A DNA stretch of 40,232 nucleotides from a virus (Duplodnaviria > Caudoviricetes). Below the pieces are notes generated by a model, which did not search any database, was not told where the DNA came from, and saw only the letters and a list, made by a program, of their open reading frames with translations. This document shows, in pieces, positions 1-40,232 of this stretch. Positions within the stretch are counted from its first letter, which is position 1; each line of letters opens with the position of its first letter. Where the stretch lies: the IMG/VR virus record IMGVR_UViG_3300049034_000032, positions 1-40,232 of that record; one strand, given 5' to 3'. Both the position numbers and the translations under genes were made by a program.

Positions 1-50
1 GATTTGAACCGAGCCGGTCCGCTAGGCTGCGCTCGCGGGGCATAGGCAAC

Positions 51-2591
51 ATGGCCCTGCTGAACTACGACGACGTCGAGCGGCAACTGCACGCCGCCGG
101 TCTCATCATCAAGGACGCCCTGCAGGTCGGCACCGTCAAGCCGGTGCGCTGCCGCGTCGAGGGCGGCGACAAAGAGCGACGCGGCTGGTATCGCCTCTAC
201 GAGATGCCACTCGACTCCGGCGACAGCCTGCTCGTCGGCTCGTACGGCGTCTGGCAGGGCAACGACAACGGCGCGACCAAGATAGAGCTGCCCAAGCTCG
301 GCCGCGAGCGCATGACCGTCGCTCAGGCCGAGGCGCTGAAGGCCCGCATGTTGGCCGACCGCAAGGCCGCTGCCGCCGAGCTGGCGCAGCAGCACGAGCG
401 CGCCGCCGTGCGCGCCGCGCGCGGCTGGGCCCAGTGCAGCCGCGAGGCCGGCGAGAACGCCTACCTCACGCGCAAAGGCCTGCCACCTGGCCGGCTCTAC
501 GGCGCACGCATCACGAAGCAGGGCAACCTCGTCATCCCCATCGGGGACGCCCGCGGCAAGGTCTGGGGCCTGCAGGTCATCTACAGCGACCCCGCGGTCA
601 AGGCCAAGAAGGGGCGCGACAAGGACTACTGGCCCACCGGCCTGGCCAAGCAAGCGCACTTCCACCTCATCGGCCTCGTCGGCCGCGGCAGCATCGTGCT
701 GCTGTGCGAGGGCTTCGCCACCGGCGCCACGCTCCACGAGGCCACGGGCCTGCCCGTCGCCATCGCCTTCGACGCCGGCAACCTGCTGCCCGTTGCCAAG
801 GCCCTGGCCGCCGCGCACAAGGGCATCCGCATCCTCGTCTGCGCCGACGACGACTGGCTCCAGAAGTGCCGCGCCTGTGGTCATCTCACGCCCGTCGACG
901 ACGGCCCGGCCTGCGCCCACTGCGGCGAAGACCACGGCACGCAGAATCCCGGTGTCACCGCCGCCGCGGCCGCCGCCATGGCCGTCGGGGGCGCCTGGGT
1001 CCGGCCCGAGTTCCCCGCGCAACGCCCCGCCGACAAGAAGGGCGACACCGACTTCAACGACCTGCACGTCCACCCCCAAGGCGGTCTCCGCCTGGTGTCC
1101 GAGCAGATCAGCGCCGCCCTCGCGGAACAAGGGTGGCGCGTTGCCCCCACCCGGGCGGCGCCGCCGCCCGCACAGCAGGGGGAAGGGGAGGGCGGTGGCC
1201 GCCGCCAGGCCGTGGCCGTCATGGACCTCGACAGCCTCGTCGAGCGCTTCGTCTCCATCGACGACGGCACTGGCGAATTCGTCTTCGACACCTGGACCAA
1301 CAAGCTCGCCCGCTTCAGCCAGCTCGTGCGCCTGCTGCCGCAGAAGACCCGCGTCGACGACCTGAAGGCCCACCCCGTGTGGAACGGCCGCGCCTACTAC
1401 ATGGACCAGGTCGGATTCGACCCCTCCGGCCGCGACGCCAACGTCAAGCTCAACACCTGGCAGGGCTGGCCCATCCAGCCCGCGCCGGCCGAGAGCGCCG
1501 AGGCCGGCTGCAAGCGGCTGCTGGGCGTGCTGCGCTACCTTTGCGGCGAGGACAACGGCGAGGAGGTCTACTGGTGGCTGCTGCGCTGGCTGGCCTACCC
1601 ACTGCAGAACCCCGGCGCCAAGATGGCCAGCGCCATCATCATGCACGGCCCCCAGGGCACCGGCAAAAGCACCTTCTTCCAGAGCTACGCCAAGATCTTC
1701 GGCGACTACGCCACCGTGCTGAACCAGCGCGGCCTCGAGGACAAGTTCAACAGCGACTGGACCGACAGCAAGCTGTTCCTGCTGGCCGAGGAAGTCGTCA
1801 CCCGCCAGGAGATGTGGCACATCAAGAACGAGCTGAAGGAGCTCGTCACGGGCGAATGGGTGCGGGTCAACACCAAGCAGGTGGCCGCCTACCGCCAGCG
1901 CAACCAGATCAACCTCGTCTTCCTGTCCAACGAGGGCATGCCGCTCCCCCTCGACAACGACGACCGCCGCCACCTCGTGGTGTGGACCCCGCCCCAGCGC
2001 GAGCCCGCCTTTTACGACGCCGTCAACGCCGAGATCGACGCCGGCGGCATCGCCTGCCTCTACCGCTACCTGCTCGAGCTGCCCCTCGAAGACTTCCACC
2101 CCAAGAAACGCCCCCCCAACACCCAGGCCAAGGCCGAGCTCATCCAGGTCAGCAAGACGAGCGAACTCCGCTTCGTCGACGAATGGCTCGGCCGTGAACT
2201 GCCCCTCCCGCTCAGCCCCTGCGTCGCGCTGGACCTGTACGGTGCCTACCTCACCTGGTGCCGCCGCAATGGCGAGAAGTTCCCGCGAGCCAGCAACCAG
2301 TTCCTCAACCTCGTCGGCCGCCTCGTCGGCTGGGAGAAGTCCAGGAAGCGCATCCGCTTCACCGTCAACGACGTCCAGATGGAGCAGCAGATCAGCGTCG
2401 TCATCCCGGCGCCTGATGCCCTCGAACGCAGCAACGCCGCCCGGCCGGCCACGGAAACCGAGCCGCCCTGGCTCGGCCGCTGGTGCAAGAAGTTCAGCGA
2501 CGCCGCCGACGAGTACGCCAAGGAAGAGACCTGGCAAGCCCGCAAGTCGGCCCGCCCGGTCGACTTTCCGAGCGAAACGGAGCCCGCATGA
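51..2591 (+). CDS. DNA primase-helicase (TOPRIM domain plus C-terminal P-loop NTPase, P4-alpha/D5-like)
   Basis: TOPRIM motifs CEGFATG and ADDD, DFND motif, Walker A GPQGTGKS, Walker B-like FLLAEE; followed by an iteron array. Confidence 0.9.
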   Translation: MALLNYDDVERQLHAAGLIIKDALQVGTVKPVRCRVEGGDKERRGWYRLYEMPLDSGDSLLVGSYGVWQGNDNGATKIELPKLGRERMTVAQAEALKARMLADRKAAAAELAQQHERAAVRAARGWAQCSREAGENAYLTRKGLPPGRLYGARITKQGNLVIPIGDARGKVWGLQVIYSDPAVKAKKGRDKDYWPTGLAKQAHFHLIGLVGRGSIVLLCEGFATGATLHEATGLPVAIAFDAGNLLPVAKALAAAHKGIRILVCADDDWLQKCRACGHLTPVDDGPACAHCGEDHGTQNPGVTAAAAAAMAVGGAWVRPEFPAQRPADKKGDTDFNDLHVHPQGGLRLVSEQISAALAEQGWRVAPTRAAPPPAQQGEGEGGGRRQAVAVMDLDSLVERFVSIDDGTGEFVFDTWTNKLARFSQLVRLLPQKTRVDDLKAHPVWNGRAYYMDQVGFDPSGRDANVKLNTWQGWPIQPAPAESAEAGCKRLLGVLRYLCGEDNGEEVYWWLLRWLAYPLQNPGAKMASAIIMHGPQGTGKSTFFQSYAKIFGDYATVLNQRGLEDKFNSDWTDSKLFLLAEEVVTRQEMWHIKNELKELVTGEWVRVNTKQVAAYRQRNQINLVFLSNEGMPLPLDNDDRRHLVVWTPPQREPAFYDAVNAEIDAGGIACLYRYLLELPLEDFHPKKRPPNTQAKAELIQVSKTSELRFVDEWLGRELPLPLSPCVALDLYGAYLTWCRRNGEKFPRASNQFLNLVGRLVGWEKSRKRIRFTVNDVQMEQQISVVIPAPDALERSNAARPATETEPPWLGRWCKKFSDAADEYAKEETWQARKSARPVDFPSETEPA

Positions 2592-2617
2592 CCGCTCCGC
2601 ACCGCATTCTCGACCGT

Positions 2618-2897
2618 TGTTCCGGGCTTGTGACGGGTCTGTGCTGGGCACCCATCACAACGCAAGTCGTTGATTTCAAACGTTCTGTGATGGGTGTGAT
2701 GGGTGTGACGGGCTTTCCCCGTGCTCGTATGGGCGTGTGCGCATGTGCACCCGTGCGCCTGCACGCCCGTGTGCGATCACGCGGGCGCGCCCACCCCGTC
2801 ACACCCATCACACCCATCACAAAATGAGTAAAAACAAGGACTTAGTTTGTGATGGGTACCCGTCACAACCCCCCGAAGCCCGTCACAGCCCGGAACA
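2618..2897. repeat. Putative replication origin: ~280-bp imperfect palindrome with 12 copies of the 9-mer TGTGAYGGG
   Basis: Forward copies at 2629, 2640 (variant), 2686, 2695, 2704, 2848. Reverse copies at 2651, 2795, 2804, 2813, 2859, 2879. Outer IR TGTTCCGGGC/GCCCGGAACA. IHF-like sites at 2663-2675 and 2832-2844. Confidence 0.8.
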
Positions 2898-3558
2898 GGC
2901 CGGTTCTGAGGCCGTCGAGAACCTCGCCAGCTTCGCCCGCCGCCTCGGCGTCAACCGCAGCACCGTCACCCGTGCCGCCCAGTCCGGCCGCCTGGTGCTG
3001 TCGGCCGACGGCCGCGTCATGGTGCAAGCCAGCCTCGCCCGCTGGCACGCCACGCGAGGCGGCCGGGTTGACGTGGCCGAGCGCCACGCCGACGCCCGTG
3101 GTCACGCTGTTGCAGGCGTTGCGCCGGCCGCAACAGCCCCGGCGAGCGCGCAAATCGGCCCTCAGGGCGCCGATCAGGCTGGCGGCGATGGGCTGGCCCC
3201 ACCCGAAGGCTCGCGTGCCTTCTACGAGGCGCAAAAGCTCGACTGGCAAAACCGCCTGCTGCTGGTGAGCCTCGACCTGCAAAGCGGCGCCCGCGCCCCC
3301 CGCCCGGCGTTGCAGCGCGAGGCCCACGGCCTGGGCGCCACCCTGCGCGCCACCGTCGAGCGCCTCATCGACCAGACCGCACCCCGCCTCGCCGCAGCCC
3401 CCAGCGACGCCGACCGCCGCCGCCTGCTGGCGGGCGAGCTGGGTACCGCCCGCCGCATGGTGCGCCGCGAATTCGCCGCGGCGCTGCGCCGCCTGCGCCC
3501 CGAGCAGCTCGGCACCGCCGGGCTGAAGCTGGACACCACCGAGGAGCCCGCCGCATGA
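2824..3558 (+). CDS. Terminase small subunit (Nu1-like); start codon uncertain
   Basis: HTH-like N-terminal region ASFARRLGVNRSTVTRAAQSGRL, helical C-terminal domain (LRATVERLIDQTAPRLAA), located upstream of TerL. Confidence 0.7.
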   Translation: MSKNKDLVCDGYPSQPPEARHSPEQAGSEAVENLASFARRLGVNRSTVTRAAQSGRLVLSADGRVMVQASLARWHATRGGRVDVAERHADARGHAVAGVAPAATAPASAQIGPQGADQAGGDGLAPPEGSRAFYEAQKLDWQNRLLLVSLDLQSGARAPRPALQREAHGLGATLRATVERLIDQTAPRLAAAPSDADRRRLLAGELGTARRMVRREFAAALRRLRPEQLGTAGLKLDTTEEPAA

Positions 3559-4319
3559 AGCTCACCATCACCGGCCTCGACCAAGCCCAGCGCAAGCTGG
3601 CCAGCCTTGACAGGCACGCCCGCTACGCCGCCAGCCTCACCCTCAACACCCTGGCGCGCTACCCCGTGCAAGACGCTGTGCGCCACGAGATGCGCGACAG
3701 CCTCGACCGGCCCACGCCCTTCACCCTCAACAGCCTGGCCGTCACCAAGCGCGCCACCGCCAGCGACCTCGCCGCCGTCGTCGACTTCAAGCAGGTGGCC
3801 GGCGGCGGACGCCCGGCCAGCGACTACCTGCGCTGGCAGGTCAGCGGCGGCGAGCGCCGGCTCAAGGCCTTCGAGGTCGCGCTGCGCAGCGTGGGCGTGC
3901 TGCCCGGCGGCTACTTCATCACCCCCGGCCAGGGCGCCAAGATGGACGCCTACGGCAACGTCAGCCGCGGCCAGATCGTGGCCGTGCTCAGCTACTTCCG
4001 TGCGTTCCAGGAACAGGGCAGGGGCTACAAGCTCAACAGCACCGCCGCCACCCGCGCCCGCAAGGCCCGCGGCACGCGCAGCCAGCTGGGCTACCGCTAC
4101 TTCGTCGGCCGGCCTGGCGGCCGTGGCCAGCTCGGCATCTACCAGGACGTGCGCATCACCACCGGCGTGCGCGAGCTGCTGCCCGTCTTCATCTTCGTGC
4201 AATGGGCCCGCTACGAGCCCCGGCTCGACATCGAGGCCGCCTCACAGCAGGCCATCCGCCGCGAGGCGGCCCCCGTCTTCCAGGCTGCGCTGGCGCAGGC
4301 GCTGCGCACGGCGCGTTGA
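3555..4319 (+). CDS. Phage neck/tail-completion protein (lambda gpZ-like)
   Basis: ATGA-coupled start; basic protein with AASLTLN...DRPTPFTLNS pattern resembling gpZ-like proteins; no gpZ gene in the tail cluster. Confidence 0.55.
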   Translation: MKLTITGLDQAQRKLASLDRHARYAASLTLNTLARYPVQDAVRHEMRDSLDRPTPFTLNSLAVTKRATASDLAAVVDFKQVAGGGRPASDYLRWQVSGGERRLKAFEVALRSVGVLPGGYFITPGQGAKMDAYGNVSRGQIVAVLSYFRAFQEQGRGYKLNSTAATRARKARGTRSQLGYRYFVGRPGGRGQLGIYQDVRITTGVRELLPVFIFVQWARYEPRLDIEAASQQAIRREAAPVFQAALAQALRTAR

Positions 4320-4333
4320 ATAGGAGAACCGAC

Positions 4334-4555
4334 ATGGTGAAGCGTCCGTACCCTCCCCACATTCACGCCGGCGACGATGGCCGGCGCCCGCGGGATGTCT
4401 ACCTCGACGGCAAGCTGCTCCAGCGTGTCTGCTATGCCGACACCCGCCGGGGCATCGTGAGAGTCGCCGACTACCCGTACAAGGTGCACAAACACGGAAA
4501 ACGGTTCATCACGCGCACCCTGCGCGGTGTCGTCGAAGTCCGCTTCAGGAGCTGA
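4334..4555 (+). CDS. Hypothetical protein (73 aa)
   Basis: AGGAG RBS upstream of ATG 4334; fills the gap between genes. Confidence 0.7.
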   Translation: MVKRPYPPHIHAGDDGRRPRDVYLDGKLLQRVCYADTRRGIVRVADYPYKVHKHGKRFITRTLRGVVEVRFRS

Positions 4556-4560
4556 CGAGC

Positions 4561-4713
4561 ATGGCCTGCCCCAAGTGCTCATGCCTCGTGGTCTACGAGT
4601 TCGATACCGCGGGTGACGACTGCGACCAGGGCGACGACCGCCTGCAGCGCTGCGCCGCCTGCGGACACATCTTCGACCTCGACGACCACGCTGACGAGGA
4701 CGACGACGAATGA
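4561..4713 (+). CDS. Small acidic zinc-ribbon protein (50 aa, not in the ORF track)
   Basis: MACPKCSC...RCAACGHIFDLDDHADEDDDE; two CxxC pairs; stop overlaps the TerL start (ATGA). Confidence 0.7.
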   Translation: MACPKCSCLVVYEFDTAGDDCDQGDDRLQRCAACGHIFDLDDHADEDDDE

Positions 4714-6896
4714 GCGTCGCCACCCTCGCCGACCTCAAAGCCCAACGCGAGCGCCTGCAAGCGCAGCGCGCGGAGCAGACCTGCCGCCAGGCCGAGGCCC
4801 AGGTCGTGCAGCGGCGCGACGTCGTGCGCGCCGGCCTGGCCGTGCGCGAGGCGGCCGACGCCGCGCTGCAGCTGCTGCTCGAGCGCTGGCTGCTCGACGT
4901 GGCCGGCCTCACCGACGAGACCGAGGTGCACCACGCCATGAGCGCCGCCGCGCACGAGGTGCTCGTCGGGCTGGGCCGCGGCATGGCCGCCACCAGCGCC
5001 GCCCAGCCCGCCCTCGGCGAGTCATTTCAACGCGGCGCCACGCCCCGCCAGCTGCTCACCGTCAGCCAGTGGAGCGAGCTGCACCGCTGGCTGCGCAGCG
5101 GCACCAACAGCCCCGGCCCCTGGCGCAACGAGCTAACTCCCTACCTGACCGAAATCATGGACGCGCTCAGCGAGCACTGCAGCGTCCGCCAGGTCACGTT
5201 CATCAAGTCGAGCGGCGTGGGCGGTACCGAGGCTATGTACAACTGGCTCGGCTACGTGATGCACCACCTGGGCAACAAGGACCTGCTGGTGGTGGTGCCA
5301 ACCCTCGAACTGCGCGACCGCAGCTTCAACCCGCGCTTCTCCAAGATGCTCGAGGAAACGCCGGCCCTCAGCGCGCTCACGCCCACCGGCAAGCGCGACC
5401 GCGCCAACCGCGGGGACCTCCTCGAATACGGCGCCCGCGCCCGCGTCATCAAGGCCGGCGCCAACAGCCCCGACAGCCTGCGCTCGGATCACCTGCCCTA
5501 CGTCATCTGCGACGAGGTCGACGCCTTCCCGTGGGACGTCGGCAGCGAGGGCGACCCCATGACGCTGATCGAAAACCGCCAGCGCACCTACAGCCGCGCC
5601 AAGACCTACTGCGTCAGCACGCCCACCCTCGAAGGCCAAAGCCGCATCGACCTGCTCTACAGCCGCAGCGACCAGCGCCGCTACCACGTGCCGTGCCCCG
5701 ACTGCGGTGAGCACCAGCCCCTCGAATTCGGCACCGGCAAGCCCCACGGCCTTCGCTGGCGCACCGCGCCCGAGGAGCCCGGCGAGCCCGTCACCGTGCT
5801 GGCCGCGTGGTACGTCTGCCAGCACTGCGGCGCCGAGATCCAGGAAAAGCACAAGCCCGACATGCTCGCCGCCGGCCGCTGGGTGGCCAAGCGCCCCGGC
5901 CGCAAGCACCACCGCGGCTACCACCTCAACGCCCTGTACGCACCCACCGGCCTCGGCCTCAACTGGCTCAAGATCGCGCAGAAGTGGCTCGACGTGCAGG
6001 GCGACACCGCCGAGCTCAAGGCCTTCGTCAACACCTACCTCGGCGAGGTGTGGAAGGAAGTTGGCGACAGCATCGAGGCCTCCGCGCTGCTCTCCCGCCT
6101 CGAGCACTACGACCTCGCCGCGCTGCCCGTCCACCTCATCACCTTTGGCGGCGACGTCCAGAAGGACCGCATCGAAGTCACCATCGTCGGCTGGGGTGCT
6201 GGCGAGGAAGCCTGGGCCATCGACCACCTCATCCTGCCCGGCGACACCACGCAGCCCGAGGTGTGGCAAGACCTGCACGAAGCCCTTATCGAAGCCGGCG
6301 TGCACATCGGCTGCATCGACGCCCGCTACAACACCAGCGTCGTGCTCGACTTCTGCGAAAAGCGCGCATGGTGCGTGCCCATCATGGGCATGGACGGGGC
6401 AGGGCGCCCGCTGGTGGAAGACGAACTGCGCCGCAAGCAGCGCCTGCGCAAGCGCCGCAAACGCGGCCGCGCGGCCGAGCCCATCGGTGTGGACCAGGCC
6501 AAGACCCTCATCTACGGCCGCCTGCAGCTCACCGAGCCCGGCCCCGGCTACATCCACTTCCCCAACACCCCGGCCTTCGACGACGAGTACTTCGCGCAGC
6601 TGGCCGCCGAGCGCCTCGTCACCAAGGTACGCGGCACGCGGCCGTTCAAAGAGTGGGTGCAGCTGCGCCCCCGCAACGAGGCGCTCGACTGCATGAACTA
6701 CAACCTCGCCGCCGTGCGCCTGGCCCCCATGCTCATCGGCCGTGCCGTCTCCCGCGCCGGCGTGCTTGGCACTGCCGCCGCCGCGGCGCCGCAGGCCGCC
6801 CCCGAGCCCCAAGAGCCCGTCGCAGCGCCGACGGCCGAATCCCCCGCCGCCACGCTCATGCGCATCCAGCGCATGCGCTCGGCCCGCCGCCGCTGA
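4710..6896 (+). CDS. Terminase large subunit (lambda GpA family) with N-terminal helical extension
   Basis: PGPWRNELTPYL, Walker A-like KSSGVGGTE, Walker B YVICDEVD, STPT, CPDCG/CQHCG, nuclease motifs GDVQKDR and RNEALDC. Confidence 0.95.
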   Translation: MSVATLADLKAQRERLQAQRAEQTCRQAEAQVVQRRDVVRAGLAVREAADAALQLLLERWLLDVAGLTDETEVHHAMSAAAHEVLVGLGRGMAATSAAQPALGESFQRGATPRQLLTVSQWSELHRWLRSGTNSPGPWRNELTPYLTEIMDALSEHCSVRQVTFIKSSGVGGTEAMYNWLGYVMHHLGNKDLLVVVPTLELRDRSFNPRFSKMLEETPALSALTPTGKRDRANRGDLLEYGARARVIKAGANSPDSLRSDHLPYVICDEVDAFPWDVGSEGDPMTLIENRQRTYSRAKTYCVSTPTLEGQSRIDLLYSRSDQRRYHVPCPDCGEHQPLEFGTGKPHGLRWRTAPEEPGEPVTVLAAWYVCQHCGAEIQEKHKPDMLAAGRWVAKRPGRKHHRGYHLNALYAPTGLGLNWLKIAQKWLDVQGDTAELKAFVNTYLGEVWKEVGDSIEASALLSRLEHYDLAALPVHLITFGGDVQKDRIEVTIVGWGAGEEAWAIDHLILPGDTTQPEVWQDLHEALIEAGVHIGCIDARYNTSVVLDFCEKRAWCVPIMGMDGAGRPLVEDELRRKQRLRKRRKRGRAAEPIGVDQAKTLIYGRLQLTEPGPGYIHFPNTPAFDDEYFAQLAAERLVTKVRGTRPFKEWVQLRPRNEALDCMNYNLAAVRLAPMLIGRAVSRAGVLGTAAAAAPQAAPEPQEPVAAPTAESPAATLMRIQRMRSARRR

Positions 6897-6904
6897 GGTC
6901 TGCC

Positions 6905-7210
6905 ATGGATGCCCTCGCCATCTTCCTGCGCCTGGTCCGCGAAGCCATTGAGGACAGCGGCGCTCCGCCTGACGCCTTCCATGCCGCGCTCGCCGAGGCC
7001 GAGCAGCGTGCCCGCGCCAGCCTCGGCGGCAGTTTCCACCACATCAGCCGCGTGCCGCCCATCACCACCAAAGCCCGCGTCATCGAGCTGGCGCAGGAGG
7101 GACTGCCCAACGCCGTCATTAGCGAGCGCCTGGGCATCAGCGACCGGTATGTGCGCCGGATCGTGAGCCAGCTGCGGACCGTCAACACCGTCGCTACCAT
7201 CCATACATGA
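6905..7210 (+). CDS. Mor/C-like late transcription activator
   Basis: Helical N-terminus, LGGSFHHIS strand motif, C-terminal HTH GLPNAVISERLGISDRYVRRIV. Confidence 0.7.
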   Translation: MDALAIFLRLVREAIEDSGAPPDAFHAALAEAEQRARASLGGSFHHISRVPPITTKARVIELAQEGLPNAVISERLGISDRYVRRIVSQLRTVNTVATIHT

Positions 7211-7422
7211 ACCACGACGCTGCCACTCAAGCGACCCATCAGCTTCTAGCGAGGCTCCGCCAGCAGCCGGCGGCAAGCGAACTGGCCGAGCTGCGCCATG
7301 CGGCGTTCGAGCAATTCCTGCACGCCAGGATTGCAGAGGCCGTCGGCAGGGCCTTCGACGCCGCCTCCCAATCAATGCTCACCGGCGGCGGCCGCAACTG
7401 CCGGAACAACACGCGCCCCTGA
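7207..7422 (+). CDS. Hypothetical protein (71 aa)
   Basis: ATGA-coupled to the Mor-like gene; 3' end overlaps the putative late promoter. Confidence 0.5.
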   Translation: MNHDAATQATHQLLARLRQQPAASELAELRHAAFEQFLHARIAEAVGRAFDAASQSMLTGGGRNCRNNTRP

Positions 7423-7452
7423 GTTCCGCCCCGCCCGGCATCGTGCCGGGCC
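7402..7452 (+). promoter_or_regulatory. Putative activator-dependent late promoter 1
   Basis: CGGAACAAC-N11-AGTTCCGCCCC-N20-ATG; identical spacing to the copy at 11088. Confidence 0.75.
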
Positions 7453-8010
7453 ATGAGCGACGACAGCCTGCCCAGCACCCACACAGCCGGCGACAGCGCC
7501 GCCTGGCGCCTCGACGCGGGCGACTGCCCGCCGGCTGACGGCTGGGCCGCCGAGCTGGTGCTCGTCGGCGCCACGCGCATAGAGATCGTCTGCACCGTCG
7601 ACGGCACCCAGTTCGCCGCCAACCAAACCAGCGCCAACACCGCCACTTGGCCACCCGGGCCCTACGCGCTCACCCTCGTCTGCACCAAGGGCACAGACCG
7701 CGTGTCCCGCGGCGCCGGCGCGCTGCGCGTGCTGGCCGACCCCGCGGCCGTCGGCACCACTGCCCGCAGCTCCATGACCGCGGCCGAGGCCCACCTCGCC
7801 GACCTCGAGGCCGCCTACCGCGCCCACATGGCCAGCGGCATGGCCGTCGTCGGCGAGTACCGCGTCGGCACGCGCATGAAGCGCTTCAAGGATGTGGCCG
7901 ACCTGCTCAAGGCGATCAACCTCGCCCGCGCCGACGTCGAACGCGAGAAGGCCGCCGCCGGCCTGGCCGACGGCCAGAGCGCGCGCAAGTGGTTCCAGGT
8001 CCGCATGTAA
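7453..8010 (+). CDS. Head-tail adaptor/head completion protein (gpW-like C-terminus)
   Basis: C-terminal EYRVGTRMKRFKDVADLLKAINLARADV pattern; position between TerL and portal. Confidence 0.7.
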   Translation: MSDDSLPSTHTAGDSAAWRLDAGDCPPADGWAAELVLVGATRIEIVCTVDGTQFAANQTSANTATWPPGPYALTLVCTKGTDRVSRGAGALRVLADPAAVGTTARSSMTAAEAHLADLEAAYRAHMASGMAVVGEYRVGTRMKRFKDVADLLKAINLARADVEREKAAAGLADGQSARKWFQVRM

Positions 8011-8029
8011 CCCTTCAGGAGAACACCCC

Positions 8030-9682
8030 ATGCTCATCACCATGCTGGCCGACCGCTTCGACGCGGGCGGTGTGCTGCGCGCCAAGGGCACGCAGGTCGA
8101 CGTCGCCACCGAGCTGGCGCTGCGCTGGATCGGCGACGGCGTCGCCTCCGCCGTCGGCACGTCGCGCGAGACGGCCCAGGGCATCCGCAAGGACGTGCCG
8201 GTGCTGCAGGACCGCATCAGCGGCACACAGATCGCGGGGGACTCCCCGGTGTCAGGGGCTGGGACCGGAAACACCTTCGTCGGCATGGGCCACAGCCGCA
8301 TCGCCCAGGCGTTCAACGGCAGCACCTTCCCCAACCTGAGCTTCGGCTATCCGACCATCATCACGCAGATGCTGGGCCAGCGGATCACCTGGCTGGCCTC
8401 CTATGCGGTGGTTGGAAATACCGTCGCTCAGGTCATCTCCACCCAGCTCCCACAGCTTCAGGCGCTCTCGACGAAGCCGGACTATGTGCTGATGGAGATC
8501 GGCTACAACGATTTCAGCGTCGGCGCGACGGCGGCGGCAGTGCAAGCTCAGTACGCCCAGCTGCTGACGGCAATCAACGGGCTCGGCATCAAGGTCGTTG
8601 CTGTCACCGACTCCCCGGGCACGACCCTGACGGCCTCTCAGCAGCTCCAGCAGCAGACGTTCAATGCCTGGCTGGTGGGTCAGGGTCGCGCAAACAAGAG
8701 CCTGATCGTCGTGGATGGCTACAGCTGCGTCGTCGGCACGGCCGCAGACGGTTCGGCCGGCGCCATGCACTCGACCATGAGGCAGTCGGACGGCATCCAC
8801 CATGCGCCGTCCGGCGCGATGGCTATTGCGCGCGAGCTGTTCACGGTGCTGGACCCGATCATCCCCAAGCGCAGCATCTTTGGAGCCGGCGCCAGCGCGG
8901 CGGCGCAGCTGGTCTACAACCCCAACGCCGACGGCGACAACGCCAGCGGCGCCAACGGCTGGACGGCCGGCGCGGGTGTTACCGGGAATGGCCCCAGCTA
9001 CTGGAACGCGGTCTGCGCGAATGCGACGGCGACCACATCTTCTGTCGCTCGCTCGGCAAGCTCCTACGCCCCACAGAACAAGACTGGCGCGCTTCTCAAT
9101 GTGGCGGCCAGCATCACGGCAAACGACGGCACCGTTACCGTCGTGCCGGCGACCACCACGAACATCAGGTTTATCCCGTTCGCCAACGGCGCGACGGTGC
9201 AGCTGGGCTACCGCGTCATGCCGACCGTGGACAACGGCGCCGGCTATGTGGTGACAACGGCCGGCACGCTCGGCGCAGCGGACGACTCGGCCACCTGGTC
9301 AACTACGCCGGGGGCCGTCGTGCAATCTGGCGCTGGCACCGCCCGCCTGACGGTCGTGGAGAAGATCGTCCCCGGTGACACGGTGGTATTTGTCGCAGAG
9401 GTTTTCGGCGCAGTCACAGGCGGCTCGGGCGGCGTCTACGCCCAGCTGGCCGCCTTCACCTCGGCGTTCGGCAACCTCGGCTCGACCTACGGTGGGCGCC
9501 TCAACATCGGCACCTACGGCCCGAACGCCGGCTATATGCCGCCGTCGATGGTGCTGCAAACGGCCCCGTTCACGCTGCCGACCAACACCGGGATCGTGCA
9601 GCCGCAGGTCGTCATCAGCGGGACCAACGGAGCGGCGATCACGGCACAGATCGGCGCTTGCATGCTGCGCAAGGTCAGCTGA
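8030..9682 (+). CDS. SGNH/GDSL hydrolase with a putative virion-anchoring N-terminus and carbohydrate-binding-like C-terminal domains
   Basis: AGGAG RBS; SGNH blocks GMGHS, VVGNT, IGYND, DGIHH; beta-rich Gly/Thr/Ala C-terminus including a PTVDNGAGYVVTTAGT...W module. Confidence 0.85.
   Translation: MLITMLADRFDAGGVLRAKGTQVDVATELALRWIGDGVASAVGTSRETAQGIRKDVPVLQDRISGTQIAGDSPVSGAGTGNTFVGMGHSRIAQAFNGSTFPNLSFGYPTIITQMLGQRITWLASYAVVGNTVAQVISTQLPQLQALSTKPDYVLMEIGYNDFSVGATAAAVQAQYAQLLTAINGLGIKVVAVTDSPGTTLTASQQLQQQTFNAWLVGQGRANKSLIVVDGYSCVVGTAADGSAGAMHSTMRQSDGIHHAPSGAMAIARELFTVLDPIIPKRSIFGAGASAAAQLVYNPNADGDNASGANGWTAGAGVTGNGPSYWNAVCANATATTSSVARSASSYAPQNKTGALLNVAASITANDGTVTVVPATTTNIRFIPFANGATVQLGYRVMPTVDNGAGYVVTTAGTLGAADDSATWSTTPGAVVQSGAGTARLTVVEKIVPGDTVVFVAEVFGAVTGGSGGVYAQLAAFTSAFGNLGSTYGGRLNIGTYGPNAGYMPPSMVLQTAPFTLPTNTGIVQPQVVISGTNGAAITAQIGACMLRKVS
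8238..8264 (+). other. Putative recombination core site L: GGGACTCCCC-[GGTGTCA]-GGGGCTGGGA
   Basis: CAGGGGCTGGGA (8253-8264) matches the inverted 9684-9695 at 11/12; lies at the anchor/SGNH domain boundary. Confidence 0.55.
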
Positions 9683-9683
9683 T

Positions 9684-9710
9684 TCCAAGCCCCTGCCGGT
9701 GCTGATAGGA
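9684..9710 (-). other. Putative recombination core site R: TCCAAGCCCC-[TGCCGGT]-GCTGATAGGA
   Basis: Begins 1 nt after the SGNH stop codon; imperfect dyad (6/10) around a 7-bp spacer; inverted relative to site L. Confidence 0.55.
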
Positions 9711-9716
9711 GCCCGC

Positions 9717-9902
9717 CTACTTGGCTGGCTTTTTCTTTTCCGGCACTGGCTCCCAGGCGTCTAGATAGGCCTCAAAGGCGGCTTTGCCGGCCAGGTCGAT
9801 CTTGGCCCAGTGGCGCGGCAGTAGCCGCTGCGAGCGGTGCACGCGGACCTCGGATACCGGCTTCGGAGGCCGGCCGCCTTTGTTCTTGGTGGCTGCAGTC
9901 AT
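9717..9902 (-). CDS. Small basic DNA-binding protein (AT-hook-like GGRPP, possibly ribbon-helix-helix)
   Basis: MTAATKNKGGRPPKPVSEVRVHRSQRLLPRHWAKID; divergent from the recombinase. Confidence 0.7.
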   Translation of the reverse strand: MTAATKNKGGRPPKPVSEVRVHRSQRLLPRHWAKIDLAGKAAFEAYLDAWEPVPEKKKPAK

Positions 9903-9905
9903 CAA

Positions 9906-9962
9906 GTTATTAGACCACGCAAACAGGGGGTTCGCTGTCCTTGGTTATCGTGGTCTCATAAC
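9906..9962. promoter_or_regulatory. Symmetric divergent promoter/operator region
   Basis: 14-bp inverted repeat GTTATTAGACCACG (9906-9919) / CGTGGTCTCATAAC (9949-9962), 1 mismatch; each arm ends 3 nt before an outward-facing ATG. Confidence 0.7.
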
Positions 9963-9985
9963 CGCATGACTACACAGTTAGCACC

Positions 9986-11086
9986 ATGACAGGCGGACAC
10001 CTTGCGGATGTGCTGGAGTCCATCGCCCATGCTATTCGAGCGCTGCCAGCAGGCGGCCAAGTGGCGCAGGTCTTTCCATCCATGCAGCCAGCGCCCGCGC
10101 CGCCGCCACCACCGCCATCTCCGTCGCAGCCAACGCCGCCGGTTGCGGCGGTCCCGATCGCGGTGCCCGCTGCCGCGGCGGTGCCTCAGGAACAGCAGAC
10201 CGACGGCGAATCGATGGCCGCATGGCTCGCGACCTACCGGACGATCCTCGGCGACCGCGGCTATGACCCGCAGACGATCCGCAACCGCTCCGCATCGGTG
10301 AAGTTCATCGAGTCCAGCTTGGGCGCGAGGCCGCTGCGTGGCATCAAGCCGCACGAGATCGCGTCGCTGCTGAAGACCTGCAGCCCGCACAAGGCGGTGA
10401 GGGTGCTCGGCGAACTGCGAGACGTCTACGTCGAGGCCATCGCCAACGGGGAGGCCGAAACAAGCCCTGCCGCCCACGTCAAGCCGCCCAGGGCACCAGG
10501 CCTGCGCAAACGGCTGACCCTGGAGACGTGGAACGACATGCTGCTGCTGGCCAGCGCAGGCACCGTCCCGTGGGTGCCGGCGATGCTGCTTCTCGCGCTG
10601 CACACCGGCCAGCGTCGCGCGGACCTTGCCAAGATGCGGTTCAGCGACGTGGTGGATGGGCACCTGCGCATCGAGCAGCAAAAGAAGGCCCGCAAGAAGA
10701 TCGGCGCGCGCGTGGCCATCCCGCTCAGCCTGCGCCTGGAGGCGACCGGGATGACACTTGGCGAAGTGATCGAGCTCTGCCGCGACATCGGCGCGCCGGG
10801 CGACACACTGCTGCGCCAGGCCAACGGCAGACCTATCGAGATGTCATCGCTCAGCGCGCGGTTCTGCGAACTGATCGTGCAGGTCGTGCCGCCTGATGCC
10901 TACGCTGAATACGAGCGCCCCAGCCTGCACGAGGCCCGGTCGCTCGCCGCGCGCACTTACATCGACGAGGGGATGGCTCCGGCCGTCGTGCAAACGCTGC
11001 TCGGGCACAAGAACGCGGAGATGACCAAGGTCTATCTTGACGACCGAGGACTTACGGCCGCCGAATGGAAGCACGTCTCCGCCTGA
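9986..11086 (+). CDS. Tyrosine recombinase, lambda-Int-like, lacking an arm-binding domain
   Basis: Catalytic set TGQRRAD, QQKK, LHEAR, LLGH, KVY; lambda-Int-like C-terminal tail YLDDRG...W; Pro-rich N-terminal linker. Confidence 0.93.
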   Translation: MTGGHLADVLESIAHAIRALPAGGQVAQVFPSMQPAPAPPPPPPSPSQPTPPVAAVPIAVPAAAAVPQEQQTDGESMAAWLATYRTILGDRGYDPQTIRNRSASVKFIESSLGARPLRGIKPHEIASLLKTCSPHKAVRVLGELRDVYVEAIANGEAETSPAAHVKPPRAPGLRKRLTLETWNDMLLLASAGTVPWVPAMLLLALHTGQRRADLAKMRFSDVVDGHLRIEQQKKARKKIGARVAIPLSLRLEATGMTLGEVIELCRDIGAPGDTLLRQANGRPIEMSSLSARFCELIVQVVPPDAYAEYERPSLHEARSLAARTYIDEGMAPAVVQTLLGHKNAEMTKVYLDDRGLTAAEWKHVSA

Positions 11087-11087
11087 G

Positions 11088-11138
11088 CGGAACAACTCGG
11101 CCCCCGCAGTTCCGCCCCCCTCAGCACGATGCCTCCCC
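11088..11138 (+). promoter_or_regulatory. Putative activator-dependent late promoter 2
   Basis: CGGAACAAC-N11-AGTTCCGCCCC-N20-ATG directly upstream of the portal gene. Confidence 0.75.
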
Positions 11139-12707
11139 ATGGCATCGCTGCTCACCAAGCTCGCAAACCGGCTGGGCCTTCACACCGAAGCCCAGGCGCG
11201 CTCGCGTGAGCTGACCGCCGGCCGCCGCGTGGCGGCCGTGGCCCAGGCCCAGCAGCGCAGCCTTCTGTCGGCGCTCACCACCAACGACGTGGCCAGCTGG
11301 CAGGCCGACGGCCAGCACATCAACGCCGATACCGAAGCCGGCCTGTCCGTCGCCATCGCCCGCAGCCGCGACGCCGCGCGCAACAACCCCTTCGCGCGCC
11401 GCTTCATCGGCATGGTCCGCCGCAATGTGCTGGGCCCGCACGGCGTGCGCCTGCAGATGCGCCTGCGCACCGAAGCGGGCCTCAAGGCCGGGGTGAACGA
11501 GACCCTCGAAGGCGCCTACCTCGCCTGGGGCCGCAAGGGCGCCTGCGACGTGACGGGCCGCTGCACCCGCAAGGACCTCGACCGCCTGGCCCTGCGGCAC
11601 TGCATCGTCGACGGCTGTGTGTTCGCCCGCATCCTGTCGGGCCGTGGCCCGCACGGCATGCAGGTGCAGCTGCTGCCCGTCGACGTGCTGGCCCGCACGC
11701 ACCGCGCAGACCTGGCCGACGGCGTGCGCATCCGCCAGGGCGTCGAGATGGACGCGTTCGGCGCCGTGCGCGCCTACTGGCTGCGCGGCGTCGACGCCTC
11801 GGCGCTAGACACCTTCGCCACCGCGCGCAACTTCATCCGCGTGCCGGCCAGCGAGATGCTGCACCTGCAGTTGCCCGACGAGGTTCTGCAGCTGCTCGGC
11901 GTGCCCTGGATGCAGGCGGCCCTCAAGCCCATGTACCAGTCGGCCGACTTCGCCGCCTCCGGCCTCAACAAGGCCCGTGAGAGCGCCAAGCGCGGCGGCT
12001 TCTTCGAAGTGTCGCCCGACGCGGCGCCGCCCCCGCCCCTGGAAGACGGCAAGGCGCCCGACGGCACGCCCTTTCAGACGCTGCAGGACGGCACCTGGGA
12101 CCTGCTGCCACAGGGCCTCAAGGCCACGCCCTTCGAGAGCGACTACCCCAACATCGAATACGGCCAGTTCATCAAGGACTGCCTGCGCAACATTGCCAGT
12201 GCGCTCGAGGTCAGCTACATCAGCCTCGGCAACGACCTGAGCGACGTGAACTACAGCTCCGGTCAGCTCGGCCTGGGCGACGAGCGCACGCTGTGGCTCG
12301 AGCTGCAGCAGTGGTTCGTCGCGCACTGGACGCAGCCCATCTTTGAGCGCTGGCTCAGCCATGCGCTCGTGGCCGCGCCCGAGCTGGGCAGCCTCAGCTT
12401 CGCCCGCATCGAGGCCTACGTCGGGGCTGCGCGCTGGCAGCTGCACACCTGGCAGCCGCTGGACCCGCTCAAGACCATCGAAGCCCAGCGCAGCCGAATC
12501 GAGGCCGGCATCACCAGCCCGCAGCGCGTGATGGCCGAGAACGGCGACGACCCCGACGAGGTGCTCGCCGAGCGCCAAGAGTGGGCCGCCAAGGTCAAGA
12601 CCGCCGGCCTGGCCGAGCCGGCCGAGGCCGACCCCACCGCCGCCGCGGCCAAGGCCCGGCGCCTGCAACTCATCACCGGGGCCACGCAGGCCACCGGCAC
12701 GGAGTAA
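11139..12707 (+). CDS. Portal protein (lambda family)
   Basis: ARSRDAARNNP, QLLGVPW, DLSDVNYSS, LDPLK motifs. Confidence 0.93.
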   Translation: MASLLTKLANRLGLHTEAQARSRELTAGRRVAAVAQAQQRSLLSALTTNDVASWQADGQHINADTEAGLSVAIARSRDAARNNPFARRFIGMVRRNVLGPHGVRLQMRLRTEAGLKAGVNETLEGAYLAWGRKGACDVTGRCTRKDLDRLALRHCIVDGCVFARILSGRGPHGMQVQLLPVDVLARTHRADLADGVRIRQGVEMDAFGAVRAYWLRGVDASALDTFATARNFIRVPASEMLHLQLPDEVLQLLGVPWMQAALKPMYQSADFAASGLNKARESAKRGGFFEVSPDAAPPPPLEDGKAPDGTPFQTLQDGTWDLLPQGLKATPFESDYPNIEYGQFIKDCLRNIASALEVSYISLGNDLSDVNYSSGQLGLGDERTLWLELQQWFVAHWTQPIFERWLSHALVAAPELGSLSFARIEAYVGAARWQLHTWQPLDPLKTIEAQRSRIEAGITSPQRVMAENGDDPDEVLAERQEWAAKVKTAGLAEPAEADPTAAAAKARRLQLITGATQATGTE

Positions 12708-12711
12708 CCCC

Positions 12712-14676
12712 ATGCCTGCTGTCATTGAGCGCAACAGCCTGCCTGACAACGTCCGCAAGGCCCTCGCTGAGCCGCAGAAGCGCGCCATGGCCTACGAGCG
12801 CGGCGCCATCGACAAGGAAGCCCGCACCGTCGAACTCTGCTTCGCCAGTGACGCGCCTTATGAGCGCTGGTGGGGCGTGGAGATCCTCGATTGCACCGGC
12901 TCCGCCGTGAACCTCGAGCGCCTCAACAACCGCCACCCGCTGCTACTCGACCACAACACCCGCGATCAGATCGGCGTGGTGGAGAAGGCGTGGGTCGACA
13001 GCGACCGCAAGTGCCGCGCGATGGTGAAGTTCAGCCGCTCGGCGCGCGCCGAGGAAATCTTCCAGGACGTCCTCGACGGCATCCGCGAGCTCGTCTCGGT
13101 CGGCTACTCCATCGACGACATGGTGCTCGAAAGCCGCACCGACGACGACGCCACCTACCGCGTCACCGCCTGGACGCCCTACGAGGTGTCCATCGTTTCC
13201 ATCCCGGCCGACACCACCGTTGGGGTGGGCCGCTCCCTGGCCGCCGAGGCCGCAACCGCTCAACCCCAGGAGACCCGCATGAGCGACACCACCACCACCG
13301 CCCCGGCGCCCGCACCCGCGCCGGACATCCGCGTCATCGCCAGCCAGGCCGCCACGCAGGAACGCGAGCGCGCCAACGCCATCCGCGCCATGGGCCACGC
13401 CCACAGCCTGGCCGACGAGGCCGCCGCCGCCGTCGACAGCGGCGCCACCGTCGATGCCTTCCGCGAGCTGGTGCTCAAGAAGCTCGAGGAGCGCGGCAAG
13501 CTCAAGCCCGCCGTCAGCCCCGAACTGGGCCTCAGTGAGCGCGAACAGCAGCGCTTCAGCATCACGCGGCTGATGTACGCGCTGCTGGAGCCGAATGACA
13601 GTGACGCCCAGAAGCGCGCCGCCTTCGAAATCGAGTGCTCGGTGCAAGCCCGCAAGCTGCGCCCGCTGGACGAGAAGGGCGAGCACTACAGCCACCGCGC
13701 CTCCGGCTACACCGTGCCGGTGGACGTGCTGAAGGGCAGCATCGCCCGCGAAGCCAAGGTGGCCGAGGCCGTGCGCGCCATGCTGGCGCAGCGTGACCTG
13801 ACCGTCGGTACGCCGACCGCTGGCGGCAACCTGGTGGCCACCGACCTGCTGGCCGGCAGCTTTATCGACCTGCTGCGCAATCGCATGGTGCTGGCCCAGC
13901 TCGGCGCCACCGTGCTGGACGGCCTCACCGGCAACATCGCCATCCCGAGCCAGACGGCCGGCGCCAGCACCTACTGGGTGGCCGAAGGCGTGAACGTGAC
14001 CGAGAGCCAGGCCGCATTCGGTCAAGTCACGCTGACGCCGAAGACCGTGGGCATGTTCACGGACTTCTCGCGCAAGACGCTGTTGCAATCCACGCCCGCC
14101 ATCGAGGCGCTGGTGCGCGCCGACCTGGCCAACGGCATCGCGTGCGAGATCGACCGCGTTGGCCTGGCCGGCAGCGGTAGCGGCGCCGAGCCGCGCGGCG
14201 TGATCAACACCGCCGGCATCGGCGCGGTGGCGGGCGGCACCAACGGCGCCGCGCCGACCTATGCGCACATGGTGGCGCTGGAAGAGGCCGTCGCCATCGC
14301 CAACGCGGATGTCGGCAGCCTGCGCTTCTGCACCAACGCCAAGATGCGCGCCCAGCTGCGCCTCACCCAGGTCTTCGCGTCGACCAACGGTGCGCCCGTG
14401 TTCGACAACGACAAGATCATGGGCTACGAGACGGGCATCACCAACAGCATGCCCAGCACGCTGACCAAGGGCTCCGCAGCCGGGGTCTGCTCGGGCATCG
14501 CTTTCGGCAACTGGAGCGACCTGCTGATCGGCTTCTGGTCCGGCCTGGACCTGATCCTCGACCCCTATGCCCTGGCCACGGCCGGCGGCCGCCGCATCGT
14601 CGCGCTGCAGGACTGCGACACCGCCGCCCGCCGGGCCGCGAGCTTCGCGGCCATGTTGGACGCCCTGCGCACCTGA
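12712..14676 (+). CDS. Prohead protease / major capsid protein fusion (HK97 fold)
   Basis: Protease motifs LLLDHN, VSVGY, PYEVSIVSIPAD; capsid motifs GGNLVATD, YWVAEG, FGNWSDL. Confidence 0.93.
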   Translation: MPAVIERNSLPDNVRKALAEPQKRAMAYERGAIDKEARTVELCFASDAPYERWWGVEILDCTGSAVNLERLNNRHPLLLDHNTRDQIGVVEKAWVDSDRKCRAMVKFSRSARAEEIFQDVLDGIRELVSVGYSIDDMVLESRTDDDATYRVTAWTPYEVSIVSIPADTTVGVGRSLAAEAATAQPQETRMSDTTTTAPAPAPAPDIRVIASQAATQERERANAIRAMGHAHSLADEAAAAVDSGATVDAFRELVLKKLEERGKLKPAVSPELGLSEREQQRFSITRLMYALLEPNDSDAQKRAAFEIECSVQARKLRPLDEKGEHYSHRASGYTVPVDVLKGSIAREAKVAEAVRAMLAQRDLTVGTPTAGGNLVATDLLAGSFIDLLRNRMVLAQLGATVLDGLTGNIAIPSQTAGASTYWVAEGVNVTESQAAFGQVTLTPKTVGMFTDFSRKTLLQSTPAIEALVRADLANGIACEIDRVGLAGSGSGAEPRGVINTAGIGAVAGGTNGAAPTYAHMVALEEAVAIANADVGSLRFCTNAKMRAQLRLTQVFASTNGAPVFDNDKIMGYETGITNSMPSTLTKGSAAGVCSGIAFGNWSDLLIGFWSGLDLILDPYALATAGGRRIVALQDCDTAARRAASFAAMLDALRT

Positions 14677-14740
14677 CGCGCCGCCACCCGGCGCCGCCGC
14701 GTGCAGCGCCGGGTCTCGCTCACCTCACCGAGACCCCGCC

Positions 14741-15022
14741 ATGAAGATCCTCGTCACCCAAGACACCTTCGCCCCGTCGCTCGACGGCCCCACGTTCATC
14801 AGCGCCAACGAGGTCGTCGATATCGAGGTCGACCACGGCCACGGCATCGTCGTCGCCGGCAAGGCCCTCTACGTTGATCAGAAGGACGCCAAGGGCCGCC
14901 CGGCCCACCTGCTGGCCAGCGACAAGCGCCTCGAGGCCGCCGCCGAGGCGCGCGCTGCCGCGGCGGCTGCCGCCAAGGCAGCGGCCAAGAAGCCCGAGAA
15001 GGCCGACAAGGCCGAGGCCTGA
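14741..15022 (+). CDS. Small capsid-associated protein
   Basis: Directly downstream of the major capsid gene; MKILVTQD...VVDIE...IVVAGKA with an Ala/Lys-rich tail. Confidence 0.65.
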   Translation: MKILVTQDTFAPSLDGPTFISANEVVDIEVDHGHGIVVAGKALYVDQKDAKGRPAHLLASDKRLEAAAEARAAAAAAAKAAAKKPEKADKAEA

Positions 15023-15028
15023 CGCGCC

Positions 15029-15307
15029 ATGCCGTTCGACGACGACCTCGCCGCCATGCTCGCCGACGCCGGTGAGCCGCTCACGCTCAACGGGCAGCCC
15101 ATCCATGGGCTGTTCGATGTGCAAGGCGAGGTCGTCCTCGACGGCATGGTCACCACGGCCACCACGGCTGAAGTGCTGGCCGCCGACGCCGCTCAGCCCG
15201 ACCAAACCCTGGTGCGGGTCGGCAGCGGCGTCTCCTACATCGTGCGCCGCGTGCTGCCCCAGCCGCCCGACGGCGCGCTGCACCAGCTGGTGCTCGCCAA
15301 GGTCTGA
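15029..15307 (+). CDS. Head-tail joining protein (gpFII-like)
   Basis: Size (92 aa), position, C-terminal PDGALHQLVL pattern. Confidence 0.7.
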   Translation: MPFDDDLAAMLADAGEPLTLNGQPIHGLFDVQGEVVLDGMVTTATTAEVLAADAAQPDQTLVRVGSGVSYIVRRVLPQPPDGALHQLVLAKV

Positions 15308-15312
15308 CCGCC

Positions 15313-15753
15313 ATGCTCGCCGCCGCCCAAGTTCGTCAACTCGTCGCCCAACGCCTGCTGGCCGTGGCTCTCACCGCCGGCCGCGTGTTCGAGGGCCGCT
15401 ACCACCCGGCAGCGGAGAACGAACTGCCTTGCTGGTTCGTCTCCATCGAGCCCGGCGAGGACATCGAGACCGAAGGCATCAGCTGGCCCGGCCTCATGAC
15501 GCACCGCCTGCGCATCCGAGCCGACGGCTTTGCCGCCAGCACGCTCGACCTCGAGACCCAGCTCGACACGCTGCAGCTGCAAGGCCTGCAAGCCCTCTTT
15601 GCCACGCAGCCCCCGTTCTCGCTGCGCTGCGTTGGCACCCGCCGCCGCGCCGACGACGACGCCAACGGCGGCGCCCGTCTGGGCGCGCTGACCCTGCACC
15701 TCGAGGCCGTCTTCCATGGCGTCGAGGGTGAGCCCGAGACCCTCATCCCCTGA
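15313..15753 (+). CDS. Tail terminator-like protein
   Basis: Position before the tail tube; GRVFEGR...ELPC pattern. Confidence 0.65.
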   Translation: MLAAAQVRQLVAQRLLAVALTAGRVFEGRYHPAAENELPCWFVSIEPGEDIETEGISWPGLMTHRLRIRADGFAASTLDLETQLDTLQLQGLQALFATQPPFSLRCVGTRRRADDDANGGARLGALTLHLEAVFHGVEGEPETLIP

Positions 15754-15774
15754 CCCCATCACAGGAGCCCCACC

Positions 15775-16410
15775 ATGTCTTACAACACCCTCATCGGCGC
15801 GCAGTTCTTCCTGTCCACCACGCTGGAAGCCGCCAAGGCGGTCACCGCCATCAGCAACGCGGCGCCGCCCGTCGTCACCTCGGCCGCCCACGGCTACGCC
15901 AACAACGACGAGATCCTGCTGCTGAACAACTGGGACGACTTCAACGAGTCCGTCGTCCGCGCGTCGGCCGTGGCCGCCAACGTGTTCAGCATCGCCGGCT
16001 ACGACTCCACCAACACCGACTTCTACCCGCCGGCCAGCGCGGTGGGCAACGCCCAGAAGATCGCCGGCTGGACCAGCATCGGCCAGGTGCTCGGCGTCAC
16101 GCCCAGCGGCGGCGAGGCGAGCTTCGAAGAGGTCAAGCCCTTCGACCGCCGCAACGCCGTGAAGCTGTTCACCGGCTTCAGCGGCGCGAGCCTGGAACTC
16201 ACGCTCGGCTGGGACCGCTCGCGCGCGGACCAGCAGGCCATGCAGGCCGCCTCCCGTGTGGGCGGCAAGAAGGCCATCAAGTTCGTGCTGCCCGGCGGCA
16301 TCTACGCCTACGCGTACGGCACGGTCAGCGCCTCTTCGCTGCCGGTGTTCGAGTCGGTCATGAAGCAAAAGGTCGTCTTCACGATGGCCGGCGCCTTCAC
16401 CAGCTTCTGA
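15775..16410 (+). CDS. Major tail tube protein
   Basis: AGGAG RBS; AISNAAPPVVTSAAHG, WTSIGQV, SGGE motifs; position before the tail chaperones. Confidence 0.88.
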   Translation: MSYNTLIGAQFFLSTTLEAAKAVTAISNAAPPVVTSAAHGYANNDEILLLNNWDDFNESVVRASAVAANVFSIAGYDSTNTDFYPPASAVGNAQKIAGWTSIGQVLGVTPSGGEASFEEVKPFDRRNAVKLFTGFSGASLELTLGWDRSRADQQAMQAASRVGGKKAIKFVLPGGIYAYAYGTVSASSLPVFESVMKQKVVFTMAGAFTSF

Positions 16411-16415
16411 TCGCC

Positions 16416-16778
16416 ATGAGCACCGCAACGTATCAGCTGGTCGTCGGCGACCGCATCGAGTTCGACGTGAAGTTCACGCTGAACGACGCCGGCGTCGACA
16501 AGCCCTTCGGCATGCGCCTGTCCGCGCGTCGGCAAGAACTGACCGAGCAGGAGCGTGAGCTTGGCGAGCAGGTCAAGGTGCAGGAGTTCCTCGCCGCGCG
16601 CGGCGTGGCGCTGGTCGCCTGGATCGGCAAGCCGCCGCTGCAGGACGCCGACGGCGCCCCCGTGCCGCCCGGCCCCGAAGCGCTGGGCGCGCTGTACCGC
16701 CTGGTGGGCGGCATGGTGTCGCTGGTGTTCGCCGGCTACCTGCAGGCCAACGGCGCGCGCGGCACGTCGGGAAACTGA
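16416..16778 (+). CDS. Tail assembly chaperone (lambda G analogue)
   Basis: Lies between tail tube and tape measure; ends in the slippery sequence G GGA AAC TGA. Confidence 0.8.
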   Translation: MSTATYQLVVGDRIEFDVKFTLNDAGVDKPFGMRLSARRQELTEQERELGEQVKVQEFLAARGVALVAWIGKPPLQDADGAPVPPGPEALGALYRLVGGMVSLVFAGYLQANGARGTSGN

Positions 16779-17191
16779 CGCGGCTGGCGACGCTGCTGGC
16801 CGCCAACGAGATCGACCTCGGCACCCCCGACGATGACCCGTTCGACGACACCCCGACCGACGACCGCGCCGCGGTCGGCCTCGCCCGCCTGGCAGCGATC
16901 GCCAGGCAGCGGGGCGTCGCGCGTGTCGAGCGGCCCGCGTTCGTCCTGCTCCCCGAGAACGTGCCCGTGCTGCGCCTGTGGGGCGCCGTGCAAACCCAGT
17001 GGGCCCACGGCCCTCTCGGGCCCACGGGCTTCCAGTGGCACAGCCTGCGCCTGCACCCCGACGTGCGCGCCATCCCTGCGACCGAGCGCGAGCGCCTGCT
17101 TCAGGGCCTCGCGGTCATGGAGCGCGCCTGGCTGGCGCAACGCCACGTCATGCAAGCCGCCGAGCAGCGCGGCAAGAGCCTAGGAGCCTGA
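16775..17191 (+). CDS. Tail assembly chaperone C-terminal extension (GT analogue), reached by -1 frameshift
   Basis: The -1 frame is open from the slippery site to 17191; PENVPVLRLW...TQW...G pattern. Confidence 0.75.
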   Translation: MTRLATLLAANEIDLGTPDDDPFDDTPTDDRAAVGLARLAAIARQRGVARVERPAFVLLPENVPVLRLWGAVQTQWAHGPLGPTGFQWHSLRLHPDVRAIPATERERLLQGLAVMERAWLAQRHVMQAAEQRGKSLGA

Positions 17192-17194
17192 CGC

Positions 17195-20100
17195 GTGGAC
17201 GACCTCAAGATTCGCCTCGTGCTGGAAGGCGCCGAGCAGGTGCAGACCGGCGCCACCAAGGCCGCCGACGGCCTGAACAAGCTCGGCCAGGCCGGCCAGC
17301 GCGCCGGCCAGCAAGCTCAGCTGTCGGGCCAGCAAATGGCGCAGGTCAGCGCACAGTTGCAAGATCTGTTCGTGCAGATCCAGGGCGGCCAGGCGCCCAT
17401 CACGGCCATCCTGCAGCAGGGGTCGCAGTTGTCGGCGGTGTTTGGCGGCGTTGGCAATGCGGCTCGCGCCGTAGCCTCTGCCATTGGGCCGGTGGGTGCG
17501 GTAGTGGGCATCGCTGCCGGCTCCATCGCGGCGCTGGGGCTGGCCTACAACCAAGGAGCCGAGGAGGCGAAGGCCTACGCGCGGGCGATGATCCTCTCAG
17601 GCAACGCCGCAGACGTTACTGTGGGCCAGCTGCAGGAGATGGCGCGTGCGCAGTCACTGATCGTCGGCACTCAGGGCGAGGCGGCTGCAGCGTTGACCAA
17701 GTTGGCGGCGACTGGCCAAGTCTCTGCGGGCAGCCTTGAGTCGGCAGCCGAGGCGGCAGTCCGCTTCGCGCGTGTCGGCGGCGACATCGACGCGGTCGCG
17801 AAGAGTTTCGCCAAGCTCGGTGGCGCGCCGCTGAAGGGCCTGATTGACCTCAATGAGGCGGAGAACTTCCTGACCGTCTCGGTTTACAGGCAAGTCAAGG
17901 CACTGACAGAGCAGGGCCGTACCGCTGAGGCGGCGGCAGTTGCGCAGCAGGCCTACGCGGCCGCTGTGAACGGGCGAGCACAGCAGTTGGAGCAAAGCCT
18001 TGGCACCGTTGAGCGGGCATGGATGGCGGTGAAGGACTCCGCCAAGCTCGCATGGGACGCGATGCTGAACATCGGTCGCGCGGACACTGGCGCGAGCCTC
18101 GACCGAGAAATCGCGGTGCTGCAACGCCGCCAGCAGATCCTTGCTGGTGGGAACGCGCAGCAGCAGACCGAAGCAATTCTGATCGGCCAGCGCATCGCTG
18201 CCTTGCAGACGCAACGCGACGCGTTGGGCGAGGTGGAACGTGAACAGCGCAGGTACGCTGATATGCAGGCCCAGAGCGCCCGCGCCACCAAGACGGTCAT
18301 CGAGGCCGACGAGAAGGCCGCCGAGGCGGCCAAGAAGCTCGCCCGCTTGCGCGATGAAGAGAACGCTGCCCTTGAACGCGCCGTAGGCCTGTCCGGCAGC
18401 TACCAGAAGGACCTGGCGGAACTGCTCAAGCTGCGCCAGCAGGGACGGCTCACCGAAGAGCAATACATCAAGGCTGTCGAAAACCTCATCAAGGTGCAGC
18501 CGGTGGTGCGCGAGCAGCTGGAAGCCCAGGCCACGGCGCAGAAGAAGGCAGCCGACGCGCTGGACGACCTGCTCAAGGCGGAGCAGCGCCGCGTGGACGC
18601 CTTGTACAAGAGCGCCGAGCAGGCCTCAGCTCAAGTGCTGAAGCTGCAGGAGGAAGAGAAGGGCATCGCCCTGGCCGCGCAGCGCAACATCACGCTCGCC
18701 GAGGCCATCGAGAGGGTCACCATCGCGCGCCTCGAGGAAGTGCACGCCAAGGCCACTGCGCAGAACGATTACGGCGCCGCCGCGGCCTTGCGTGCCGAGA
18801 TCGACGCGCGCGAGAAGCTGGCCACGCTGGTTGGCCGCAAGGAAGCTCGCGAGGCCGCCAAACGCGGCGCCGACGACGCCGCGCGCGAGTGGAAGCGCGT
18901 GACCGCCGACATGGAGCGCACCCTCACCGACTCGCTCATGCGCGGCTTCGAGAGCGGCAAGGGCTTCGCGATCACGCTGCGCGACACCATCGTCAACATG
19001 TTCAAGACGATGGTGCTGCGGCCCGTCGTGCAGGCGGTGGTGCAGCCGGTGTCGAACGCTTTGACTGGCTGGATGCAAGGGCTGCTCAAGTCGGGCGGCT
19101 CTGGCGGGCTGAACCTGGGCCAGTTGATCAGCGGCGTCGGCTCGTTCTTCAACTCGTCGTGGTTGTCGGGCATTGGCGCGAGCATGGGCGGTGCCGCGGG
19201 CGCCACCGGCGCAGCCTCGGCAGCCGCTGGCAGCGCGGGCTTGAGCTCCGCCGCCGCCGCCGGCCCGCTGGCCGCCATGATCGCGATGTTCATGGGTGCG
19301 GCCGACAGCGCCTATGCGAACGGCTTCAACCAGAACAACTTCAGCTACAACAGGGCATGGCTGCAGACGGGCGGCCTGGCGCCGCCCACGGTCAAGTTCG
19401 ACACCAATGCTCTCGTCAAGCTCGGCATCAACGAGCGCCTGGCCAACGTCATCACGGGTGCATCGCTGTGGAGCCGCGCATTCGGCCACAGCAATCCCGA
19501 AGTCCAGGGTACGGGCATTTCCGGCACGGTGAACGCCGGCGGCTTCACCGGTCAGGCCTATGCTGATTGGATAAAGAAGGGCGGCTGGTTCCGGTCGGAC
19601 AAGACCGGCACCGACCGTAGCCCGATCAGCAGCGCGCTGGATGCTGAGCTGGACCGCACCATCGGCGCGGTCTACAAGTCCGCCGCCGAGTACGCCAAGG
19701 TGCTGGGCCTGCCGGTGTCGGCCGTCAACGGCTACGCCGCGCAGTTCAAGGTCGTCTGGGGCAAGACCGAGGAGGAGAACAAGGCCGCTCTCGAGGCTGC
19801 TTTCGCCAACGTGGGCGAGCAGCTGGCCGCGCGCTACGCCACCCAGCTGGCGCCGCTGCAGCGCTACGGCGAGACCCTGGCGGCCACGCTGGCGCGCCTG
19901 TCCACGCTGCAGAACTTCTCGACCGGGCTGAACAGCCTGGGCGGCGTGTTCGGCCGCATCGCGGCCAGCAGCATCACGGCGCGCGAGCACCTCATCGAGC
20001 TGGCCGGCGGCATGGAGGCGCTCAGCCAGCAGGCGCTGGGCTTCGTGCAGAACTACTACAACCGCGAGGAGATCGCCGGCGTCAAGGCGCGTGAGGTGCA

Positions 20101-20515
20101 GGGCGCCTTTGCCGACGCCGGCATCACCGCCGAGGTGAACACGCGCGAGCAATTCCGCGCGCTGGTGGAAAGCCTGGACCCCGGCACCACCATGGGTCGC
20201 GAGCAGCTGGCCGCGCTGCTGAAGTTGCAAGGCAGTTTCGCCACCGTGGCCGACTACCTCAGCGAGACCGGCCTGACGCTCAGCCAGGCCGCCGCCCAGG
20301 CGCCGGCCAACGACATGCTCAGCCCGCTGCTCAGCACGGTGAGCCAGCAGCTGCAGCTGGCCCAGCAGTCGATGGACGCGCAGCACGAGACGCGCGACGC
20401 CACGCTGCTGGTGGTCGATGGCATCCGCGAGCTGATCGCCCTGGCGCAGTCCAACGGCTCGAGCGGCAGCTGGATGCCCGGTTACCGGCAACCCGAAGTG
20501 ACCCTGGCGCGCTGA
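17195..20515 (+). CDS. Tail tape measure protein
   Basis: 1106 aa, Ala-rich and helical; QLQDLFVQIQGGQ...QQGSQL and AWDAMLNIGR lambda-TMP motifs; AGGAG RBS before the GTG start. Confidence 0.95.
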   Translation: MDDLKIRLVLEGAEQVQTGATKAADGLNKLGQAGQRAGQQAQLSGQQMAQVSAQLQDLFVQIQGGQAPITAILQQGSQLSAVFGGVGNAARAVASAIGPVGAVVGIAAGSIAALGLAYNQGAEEAKAYARAMILSGNAADVTVGQLQEMARAQSLIVGTQGEAAAALTKLAATGQVSAGSLESAAEAAVRFARVGGDIDAVAKSFAKLGGAPLKGLIDLNEAENFLTVSVYRQVKALTEQGRTAEAAAVAQQAYAAAVNGRAQQLEQSLGTVERAWMAVKDSAKLAWDAMLNIGRADTGASLDREIAVLQRRQQILAGGNAQQQTEAILIGQRIAALQTQRDALGEVEREQRRYADMQAQSARATKTVIEADEKAAEAAKKLARLRDEENAALERAVGLSGSYQKDLAELLKLRQQGRLTEEQYIKAVENLIKVQPVVREQLEAQATAQKKAADALDDLLKAEQRRVDALYKSAEQASAQVLKLQEEEKGIALAAQRNITLAEAIERVTIARLEEVHAKATAQNDYGAAAALRAEIDAREKLATLVGRKEAREAAKRGADDAAREWKRVTADMERTLTDSLMRGFESGKGFAITLRDTIVNMFKTMVLRPVVQAVVQPVSNALTGWMQGLLKSGGSGGLNLGQLISGVGSFFNSSWLSGIGASMGGAAGATGAASAAAGSAGLSSAAAAGPLAAMIAMFMGAADSAYANGFNQNNFSYNRAWLQTGGLAPPTVKFDTNALVKLGINERLANVITGASLWSRAFGHSNPEVQGTGISGTVNAGGFTGQAYADWIKKGGWFRSDKTGTDRSPISSALDAELDRTIGAVYKSAAEYAKVLGLPVSAVNGYAAQFKVVWGKTEEENKAALEAAFANVGEQLAARYATQLAPLQRYGETLAATLARLSTLQNFSTGLNSLGGVFGRIAASSITAREHLIELAGGMEALSQQALGFVQNYYNREEIAGVKAREVQGAFADAGITAEVNTREQFRALVESLDPGTTMGREQLAALLKLQGSFATVADYLSETGLTLSQAAAQAPANDMLSPLLSTVSQQLQLAQQSMDAQHETRDATLLVVDGIRELIALAQSNGSSGSWMPGYRQPEVTLAR

Positions 20516-20516
20516 C

Positions 20517-20837
20517 ATGGCCTACCCCATCTTGATGATCCTCGAGGAAAGCGAAGCCGCCCGGCAGGGGGGCATCGAGCCCACGCGCGCCACCAACGGC
20601 CTGCTCAAGGTGCGCCGGTTGTACAGCACCGACAAGACCGACTTCATCGTCGTGCACATGCTCACGCGCGAGGAGCGCGACACGCTGATGGCGTTCTACA
20701 ACGCCAACCTCACCGCGCAGTTCGCCTTCCTGTGGCCGGGCGACGGTGCGACGTACACCTGCCGCTTCTCGGCCGCGCCGCAGGTGTGGCGCAAGGGCCT
20801 CTACTACCGCGTCACCGTGCGCCTGGCTGAGGTCTGA
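20517..20837 (+). CDS. Distal tail protein (gpM-like)
   Basis: 106 aa, directly after the tape measure gene. Confidence 0.6.
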   Translation: MAYPILMILEESEAARQGGIEPTRATNGLLKVRRLYSTDKTDFIVVHMLTREERDTLMAFYNANLTAQFAFLWPGDGATYTCRFSAAPQVWRKGLYYRVTVRLAEV

Positions 20838-20841
20838 GGCG

Positions 20842-21351
20842 ATGAAGACCTTGTCTGTCGCCCTGGCTGCCGCGCTCGGTGCGCCCGTGCAGCGCCCGGC
20901 CATCCTGGTGGAGCTGGCGTTCAGCCCGGTCAAACGCTGGAGCAGCTACGCCGAGCTGGCGTGGGACGGCCAGACCTGGCTGAAGGAGGACGTGAGTGTT
21001 GAGTCGCTGGAGGTGGGCGCGCTGACCCTGTCCGGTGCGCTGCGCCTGGGCAATGGCGACGGTGCTGCCGCGGCGCTGGTGCGGGCGCAGGGGGTGCAGG
21101 ACCGCGGCGTGCGCATCTGGGGCTACGACGCCGCGGCGACCGGCGCTGCGGACGTGGTCTGGTTGGCCGACGGCATCTGTGCCGCGGCGCAGATCGGCCC
21201 CGACGCCGTGCGCATCGCCCTGCGCCACCCGAGCGAGTACACGCTGGCGCCGCGCACCTTCGTGAGCGAGGCGGAGTTTGCGCCGCTGTTGCCCGCTGGC
21301 ACGGTGCTCAAGATCAACGGCCAGGCTTACTCCCTGGCGCGCAGGAATTGA
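20842..21351 (+). CDS. Tail tip/hub protein
   Basis: Position in the tail cluster; WDGQTW pattern. Confidence 0.6.
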   Translation: MKTLSVALAAALGAPVQRPAILVELAFSPVKRWSSYAELAWDGQTWLKEDVSVESLEVGALTLSGALRLGNGDGAAAALVRAQGVQDRGVRIWGYDAAATGAADVVWLADGICAAAQIGPDAVRIALRHPSEYTLAPRTFVSEAEFAPLLPAGTVLKINGQAYSLARRN

Positions 21352-21358
21352 AGCTGCT

Positions 21359-24300
21359 ATGGCTCTCGTCACCGACCCGCTCACCATCCCGCCGGCCGGC
21401 ACGCTGAACGGCGTGGGACAGGGGGCCGCCGCGCGCCAGCTGGCAGCCGCCGCCTCGCGCGCCGTTGTGCCGCTCGTCTACGGCGAGGACCGCATCGGCG
21501 GCCTGGTGTTGAACGTGTTGGCTGCGGCGGGCACGCCTGGCACGCTGCTGGTGCAAGTGCTGTGGTGCCACGCCTGCGACAGCATCAACGACATGCGCCT
21601 TGGCGATGAGGCGCTGCCCGCCGGCGTCACGGCCACCCACTACACCGGCGCGCAGACGGTGGAGGACGCCACGCTGGTGGCCGCCTTTGCGGCGCAGGGC
21701 ATCAGCGGCGTGCGACCGCTCACCGGCTATGCATGGAGCCTCATCACCATGCCTGCCGCGCTGTTCAACGGCACGCTCAACTTCACCGCGCGCATCCGCG
21801 GCCGCCGCTGCTATGACCCGGAGTTCGACACCACCGCCGGCGGCGCGGGCCCGCAGCGCCTGGCCGACCCGGCCACCTGGGCCTACAGCGAGGTACCCGC
21901 GGTGTGCTTGGGCGACTTCCTGGCCAGCCCGGTGTATGGCTGCGGCGTCAATGTGGACTGGGCCAGCGTGAAGCTCACCGGCGCGGCGAACCGGGCCATC
22001 GTGCCGGGCTCCAGCGAGCCGCGGCGCGTGATCGGCGTGGCCTTCACCACAGCCTCTGCCGCAACCGATGTGGCCGAAACCCTGCGGGCCTATGCCGGTT
22101 GCTTCCTGCTGCCGGGGCCGGCGGGCGTGCGGCTGCTGGCCGATGCGAACGACGCGCCGGTGGCCACCTACCGCCACTCGCTGGGCGACATCGCCGCCAT
22201 CGACCCGCTGGAGCTGCGCGACCTGGGCCTGGCGCCGACGGCGGTGGAGGTGATCTATACCGACACCAGCGCCATCCCCTGGCGTGACGCATCGGCGCTG
22301 GCGCTGGTGGCTGGCGCCGGCGTCACCAAGCCTTGGCGCCTCAGCCAGGTGCGGCTGCCGGGCATCCATCGCCACAGCCAGGCGCAGCGCGAGGCGGACG
22401 AGCGGCTCAACAAGTTGCTGCTGCATGACGTGACGACGAGCATGGAGGTGTTCGACATCGGCATCCGGCACGACGAAGGCGACATCGTCACCGTCGAGCA
22501 CCCCATCGGCCTGGACATGGTGGCAATGCGCGTCACCCATGTGACGACGCCATCGCCCGGCCGCTGGCGGCTGGACTTGGTGCGCCACAGCGGCGAGGCG
22601 TACAGCGACGGTGTCGTGACGGTGGCGCCCACGGTGGACGGTTCCCGGCTGCTGCCGATCGCGCCGCCATCGGACGTCGCCGGCCTGGCCGGCGTGGTGA
22701 GCAAGGGCATCATCACCTGGACCTGGACGCCGCCGGCCGAGCGCTACTACCTGGAGACGCGGCTGCGCTTGAACGGCGCCGACTGGGCGTCGGCCACGCC
22801 GCTGTGGGCCGGTCGCGGCAGCTCGCTGATCCAGACGGTCGGCGCAGCGGGAACGTACGTCCTGCGCGCGCGGCATGCGGTCATCGACGGCCAGGAGAGC
22901 GGTGGCGTGGCTACGGCCACCGTCATCGTCACGGCCGCCGATCTGGACGCTTCTGCGCTTGACCCTACGCCGCCCCCTCAGCCCGATGATCCGACACTAT
23001 CGGCCGGCTTCGCCACCGTGCTGGTCGAGCAGGCGCCGCCGGCGTACACCGTGGGCCATGGCCACGGCACGACGCGCCTGTATGGCAAGGCCTACACCAG
23101 CGGCGCGCTGCCCGAGTTTGCGGACGCTGAGGTGCTGGCTGAGTTCGCTGGCATCGCCTATGCCCACTCGTGCGGGCTCGGCAAGACGCTGCGGCTGTGG
23201 ATCACTTGGGTGACGAAGGACGGCGTCGAGTCGCTGACGCCGGCGGGCGGCACAAACGGCTTCGCCGTGACGACGGGCAAGGTGGGCCACAGCGACCTGG
23301 CGCCGCTGATCGTCGAGGCCGACAACATCGCCGACGGCACCATCACCACCGGCAAATTGCTGAGCGGTCTGGAGCCCGTCACCGTCTTCACCGGGGGCTC
23401 GCTTCCCGTGACGAAGTCGACCAGCGCGATCTGGTTCGGCAACAAGCTTTATCGCTGGGATGGCGCTGCATACACCGCGGCCGTTCCAACCGGCGACCTC
23501 TCAGGGACCATCAGCGACGCGCAGATTGCCGGTCTGGCCGCCGCCAAGGTCAGCGGCACGCTGACCGATGCGCAGCTGCAGGCAATCTCGGCAGCGAAGA
23601 TCACGGGGCAGCTGACCAATACGCAGATTGCCGACCTCGCTGCAGGCAAGATCACCGGGACACTGATCGACGCTCAGATCGCGGCCGTGGCGGCGGCGAA
23701 GCTAACCGGCCAGATCACTGCGACGCAGATCACCGACGGGGCCATCAGCACGCCGAAGCTGGCGGCCGGCGCGGTGACGGCCAATGAGATTGCCGCCGGC
23801 TCGGTGACCACCGCGAAGTTGGCGGCCGGGGCCGTCACCGCGAATGAGATCGCGGCTGACACGATCACAGCCGCCCAGATCGCCGCCAGCGCGATCACGG
23901 CCACCGAGCTTGCGGCAGGGGCCGTCGTGGCGGGAAAGATTGCCGCGGGGTCTATACAGGCCGGCGACATCGCTGCGGGCGCGATCACGGGCGACCGCCT
24001 GGCTGCCAACACGGTGACGGCATCGCAGATCGCCGCGAACACCGTCACAGCTGGTCAGATTGCCGCCGGGGCGATCACCGCGACGGAACTGGCGGCCGAC
24101 TCGGTGACCGCCGGGAAGATCCAGGCCGGCGCGATCGCCGTGGGCAGCGCGGCCATCGCCGACGGCGCGATTCGGACCGCGCTGATCGAGAACGCTGCAA
24201 TCGACACGGCCAAGATCGCCGACGGGGCCATTGCGACCGCCAAGATCGGCGATGCCGCGATCACGGCCGCCAAGATTGCCGACGCCCAGATCACCACGGC

Positions 24301-24580
24301 CAAGATCGCCGATGCGCAGATCACGGCCGCCAAGATCGTCGACGCCACGATCACGACGGCCAAGATCGCCGACGCCCAGATCACCACGGCCAAGATCGGC
24401 GACGCGCAGGTGACCTCAGCGAAGGTGGGAGTGCTGTCCGCCAACAACCTGACGGTAGGCGCGATCTCGGACACGGTCAACGGTGGCGCGAGCTCTGGCG
24501 CCCGCGTAGATATCGCCGCGAACCTGATCAGGGTCTATGACAGCAGCGGCGTGCTGCGCGTGCGGATCGGGGTTTGGTGA
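21359..24580 (+). CDS. Tail tip / central tail fibre protein (gpJ-like)
   Basis: VPLVYG, FTARIRGRRCYDP, FN3-like segment, long 17-aa and 10-aa repeats, C-terminal IRVYDSSGVLRVRIG. Confidence 0.85.
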   Translation: MALVTDPLTIPPAGTLNGVGQGAAARQLAAAASRAVVPLVYGEDRIGGLVLNVLAAAGTPGTLLVQVLWCHACDSINDMRLGDEALPAGVTATHYTGAQTVEDATLVAAFAAQGISGVRPLTGYAWSLITMPAALFNGTLNFTARIRGRRCYDPEFDTTAGGAGPQRLADPATWAYSEVPAVCLGDFLASPVYGCGVNVDWASVKLTGAANRAIVPGSSEPRRVIGVAFTTASAATDVAETLRAYAGCFLLPGPAGVRLLADANDAPVATYRHSLGDIAAIDPLELRDLGLAPTAVEVIYTDTSAIPWRDASALALVAGAGVTKPWRLSQVRLPGIHRHSQAQREADERLNKLLLHDVTTSMEVFDIGIRHDEGDIVTVEHPIGLDMVAMRVTHVTTPSPGRWRLDLVRHSGEAYSDGVVTVAPTVDGSRLLPIAPPSDVAGLAGVVSKGIITWTWTPPAERYYLETRLRLNGADWASATPLWAGRGSSLIQTVGAAGTYVLRARHAVIDGQESGGVATATVIVTAADLDASALDPTPPPQPDDPTLSAGFATVLVEQAPPAYTVGHGHGTTRLYGKAYTSGALPEFADAEVLAEFAGIAYAHSCGLGKTLRLWITWVTKDGVESLTPAGGTNGFAVTTGKVGHSDLAPLIVEADNIADGTITTGKLLSGLEPVTVFTGGSLPVTKSTSAIWFGNKLYRWDGAAYTAAVPTGDLSGTISDAQIAGLAAAKVSGTLTDAQLQAISAAKITGQLTNTQIADLAAGKITGTLIDAQIAAVAAAKLTGQITATQITDGAISTPKLAAGAVTANEIAAGSVTTAKLAAGAVTANEIAADTITAAQIAASAITATELAAGAVVAGKIAAGSIQAGDIAAGAITGDRLAANTVTASQIAANTVTAGQIAAGAITATELAADSVTAGKIQAGAIAVGSAAIADGAIRTALIENAAIDTAKIADGAIATAKIGDAAITAAKIADAQITTAKIADAQITAAKIVDATITTAKIADAQITTAKIGDAQVTSAKVGVLSANNLTVGAISDTVNGGASSGARVDIAANLIRVYDSSGVLRVRIGVW
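23501..24430 (+). repeat. Coding tandem repeats in the tail fibre: ~4 x 17-aa units, then ~20 x 10-aa (30-bp) units
   Basis: TGTLxDAQIAxLAAAKI units followed by AITAAKIADA-type units; near-identical GGCCAAGATCGCCGACG copies at ~24208-24410. Confidence 0.9.
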
Positions 24581-24861
24581 TGGTGCAGGGAGTCGAGGTG
24601 TACGACGCCAGCGGCAACCTCACGTTGAGCGTCACTGATCGTTTAACCAAGCTTCTAGGAGCCGTCAATGTCTCTTCTTCTGGGTCTCTCACTTTGCCTG
24701 CCGCTCTTGCTGGCAACTCGTATTGGTTCGCGTTTATCCCCTCGACGAGTGGTTTCACGGGTACGCCTCCCGTCATCAGCGTCAGCGGAACGACGCTTAG
24801 CTGGACCTATCCAGCTGGGGCTACGAATCTCAGCGGCACTGTTCATTACGGCATGTATTAG
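24580..24861 (+). CDS. Small tail-tip accessory protein
   Basis: TGATG-coupled to the gpJ-like gene; GVEVYDASG pattern typical of genes following J; lower GC. Confidence 0.7.
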   Translation: MVQGVEVYDASGNLTLSVTDRLTKLLGAVNVSSSGSLTLPAALAGNSYWFAFIPSTSGFTGTPPVISVSGTTLSWTYPAGATNLSGTVHYGMY

Positions 24862-24898
24862 CGCCTGCGGTGGCGGCGGTTCACAGGAGTCTCACGAC

Positions 24899-25573
24899 AT
24901 GCCGGCAGGCTTTCAGATCATCAACGACGGCGGCGTGGTTCAGGTCGATCAGGACTTCAAGAATTACGCCCTCTTTTCCAAAACGACGATCAGCAGCTGG
25001 CCGAGCAACTGGAACTCGGGAACCGGGGCCAGCGTTTACAGCGCAAGTGTCTCCGTCCCCGCCAGCGGCTCCTACGTCATAGCTTTGGTCACGGATTCGA
25101 CGTCCTACGCGTCGGTGATGTACGGCGGCACGGTGATGGCTTACCGGTCAACCTCAGGCCTCCCGTCTGTGACTGCCTATGTATTCGCCGCGCCGGGCGC
25201 CAGTGGCGCGAGCAGCGGGCTGCAGGTGTTCGACGCGGCGGGGCAAGTTGTGTTTGACGCTGCGTTGAAGTACATGCGCGTGGTCTATGCAGGAGCTATC
25301 CCTTCAAGGTCACTGCCAAATGACGTGCCCTACACGTACTCGGGGTTGCCCAGCGGAAGTTACGCAGTCGTCCAGTCGTTCAGCCGTCAGCACTATGTTT
25401 ACAGCCCCGGTGTTCCGGGCTCCTGGCAGGTTTGGAGAGATTTCTACCGGTCTGCTGCCACGGGCTTCGAAGTTCGCAACAGCGGCTTCGCCACGGGCCC
25501 CGGCAACGCAAGCGGCTTTGCGGAGCAGTTGGTCGGCGGGCCCGTGCTCCTCATCGATGTCTCTGGACTCTGA
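24899..25573 (+). CDS. Tail-tip accessory / putative receptor-binding protein
   Basis: AGGAG RBS; MPAGFQIINDGG and internal GLQVFDAAGQVVFD motifs; lower GC. Confidence 0.7.
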   Translation: MPAGFQIINDGGVVQVDQDFKNYALFSKTTISSWPSNWNSGTGASVYSASVSVPASGSYVIALVTDSTSYASVMYGGTVMAYRSTSGLPSVTAYVFAAPGASGASSGLQVFDAAGQVVFDAALKYMRVVYAGAIPSRSLPNDVPYTYSGLPSGSYAVVQSFSRQHYVYSPGVPGSWQVWRDFYRSAATGFEVRNSGFATGPGNASGFAEQLVGGPVLLIDVSGL

Positions 25574-25600
25574 GACGCCCCTGGCTCCTGAAAGGCCTCC

Positions 25601-25999
25601 ATGCCAGAACCCACTTCCACCGCCGTCGCCACGGTCGCGGTGGCCACAGCTACCGTGCCCGCGCTCACCGCGTTCGGTGTGCCATTGGGCCTGCGGCCCG
25701 AGCTGCTGATCGCCGGTTTCGCCGGCGCGCTTGTGGCCATCGTGCTGCTCAATGCGGTGCCATCTACGGGTGACACCTGGCGCGAACTGCTCCGCACCAC
25801 GTCGCGCCGCATCAGCGCGGCCGTGGCCAGCAGTCTGACCGCGGGTTACCTCACGCCCATGCTGGCGGCTGGCGTCACCATCAGCGAGCCGGTGCTGCTG
25901 GGGCTGGCCTTCGCCGCCGGGGCTGGCGCCCAGCAGTTGGTGCGTGCGGCCATTGCGCGGCTTGGCGCCAAGGTGGCCGCCGGGGAGGGCGCTCCGTGA
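25601..25999 (+). CDS. Holin-like membrane protein
   Basis: About three hydrophobic segments; first gene of the lysis cassette. Confidence 0.65.
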   Translation: MPEPTSTAVATVAVATATVPALTAFGVPLGLRPELLIAGFAGALVAIVLLNAVPSTGDTWRELLRTTSRRISAAVASSLTAGYLTPMLAAGVTISEPVLLGLAFAAGAGAQQLVRAAIARLGAKVAAGEGAP

Positions 26000-26268
26000 T
26001 GCTCGTCCTCCACTGGCTCTGCGCCCTCGTCATCCTGGCCGAGGCGCTCAACAAGCTCGACCGCACCGCCCCGCTGCGGCCCGGCCTCGCGCCGCGCGAT
26101 CGGGCCACCGAGTGGCTCAAGGCGGCGGCGTGGCTGCTGCTAGCCCTGGGTGCCGGCGGCGGGCTGGCTGGCCCGCTGCTCCACCAGGCGCCGCCGACGC
26201 TGCCCGACGTGTGCATCGCAGTCGGCTTCGCCGTCCTGATCGTCCGTACCCGTGTCAAGGAGGGCTGA
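25996..26268 (+). CDS. Second holin/antiholin-like membrane protein
   Basis: 90 aa with three hydrophobic segments; between the holin-like gene and the endolysin. Confidence 0.55.
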   Translation: MMLVLHWLCALVILAEALNKLDRTAPLRPGLAPRDRATEWLKAAAWLLLALGAGGGLAGPLLHQAPPTLPDVCIAVGFAVLIVRTRVKEG

Positions 26269-26730
26269 ATGCCTGACGAACGCCTGGGCAGCTTCTTCTG
26301 GCTGTCCGAATTTCTCCGCAGCGACACCGCCACCCGCAAGGGCCTGGCCAACGTGCCCGACGCTGGCGCGCTGGTCAACATCCGCGGCGTGCTCGCGCCG
26401 GGCATGGAGCGCGTGCGCAACCTGCTCGCCGGACCGGTGCACATCACCAGCGGGTACCGCGCGCCCGAGGTGAATCGCGCCGTCGGTGGCTCGGGCGCCA
26501 GCCAGCACTGCCAGGGCCTGGCGGCTGATTTCATCGCTCCCGGCTTCGGCACGCCGCGCTCCATCGCCCGCCACCTCATGACCCACGCGCCCGAGCTGCG
26601 CTTCGACCAGCTCATCTTCGAGGGCACCTGGGTCCACATCAGCTTCGTGCCAGGCAAGGGGCGCGGCGAGGTGCTGACAGCCCATTTCATGGCCGGCCAG
26701 CCGGTGACTTACTCGCGCGGGGTGGCGTGA
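26269..26730 (+). CDS. Endolysin, peptidase M15 family
   Basis: ITSGYR, SQH...AAD and WVHIS zinc-peptidase motifs. Confidence 0.9.
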   Translation: MPDERLGSFFWLSEFLRSDTATRKGLANVPDAGALVNIRGVLAPGMERVRNLLAGPVHITSGYRAPEVNRAVGGSGASQHCQGLAADFIAPGFGTPRSIARHLMTHAPELRFDQLIFEGTWVHISFVPGKGRGEVLTAHFMAGQPVTYSRGVA

Positions 26731-27080
26731 TGCTTCCCTCCTGGTCGATCGCTACGGCCGTTGCGGTCGCCGCCATCGCCGGCGCCTACCTGCACGGTCA
26801 CCGCACGGGCGACGAGGCGGCCCGCGCCGAGCTGGCGGCGGTCGCTGACGCCCAGCGCGAAAGCGACCGCCTGCGCGCCCGCGCCGCTGCGACCGACTAC
26901 GAGGCCCGCAGAGCCGCCAATGCCCGCCGCGCCATCCAGCCATCACCGGAGTCCCGATATGCGCTCACCGCCACGATCTGCCCGCCTGCCGGGGCATTTG
27001 GTCGCCCGCTGGAGCTGGGCGACGTGCCTATCCCTGGCGCTGTGCTCGACCGGCTGCGCCACGCGGGCGCCGACTACTAG
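26727..27080 (+). CDS. i-spanin (Rz-like)
   Basis: N-terminal TM helix followed by an Ala/Arg-rich helix; follows the endolysin. Confidence 0.75.
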   Translation: MMLPSWSIATAVAVAAIAGAYLHGHRTGDEAARAELAAVADAQRESDRLRARAAATDYEARRAANARRAIQPSPESRYALTATICPPAGAFGRPLELGDVPIPGAVLDRLRHAGADY

Positions 27081-27255
27081 CCGCGTGGACCCGCCGCCCG
27101 CTGGCCTGGCGGTGCCATGCCAGGCCGGGCCTGACTACCCGGCGGGCGCCTCCGCGCCGCTGCGCGACGTCGTCGAGGTCATCGCGGCTCGCGAGGCTGC
27201 GGCGGCCGATTGCAGGGCGCGTCATGCGGCGCTGGTGAGCGCCTGGCCGCGGTAA
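26959..27255 (+). CDS. o-spanin (Rz1-like lipoprotein), overlapping Rz in another frame
   Basis: GGAG RBS; lipobox LALCSTG-C; Pro-rich; C-terminal DCRARHAALV. Confidence 0.78.
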   Translation: MRSPPRSARLPGHLVARWSWATCLSLALCSTGCATRAPTTSRVDPPPAGLAVPCQAGPDYPAGASAPLRDVVEVIAAREAAAADCRARHAALVSAWPR

Positions 27256-27262
27256 TGCCGCA

Positions 27263-27466
27263 ATGGTCGAGGTGCACTACTACCTCGCCGGCCGGCTGCT
27301 GCTGGTCGACGTCGGCGACCCGCCGCGGCGCGGTGACGAGGTCGGGCTATTTGACGCGGTCTACGAGGCCGTCCGCGTCGTCTGGCATAGGCCCATGTGC
27401 CCGCCCGACGTGGTGCGCGTGCACCTCGCGCTGCGGCAGGGCGAGGCGATCATGCTCGGCGCGTGA
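27263..27466 (+). CDS. Hypothetical protein (67 aa)
   Basis: ORF fills the gap after the spanins with a plausible composition. Confidence 0.55.
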   Translation: MVEVHYYLAGRLLLVDVGDPPRRGDEVGLFDAVYEAVRVVWHRPMCPPDVVRVHLALRQGEAIMLGA

Positions 27467-27812
27467 CTGCCTGCCTGTCGCGCCAGGCCATCGGGGGATT
27501 GTTCGGATCCAGCACCAGCCGCACCCACCACCGTTGCGGGAACTTTCCCCCGCCCGTCTGCCGGCCCTTCGCATCCTGCCGCTGCCAGCCTGACAGCACC
27601 AGGTGCACCCCGCGCCAGCGCTCGATGCGCGCGCTGTACAGCGTCTCCAGCTGGAATGGCCGTATGTCCGCGTGCACCTTGGGCCGATCCAGATCGCGGT
27701 CGGTCCACAGGCAATCCAGCTGGATGCAACCCCGCACCGGCGCCGCGGCCAGCACCTCTTCACGCGGCCGCGGTTGCCCGTGCCAATCCAGTTCAACAAC
27801 ATCCACCAGCAT
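27450..27812 (-). CDS. Hypothetical protein, probably SOS-inducible
   Basis: ATG at 27812 lies 2 nt from a LexA box. Confidence 0.7.
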   Translation of the reverse strand: MLVDVVELDWHGQPRPREEVLAAAPVRGCIQLDCLWTDRDLDRPKVHADIRPFQLETLYSARIERWRGVHLVLSGWQRQDAKGRQTGGGKFPQRWWVRLVLDPNNPPMAWRDRQAVTRRA

Positions 27813-27814
27813 AG

Positions 27815-27830
27815 CTGTAGTTTTATACAG
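27815..27830. promoter_or_regulatory. LexA (SOS) box
   Basis: CTGTAGTTTTATACAG = CTGT-N8-ACAG with an AT-rich spacer. Confidence 0.85.
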
Positions 27831-27902
27831 CACGTGCGGGGTTAGGATGGCCGCTAAGTGCGTTCAAGTGGCATTTGCTCAATTGAACTGCGCGCGGGCC
27901 AC

Positions 27903-28153
27903 CTCGGGGGTAACTCAAGGGGTAACTAGTGGCTGGAATACTGGCTGACGCCCTATAAGTTGATTCCCCCCGGCTCCACCATGTACCCCTCCGTGAACGT
28001 TCGCACACGTTCACGGAGCCGCCTGAAAATGCGGGTTTCATAGGGGGAACGAGTTCGCACCAGTGCGACTCATTCCGCTACCATCCGCCCCGCTCGGGGG
28101 TAACTTTGGGGGTAACTTTGCCGCCCGCCCGCGGGCGTGTCTGGAGTTACCCC
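27903..28153. other. attP: tmRNA-3'-end core flanked by integrase arm-type sites
   Basis: Core GATTCCCCCCGGCTCCACCA (27962-27981); GGGGTAACT at 27907, 27919, 28097, 28109 and inverted at 28145; 12-bp IR at 27989-28018. Confidence 0.88.
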
Positions 28154-28154
28154 T

Positions 28155-29417
28155 GTGGCCACGAACAAGCTCAGCGATGCCGCCATTCGGCGGGCCGTCG
28201 CCCCTCAAGGCAAGACGCTGAAACTCTCAGACGGCGATGGTTTGCGTCTGGAGGTGCGTGATACCGGGGCGAAGTATTGGCGGCTCAAATACTATTTCGC
28301 TGGCGCTGAGAAGTTGCTGTCGATGGGCGTGTATCCCGAGGTGGGCCTCGGCGAAGCGCGGCGACGGCGTGACGAGGCCCGGCAGAAGCTGGCGGAAGGC
28401 GTGGATCCCAGCGTCGCGCGACAGGCGGACAAGGCCGCCCAGATGGCTGCGGCCCTGGTGGCGCGTGAGGTTGCGGCCGGCGGGCCGACGCCGGGCTCGT
28501 TCCGCTGGCTGGCGGAAAAGTGGTTGGACGAGGTGCATGCGCACAAGGTGTCCGCCGCGCAGGTGGTCAAAATCCGCCGCTGGCTGGAGCTCTACGCCTA
28601 CCCGGACCTCGGCGAGCGGCCGGCCGACGACATCGAGCCGCCCGAGTTGCTGACCACGCTGCAGCCGGTGGTGGCCCAGGGCACCATCGAGACGGCGCAC
28701 CGGGTGAAAAACGCATGCGGGCAGGTCTTCCGCTACGGGGTGGCGTCAGGCGTCTGCAAGCGCAACCCGGCGGCCGACCTGGCCGACGCCTTGCCGACGA
28801 CCGTCGTGACGCATCACGCGTCCATCGTGACGCCGACGGAGGTGGGCGCGCTGCTGCGCGACATGGATGCCTATGTTGGTCACCCGGTGACGTGTGCGGC
28901 GCTGCAGCTCTCGGCTCTGCTGATCCTGCGGCCCGGCGAGTTGCGGCACCTGGAGTGGGCCTGGGTGGACCTGGCCGGCGCGATGGTGTCGGTGCCGCCA
29001 GTGCGCATGAAGGGCTCGCTGCAGCAGAAGATCTCCGGCGGCGCGCACCTGGTGCCGCTGGCCAGCCAGGCCGTCCAGGTGCTGGAGAAGCTGCAGGCCA
29101 TCACTGGCCGCGGCCGCTACGTGTTCCCAGCCGTGACGTCATCGACGCGCTGCATGAGCGAGAACACCGTGCGCAGCGCGCTGCGCCGCCTGGGCTATGA
29201 CAACGAAGAGATGAGTGCGCACGGCTTCCGCGCGATGGCGCGGACGATGGGTGCCGAGCGGCTGGATGTCGGCGGTGATGTCATCGACGCCCAGCTGGCC
29301 CACGCCGTGCGGGACGCCAACGGCCGGGCCTACAACCGGACCAAGTTCCTGGATCAGCGACGCGCCTTCATGCAGGCCTGGGCCGACTACCTCGACGGAC
29401 TGCGGGCGGCCAAGTAG
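28155..29417 (+). CDS. int: Phage integrase, P4-like tyrosine recombinase with arm-binding domain
   Basis: N-terminal LSDGDGLRL...GVYPEVGL; catalytic LRPGE, AHGFR, QLAH, AYN; GGAG RBS before GTG 28155. Confidence 0.95.
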   Translation: MATNKLSDAAIRRAVAPQGKTLKLSDGDGLRLEVRDTGAKYWRLKYYFAGAEKLLSMGVYPEVGLGEARRRRDEARQKLAEGVDPSVARQADKAAQMAAALVAREVAAGGPTPGSFRWLAEKWLDEVHAHKVSAAQVVKIRRWLELYAYPDLGERPADDIEPPELLTTLQPVVAQGTIETAHRVKNACGQVFRYGVASGVCKRNPAADLADALPTTVVTHHASIVTPTEVGALLRDMDAYVGHPVTCAALQLSALLILRPGELRHLEWAWVDLAGAMVSVPPVRMKGSLQQKISGGAHLVPLASQAVQVLEKLQAITGRGRYVFPAVTSSTRCMSENTVRSALRRLGYDNEEMSAHGFRAMARTMGAERLDVGGDVIDAQLAHAVRDANGRAYNRTKFLDQRRAFMQAWADYLDGLRAAK

Positions 29418-29447
29418 CCGGCAAGCCGCCAGTTCGAAGGGTGGGAT

Positions 29448-29972
29448 TCAGGCGGCGGCCAGCTGGCGATTGACCAGTGCGTCCCACATGCGCAGGTTGG
29501 CGAGGCGGGCGATGTCGATGGCGTCTTTCGCGGCGATGGGCTGGGCGTCCTTGCAGGGCTTCGCCATGCGCTCGACGAAGGGGCCGCGGCCGTCGAGCAG
29601 GATCACGCCCGACATCGGCGACGGCAGGAACTCGACCAGCTCGGGCTTCCAGATCTCGCGCGGCATGGCGAAGTAGTGCTTCCAGACCTTGCGGGGCCAG
29701 TCGTCGTGCTCGCGATGGGTCCACCAGTCCAGGCCGCGCGCGCGGGCCTCTTCGACCGGGATCCGGTGCCACCACTTGTCCTTCGCGGCGTCGCGCTTGA
29801 AGTCGGCGCGGCTGATCTTGATCTCGACATCGATGATGCGCATGGACTTGTGGACGACCAGCAGGTCGCACTCGTGGCCGGTCCAGTTGCACTCAGGGAC
29901 GAGGATCAGCGCCTGCCGCTGGAACGTCTGGTGCATGAGCTGGCGGATCTGAAAGGCAGTCAGCATGTGCAT
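29448..29972 (-). CDS. PD-(D/E)xK nuclease-fold protein (MmcB-like)
   Basis: ECDLL...DVEIKISRADF.RD..KDKW. Confidence 0.65.
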   Translation of the reverse strand: MHMLTAFQIRQLMHQTFQRQALILVPECNWTGHECDLLVVHKSMRIIDVEIKISRADFKRDAAKDKWWHRIPVEEARARGLDWWTHREHDDWPRKVWKHYFAMPREIWKPELVEFLPSPMSGVILLDGRGPFVERMAKPCKDAQPIAAKDAIDIARLANLRMWDALVNRQLAAA

Positions 29973-29990
29973 CTTCCGTACATGGGAAAG

Positions 29991-30182
29991 TCAGTTGGCG
30001 GGCGCGGGTGGCAGAACCTCGACGCCAATAAGCTCGCGCACGTCATAGCTGCCGGCGTGGTCGTGGCCGCCGCCGGTAAGCGCGGCTTCCAGTTCCGGCA
30101 CGTTCACGTCAAACGTCTCAAAGGTGCTGGTGCCCACGGTGCGGCCGTTGTCCATGTGGCGCTTGATGATGAAGCGGATCAC
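29991..30182 (-). CDS. Hypothetical protein (63 aa)
   Basis: GTGA-coupled to the upstream gene; operon context. Confidence 0.6.
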   Translation of the reverse strand: MIRFIIKRHMDNGRTVGTSTFETFDVNVPELEAALTGGGHDHAGSYDVRELIGVEVLPPAPAN

Positions 30183-31450
30183 GGCTGCTCCTTCGCCAGG
30201 GCGCCGCGGACGCCTTCGATGAGAACGCTGCTGTCGATGGACCCGGCGGTCGAGTCAAGCCAGCGTTTCTTGGCGGGCGAGTAGAAGCGTTGGAACTTGA
30301 CGCCAGCGGCTTGCAGGCACTTGATGATCTGCTCATCCGTCAGCGGCTCGGCGGCCGGCGCCTGGGCGAGGGCGGCGCGGGCTTGCCACGCTTCCAGCAT
30401 CCAACTGCGCAGGCCCAGCGACCAGTTCTCGCTCGGCTCGGGGCCGCGGTCTTTGGCGCAGCCGGACTTCACCCACGACTCGCGGCGGTATCGCTGAAAC
30501 CACGCCTCAAATGCCGTCAGCTCGTCTTCCACCCCCTGCGCGGGCTGATGGGAAAGGCGCCTGGCGGCTTCGCGCAGCGTCTCCACAACGCCAAGGACCG
30601 GCTCGTCGGCCTTGAAATCGGGGCGGCCCATGGCGAGGTACAGCTCTCCGACTGCGGTCAGCCACTCGCCCATGGCGGCATTGAACTCTGGCTTGGCCGC
30701 CACCGGCGCGCCGGCAACCGCGAATGCGCGCTCCAGCGCCGCGTGCGCAAGGTCGCGGGACTTCGCCTGACAGTAGGGCGCCACCGCGTCGATCATGGCG
30801 TCCGTGATGCGTGCGCGCTGCGCTGCGACCTGCGCGAAGTTGTCGCCCTTGGTAGGCGCCTCGCGCTCCCCAACCGTCAGGGATGGGGCGACCTGTTGTG
30901 CCAGTGCGTGAAGGAGGCAGCGGACTTGGGTGTCAGGCATCGTCCGGACAAGCCGATTAGCGGCGTTGACGACCCAGGCCAAGTTGGCGAAATCGCAGTC
31001 TTCTTCCTCGTACTGCTTCAGCAATTCGTTGATCGGCGTGTTGGGCTCGGCCTGCTGTGCCTGGGCGGCGCGAAAGCCGGTCGCAAACGATCCGACCAGC
31101 TCGCCTTTCTGCACGGCGTCGAGCACCTCGACGGTGGGCTCCCATCTATCCCACGGGCTCCGCTGTGTCGGGATAGCAGCAAGCATGGCAGACCAGACCG
31201 CGGCAGGGTCGCCGCCACCGTTGTCGTCGCCGCAGCACATGCAAGCCGGGCCACCGGCGCCAGCCGCTGCCTCCATCTCAGGCGTAGCCTCCACCGGCAC
31301 CAGCTTCCAGCCAGCCGGCGCCACCTGGGCGCGCAGCCGCTCGACCTCGGCGGCCAGGGCGTCCACGGTGTCGGCGTAGTAGGCCGGGATGTTCAGGTTG
31401 CGCAGCGACTGGGCTTCGCGCCGGGCTTGGGCAAGATCGGGAGTGGTCAT
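30179..31450 (-). CDS. Mosaic phage early hypothetical protein
   Basis: Short modules common in phage early proteins (GWKLVPVEATPEM, AFEAW...W.AWQARAA, PLTDEQI). Confidence 0.7.
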   Translation of the reverse strand: MTTPDLAQARREAQSLRNLNIPAYYADTVDALAAEVERLRAQVAPAGWKLVPVEATPEMEAAAGAGGPACMCCGDDNGGGDPAAVWSAMLAAIPTQRSPWDRWEPTVEVLDAVQKGELVGSFATGFRAAQAQQAEPNTPINELLKQYEEEDCDFANLAWVVNAANRLVRTMPDTQVRCLLHALAQQVAPSLTVGEREAPTKGDNFAQVAAQRARITDAMIDAVAPYCQAKSRDLAHAALERAFAVAGAPVAAKPEFNAAMGEWLTAVGELYLAMGRPDFKADEPVLGVVETLREAARRLSHQPAQGVEDELTAFEAWFQRYRRESWVKSGCAKDRGPEPSENWSLGLRSWMLEAWQARAALAQAPAAEPLTDEQIIKCLQAAGVKFQRFYSPAKKRWLDSTAGSIDSSVLIEGVRGALAKEQP

Positions 31451-31460
31451 GGTCAGACTC

Positions 31461-31985
31461 TCAAGCGGGGGAAGGGATTTCGGCGGTGGCCGGGGCGGTG
31501 GCGGCGTCGATCAGCGCAATCGCCCTGTCGTAATCGCGCAGCGCATCGGCCACGTCAGGGGGAATCCACACGTCCTCGGCGACCCAGACCAGGCCGTGCG
31601 CAACTGCGTCTTCGACTTGCGACCCGTGCACCTGGTGGCAATCCACGAAGCCCTGGCGGTCGGTGGCCAGGATGTCGCGCGCGTTCTTGCAGGCGGCACG
31701 CAGCGCGTCGCGCTCGGCGGTGAGCTTCTCGGCGGCCCGCAAGACGTGGCCGTTGGCGTCGGCGTAGCTGGAGGGCAGGCAGTTCAGCGCGCGGGCCACG
31801 GACCACACGGTGGACCGCCACTGGTCGGCGGTGCGGCCGAAGGTCCAGAACTCGCCCAGCCAATGACCCTCGGGCGCCGGGGATTCATTCTGGGCGCCCA
31901 GGGCGATTGCGCCGGATATCGTGACCGCCACGCGCTCACGGATGCCGGACGTGTCGGCGTCCATGCTGTAGGGTTTGTTTTTCAT
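31461..31985 (-). CDS. Hypothetical protein
   Basis: Tiles the leftward operon. Confidence 0.65.
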   Translation of the reverse strand: MKNKPYSMDADTSGIRERVAVTISGAIALGAQNESPAPEGHWLGEFWTFGRTADQWRSTVWSVARALNCLPSSYADANGHVLRAAEKLTAERDALRAACKNARDILATDRQGFVDCHQVHGSQVEDAVAHGLVWVAEDVWIPPDVADALRDYDRAIALIDAATAPATAEIPSPA

Positions 31986-32009
31986 GATGAGTTCCGGGGG
32001 CTTGGAAGG

Positions 32010-32495
32010 TCAGGGCTTCGGCGCGTGAATCGTGATATCGCGCTGCTTGCCGCCATCCACGGTGATCGCCTTGTCCACGTCGTGGCCAGCGCGGCGAACC
32101 ATCTCGACCGTGAGGCCAACGAAGGCGCCGGTTATCACGATCAACACATCGGCAGCAGGTGCCTCGTCCAGCGCGTCGGAGATGGCCTGGCCAAGCCTAT
32201 CGATCGGCGCAGCGCCAGAGGCGTAGACCCGTTCGATGCTCACGCCGCCGATCTCGAACTCGATCTCGTACAGACTGCCGCGCTCGTCTTCGACGTGCTC
32301 GTCATAGTCGGTCTTGAGGCGGTCCAGCGTCACCGTGCCGTCGTAGTCGGTCGCGTCTTCAGCGCCCAGCCACTCGCGGACCATGAAGCGGCGCACGCCC
32401 TCCCAGCCGCTCACCAGCTCGGCGGCCGGCAGGTCTGTTTCTCCCCAGGCGCGGCACAGGAAGGTTTCAGGGGCTTTCGGGTCAGTTGTGGGCAT
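32010..32495 (-). CDS. Hypothetical protein
   Basis: GGAG RBS; tiles the leftward operon. Confidence 0.65.
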   Translation of the reverse strand: MPTTDPKAPETFLCRAWGETDLPAAELVSGWEGVRRFMVREWLGAEDATDYDGTVTLDRLKTDYDEHVEDERGSLYEIEFEIGGVSIERVYASGAAPIDRLGQAISDALDEAPAADVLIVITGAFVGLTVEMVRRAGHDVDKAITVDGGKQRDITIHAPKP

Positions 32496-32526
32496 GGTCT
32501 ATCTCCAGGCTTCGTACATCGAAAAG

Positions 32527-33354
32527 TTAGACGCGGGCCAGGTCGTGGTCGCGCGGGACGGAGAAGCCGGCGGCGTGCTTGTGTCCGCCGCCGCCGTACT
32601 GGCCGGCGATCAGCGACACGTCGGCGCCATCCGGCCGGCTGCGAAGGCTGAAGCAGCGCCGCTGCTCGGTGTCGAAGTAGGTCGCGGCGAAGGGCTGGCC
32701 GTCGTCGAGCACATGGCCGGCGTCGCTCGCCAGGAAGCCCGGGACGTTGGCGGCCGGCACCTCGACGCCACCGATGACCATGCGGCGCTGGGTGGAGCGC
32801 ACGGCGTCAGCGACCTGCTTCTCCACCAGGCGCACCAGCGCCTCACCCTGGGCCAGCGCAATGGTCTGCTGGGTGACGTTGCCCAGCATGATCTCGTCCC
32901 ACTTCTCGAAGGTGTGCGGGATGCTGCCCAGATAGGCGTGGGAGGCCTTCGTCTCGACGAAGCTGAAGCGCCACAGGTCGCGATCCTCGACGAAGCCCAG
33001 GAAGCGCGGGCGTTGCTGGCTCGGGAACAGGAAGTCCCAGGCCATGCCCGCGCCGCTGCGCTGCATGTCGAAGTGGACGTGCAGGCGGGGATGCTCCAGG
33101 CCGGCCAGCGCCGCCTCGGCCGACTGGTGGTGATCCAGCACCGTGACGCCGGCCGCGACCTCAGCCATCGCCAGCAGCTTGTCGCGGGGATAGCTGAAGT
33201 CCACCACGTAGACCTGGCGGCCAGTCACGTCGGGCGGCTCCTGGCCGTAGCTGGCCGGCAGAAAGTCGAACGTGTCGGGCGCGGCGTGATGGAAGCACCA
33301 GGCGGCCGTGAAGCCATCGGTGCAGTTCGCGTGATAGATGACGAGTTGCTTCAT
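32527..33354 (-). CDS. DHH/DHHA1 family phosphoesterase
   Basis: YHANCTDG, VDFSY, LDHH, DRDLW, GGGGHKHAAG. Confidence 0.9.
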   Translation of the reverse strand: MKQLVIYHANCTDGFTAAWCFHHAAPDTFDFLPASYGQEPPDVTGRQVYVVDFSYPRDKLLAMAEVAAGVTVLDHHQSAEAALAGLEHPRLHVHFDMQRSGAGMAWDFLFPSQQRPRFLGFVEDRDLWRFSFVETKASHAYLGSIPHTFEKWDEIMLGNVTQQTIALAQGEALVRLVEKQVADAVRSTQRRMVIGGVEVPAANVPGFLASDAGHVLDDGQPFAATYFDTEQRRCFSLRSRPDGADVSLIAGQYGGGGHKHAAGFSVPRDHDLARV

Positions 33355-33380
33355 GATGGATGAGTTCGAAGGGTTGAAGG

Positions 33381-33626
33381 TCAGGCCGGCTCGCCGCGCA
33401 GGAGCTTCCAGTCGGTGCTGTACGGCGCTGACTTTTTGACCAGCGCCACCAGTTCATCGAAGTGCTTTTGCGCCTCGTTGACAGCGTTGATCGCGGCTGT
33501 CTCTTCCCGCTTAGCGCCGGCCAGGCGGTTGCGGACCACGTCGAGTCGGTCATTCGCGACGGCGCAAGCCGCTACGGCGTTGGCAAGCTGCGTGTTCACG
33601 CTGCCTTTGGTTGGGTCGATGCTCAT
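33381..33626 (-). CDS. Hypothetical coiled-coil protein
   Basis: AGGA RBS; operon context. Confidence 0.65.
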   Translation of the reverse strand: MSIDPTKGSVNTQLANAVAACAVANDRLDVVRNRLAGAKREETAAINAVNEAQKHFDELVALVKKSAPYSTDWKLLRGEPA

Positions 33627-33641
33627 GGGTTTCCTTGAGGC

Positions 33642-33917
33642 TTAAGGGCGGGGCGCGGAAGCGCCCGCATAGCACTTGATGTCAACGCCGATGGACTCGA
33701 CGTAGCGGCGCAGATTCCAGTACGCGTCGTGCCAATCCTCTGGCGCCTGGGCAGCGCGAGCCTCCCAGAACGCCCAACACGCCTCTGTCCGATCGTTCAG
33801 GTAGACGCCCTCGCAGCCCGGAGTGCGAGTCAGGTTAAGCGGCTCGTTAATCGAGCGCGCATGCGTTTCGAACGCGTTGCGTTCGGCGGAGGCTTGGTCG
33901 TCGGTGAGTTTGTTCAT
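33642..33917 (-). CDS. Hypothetical protein
   Basis: ERNAFE...W.FWEARAA module. Confidence 0.6.
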   Translation of the reverse strand: MNKLTDDQASAERNAFETHARSINEPLNLTRTPGCEGVYLNDRTEACWAFWEARAAQAPEDWHDAYWNLRRYVESIGVDIKCYAGASAPRP

Positions 33918-33939
33918 GTCCAGTTCCAATCCATGGGAA

Positions 33940-34767
33940 TCAGGCGGCGTTGAAGGTGATGCGGTACTTGCCGCCCTTATCGCGGTGCTCCTGGTCGCAG
34001 TAGCGGCGGAAGGCGCCTTCATGGTCCTCACCGGGCAGCATGTCGATGCTGGTGCCAATCAGGCCGCCCTTCCATGAGCCCTTCTGCGTGCCGACCTCGG
34101 CGCTGAAGTGGATGTCCAGGCTGCGGCGCACCATCGGGCGACGGAACAGCGATAGCCACTTGAACGAGCCTTCGCCGAAGTGCCATTCCCGTTCCTCGAT
34201 GCGCGTCGTGGCCTGGATGACGGCGCCGTCGTAGTCGGTGATGCTGAAGGTCACGGTCGGGCAAGCCGAACGCTGGCGGTCCATCTCTTCCCATTCGCCT
34301 TCCTTCCAGCGCCCGGCCCGCTGCGGCTCGGTCCAGAAGTGCTCGCCGGCCGCGTCATAGAAGCTGTGCCGCACATGGCGCCACTGAGTCCACGGCAGGA
34401 ACTTGCTCCAGCTCTTGGTGGTTGTGCTGTCGTGGGTCTGTGGCCCGAGGAACACCTGCAGGAAGCCGTCGCTGACGCTGAAGCCGTACTCGCGCGGGTG
34501 CGTCTCGTAGTACCAGTTCCGCCCCATGCGCGCCACTGTGGCGGCGTCCCAGGTCTGCGCGATGTGCTTGATGCGGAAGGGCTGCACCAGCGTGGGCAGA
34601 CTGAGCCGCAGCACGCGGCCGAAAGCCCAGGCCGTCAGGCTGTTGCGCGGGCGGGAATCGTCGCCATCGCCCCCGGTGCAAAAGGTCAGGCGCAGCGGGC
34701 GATAGCTGTCCGTCTTGCCCCAGGTGAGCGGGCCAAAGCGGCGGTCGTTGTCGGTTAGTCGAGACAT
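33940..34767 (-). CDS. Hypothetical Trp-rich protein (275 aa)
   Basis: AGGA RBS; long ORF with phage-like codon usage. Confidence 0.75.
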   Translation of the reverse strand: MSRLTDNDRRFGPLTWGKTDSYRPLRLTFCTGGDGDDSRPRNSLTAWAFGRVLRLSLPTLVQPFRIKHIAQTWDAATVARMGRNWYYETHPREYGFSVSDGFLQVFLGPQTHDSTTTKSWSKFLPWTQWRHVRHSFYDAAGEHFWTEPQRAGRWKEGEWEEMDRQRSACPTVTFSITDYDGAVIQATTRIEEREWHFGEGSFKWLSLFRRPMVRRSLDIHFSAEVGTQKGSWKGGLIGTSIDMLPGEDHEGAFRRYCDQEHRDKGGKYRITFNAA

Positions 34768-34792
34768 GGTTTTGTTTTCCTATGGGTGTCGC

Positions 34793-34999
34793 TCAAGGGT
34801 GGGAGACGGTGCCGAGCGCGGCCAGGTAGTCGAAGATCCAGCCGGCTTTCCAGCGCGCCGCCTTGGGGCTCAACTTGATCGGCGCGGGGAAGCGGCCGGC
34901 CTTGATCTCTGCGTAGAGCCAGGTCTTCTGCATCTTGATGCGGGCCAGCACCTCAGAGAGGTCCATCAGCGACTCGCGGTCGAGTTCGGCGGTGGTCAT
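34793..34999 (-). CDS. AlpA-family excisionase / recombination directionality factor
   Basis: LSEVLARIKMQKTWLYAEIKAGRFPAPIKL...RW. Confidence 0.85.
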   Translation of the reverse strand: MTTAELDRESLMDLSEVLARIKMQKTWLYAEIKAGRFPAPIKLSPKAARWKAGWIFDYLAALGTVSHP

Positions 35000-35400
35000 G
35001 CTGCGGCTTTCGGGATGGTGATGTCGGCCAGGGCCGAGCGGGGGACGCTGAACCAGCCGAGCTGGCCCTTGACGGGCACGAAGGGGCAGGGGCGGGCGTC
35101 TGCGAGCACGAAGCCGTAGGGGCCCTGGAAGAAGGGGTTGTCCATCTCGGTGACGACGTCGACCAGCGTGGCCGCGCCTACCAGGCCGCCCTTGGGCAGT
35201 TCCAGGAAGTGCGGCACCTCGATGCCCAGCTCGGCCTTGAGGTGGTCGACGGTGGCCCAGTACTCGCGCTGGACCATGCTGGCACCGGCGTGTATGAGGA
35301 AGCGGCCGCGGAACGTGGTCGACCAGTCGCGGTTTTCCACCGGCTTGTGACCGTTGACGATGAGCCATGCCCACGGTTGGCGGATAGAGAGGGTGCGCAT
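34996..35400 (-). CDS. ASCH domain protein
   Basis: LSIRQPWAWLIVNGHKPVENRDW, KGQLG. Confidence 0.9.
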   Translation of the reverse strand: MRTLSIRQPWAWLIVNGHKPVENRDWSTTFRGRFLIHAGASMVQREYWATVDHLKAELGIEVPHFLELPKGGLVGAATLVDVVTEMDNPFFQGPYGFVLADARPCPFVPVKGQLGWFSVPRSALADITIPKAAA

Positions 35401-36104
35401 CAGGAGGCCTTCGATGTGATCGCGCTCACCCAGGTGCTGGGCTCAGCGTCGAGGTACTGGCCTGGGCCGAGGGTCTTGAACAGGCCCGAGCCGGTGGGCT
35501 GGATGGCGAAACGCGGCGGCGGGCTGGGGCACTCGGTGCGCGAGGCGGTGGAGAGGTCGGCATCGCCGGGGAGGTGGGCCGGTCCGCTGCGCGGCTTGGC
35601 GGCTGCAACCATGACGGCCGGCGCGGCGCGCGCCTCGACCGGGCGCAACGCGGCCTTGGTGGCGCCGGCGCTGAAGGTGCTGACCTTGTCCGGCACGACG
35701 AACCAGCGCCCCTGGCCGCGGCCTCCGGTGCGGCGCAGTGCGCCGCGCTTGGTGAGCATGTAGACGCAAGGGGCGATGCGCTCTTTGCGCAGGTGGGGCA
35801 GCGCGACGATGAGGCCGGTCATGGCCAGGCCGGCGGGGCCGGCTTCGCGCAAGGCCGCGATGACGTGCCGGCTGACGTTGACGCCGGCGGTCCGCTGTGC
35901 GAGGGCGTCGTGGGCGATGTTGCTGCGGACCTGGGGTGTCTTCTTGAGGTCGCGCTGGCCTGCAAACCAGGCGAGTTGGCCCTTGGTGAGGCCGAAATCA
36001 GCGATGAGCCGCTCGTTGCTCTCGTGCGGGTAGCGCTCGGCAAGGTCGGCCTGGCGCTCTGGGGTCAAGTGTTGCTTCATGCGGGTGGGGCGGTCAGTCG
36101 TCAT
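35400..36104 (-). CDS. Hypothetical protein, possibly DNA-binding (HTH-like segments); start uncertain
   Basis: LAERYPHESNERLIADFG...LKKT N-terminal module and a possible central winged helix. Confidence 0.6.
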   Translation of the reverse strand: MTTDRPTRMKQHLTPERQADLAERYPHESNERLIADFGLTKGQLAWFAGQRDLKKTPQVRSNIAHDALAQRTAGVNVSRHVIAALREAGPAGLAMTGLIVALPHLRKERIAPCVYMLTKRGALRRTGGRGQGRWFVVPDKVSTFSAGATKAALRPVEARAAPAVMVAAAKPRSGPAHLPGDADLSTASRTECPSPPPRFAIQPTGSGLFKTLGPGQYLDAEPSTWVSAITSKAS

Positions 36105-36405
36105 CGCGCTCGCCGGCGGCGCGGCTCTTGAGGTCGATGGCAGGGAAGTGGTCGTCGCGGCGGCGGCGTTCGGTTGGGCAAAGGGGGCGCGAGCTCGCCG
36201 CCAGCGTGGCCGGGGCGTGTCGTGCGACGGGTTCGTTAGGCAGCGCCTGGCCGTGCGCCAGGGCGCAGGCGCGGGCACGCACGATGGCCATTTGCTTGGC
36301 CACGCGGTTCATCTCGTCGAGGTCGGGCCAGTCGGGGCGGCGCAGCTGCGCGTAGGCGCGCTGGAGGTGCTCGGCGGTGACGATGGCGGTTTCGTGGGCG
36401 CTCAT
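36094..36405 (-). CDS. Hypothetical protein
   Basis: AGGAG RBS; C-terminal DLKSRAAGERDDD. Confidence 0.65.
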   Translation of the reverse strand: MSAHETAIVTAEHLQRAYAQLRRPDWPDLDEMNRVAKQMAIVRARACALAHGQALPNEPVARHAPATLAASSRPLCPTERRRRDDHFPAIDLKSRAAGERDDD

Positions 36406-36411
36406 GGGCGG

Positions 36412-36660
36412 TCACTCCTGCAGGGCGGCGTCGCTGAGGTGCCGGGCGTCGGGGCCGCAGCCGCCGCCCCATGCGCGCGTGACGGCGACGGGCTGCGGCG
36501 CGCCGGCCCAGTCGGCCAGTGCGGGGTGGGTGCAGATGCGCTCGATACCGGCGTCTGTGCCGTGCGTGCATCGGTGGCAGGCGCGGAGGGCCTTGGGCGC
36601 CTCGGCGGCCTTGAGCCAGGCCAGCGGCATGCGCGCGCGGGCGGTGTGCGGCCCGCTCAC
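36412..36660 (-). CDS. Small Cys-containing hypothetical protein
   Basis: CHRCTH...C.HP...CGPDA; GTGA-coupled. Confidence 0.6.
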   Translation of the reverse strand: MSGPHTARARMPLAWLKAAEAPKALRACHRCTHGTDAGIERICTHPALADWAGAPQPVAVTRAWGGGCGPDARHLSDAALQE

Positions 36661-37244
36661 TTGCACAACTCCGGCGTCTTGGCGCAGTCGGCAGGCTGCC
36701 GCGGCTGGGGCTCTTCGTCGCTGCCGCCGCCACCGCAGGCGGCGAGCACGAGCAGGGCGCCGGAGGCGAGGGCGACCAGCGCGGTGGCGATGGTGCGCGT
36801 GAGCGGGGCGCCTTCCTGGAGGGCGCGGATGCGCGCCATGAGGTCGAGTTGCAGCTGGATGCTGTTGCGCTTGAAGATGGGGCCGATGGCGCCGGCGTCT
36901 TCGTAGCGGCGGCGTTCGTCGGCGACGTTGGCGCTGCGGCGCTGCAGGTGGGCGATGAGGGCGCGGCGGGCCAAGCTGAGCGGGGCGGGGCGGCCTGTGT
37001 CGGCGCCGAGTTCGGTGGCGGCTTCGCCGGGCTGTGGCACCGCACAGGGCGCGGCCTCGGGGCGCACGGCGTAGCTGCCGGCCATGTGCGCGAGGTCGAC
37101 GTCGGCATCAGCCCAGGCGGCGATGTGGCCCGCGGTGGTGGCGTCCAGTTCGGTGTCGGCGTGCGCGTGGATTTCGTCGACCCAGCCGACGGGTGCGCGG
37201 CCATGGATGAACGCGTGCAGGCCGGGGTTGGTAGTGGCGCTCAT
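36657..37244 (-). CDS. Hypothetical protein with a C-terminal lipoprotein-like segment
   Basis: ATGA-coupled; ends ...LLVLAACGGGGS...DCAKTPELCK. Confidence 0.6.
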   Translation of the reverse strand: MSATTNPGLHAFIHGRAPVGWVDEIHAHADTELDATTAGHIAAWADADVDLAHMAGSYAVRPEAAPCAVPQPGEAATELGADTGRPAPLSLARRALIAHLQRRSANVADERRRYEDAGAIGPIFKRNSIQLQLDLMARIRALQEGAPLTRTIATALVALASGALLVLAACGGGGSDEEPQPRQPADCAKTPELCK

Positions 37245-37552
37245 GCGGCGCTCCCGGCCGCGGCGCAGGCTGCGTCGGCAGCGGCGCACATGCGGGCCTC
37301 GGCGATGGCGCGCGCGGCGGGGCCGCAGCGGTAGCCGTCGTCGTCACGCAGGCCCAGCAGGGCGATGAGCTGGATTTCGTAGCTGTCGCCCGCAGCGCCC
37401 AGCAGGCGCTGCAGGGCGTAAGCCATGTCGGCGTGCTGCGCGCTGAGCAGCGCGCTGCCGGTCAAGCCTTCGTTCTCGGCCAGGCCGGCGGCCAGGCGCT
37501 CAAGGACGTAGTCGGCGAGGTGTTCGGCGTGGGTCTTGGGCTTGCTGGGCAT
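37241..37552 (-). CDS. Hypothetical protein, first gene of the leftward early operon
   Basis: GGAGG RBS; directly downstream of the PL-like promoter. Confidence 0.7.
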   Translation of the reverse strand: MPSKPKTHAEHLADYVLERLAAGLAENEGLTGSALLSAQHADMAYALQRLLGAAGDSYEIQLIALLGLRDDDGYRCGPAARAIAEARMCAAADAACAAAGSAA

Positions 37553-37577
37553 GTCGCCTCCGGGTGGGTGCGGGGCA

Positions 37578-37621
37578 ACTGTATGAAAGAAAATCCTTTA
37601 AGACAAGAAAAACTTTCTTTG
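37578..37621 (-). promoter_or_regulatory. PL-like promoter with repressor operators
   Basis: Minus strand TTGTCT-N17-TACAGT; operators GAAAGAAAATCCTTT (37585-37599) and GAAAAACTTTCTTTG (37607-37621). Confidence 0.8.
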
Positions 37622-37629
37622 AGTGAAAG

Positions 37630-37652
37630 AAAAAGCCCGCTTAAAGCGGGCT
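37630..37652 (-). terminator. Intrinsic terminator of the cI operon
   Basis: AGCCCGC-TTAAA-GCGGGCT hairpin followed by a T-run on the minus strand. Confidence 0.8.
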
Positions 37653-37671
37653 CGTGCTGGCGCGAATGGTT

Positions 37672-38181
37672 CTAACGGGCGATTTCGCTGAGCACGATCT
37701 CTTGAGGCGAGCCGTCGCGGACCTTGACCAGTGTTCCTACGACGCCACCTTGGGTAGGGTGGTAGTTGCCGATCTCCCAGGTCACTTCAGATCGGACGTA
37801 GTACTCGCCGGCTGGCAGGTCGACGAACTTGAAACGGCCATCGCCGTCCGCCGTCACGGAGCGGCGCGCTTGCCGAAAGCCAGGCGACCCAGGCATCAGA
37901 TGGCGGAAAGCGAAGATCCTGCCAGCCTTGCGATACCAGTCGTGCCCGATGGTGGTCGCCGGATCAAGGGTGACCGTTCGCCCAGCGGCTTTGACGACGC
38001 CGCCGTTGCGTTGAACGAGAAAGGCTTGTCCAGCAAGCGATGCCGTGCCCTTCGCTGTGTACGCGCTATAGGCGGCTTCGTCATGTTCGCTGGACTGCAT
38101 GAACGACGGATAGGCCTGCTGCCGCGCGCAGCCTGCAACCATGCAGGCAAAGGCCAGCGCGGCCAAGAGACCGGGCCTCAT
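37672..38181 (-). CDS. Lipoprotein with a beta-sandwich (carboxypeptidase-regulatory-like) domain
   Basis: Lipobox MVAG-C; ADGDGRFKFVDLPAGEYYV. Confidence 0.8.
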   Translation of the reverse strand: MRPGLLAALAFACMVAGCARQQAYPSFMQSSEHDEAAYSAYTAKGTASLAGQAFLVQRNGGVVKAAGRTVTLDPATTIGHDWYRKAGRIFAFRHLMPGSPGFRQARRSVTADGDGRFKFVDLPAGEYYVRSEVTWEIGNYHPTQGGVVGTLVKVRDGSPQEIVLSEIAR

Positions 38182-38396
38182 GTCTGCGGCCCCTGCCGCT
38201 GGCGGCGAGGACGGATGCCGGTGCTAACCGGGACAGGTGCAGCCGCAAGGTAGAAAACGCAACGAACCGGGCGGTTGATGACGATTTGCTGAGGCTGCGT
38301 GTCGCTTGGGTCGGGCGTATCGCCCGAATTCGCCTGCAGCTGCGCAATGAAGCGGTTTGCGGCGTCGTTTTCGTTCGTCAAGGTCTGTACCCCCAC
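38178..38396 (-). CDS. Hypothetical protein (72 aa)
   Basis: Stop overlaps the lipoprotein start (ATGA); start uncertain. Confidence 0.5.
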   Translation of the reverse strand: MGVQTLTNENDAANRFIAQLQANSGDTPDPSDTQPQQIVINRPVRCVFYLAAAPVPVSTGIRPRRQRQGPQT

Positions 38397-38415
38397 TGGG
38401 AGCGACCGACTCTAG

Positions 38416-38652
38416 CTAGCTCATCCCTATGATCAAAGTGAAAATTACCCCGATCACCGCGAGACCGATAAGCACCCACCTAAACAAGCGTGTTGTTGCG
38501 TCGTGGCCGCACCACATGCATGCATCGGTATGCGCCCATGTCTGGCGTTTGCACTGGCGACAGATGCGAGCTTGAGCCGCCTCGGGCGTCGCCTTTCCCA
38601 CGCTAAAGATGAACTCGCACTCCAGTGCATCGTTAACTTCGACGGTTCTCAT
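38416..38652 (-). CDS. Zinc-ribbon membrane protein (78 aa)
   Basis: CRQC...CMWCGH followed by a C-terminal TM helix; ATGA-coupled to cI. Confidence 0.7.
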   Translation of the reverse strand: MRTVEVNDALECEFIFSVGKATPEAAQARICRQCKRQTWAHTDACMWCGHDATTRLFRWVLIGLAVIGVIFTLIIGMS

Positions 38653-39212
38653 GAGCGTGCTTTGATCGGGCCGGGCTTCAACGTCTTGAGCTTTGCGATG
38701 TCGCGTTCCAGTTCAAGGTCGACAGCGCGGACGAAGGTCGTGAATTCGTCGTTGCCTCGATGTTGATCCAGCTCGGACGCTACGCGCAATGCGACGGGGC
38801 GCCAATGGACAACCGGCAGTTTGAGGTCCAGATAAGCTGCCATGACGCGCTCCAGCTGTTCGAGCGCCTCAGTTGACATCTCCGCGATCTCGCTTGGGGC
38901 GATTCGCTTGAATGGCCATGCGGGCGATGCCGTGTACTTGGGCCGGTCCTCGTCCGCAGTGTCCGCCACCGAAAGCCTGTATCCCTCGAAGTTCTCATCG
39001 GCCAGAAGGGCTTCAACTGTTGTTCCGAGAGCCTGTGCGACGTAGGGCAGCCGTGTTCGCTTCGGCGCGTATTCGCCTTCCTCCCAGCCGCGGATGGTTG
39101 GGCTGCTGATGGCCTTGTTGTTGCCTTCCAGGCGCTGAATTTCGTCGCCCAGTTGCCGCCTGGACCAGCCTTTGGCCTCACGGAGCGCGCGAATTCTGGT
39201 GTGAATCGTCAT
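38649..39212 (-). CDS. cI: Phage repressor (XRE HTH) without an S24 autoprotease domain
   Basis: RIRALREAKGWSRRQL...TIRGWEEG..P; divergent from cro; helical C-terminus. Confidence 0.85.
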   Translation of the reverse strand: MTIHTRIRALREAKGWSRRQLGDEIQRLEGNNKAISSPTIRGWEEGEYAPKRTRLPYVAQALGTTVEALLADENFEGYRLSVADTADEDRPKYTASPAWPFKRIAPSEIAEMSTEALEQLERVMAAYLDLKLPVVHWRPVALRVASELDQHRGNDEFTTFVRAVDLELERDIAKLKTLKPGPIKARS

Positions 39213-39264
39213 TGGTCGAAGTGCTCTTTTTGCAAGTTTGTCTTGCGCGCCCCGATGCGACAAA

Positions 39265-39304
39265 CAAGGATTTTCTTTCGTTGAAGGAAAATCTTTCGTA
39301 TAGT
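39265..39304 (+). promoter_or_regulatory. PR-like promoter with operators
   Basis: Operators CAAGGATTTTCTTTC (39265-39279; 14-bp exact inverted match to 37585-37598) and GAAGGAAAATCTTTC (39283-39297); -10 TATAGT 7 nt before the cro ATG. Confidence 0.8.
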
Positions 39305-39311
39305 CGGCCGC

Positions 39312-39650
39312 ATGACGACCCAGATAACACCGAACGAGGCTGCCCGGCACGCGATACGGCTGCTGGGCGGGCCGTCGAAGGCCGCGCGCCTTCTCAAGGT
39401 GAAGAACGCGAGCCATCAGACAGTCCAGTCGTGGCTGAAGTACCGCGTTCCGGCCGAGTACTGCCCAGAGATCGAAGCCCAGACACGCGCGCTGGGGCAG
39501 GTGGTGCCGTGTGAGTTGCTCCGGCCGGACGTGCGCTGGAGCGCGTTGCGCGTTCCGGTCACGAAAGGGAAGGGGGGTGTCGACGAATGCATAAATGAAG
39601 TCTCGACGCCCGCTCCTGCCCCGTCCATTTCAACCACAACAGGGAGTTGA
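39312..39650 (+). CDS. cro: Cro/YdaS-like regulator
   Basis: AIRLLGGPSKAARLL...VQSW...VPAEYCPEIE...ELLRPDV. Confidence 0.85.
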   Translation: MTTQITPNEAARHAIRLLGGPSKAARLLKVKNASHQTVQSWLKYRVPAEYCPEIEAQTRALGQVVPCELLRPDVRWSALRVPVTKGKGGVDECINEVSTPAPAPSISTTTGS

Positions 39651-39651
39651 G

Positions 39652-40122
39652 ATGGGGCATGGGATGTCGGTGGCGGACGCCGCCTACAACGTCGTGCACG
39701 ACTACCCGGGCGGCGCGGCCGCGCTGCAGGTGCGCATGGGAAAGACGAACCTCAGCGGCGAGGTGAACCCAAACGTGGCCACGGCCAAGCTGGGCATCGA
39801 GGACGCCGTGACGGTGCAGCTGATGGCCAAGGACTACCGCATCCTGTACGCGATGGCGGCTGAGCTGCGGCACTTCCCGCCGATGCCGATGCCTGAGGGC
39901 ATGGCCGATGCCGATCAGCCGTGCATGCGCACGCTGTCGGAGACGGCAAAGGAGTTCAGCGACGTGGTGTCGACGGCGGCCGAGGCGCTGGCTGATGGCG
40001 ACGTTAGCGACAACGACTTGGCCCACGTCACCAAGGAATGGAGCGAGCTGATCGTCAAGGGCCAGGCCTTGATGCAGCAGCTGGCCGCGATGAATGCGCG
40101 CCTCAAGTCGAGGGCCGCGTGA
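39652..40122 (+). CDS. Phage regulatory protein CII (CP76 / 186-type family)
   Basis: DAAYNVVHDYPGGAAAL..RMG...VNPN; follows cro; GGGAG RBS. Confidence 0.8.
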   Translation: MGHGMSVADAAYNVVHDYPGGAAALQVRMGKTNLSGEVNPNVATAKLGIEDAVTVQLMAKDYRILYAMAAELRHFPPMPMPEGMADADQPCMRTLSETAKEFSDVVSTAAEALADGDVSDNDLAHVTKEWSELIVKGQALMQQLAAMNARLKSRAA

Positions 40123-40232
40123 GATATCAACAGAACAACCGACACCCGATGACCGATCGGGCCCGCCAGCCATCCGCCCCGAACAGGCCATCCAAGGACG
40201 CTGGACACACGGGATTGCATACAGGGCCAGCC

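Follow-up and report, generated by a model that had tools for sequence, protein, structure and literature searches.

Introduction

Natural replacement of modules by double crossover has already been proposed for the dif modules of Acinetobacter, in which a single module is replaced through a cointegrate formed at one site pair and resolved at the other (PMC13141974). The modules described there lie between inverted sites, recombine at identical or near-identical spacers and rely on an enzyme acting in trans, features that the phage cassettes presented here would share; yet they use the host XerC and XerD and a 6-bp spacer, as against what is probably a phage-encoded armless relative of lambda Int and 7 bp, and consist of alternating C/D modules of whole genes on Rep_3/OrfX plasmids of one genus (PMC13141974). 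In the phage genomes, by contrast, a small shared set of addresses stands in fixed order, with one site inside a reading frame, and successive sites of an array mostly face the same way and do not alternate as C/D modules. The phage system would work like dif modules but is not a dif-module system.

Engineered recombinase-mediated cassette exchange and the Gateway att1/att2 sites flank a cassette with heterospecific pairs and use lambda-Int chemistry with a 7-bp overlap; here the arrangement is natural, has many addresses and comes with an enzyme that lacks the arm-binding domain. Rci shufflons and tail-fibre invertases likewise combine a constant N-terminus with a variable C-terminus, an in-frame site and one strong arm, whereas in the present case there are no alleles in cis, the spacers differ, no inversion is seen and the variants are dispersed as a library among other phages. 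The lambda and HK022 integrases resemble the recombinase of this locus in their core-binding and catalytic domains (~32% identity), but they have an arm-binding domain, and this phage has a separate integrase. Integrons, including those found in phages, offer arrays of accessory genes ending at sites, a nearby tyrosine recombinase and arrays without an enzyme (PMC9892861). In the phages, however, the enzyme is lambda-Int-like, its best solved or cultured relatives being the lambda, HK022 and 434 Int and not IntI, the sites are short with fixed addresses, and cassettes are probably replaced and not stacked: their order is consistent, repeats are depleted, and an Rfam search of the window gave no match. 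The window is the whole 40,232-nucleotide stretch of a Caudoviricetes genome (IMGVR_UViG_3300049034_000032) analysed here, for which a natural cassette-exchange system had originally been predicted.

Results

The gene at 8030-9682 encodes a protein of 550 residues that divides, as anticipated, into a short N-terminus and an SGNH payload. Residues 1-73 (8030..8248, plus strand) form a phage-lineage-specific N-terminal domain, the anchor, which is predicted to dock to the virion; the 477-residue payload (8249..9682, plus strand) has an SGNH esterase domain (PF13472, E 3.8e-11) and a beta-rich C-terminal part, an order also given by an AF2 model (pLDDT 74.8) together with Foldseek. A single-sequence AF2 model (pLDDT 32) was discarded. 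The payload carries the motifs GHS (block I Ser), GYND (GxND) and DGIH (DxxH), and G85, N87, D181 and H184 are invariant; block I has His at a position usually occupied by Asp. With its modelled fold, block I Ser, GxND and DxxH, the payload qualifies as an SGNH hydrolase whose activity is predicted; the carbohydrate binding that had been proposed for it is putative. The anchor has a GC3 of 0.97 and the payload one of 0.86, in line with the shift in codon usage around site L that had been noted by eye. The same anchor was found on 12 further protein clusters (P0278-P0289) with differing C-terminal parts, as expected if one anchor receives unrelated payloads, and a payload 98% identical to that of the window (P0271) is fused to an unrelated anchor of 33 aa. 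The anchor has a DUF7210-like lead in the protein atlas (score 0.90); a Pfam search of 27 anchors gave sub-threshold matches for four and none for the rest. A promoter and terminator scan returned nothing exceeding shuffles.

Site L (8238..8264, plus strand) consists of an outer arm (8238-8247), the spacer GGTGTCA (8248-8254) and the inner arm GGGGCTGGGA (8255-8264), and is translated in frame as V-S-G-A-G (P73-V-S-G-A-G). Site R (9684..9710, minus strand) has its inner arm at 9684-9693, the spacer TGCCGGT at 9694-9700 (ACCGGCA on the minus strand) and a weak outer arm at 9701-9710. The two 12-mers first noticed, CAGGGGCTGGGA (8253-8264), in frame with the gene, and its inverted copy TCCAAGCCCCTG (9684-9695), one base past the stop codon, lie exactly where they had been placed. 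Their 11/12 match is at chance level, as had been conceded, with 12 inverted 12-mer pairs of at most one mismatch in 8030-9760 (10 once overlaps are merged), and a window-wide PWM scan at low threshold showed no excess (11 matches, against 7-16 in shuffles). The proposed dyads around differing 7-bp spacers nevertheless hold, since their arms recur over 101 cassettes: both arms are of one GC-rich type, GGGG[CA]TGGGA, the outer L arm having the consensus [AG]GGG[CA]T[TG]G[GA]A, which resembles the inner arm, and site R having a weaker copy as its outer arm. Spacer lists decided which cassettes entered this set, and the frequencies of spacers within it are therefore biased. The two bases adjoining the inner arm are identical in the L and R spacers.

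Many environmental phages carry such sites, which are dyads around a small recurring set of 7-bp spacers in mostly fixed order. The two-address scheme of the original prediction is right for L and R but too narrow, as there are further spacers (TCGCGGA, GTCGGCA, ACCTCTG, ACCTATG, GGCAATG and others) and site arrays are also found between early genes. The window has an early-region site at 31990..32006 (plus strand; spacer AGTTCCG, arm GGGGCTTGGA, arm score 14.1), 3 nt past the stop of the minus-strand gene 32010-32495, of which a one-base-shifted version occurs in loci L013 and L106. A weak and uncertain candidate at 31461..31477 (plus strand; spacer TCAAGCG, arm score 8.3) overlaps the end of gene 31461-31985, and its spacer is also found in L029. 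Certain spacers resemble one-base shifts of others, and L253 has GGTGAAT where relatives with its anchor or payload have GGTGTCA. A scan with the 14-mer TGATTCCCATCCCC returned mostly unrelated low-GC sequence, with ACCGGCA in 10/120.

The sharp breakpoints expected at both motifs are found in two loci (L002 and L003) that are 99.86% identical up to L and 99.99% identical from R, with unlike DNA between and the first mismatches within the inner arms. A 1,376-bp cassette, 99.9-100% identical in four loci, stands between unrelated flanks, three left and four right; the shared unit opens with the first L-spacer base and closes with the last R-spacer base, with junctions 0-4 nt from the outer spacer edges. 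The window cassette also occurs in a second phage, the homology spanning 8248-9702 with 14 differing positions, those listed being within the first 100 nt, so that the perfectly identical tract begins at 8348 and not at L. Similarity of the window to L009 and L010 stops at 8264. Of 32 internal alignment ends at >=90% identity, 27 coincide with L or R in each of the two aligned loci (~0.6 expected; the pairs are not independent). The spacer is identical in 38 of 40 such junction pairs, including 21/21 at R-type sites, in agreement with the predicted separate conservation of the L and R spacers. Closed reading frames anchored on L reach at least 200 codons in 39/45 cases, against 13.8% of random starts, and in 29 of the 45 an arm lies directly past the stop, 27 of these with one of three spacers. 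All but one of the 101 cassettes are in-frame anchor-payload fusions, drawn from 47 anchor clusters and 58 payload clusters. Exchange almost certainly takes place at these sites, judging from the aligned loci. Swapping onto a constant anchor between related phages had been proposed; the swapping stands, but the anchor is not constant, with 47 clusters among 101 cassettes, and cassettes move between unrelated phages.

Could the motifs instead be conserved as a linker or regulatory site that offers microhomology for homologous or illegitimate recombination? Site L does encode a flexible linker, and the divergence within the first 100 nt of the window cassette suggests homologous recombination inside payloads too. 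This explanation is nonetheless very improbable: on the flank side, what exchange partners have in common can be limited to the 7-bp spacer, R-type spacers are fixed although non-coding, silent positions of GTG TCA are conserved in loci retrieved via R, and dyad symmetry with clade-specific arms requires a site-specific enzyme. A cis inversion switch or shufflon between L and R has still less to recommend it and can practically be set aside. The strong arms are inverted, and an anchor with a variable C-terminus is the layout of a shufflon; but the L and R spacers differ, the window has one L site and, as predicted, no alternative allele in cis, neither an inverted cassette nor an inverted same-spacer pair occurs in any examined locus, and no strand-change joint at sites appears in eight runs.

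Two modes of exchange have to be weighed. In one, resembling integrons or IntDOT, a cassette would leave as a circle by mismatch-tolerant L x R recombination and then enter a site of another phage. Both spacers belong to the shared 1,376-bp unit, whose junctions at the outer spacer edges are also compatible with a cassette carrying both spacers along; L and R share the two bases beside the inner arm; and spacer mismatches exist, as does one order reversal. The need for spacer identity, part of the original argument, agrees with 38 of 40 junctions here but is not universal among tyrosine recombinases, IntDOT requiring only one base of overlap identity (PMC2817482). We consider this mode improbable all the same. 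The contigs of eight runs, in which rare forms are lost, contained no R-to-L joint and no joint across the cassette, hence no empty, circular or stacked form, in line with the proposed block of inversion and excision; joints with short sides were set aside as likely to come from other organisms. Runs X7, X8, X10-X12 and X14-X24 lie outside this set of eight, the soil runs may belong to a single campaign, and the window itself may stem from runs X1 and X2. GGTGTCA frames of fewer than 50 codons all ran into the contig end, leaving no empty site among them. A stand-alone anchor protein (40-130 aa) was searched for and not found, and a pattern search for empty sites had a single match, an ordinary fusion. 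Same-spacer pairs within arrays are depleted (1/68 against a shuffled mean of 5.6, P 0.008), spacer order is consistent but for one pair (in L289, ACCGGCA precedes TCGCGGA, opposite to four arrays), and each gene that follows an internal site begins with its own start codon. On these sequence patterns, spacer-matched replacement, and not excision and insertion, is the likely mode. Run X3 has a loose end at 8243 that was once read as the window payload on the L002 anchor; this reading was dropped because the contig concerned matches only 18 nt of site L there.

The recombinase at 9986..11086 (plus strand), with a Pro/Ala-rich N-terminus followed by lambda-Int core-binding and catalytic domains, is the likely cognate enzyme. 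Its profile aligns to lambda Int residues 61-348 (E 2.7e-47); the arm-binding domain PF13356 is absent, the alignment beginning at lambda residue 61. R210, K233, H315, R318, H341 and Y350 are present and invariant in 24 homologues. The second tyrosine recombinase is intact, as had been claimed, and is a lambda-Int-like enzyme without an arm-binding domain, with catalysis predicted. In cultured phages no homologue exceeded 35.2% identity. The integrase said to lie elsewhere is an ordinary prophage integrase with an arm-binding domain at 28137..29417 (plus strand; PF13356, PF22022, PF00589), outside the system. The 58-aa gene at 9717..9893 (minus strand), divergent from the recombinase, has homologues in 16 distinct loci; as its atlas look-alikes CcdA, MobC and NikA-like are weak (scores 0.84-0.86), 'regulator' is a lead.

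Sites adjoin 36 of 41 close homologues of the recombinase. A-type sites are near those 36, 1/32 mid-range and 0/23 distant recombinases, whereas B-type sites are near 4 of the close, 17 of the mid-range and none of the distant ones; the sister clade has its own arm sequence and its own spacers. In a quick tree, clades A and B come apart with support 99; as identity had partly determined the A label and 13 rows were omitted, we rely on the site-proximity counts. That this clade performs the exchange is, on the linkage of sites to enzymes, very likely. Placement of the recombinase beside the sites holds for the window but not for most site-bearing phages: a close homologue is present in only 6/41 site-bearing records (4/18 near-complete ones), and 6/20 near-complete ones lack a PF00589 match. 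Action in trans must therefore be assumed. This scarcity would also suit a different enzyme, of the host or another phage, acting at the sites while the adjoining recombinase is cargo or a binder only, and dif modules are driven by host XerC/XerD (PMC13141974). The arm sequence, however, tracks the recombinase clade and is missing beside distant lambda-like integrases, and the catalytic residues are invariant, which together leave little room for such an enzyme. A 7-bp dyad, moreover, fits lambda-Int relatives. Homologous regulator-recombinase units are preceded by a last site whose spacer varies (ACCGGCA, TCGCGGA, AGCTTTC, ACCTATG, CGGTCTG), and strict matching alone is insufficient as an explanation of this.

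The fusion protein is probably displayed on the virion. In 45/78 cases the anchor gene follows a gene for head, packaging, connector or tail functions, and among the structural neighbours retrieved with Foldseek are tail fibres and tail spikes of phages and a minor capsid protein. Co-folding of anchor and capsid protein lends weak support: the pair scored 0.52 and the best control 0.00, with a partner pLDDT of at least 61, but the three runs disagreed, agreement amounting to at least 0% of contacts. In calibration, 116/157 solved and 2/215 mismatched pairs came up to the mark, although just 18 of the solved pairs and both mismatches did so at <=0.60. A protein that is off the virion, released at lysis or modifying the host surface from inside, is the less likely reading but deserves some weight: some anchors have merely 16-20 aa, the co-fold is weak and discordant, and 35/56 payload representatives have no Pfam match. 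The position in the head operon and the structural neighbours speak against it, as does the fact that SGNH esterases frequently serve prophages as receptor-binding enzymes (PMC13123978).

Discussion

Taken together, the loci suggest that an armless lambda-Int-type recombinase probably exchanges cassettes between two phage genomes within one cell, by same-spacer crossovers only. Two genomes would meet through co-infection or as co-resident prophages; two bacterial genomes each have a second cassette-bearing region, and co-residence of cassettes is observed. The recombinase, which one of the two phages or a third would supply, would bind the GGGG[CA]TGGGA arms and join L with L into a cointegrate, as lambda-Int biology suggests. 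The cointegrate would be resolved when the two genomes cross over again at a different shared address (R x R or M x M), which swaps the intervening segment; the product structure is that of the observed loci, and this order of events is presumed. Differing spacers within one genome may block inversion and deletion, forms that are absent from the loci. A new enzyme domain, predicted to be virion-displayed, would thereby be fused in frame onto the resident anchor, because L lies in a fixed frame. The other sites lie directly past stop codons, so whole accessory genes would be swappable likewise, and the layout of the early-region arrays would allow such swapping of early genes.

We lean slightly towards a community-wide address system, in which each clade of armless recombinases, having its own arm, serves any phage with matching 7-bp addresses. 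If so, phages would be served whether or not they carry the enzyme, a shared library would supply phages of sipho- and podo-type with virion enzyme domains and early accessory genes, these would enter in frame and in fixed slots, and a dedicated site-specific engine would stand behind phage mosaicism. Conserved 'boundary' sequences between phage modules were proposed long ago, and it has long been asked how modules are swapped at sharp boundaries and how receptor-attacking domains pass from one phage to an unrelated one; here the boundaries are precise to the base and a candidate enzyme can be named. The system would be a route of diversification distinct from DGRs, invertases and shufflons, its library being held by the phage community, and would give phages a targeted trade in enzymes predicted to attack host surfaces. 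A literature search, with most subscription papers outside its scope, found no description of this cassette system. The two recombinase clades, with naturally distinct sets of 7-bp spacers, are candidate tools for multi-site cassette exchange. In the sister system, an in-frame TCACCGG occurs in 30/50 loci anchored on its right site; the sister motif had been missed by k-mer counting and was spotted by eye.

Anatomy of the sites

By gene content the 40,232-bp window is a temperate siphophage, with a terminase (4710-6896), a head-tail joining gene (7453-8010), a portal ending at 12707, a protease-capsid gene (12712-14676), tail and lysis genes, and an integrase with an arm-binding domain (28137-29417). 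The L-R feature sits after the head-tail joining gene and ahead of the portal. The coordinates originally given for the anchor-payload gene and both motifs were all verified in the sequence: site L (8238-8264) reads GGGACTCCCC / GGTGTCA / GGGGCTGGGA and site R (9684-9710, top strand) TCCAAGCCCC / TGCCGGT / GCTGATAGGA, each a dyad around a 7-bp spacer. The caution that an 11/12 match between L and R is not rare was well placed: 12 such inverted pairs occur within 8030-9760, so the match taken alone carries no meaning. In both top-strand spacers it is the right side that varies (GGTG-TCA/GAT/AAT and TGCCG-GT/AC), prompting the speculation that a partial spacer match may be enough for exchange.

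A palindrome-like motif, CGGAACAAC..AGTTCCG, occurs twice, at 7402-7440 ahead of the head-tail joining gene and at 11088-11126 in the recombinase-portal gap; it is kept in two related loci (L004, L010) and is a possible late-gene control site. The early region encodes the CBASS inhibitor Acb3 (33940-34767, minus strand; PF25187, E 7.5e-72).

Cassette boundaries in relatives

The sharp breakpoints predicted at both motifs are present in relatives, the first set of which comprised 30 loci with recombinase homologues. In loci L009 and L010, similarity to the window (~83%) stops exactly at 8264 and picks up again at 9723, and L004, whose shorter anchor has its own L site, matches to 8169 and from 9680. 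Between loci L002 and L003 identity is 99.86% on the upstream side and 99.99% on the downstream side; their differences are confined to the L-R interval, and the first mismatches fall inside the inner arms. The 1,376-bp cassette of L002 was found again in L284, L288 and L289 at 99.9-100% identity, starting 0-4 nt ahead of the L spacer and stopping 0-1 nt past the R spacer, between unrelated flanks, with upstream sequences not alignable among carriers; L284 and L288 have an anchor in common and diverge just after R. In the pairs L040/L061 and L267/L282, common sequence runs through the right spacer to its final base, and the partners differ beyond it. The window's own cassette recurs on a ~46.5-kb contig in three public runs (X5, X6, X9), with homology over 8248-9702, other flanks and an anchor matching that of P0271, a protein cluster with a near-identical payload on an unrelated 33-aa anchor; the copies show 14 differences, and those listed fall within the first 100 nt, so that the identical tract starts at 8348.

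These base-precise mosaic junctions recur across a pooled set of 101 cassettes, in which 27/32 ends of internal alignments with ≥90% identity coincided with L or R on both sides of the comparison (expected ~0.6), as did 39/67 at ≥80% (expected ~1.2), the pairs in these counts not being independent. Both partners had the spacer in common in 38/40 junction pairs, both exceptions involving L253; an anchor and the minor spacer GGTGGAT are common to L256 and L285, whose payloads differ. Two of the five bacterial genomes tested had, on a different contig, a second region with a cassette; the two co-resident payloads of one genome record, G047, are both 493 aa and alike at the start, on unrelated anchors. 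In L018 the cassette (6959-9809) lies downstream of the recombinase on the opposite strand.

Inverted, empty or circular forms were found neither in the collected loci, nor in contigs of 8 public runs, nor by an empty-site pattern search, and no empty form appeared among proteins of 40-130 aa; none of these negative results is strong by itself.

Distribution and payloads

The exact L 17-mer occurs in 63 IMG/VR stretches, representing 51 distinct contexts. Among 45 L-anchored frames that close within their locus, 39 ran for at least 200 codons (random starts, 13.8%), and in 29 the arm followed right behind the stop, with spacer ACCGGCA in 19, TCGCGGA in 6, GTCGGCA in 2 and others in 2. An R 17-mer occurs in about 160 stretches, of which 120 were fetched, 80 with long flanks; upstream of R, with no spacer filter, GGTGTCA predominates, followed by the minor class GGTGGAT and rarer variants. 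The frame is fixed: 100 of the 101 pooled cassettes, chosen on these spacer lists, stay open for at least 50 codons.

In protein comparisons, 12 other C-terminal parts are found fused to the window's anchor, nine joined at V-S-G-[AD] (by pattern match) and three at the same position with the motif changed. The predicted unrelated payloads on one anchor are borne out, but anchors overall are not constant: the 101 cassettes comprise 47 anchor clusters (median 67 aa) and 58 payload clusters (median 436 aa). Domain matches among 56 payload representatives, several below curated cut-offs, included SGNH/GDSL (14), polysaccharide deacetylase (2) and one each of beta-helix, GH28, GDPD, LamG and BNR; 35 had no domain match.

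The fusion protein is likely to be displayed on the virion. The gene upstream of the anchor gene encodes a head, packaging, connector or tail function in 45 of 78 cases (other function 4, unknown family 5, unmatched 24). The payload model (12-row alignment; pLDDT 74.8) comprises an SGNH domain and a beta-rich part, with GDSL esterases, a Shigella phage B2 protein, phage esterases, tail fibres, tail spikes and a minor capsid protein as structural neighbours. SGNH esterases are reported as prevalent, experimentally active receptor-binding enzymes of Klebsiella prophages (PMC13123978). Co-folding of anchor residues 1-50 with the capsid domain lends weak support (0.52 versus 0.00 for the best control; contacts agreeing in at least 0%, with a partner pLDDT of at least 61); among scores of 0.60 or under, the mark was reached by just 18/157 solved pairs and by both passing mismatches (2/215). 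In L252 and L317, a different cassette setting, the upstream gene matches phrog_95 (labelled integrase) rather than a head gene.

Recombinase and proposed mechanism

The recombinase (9986-11086), whose family profile matches lambda Int residues 61-348 (E 2.7e-47), is without an arm-binding domain; the catalytic set is invariant across homologues. Its named relatives come from Pelomonas, Roseateles and Paucibacter, and cultured phages yielded no homologue above 35.2%. Recombinases with core-binding and catalytic domains only are described as autonomous on core-type sites, and most tyrosine recombinases as requiring overlap identity, IntDOT being an exception (PMC2817482). Arm and enzyme are linked by clade: A-type sites, which bear the window's arm, lie near 36/41 homologues of ≥49.7% identity, 1/32 at 38-49.6% and 0/23 below 38%. 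B-type sites, those of the second clade described below, lie near 17/32 mid-band, 4/41 close (under a looser match rule) and 0/23 distant homologues. Against simple enzyme-site pairing speak the records that have no close recombinase: one is present in just 6/41 site-bearing records, and 6/20 near-complete ones have no tyrosine recombinase match. In genome records G001 and G002 the recombinase lies ~20 kb away from L.

We propose that the phage recombinase, supplied in trans, would act at these sites, that a cointegrate would form and be resolved between same-spacer sites, and that each genome would be protected by its differing spacers. This mechanism gives no account of the different spacers before homologous regulator-recombinase units, of one-base-shifted spacers or of L253. 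The system is neither a shufflon nor, judging from the account in PMC9892861, an integron. Its working logic resembles that of Acinetobacter dif modules, for which single-module replacement is described as cointegrate formation and resolution at two same-spacer pdif pairs (PMC13141974); by this analogy, nature offers a precedent for the reaction logic. The system is not itself a dif module, from which it differs in enzyme, arm, spacer length, polarity and replicon. Our literature search found no description of it, and a phage enzyme dedicated to the task, a shared address code and the exchange of domains in frame all appear to be undescribed.

Arrays and related systems

The arm seen at L and R also recurs after stop codons in arrays, both behind the payload and in the early region. 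Among the cargo are DNA methyltransferases, an acyl carrier protein (an early-slot gene at L107 8178-8429), an HTH protein and unknowns. The addresses are few and ordered: GGCAATG, GGGTGCA, CCTGTGA, AGGCGCG, TGTACCG, ACCCTCA, ACCTCTG, ACCTATG and CACCTCT recur across phages, in an order consistent in 33 arrays with one pair excepted. Outside that count, L289 has TCGCGGA and ACCGGCA reversed, with an empty 23-bp slot. Same-spacer pairs within arrays number 1/68 (shuffles, 5.6; P 0.008); the sole direct repeat of one spacer (ACCTCTG) inside an array, at L257 3338 and 3633, is predicted to be deletable. Early-slot swapping is suggested by layout, as no near-identical phage pair differing at an early slot alone was found.

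Most of the mid-identity band belongs to a second armless clade (B), whose sites have the arm GGGGATTAGA, GTGCAGA and variants as right spacer, and TCACCGG, in frame, as left spacer; its right site gave 51 matches, TCACCGG is in frame in 30/50 distinct loci, and three pairs break at the sites. In L429-L462 and L509-L559 the recombinase of this system is fully armless and ~300 aa long, the right site often lying just ahead of its start. Further armless lambda-Int relatives (L435, L439, L440, L445, L469, L472) have neither arm type nearby, and four of them have a CACCGTCCCGGCGG-like stretch upstream; they are possibly a third system.

A lone, near-perfect dyad carrying the L spacer occurs at L574 2470-2510 (G046), in L569 (G049; one base changed) and at L573 10120-10160 (G050), after the stop codon of a transposase-like gene and before the apparent right end of an element, with no payload behind. 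From its motifs we take this element to be of the IS66 family; an insertion sequence bearing the phage address could hitch a ride on phages, or else trap them.
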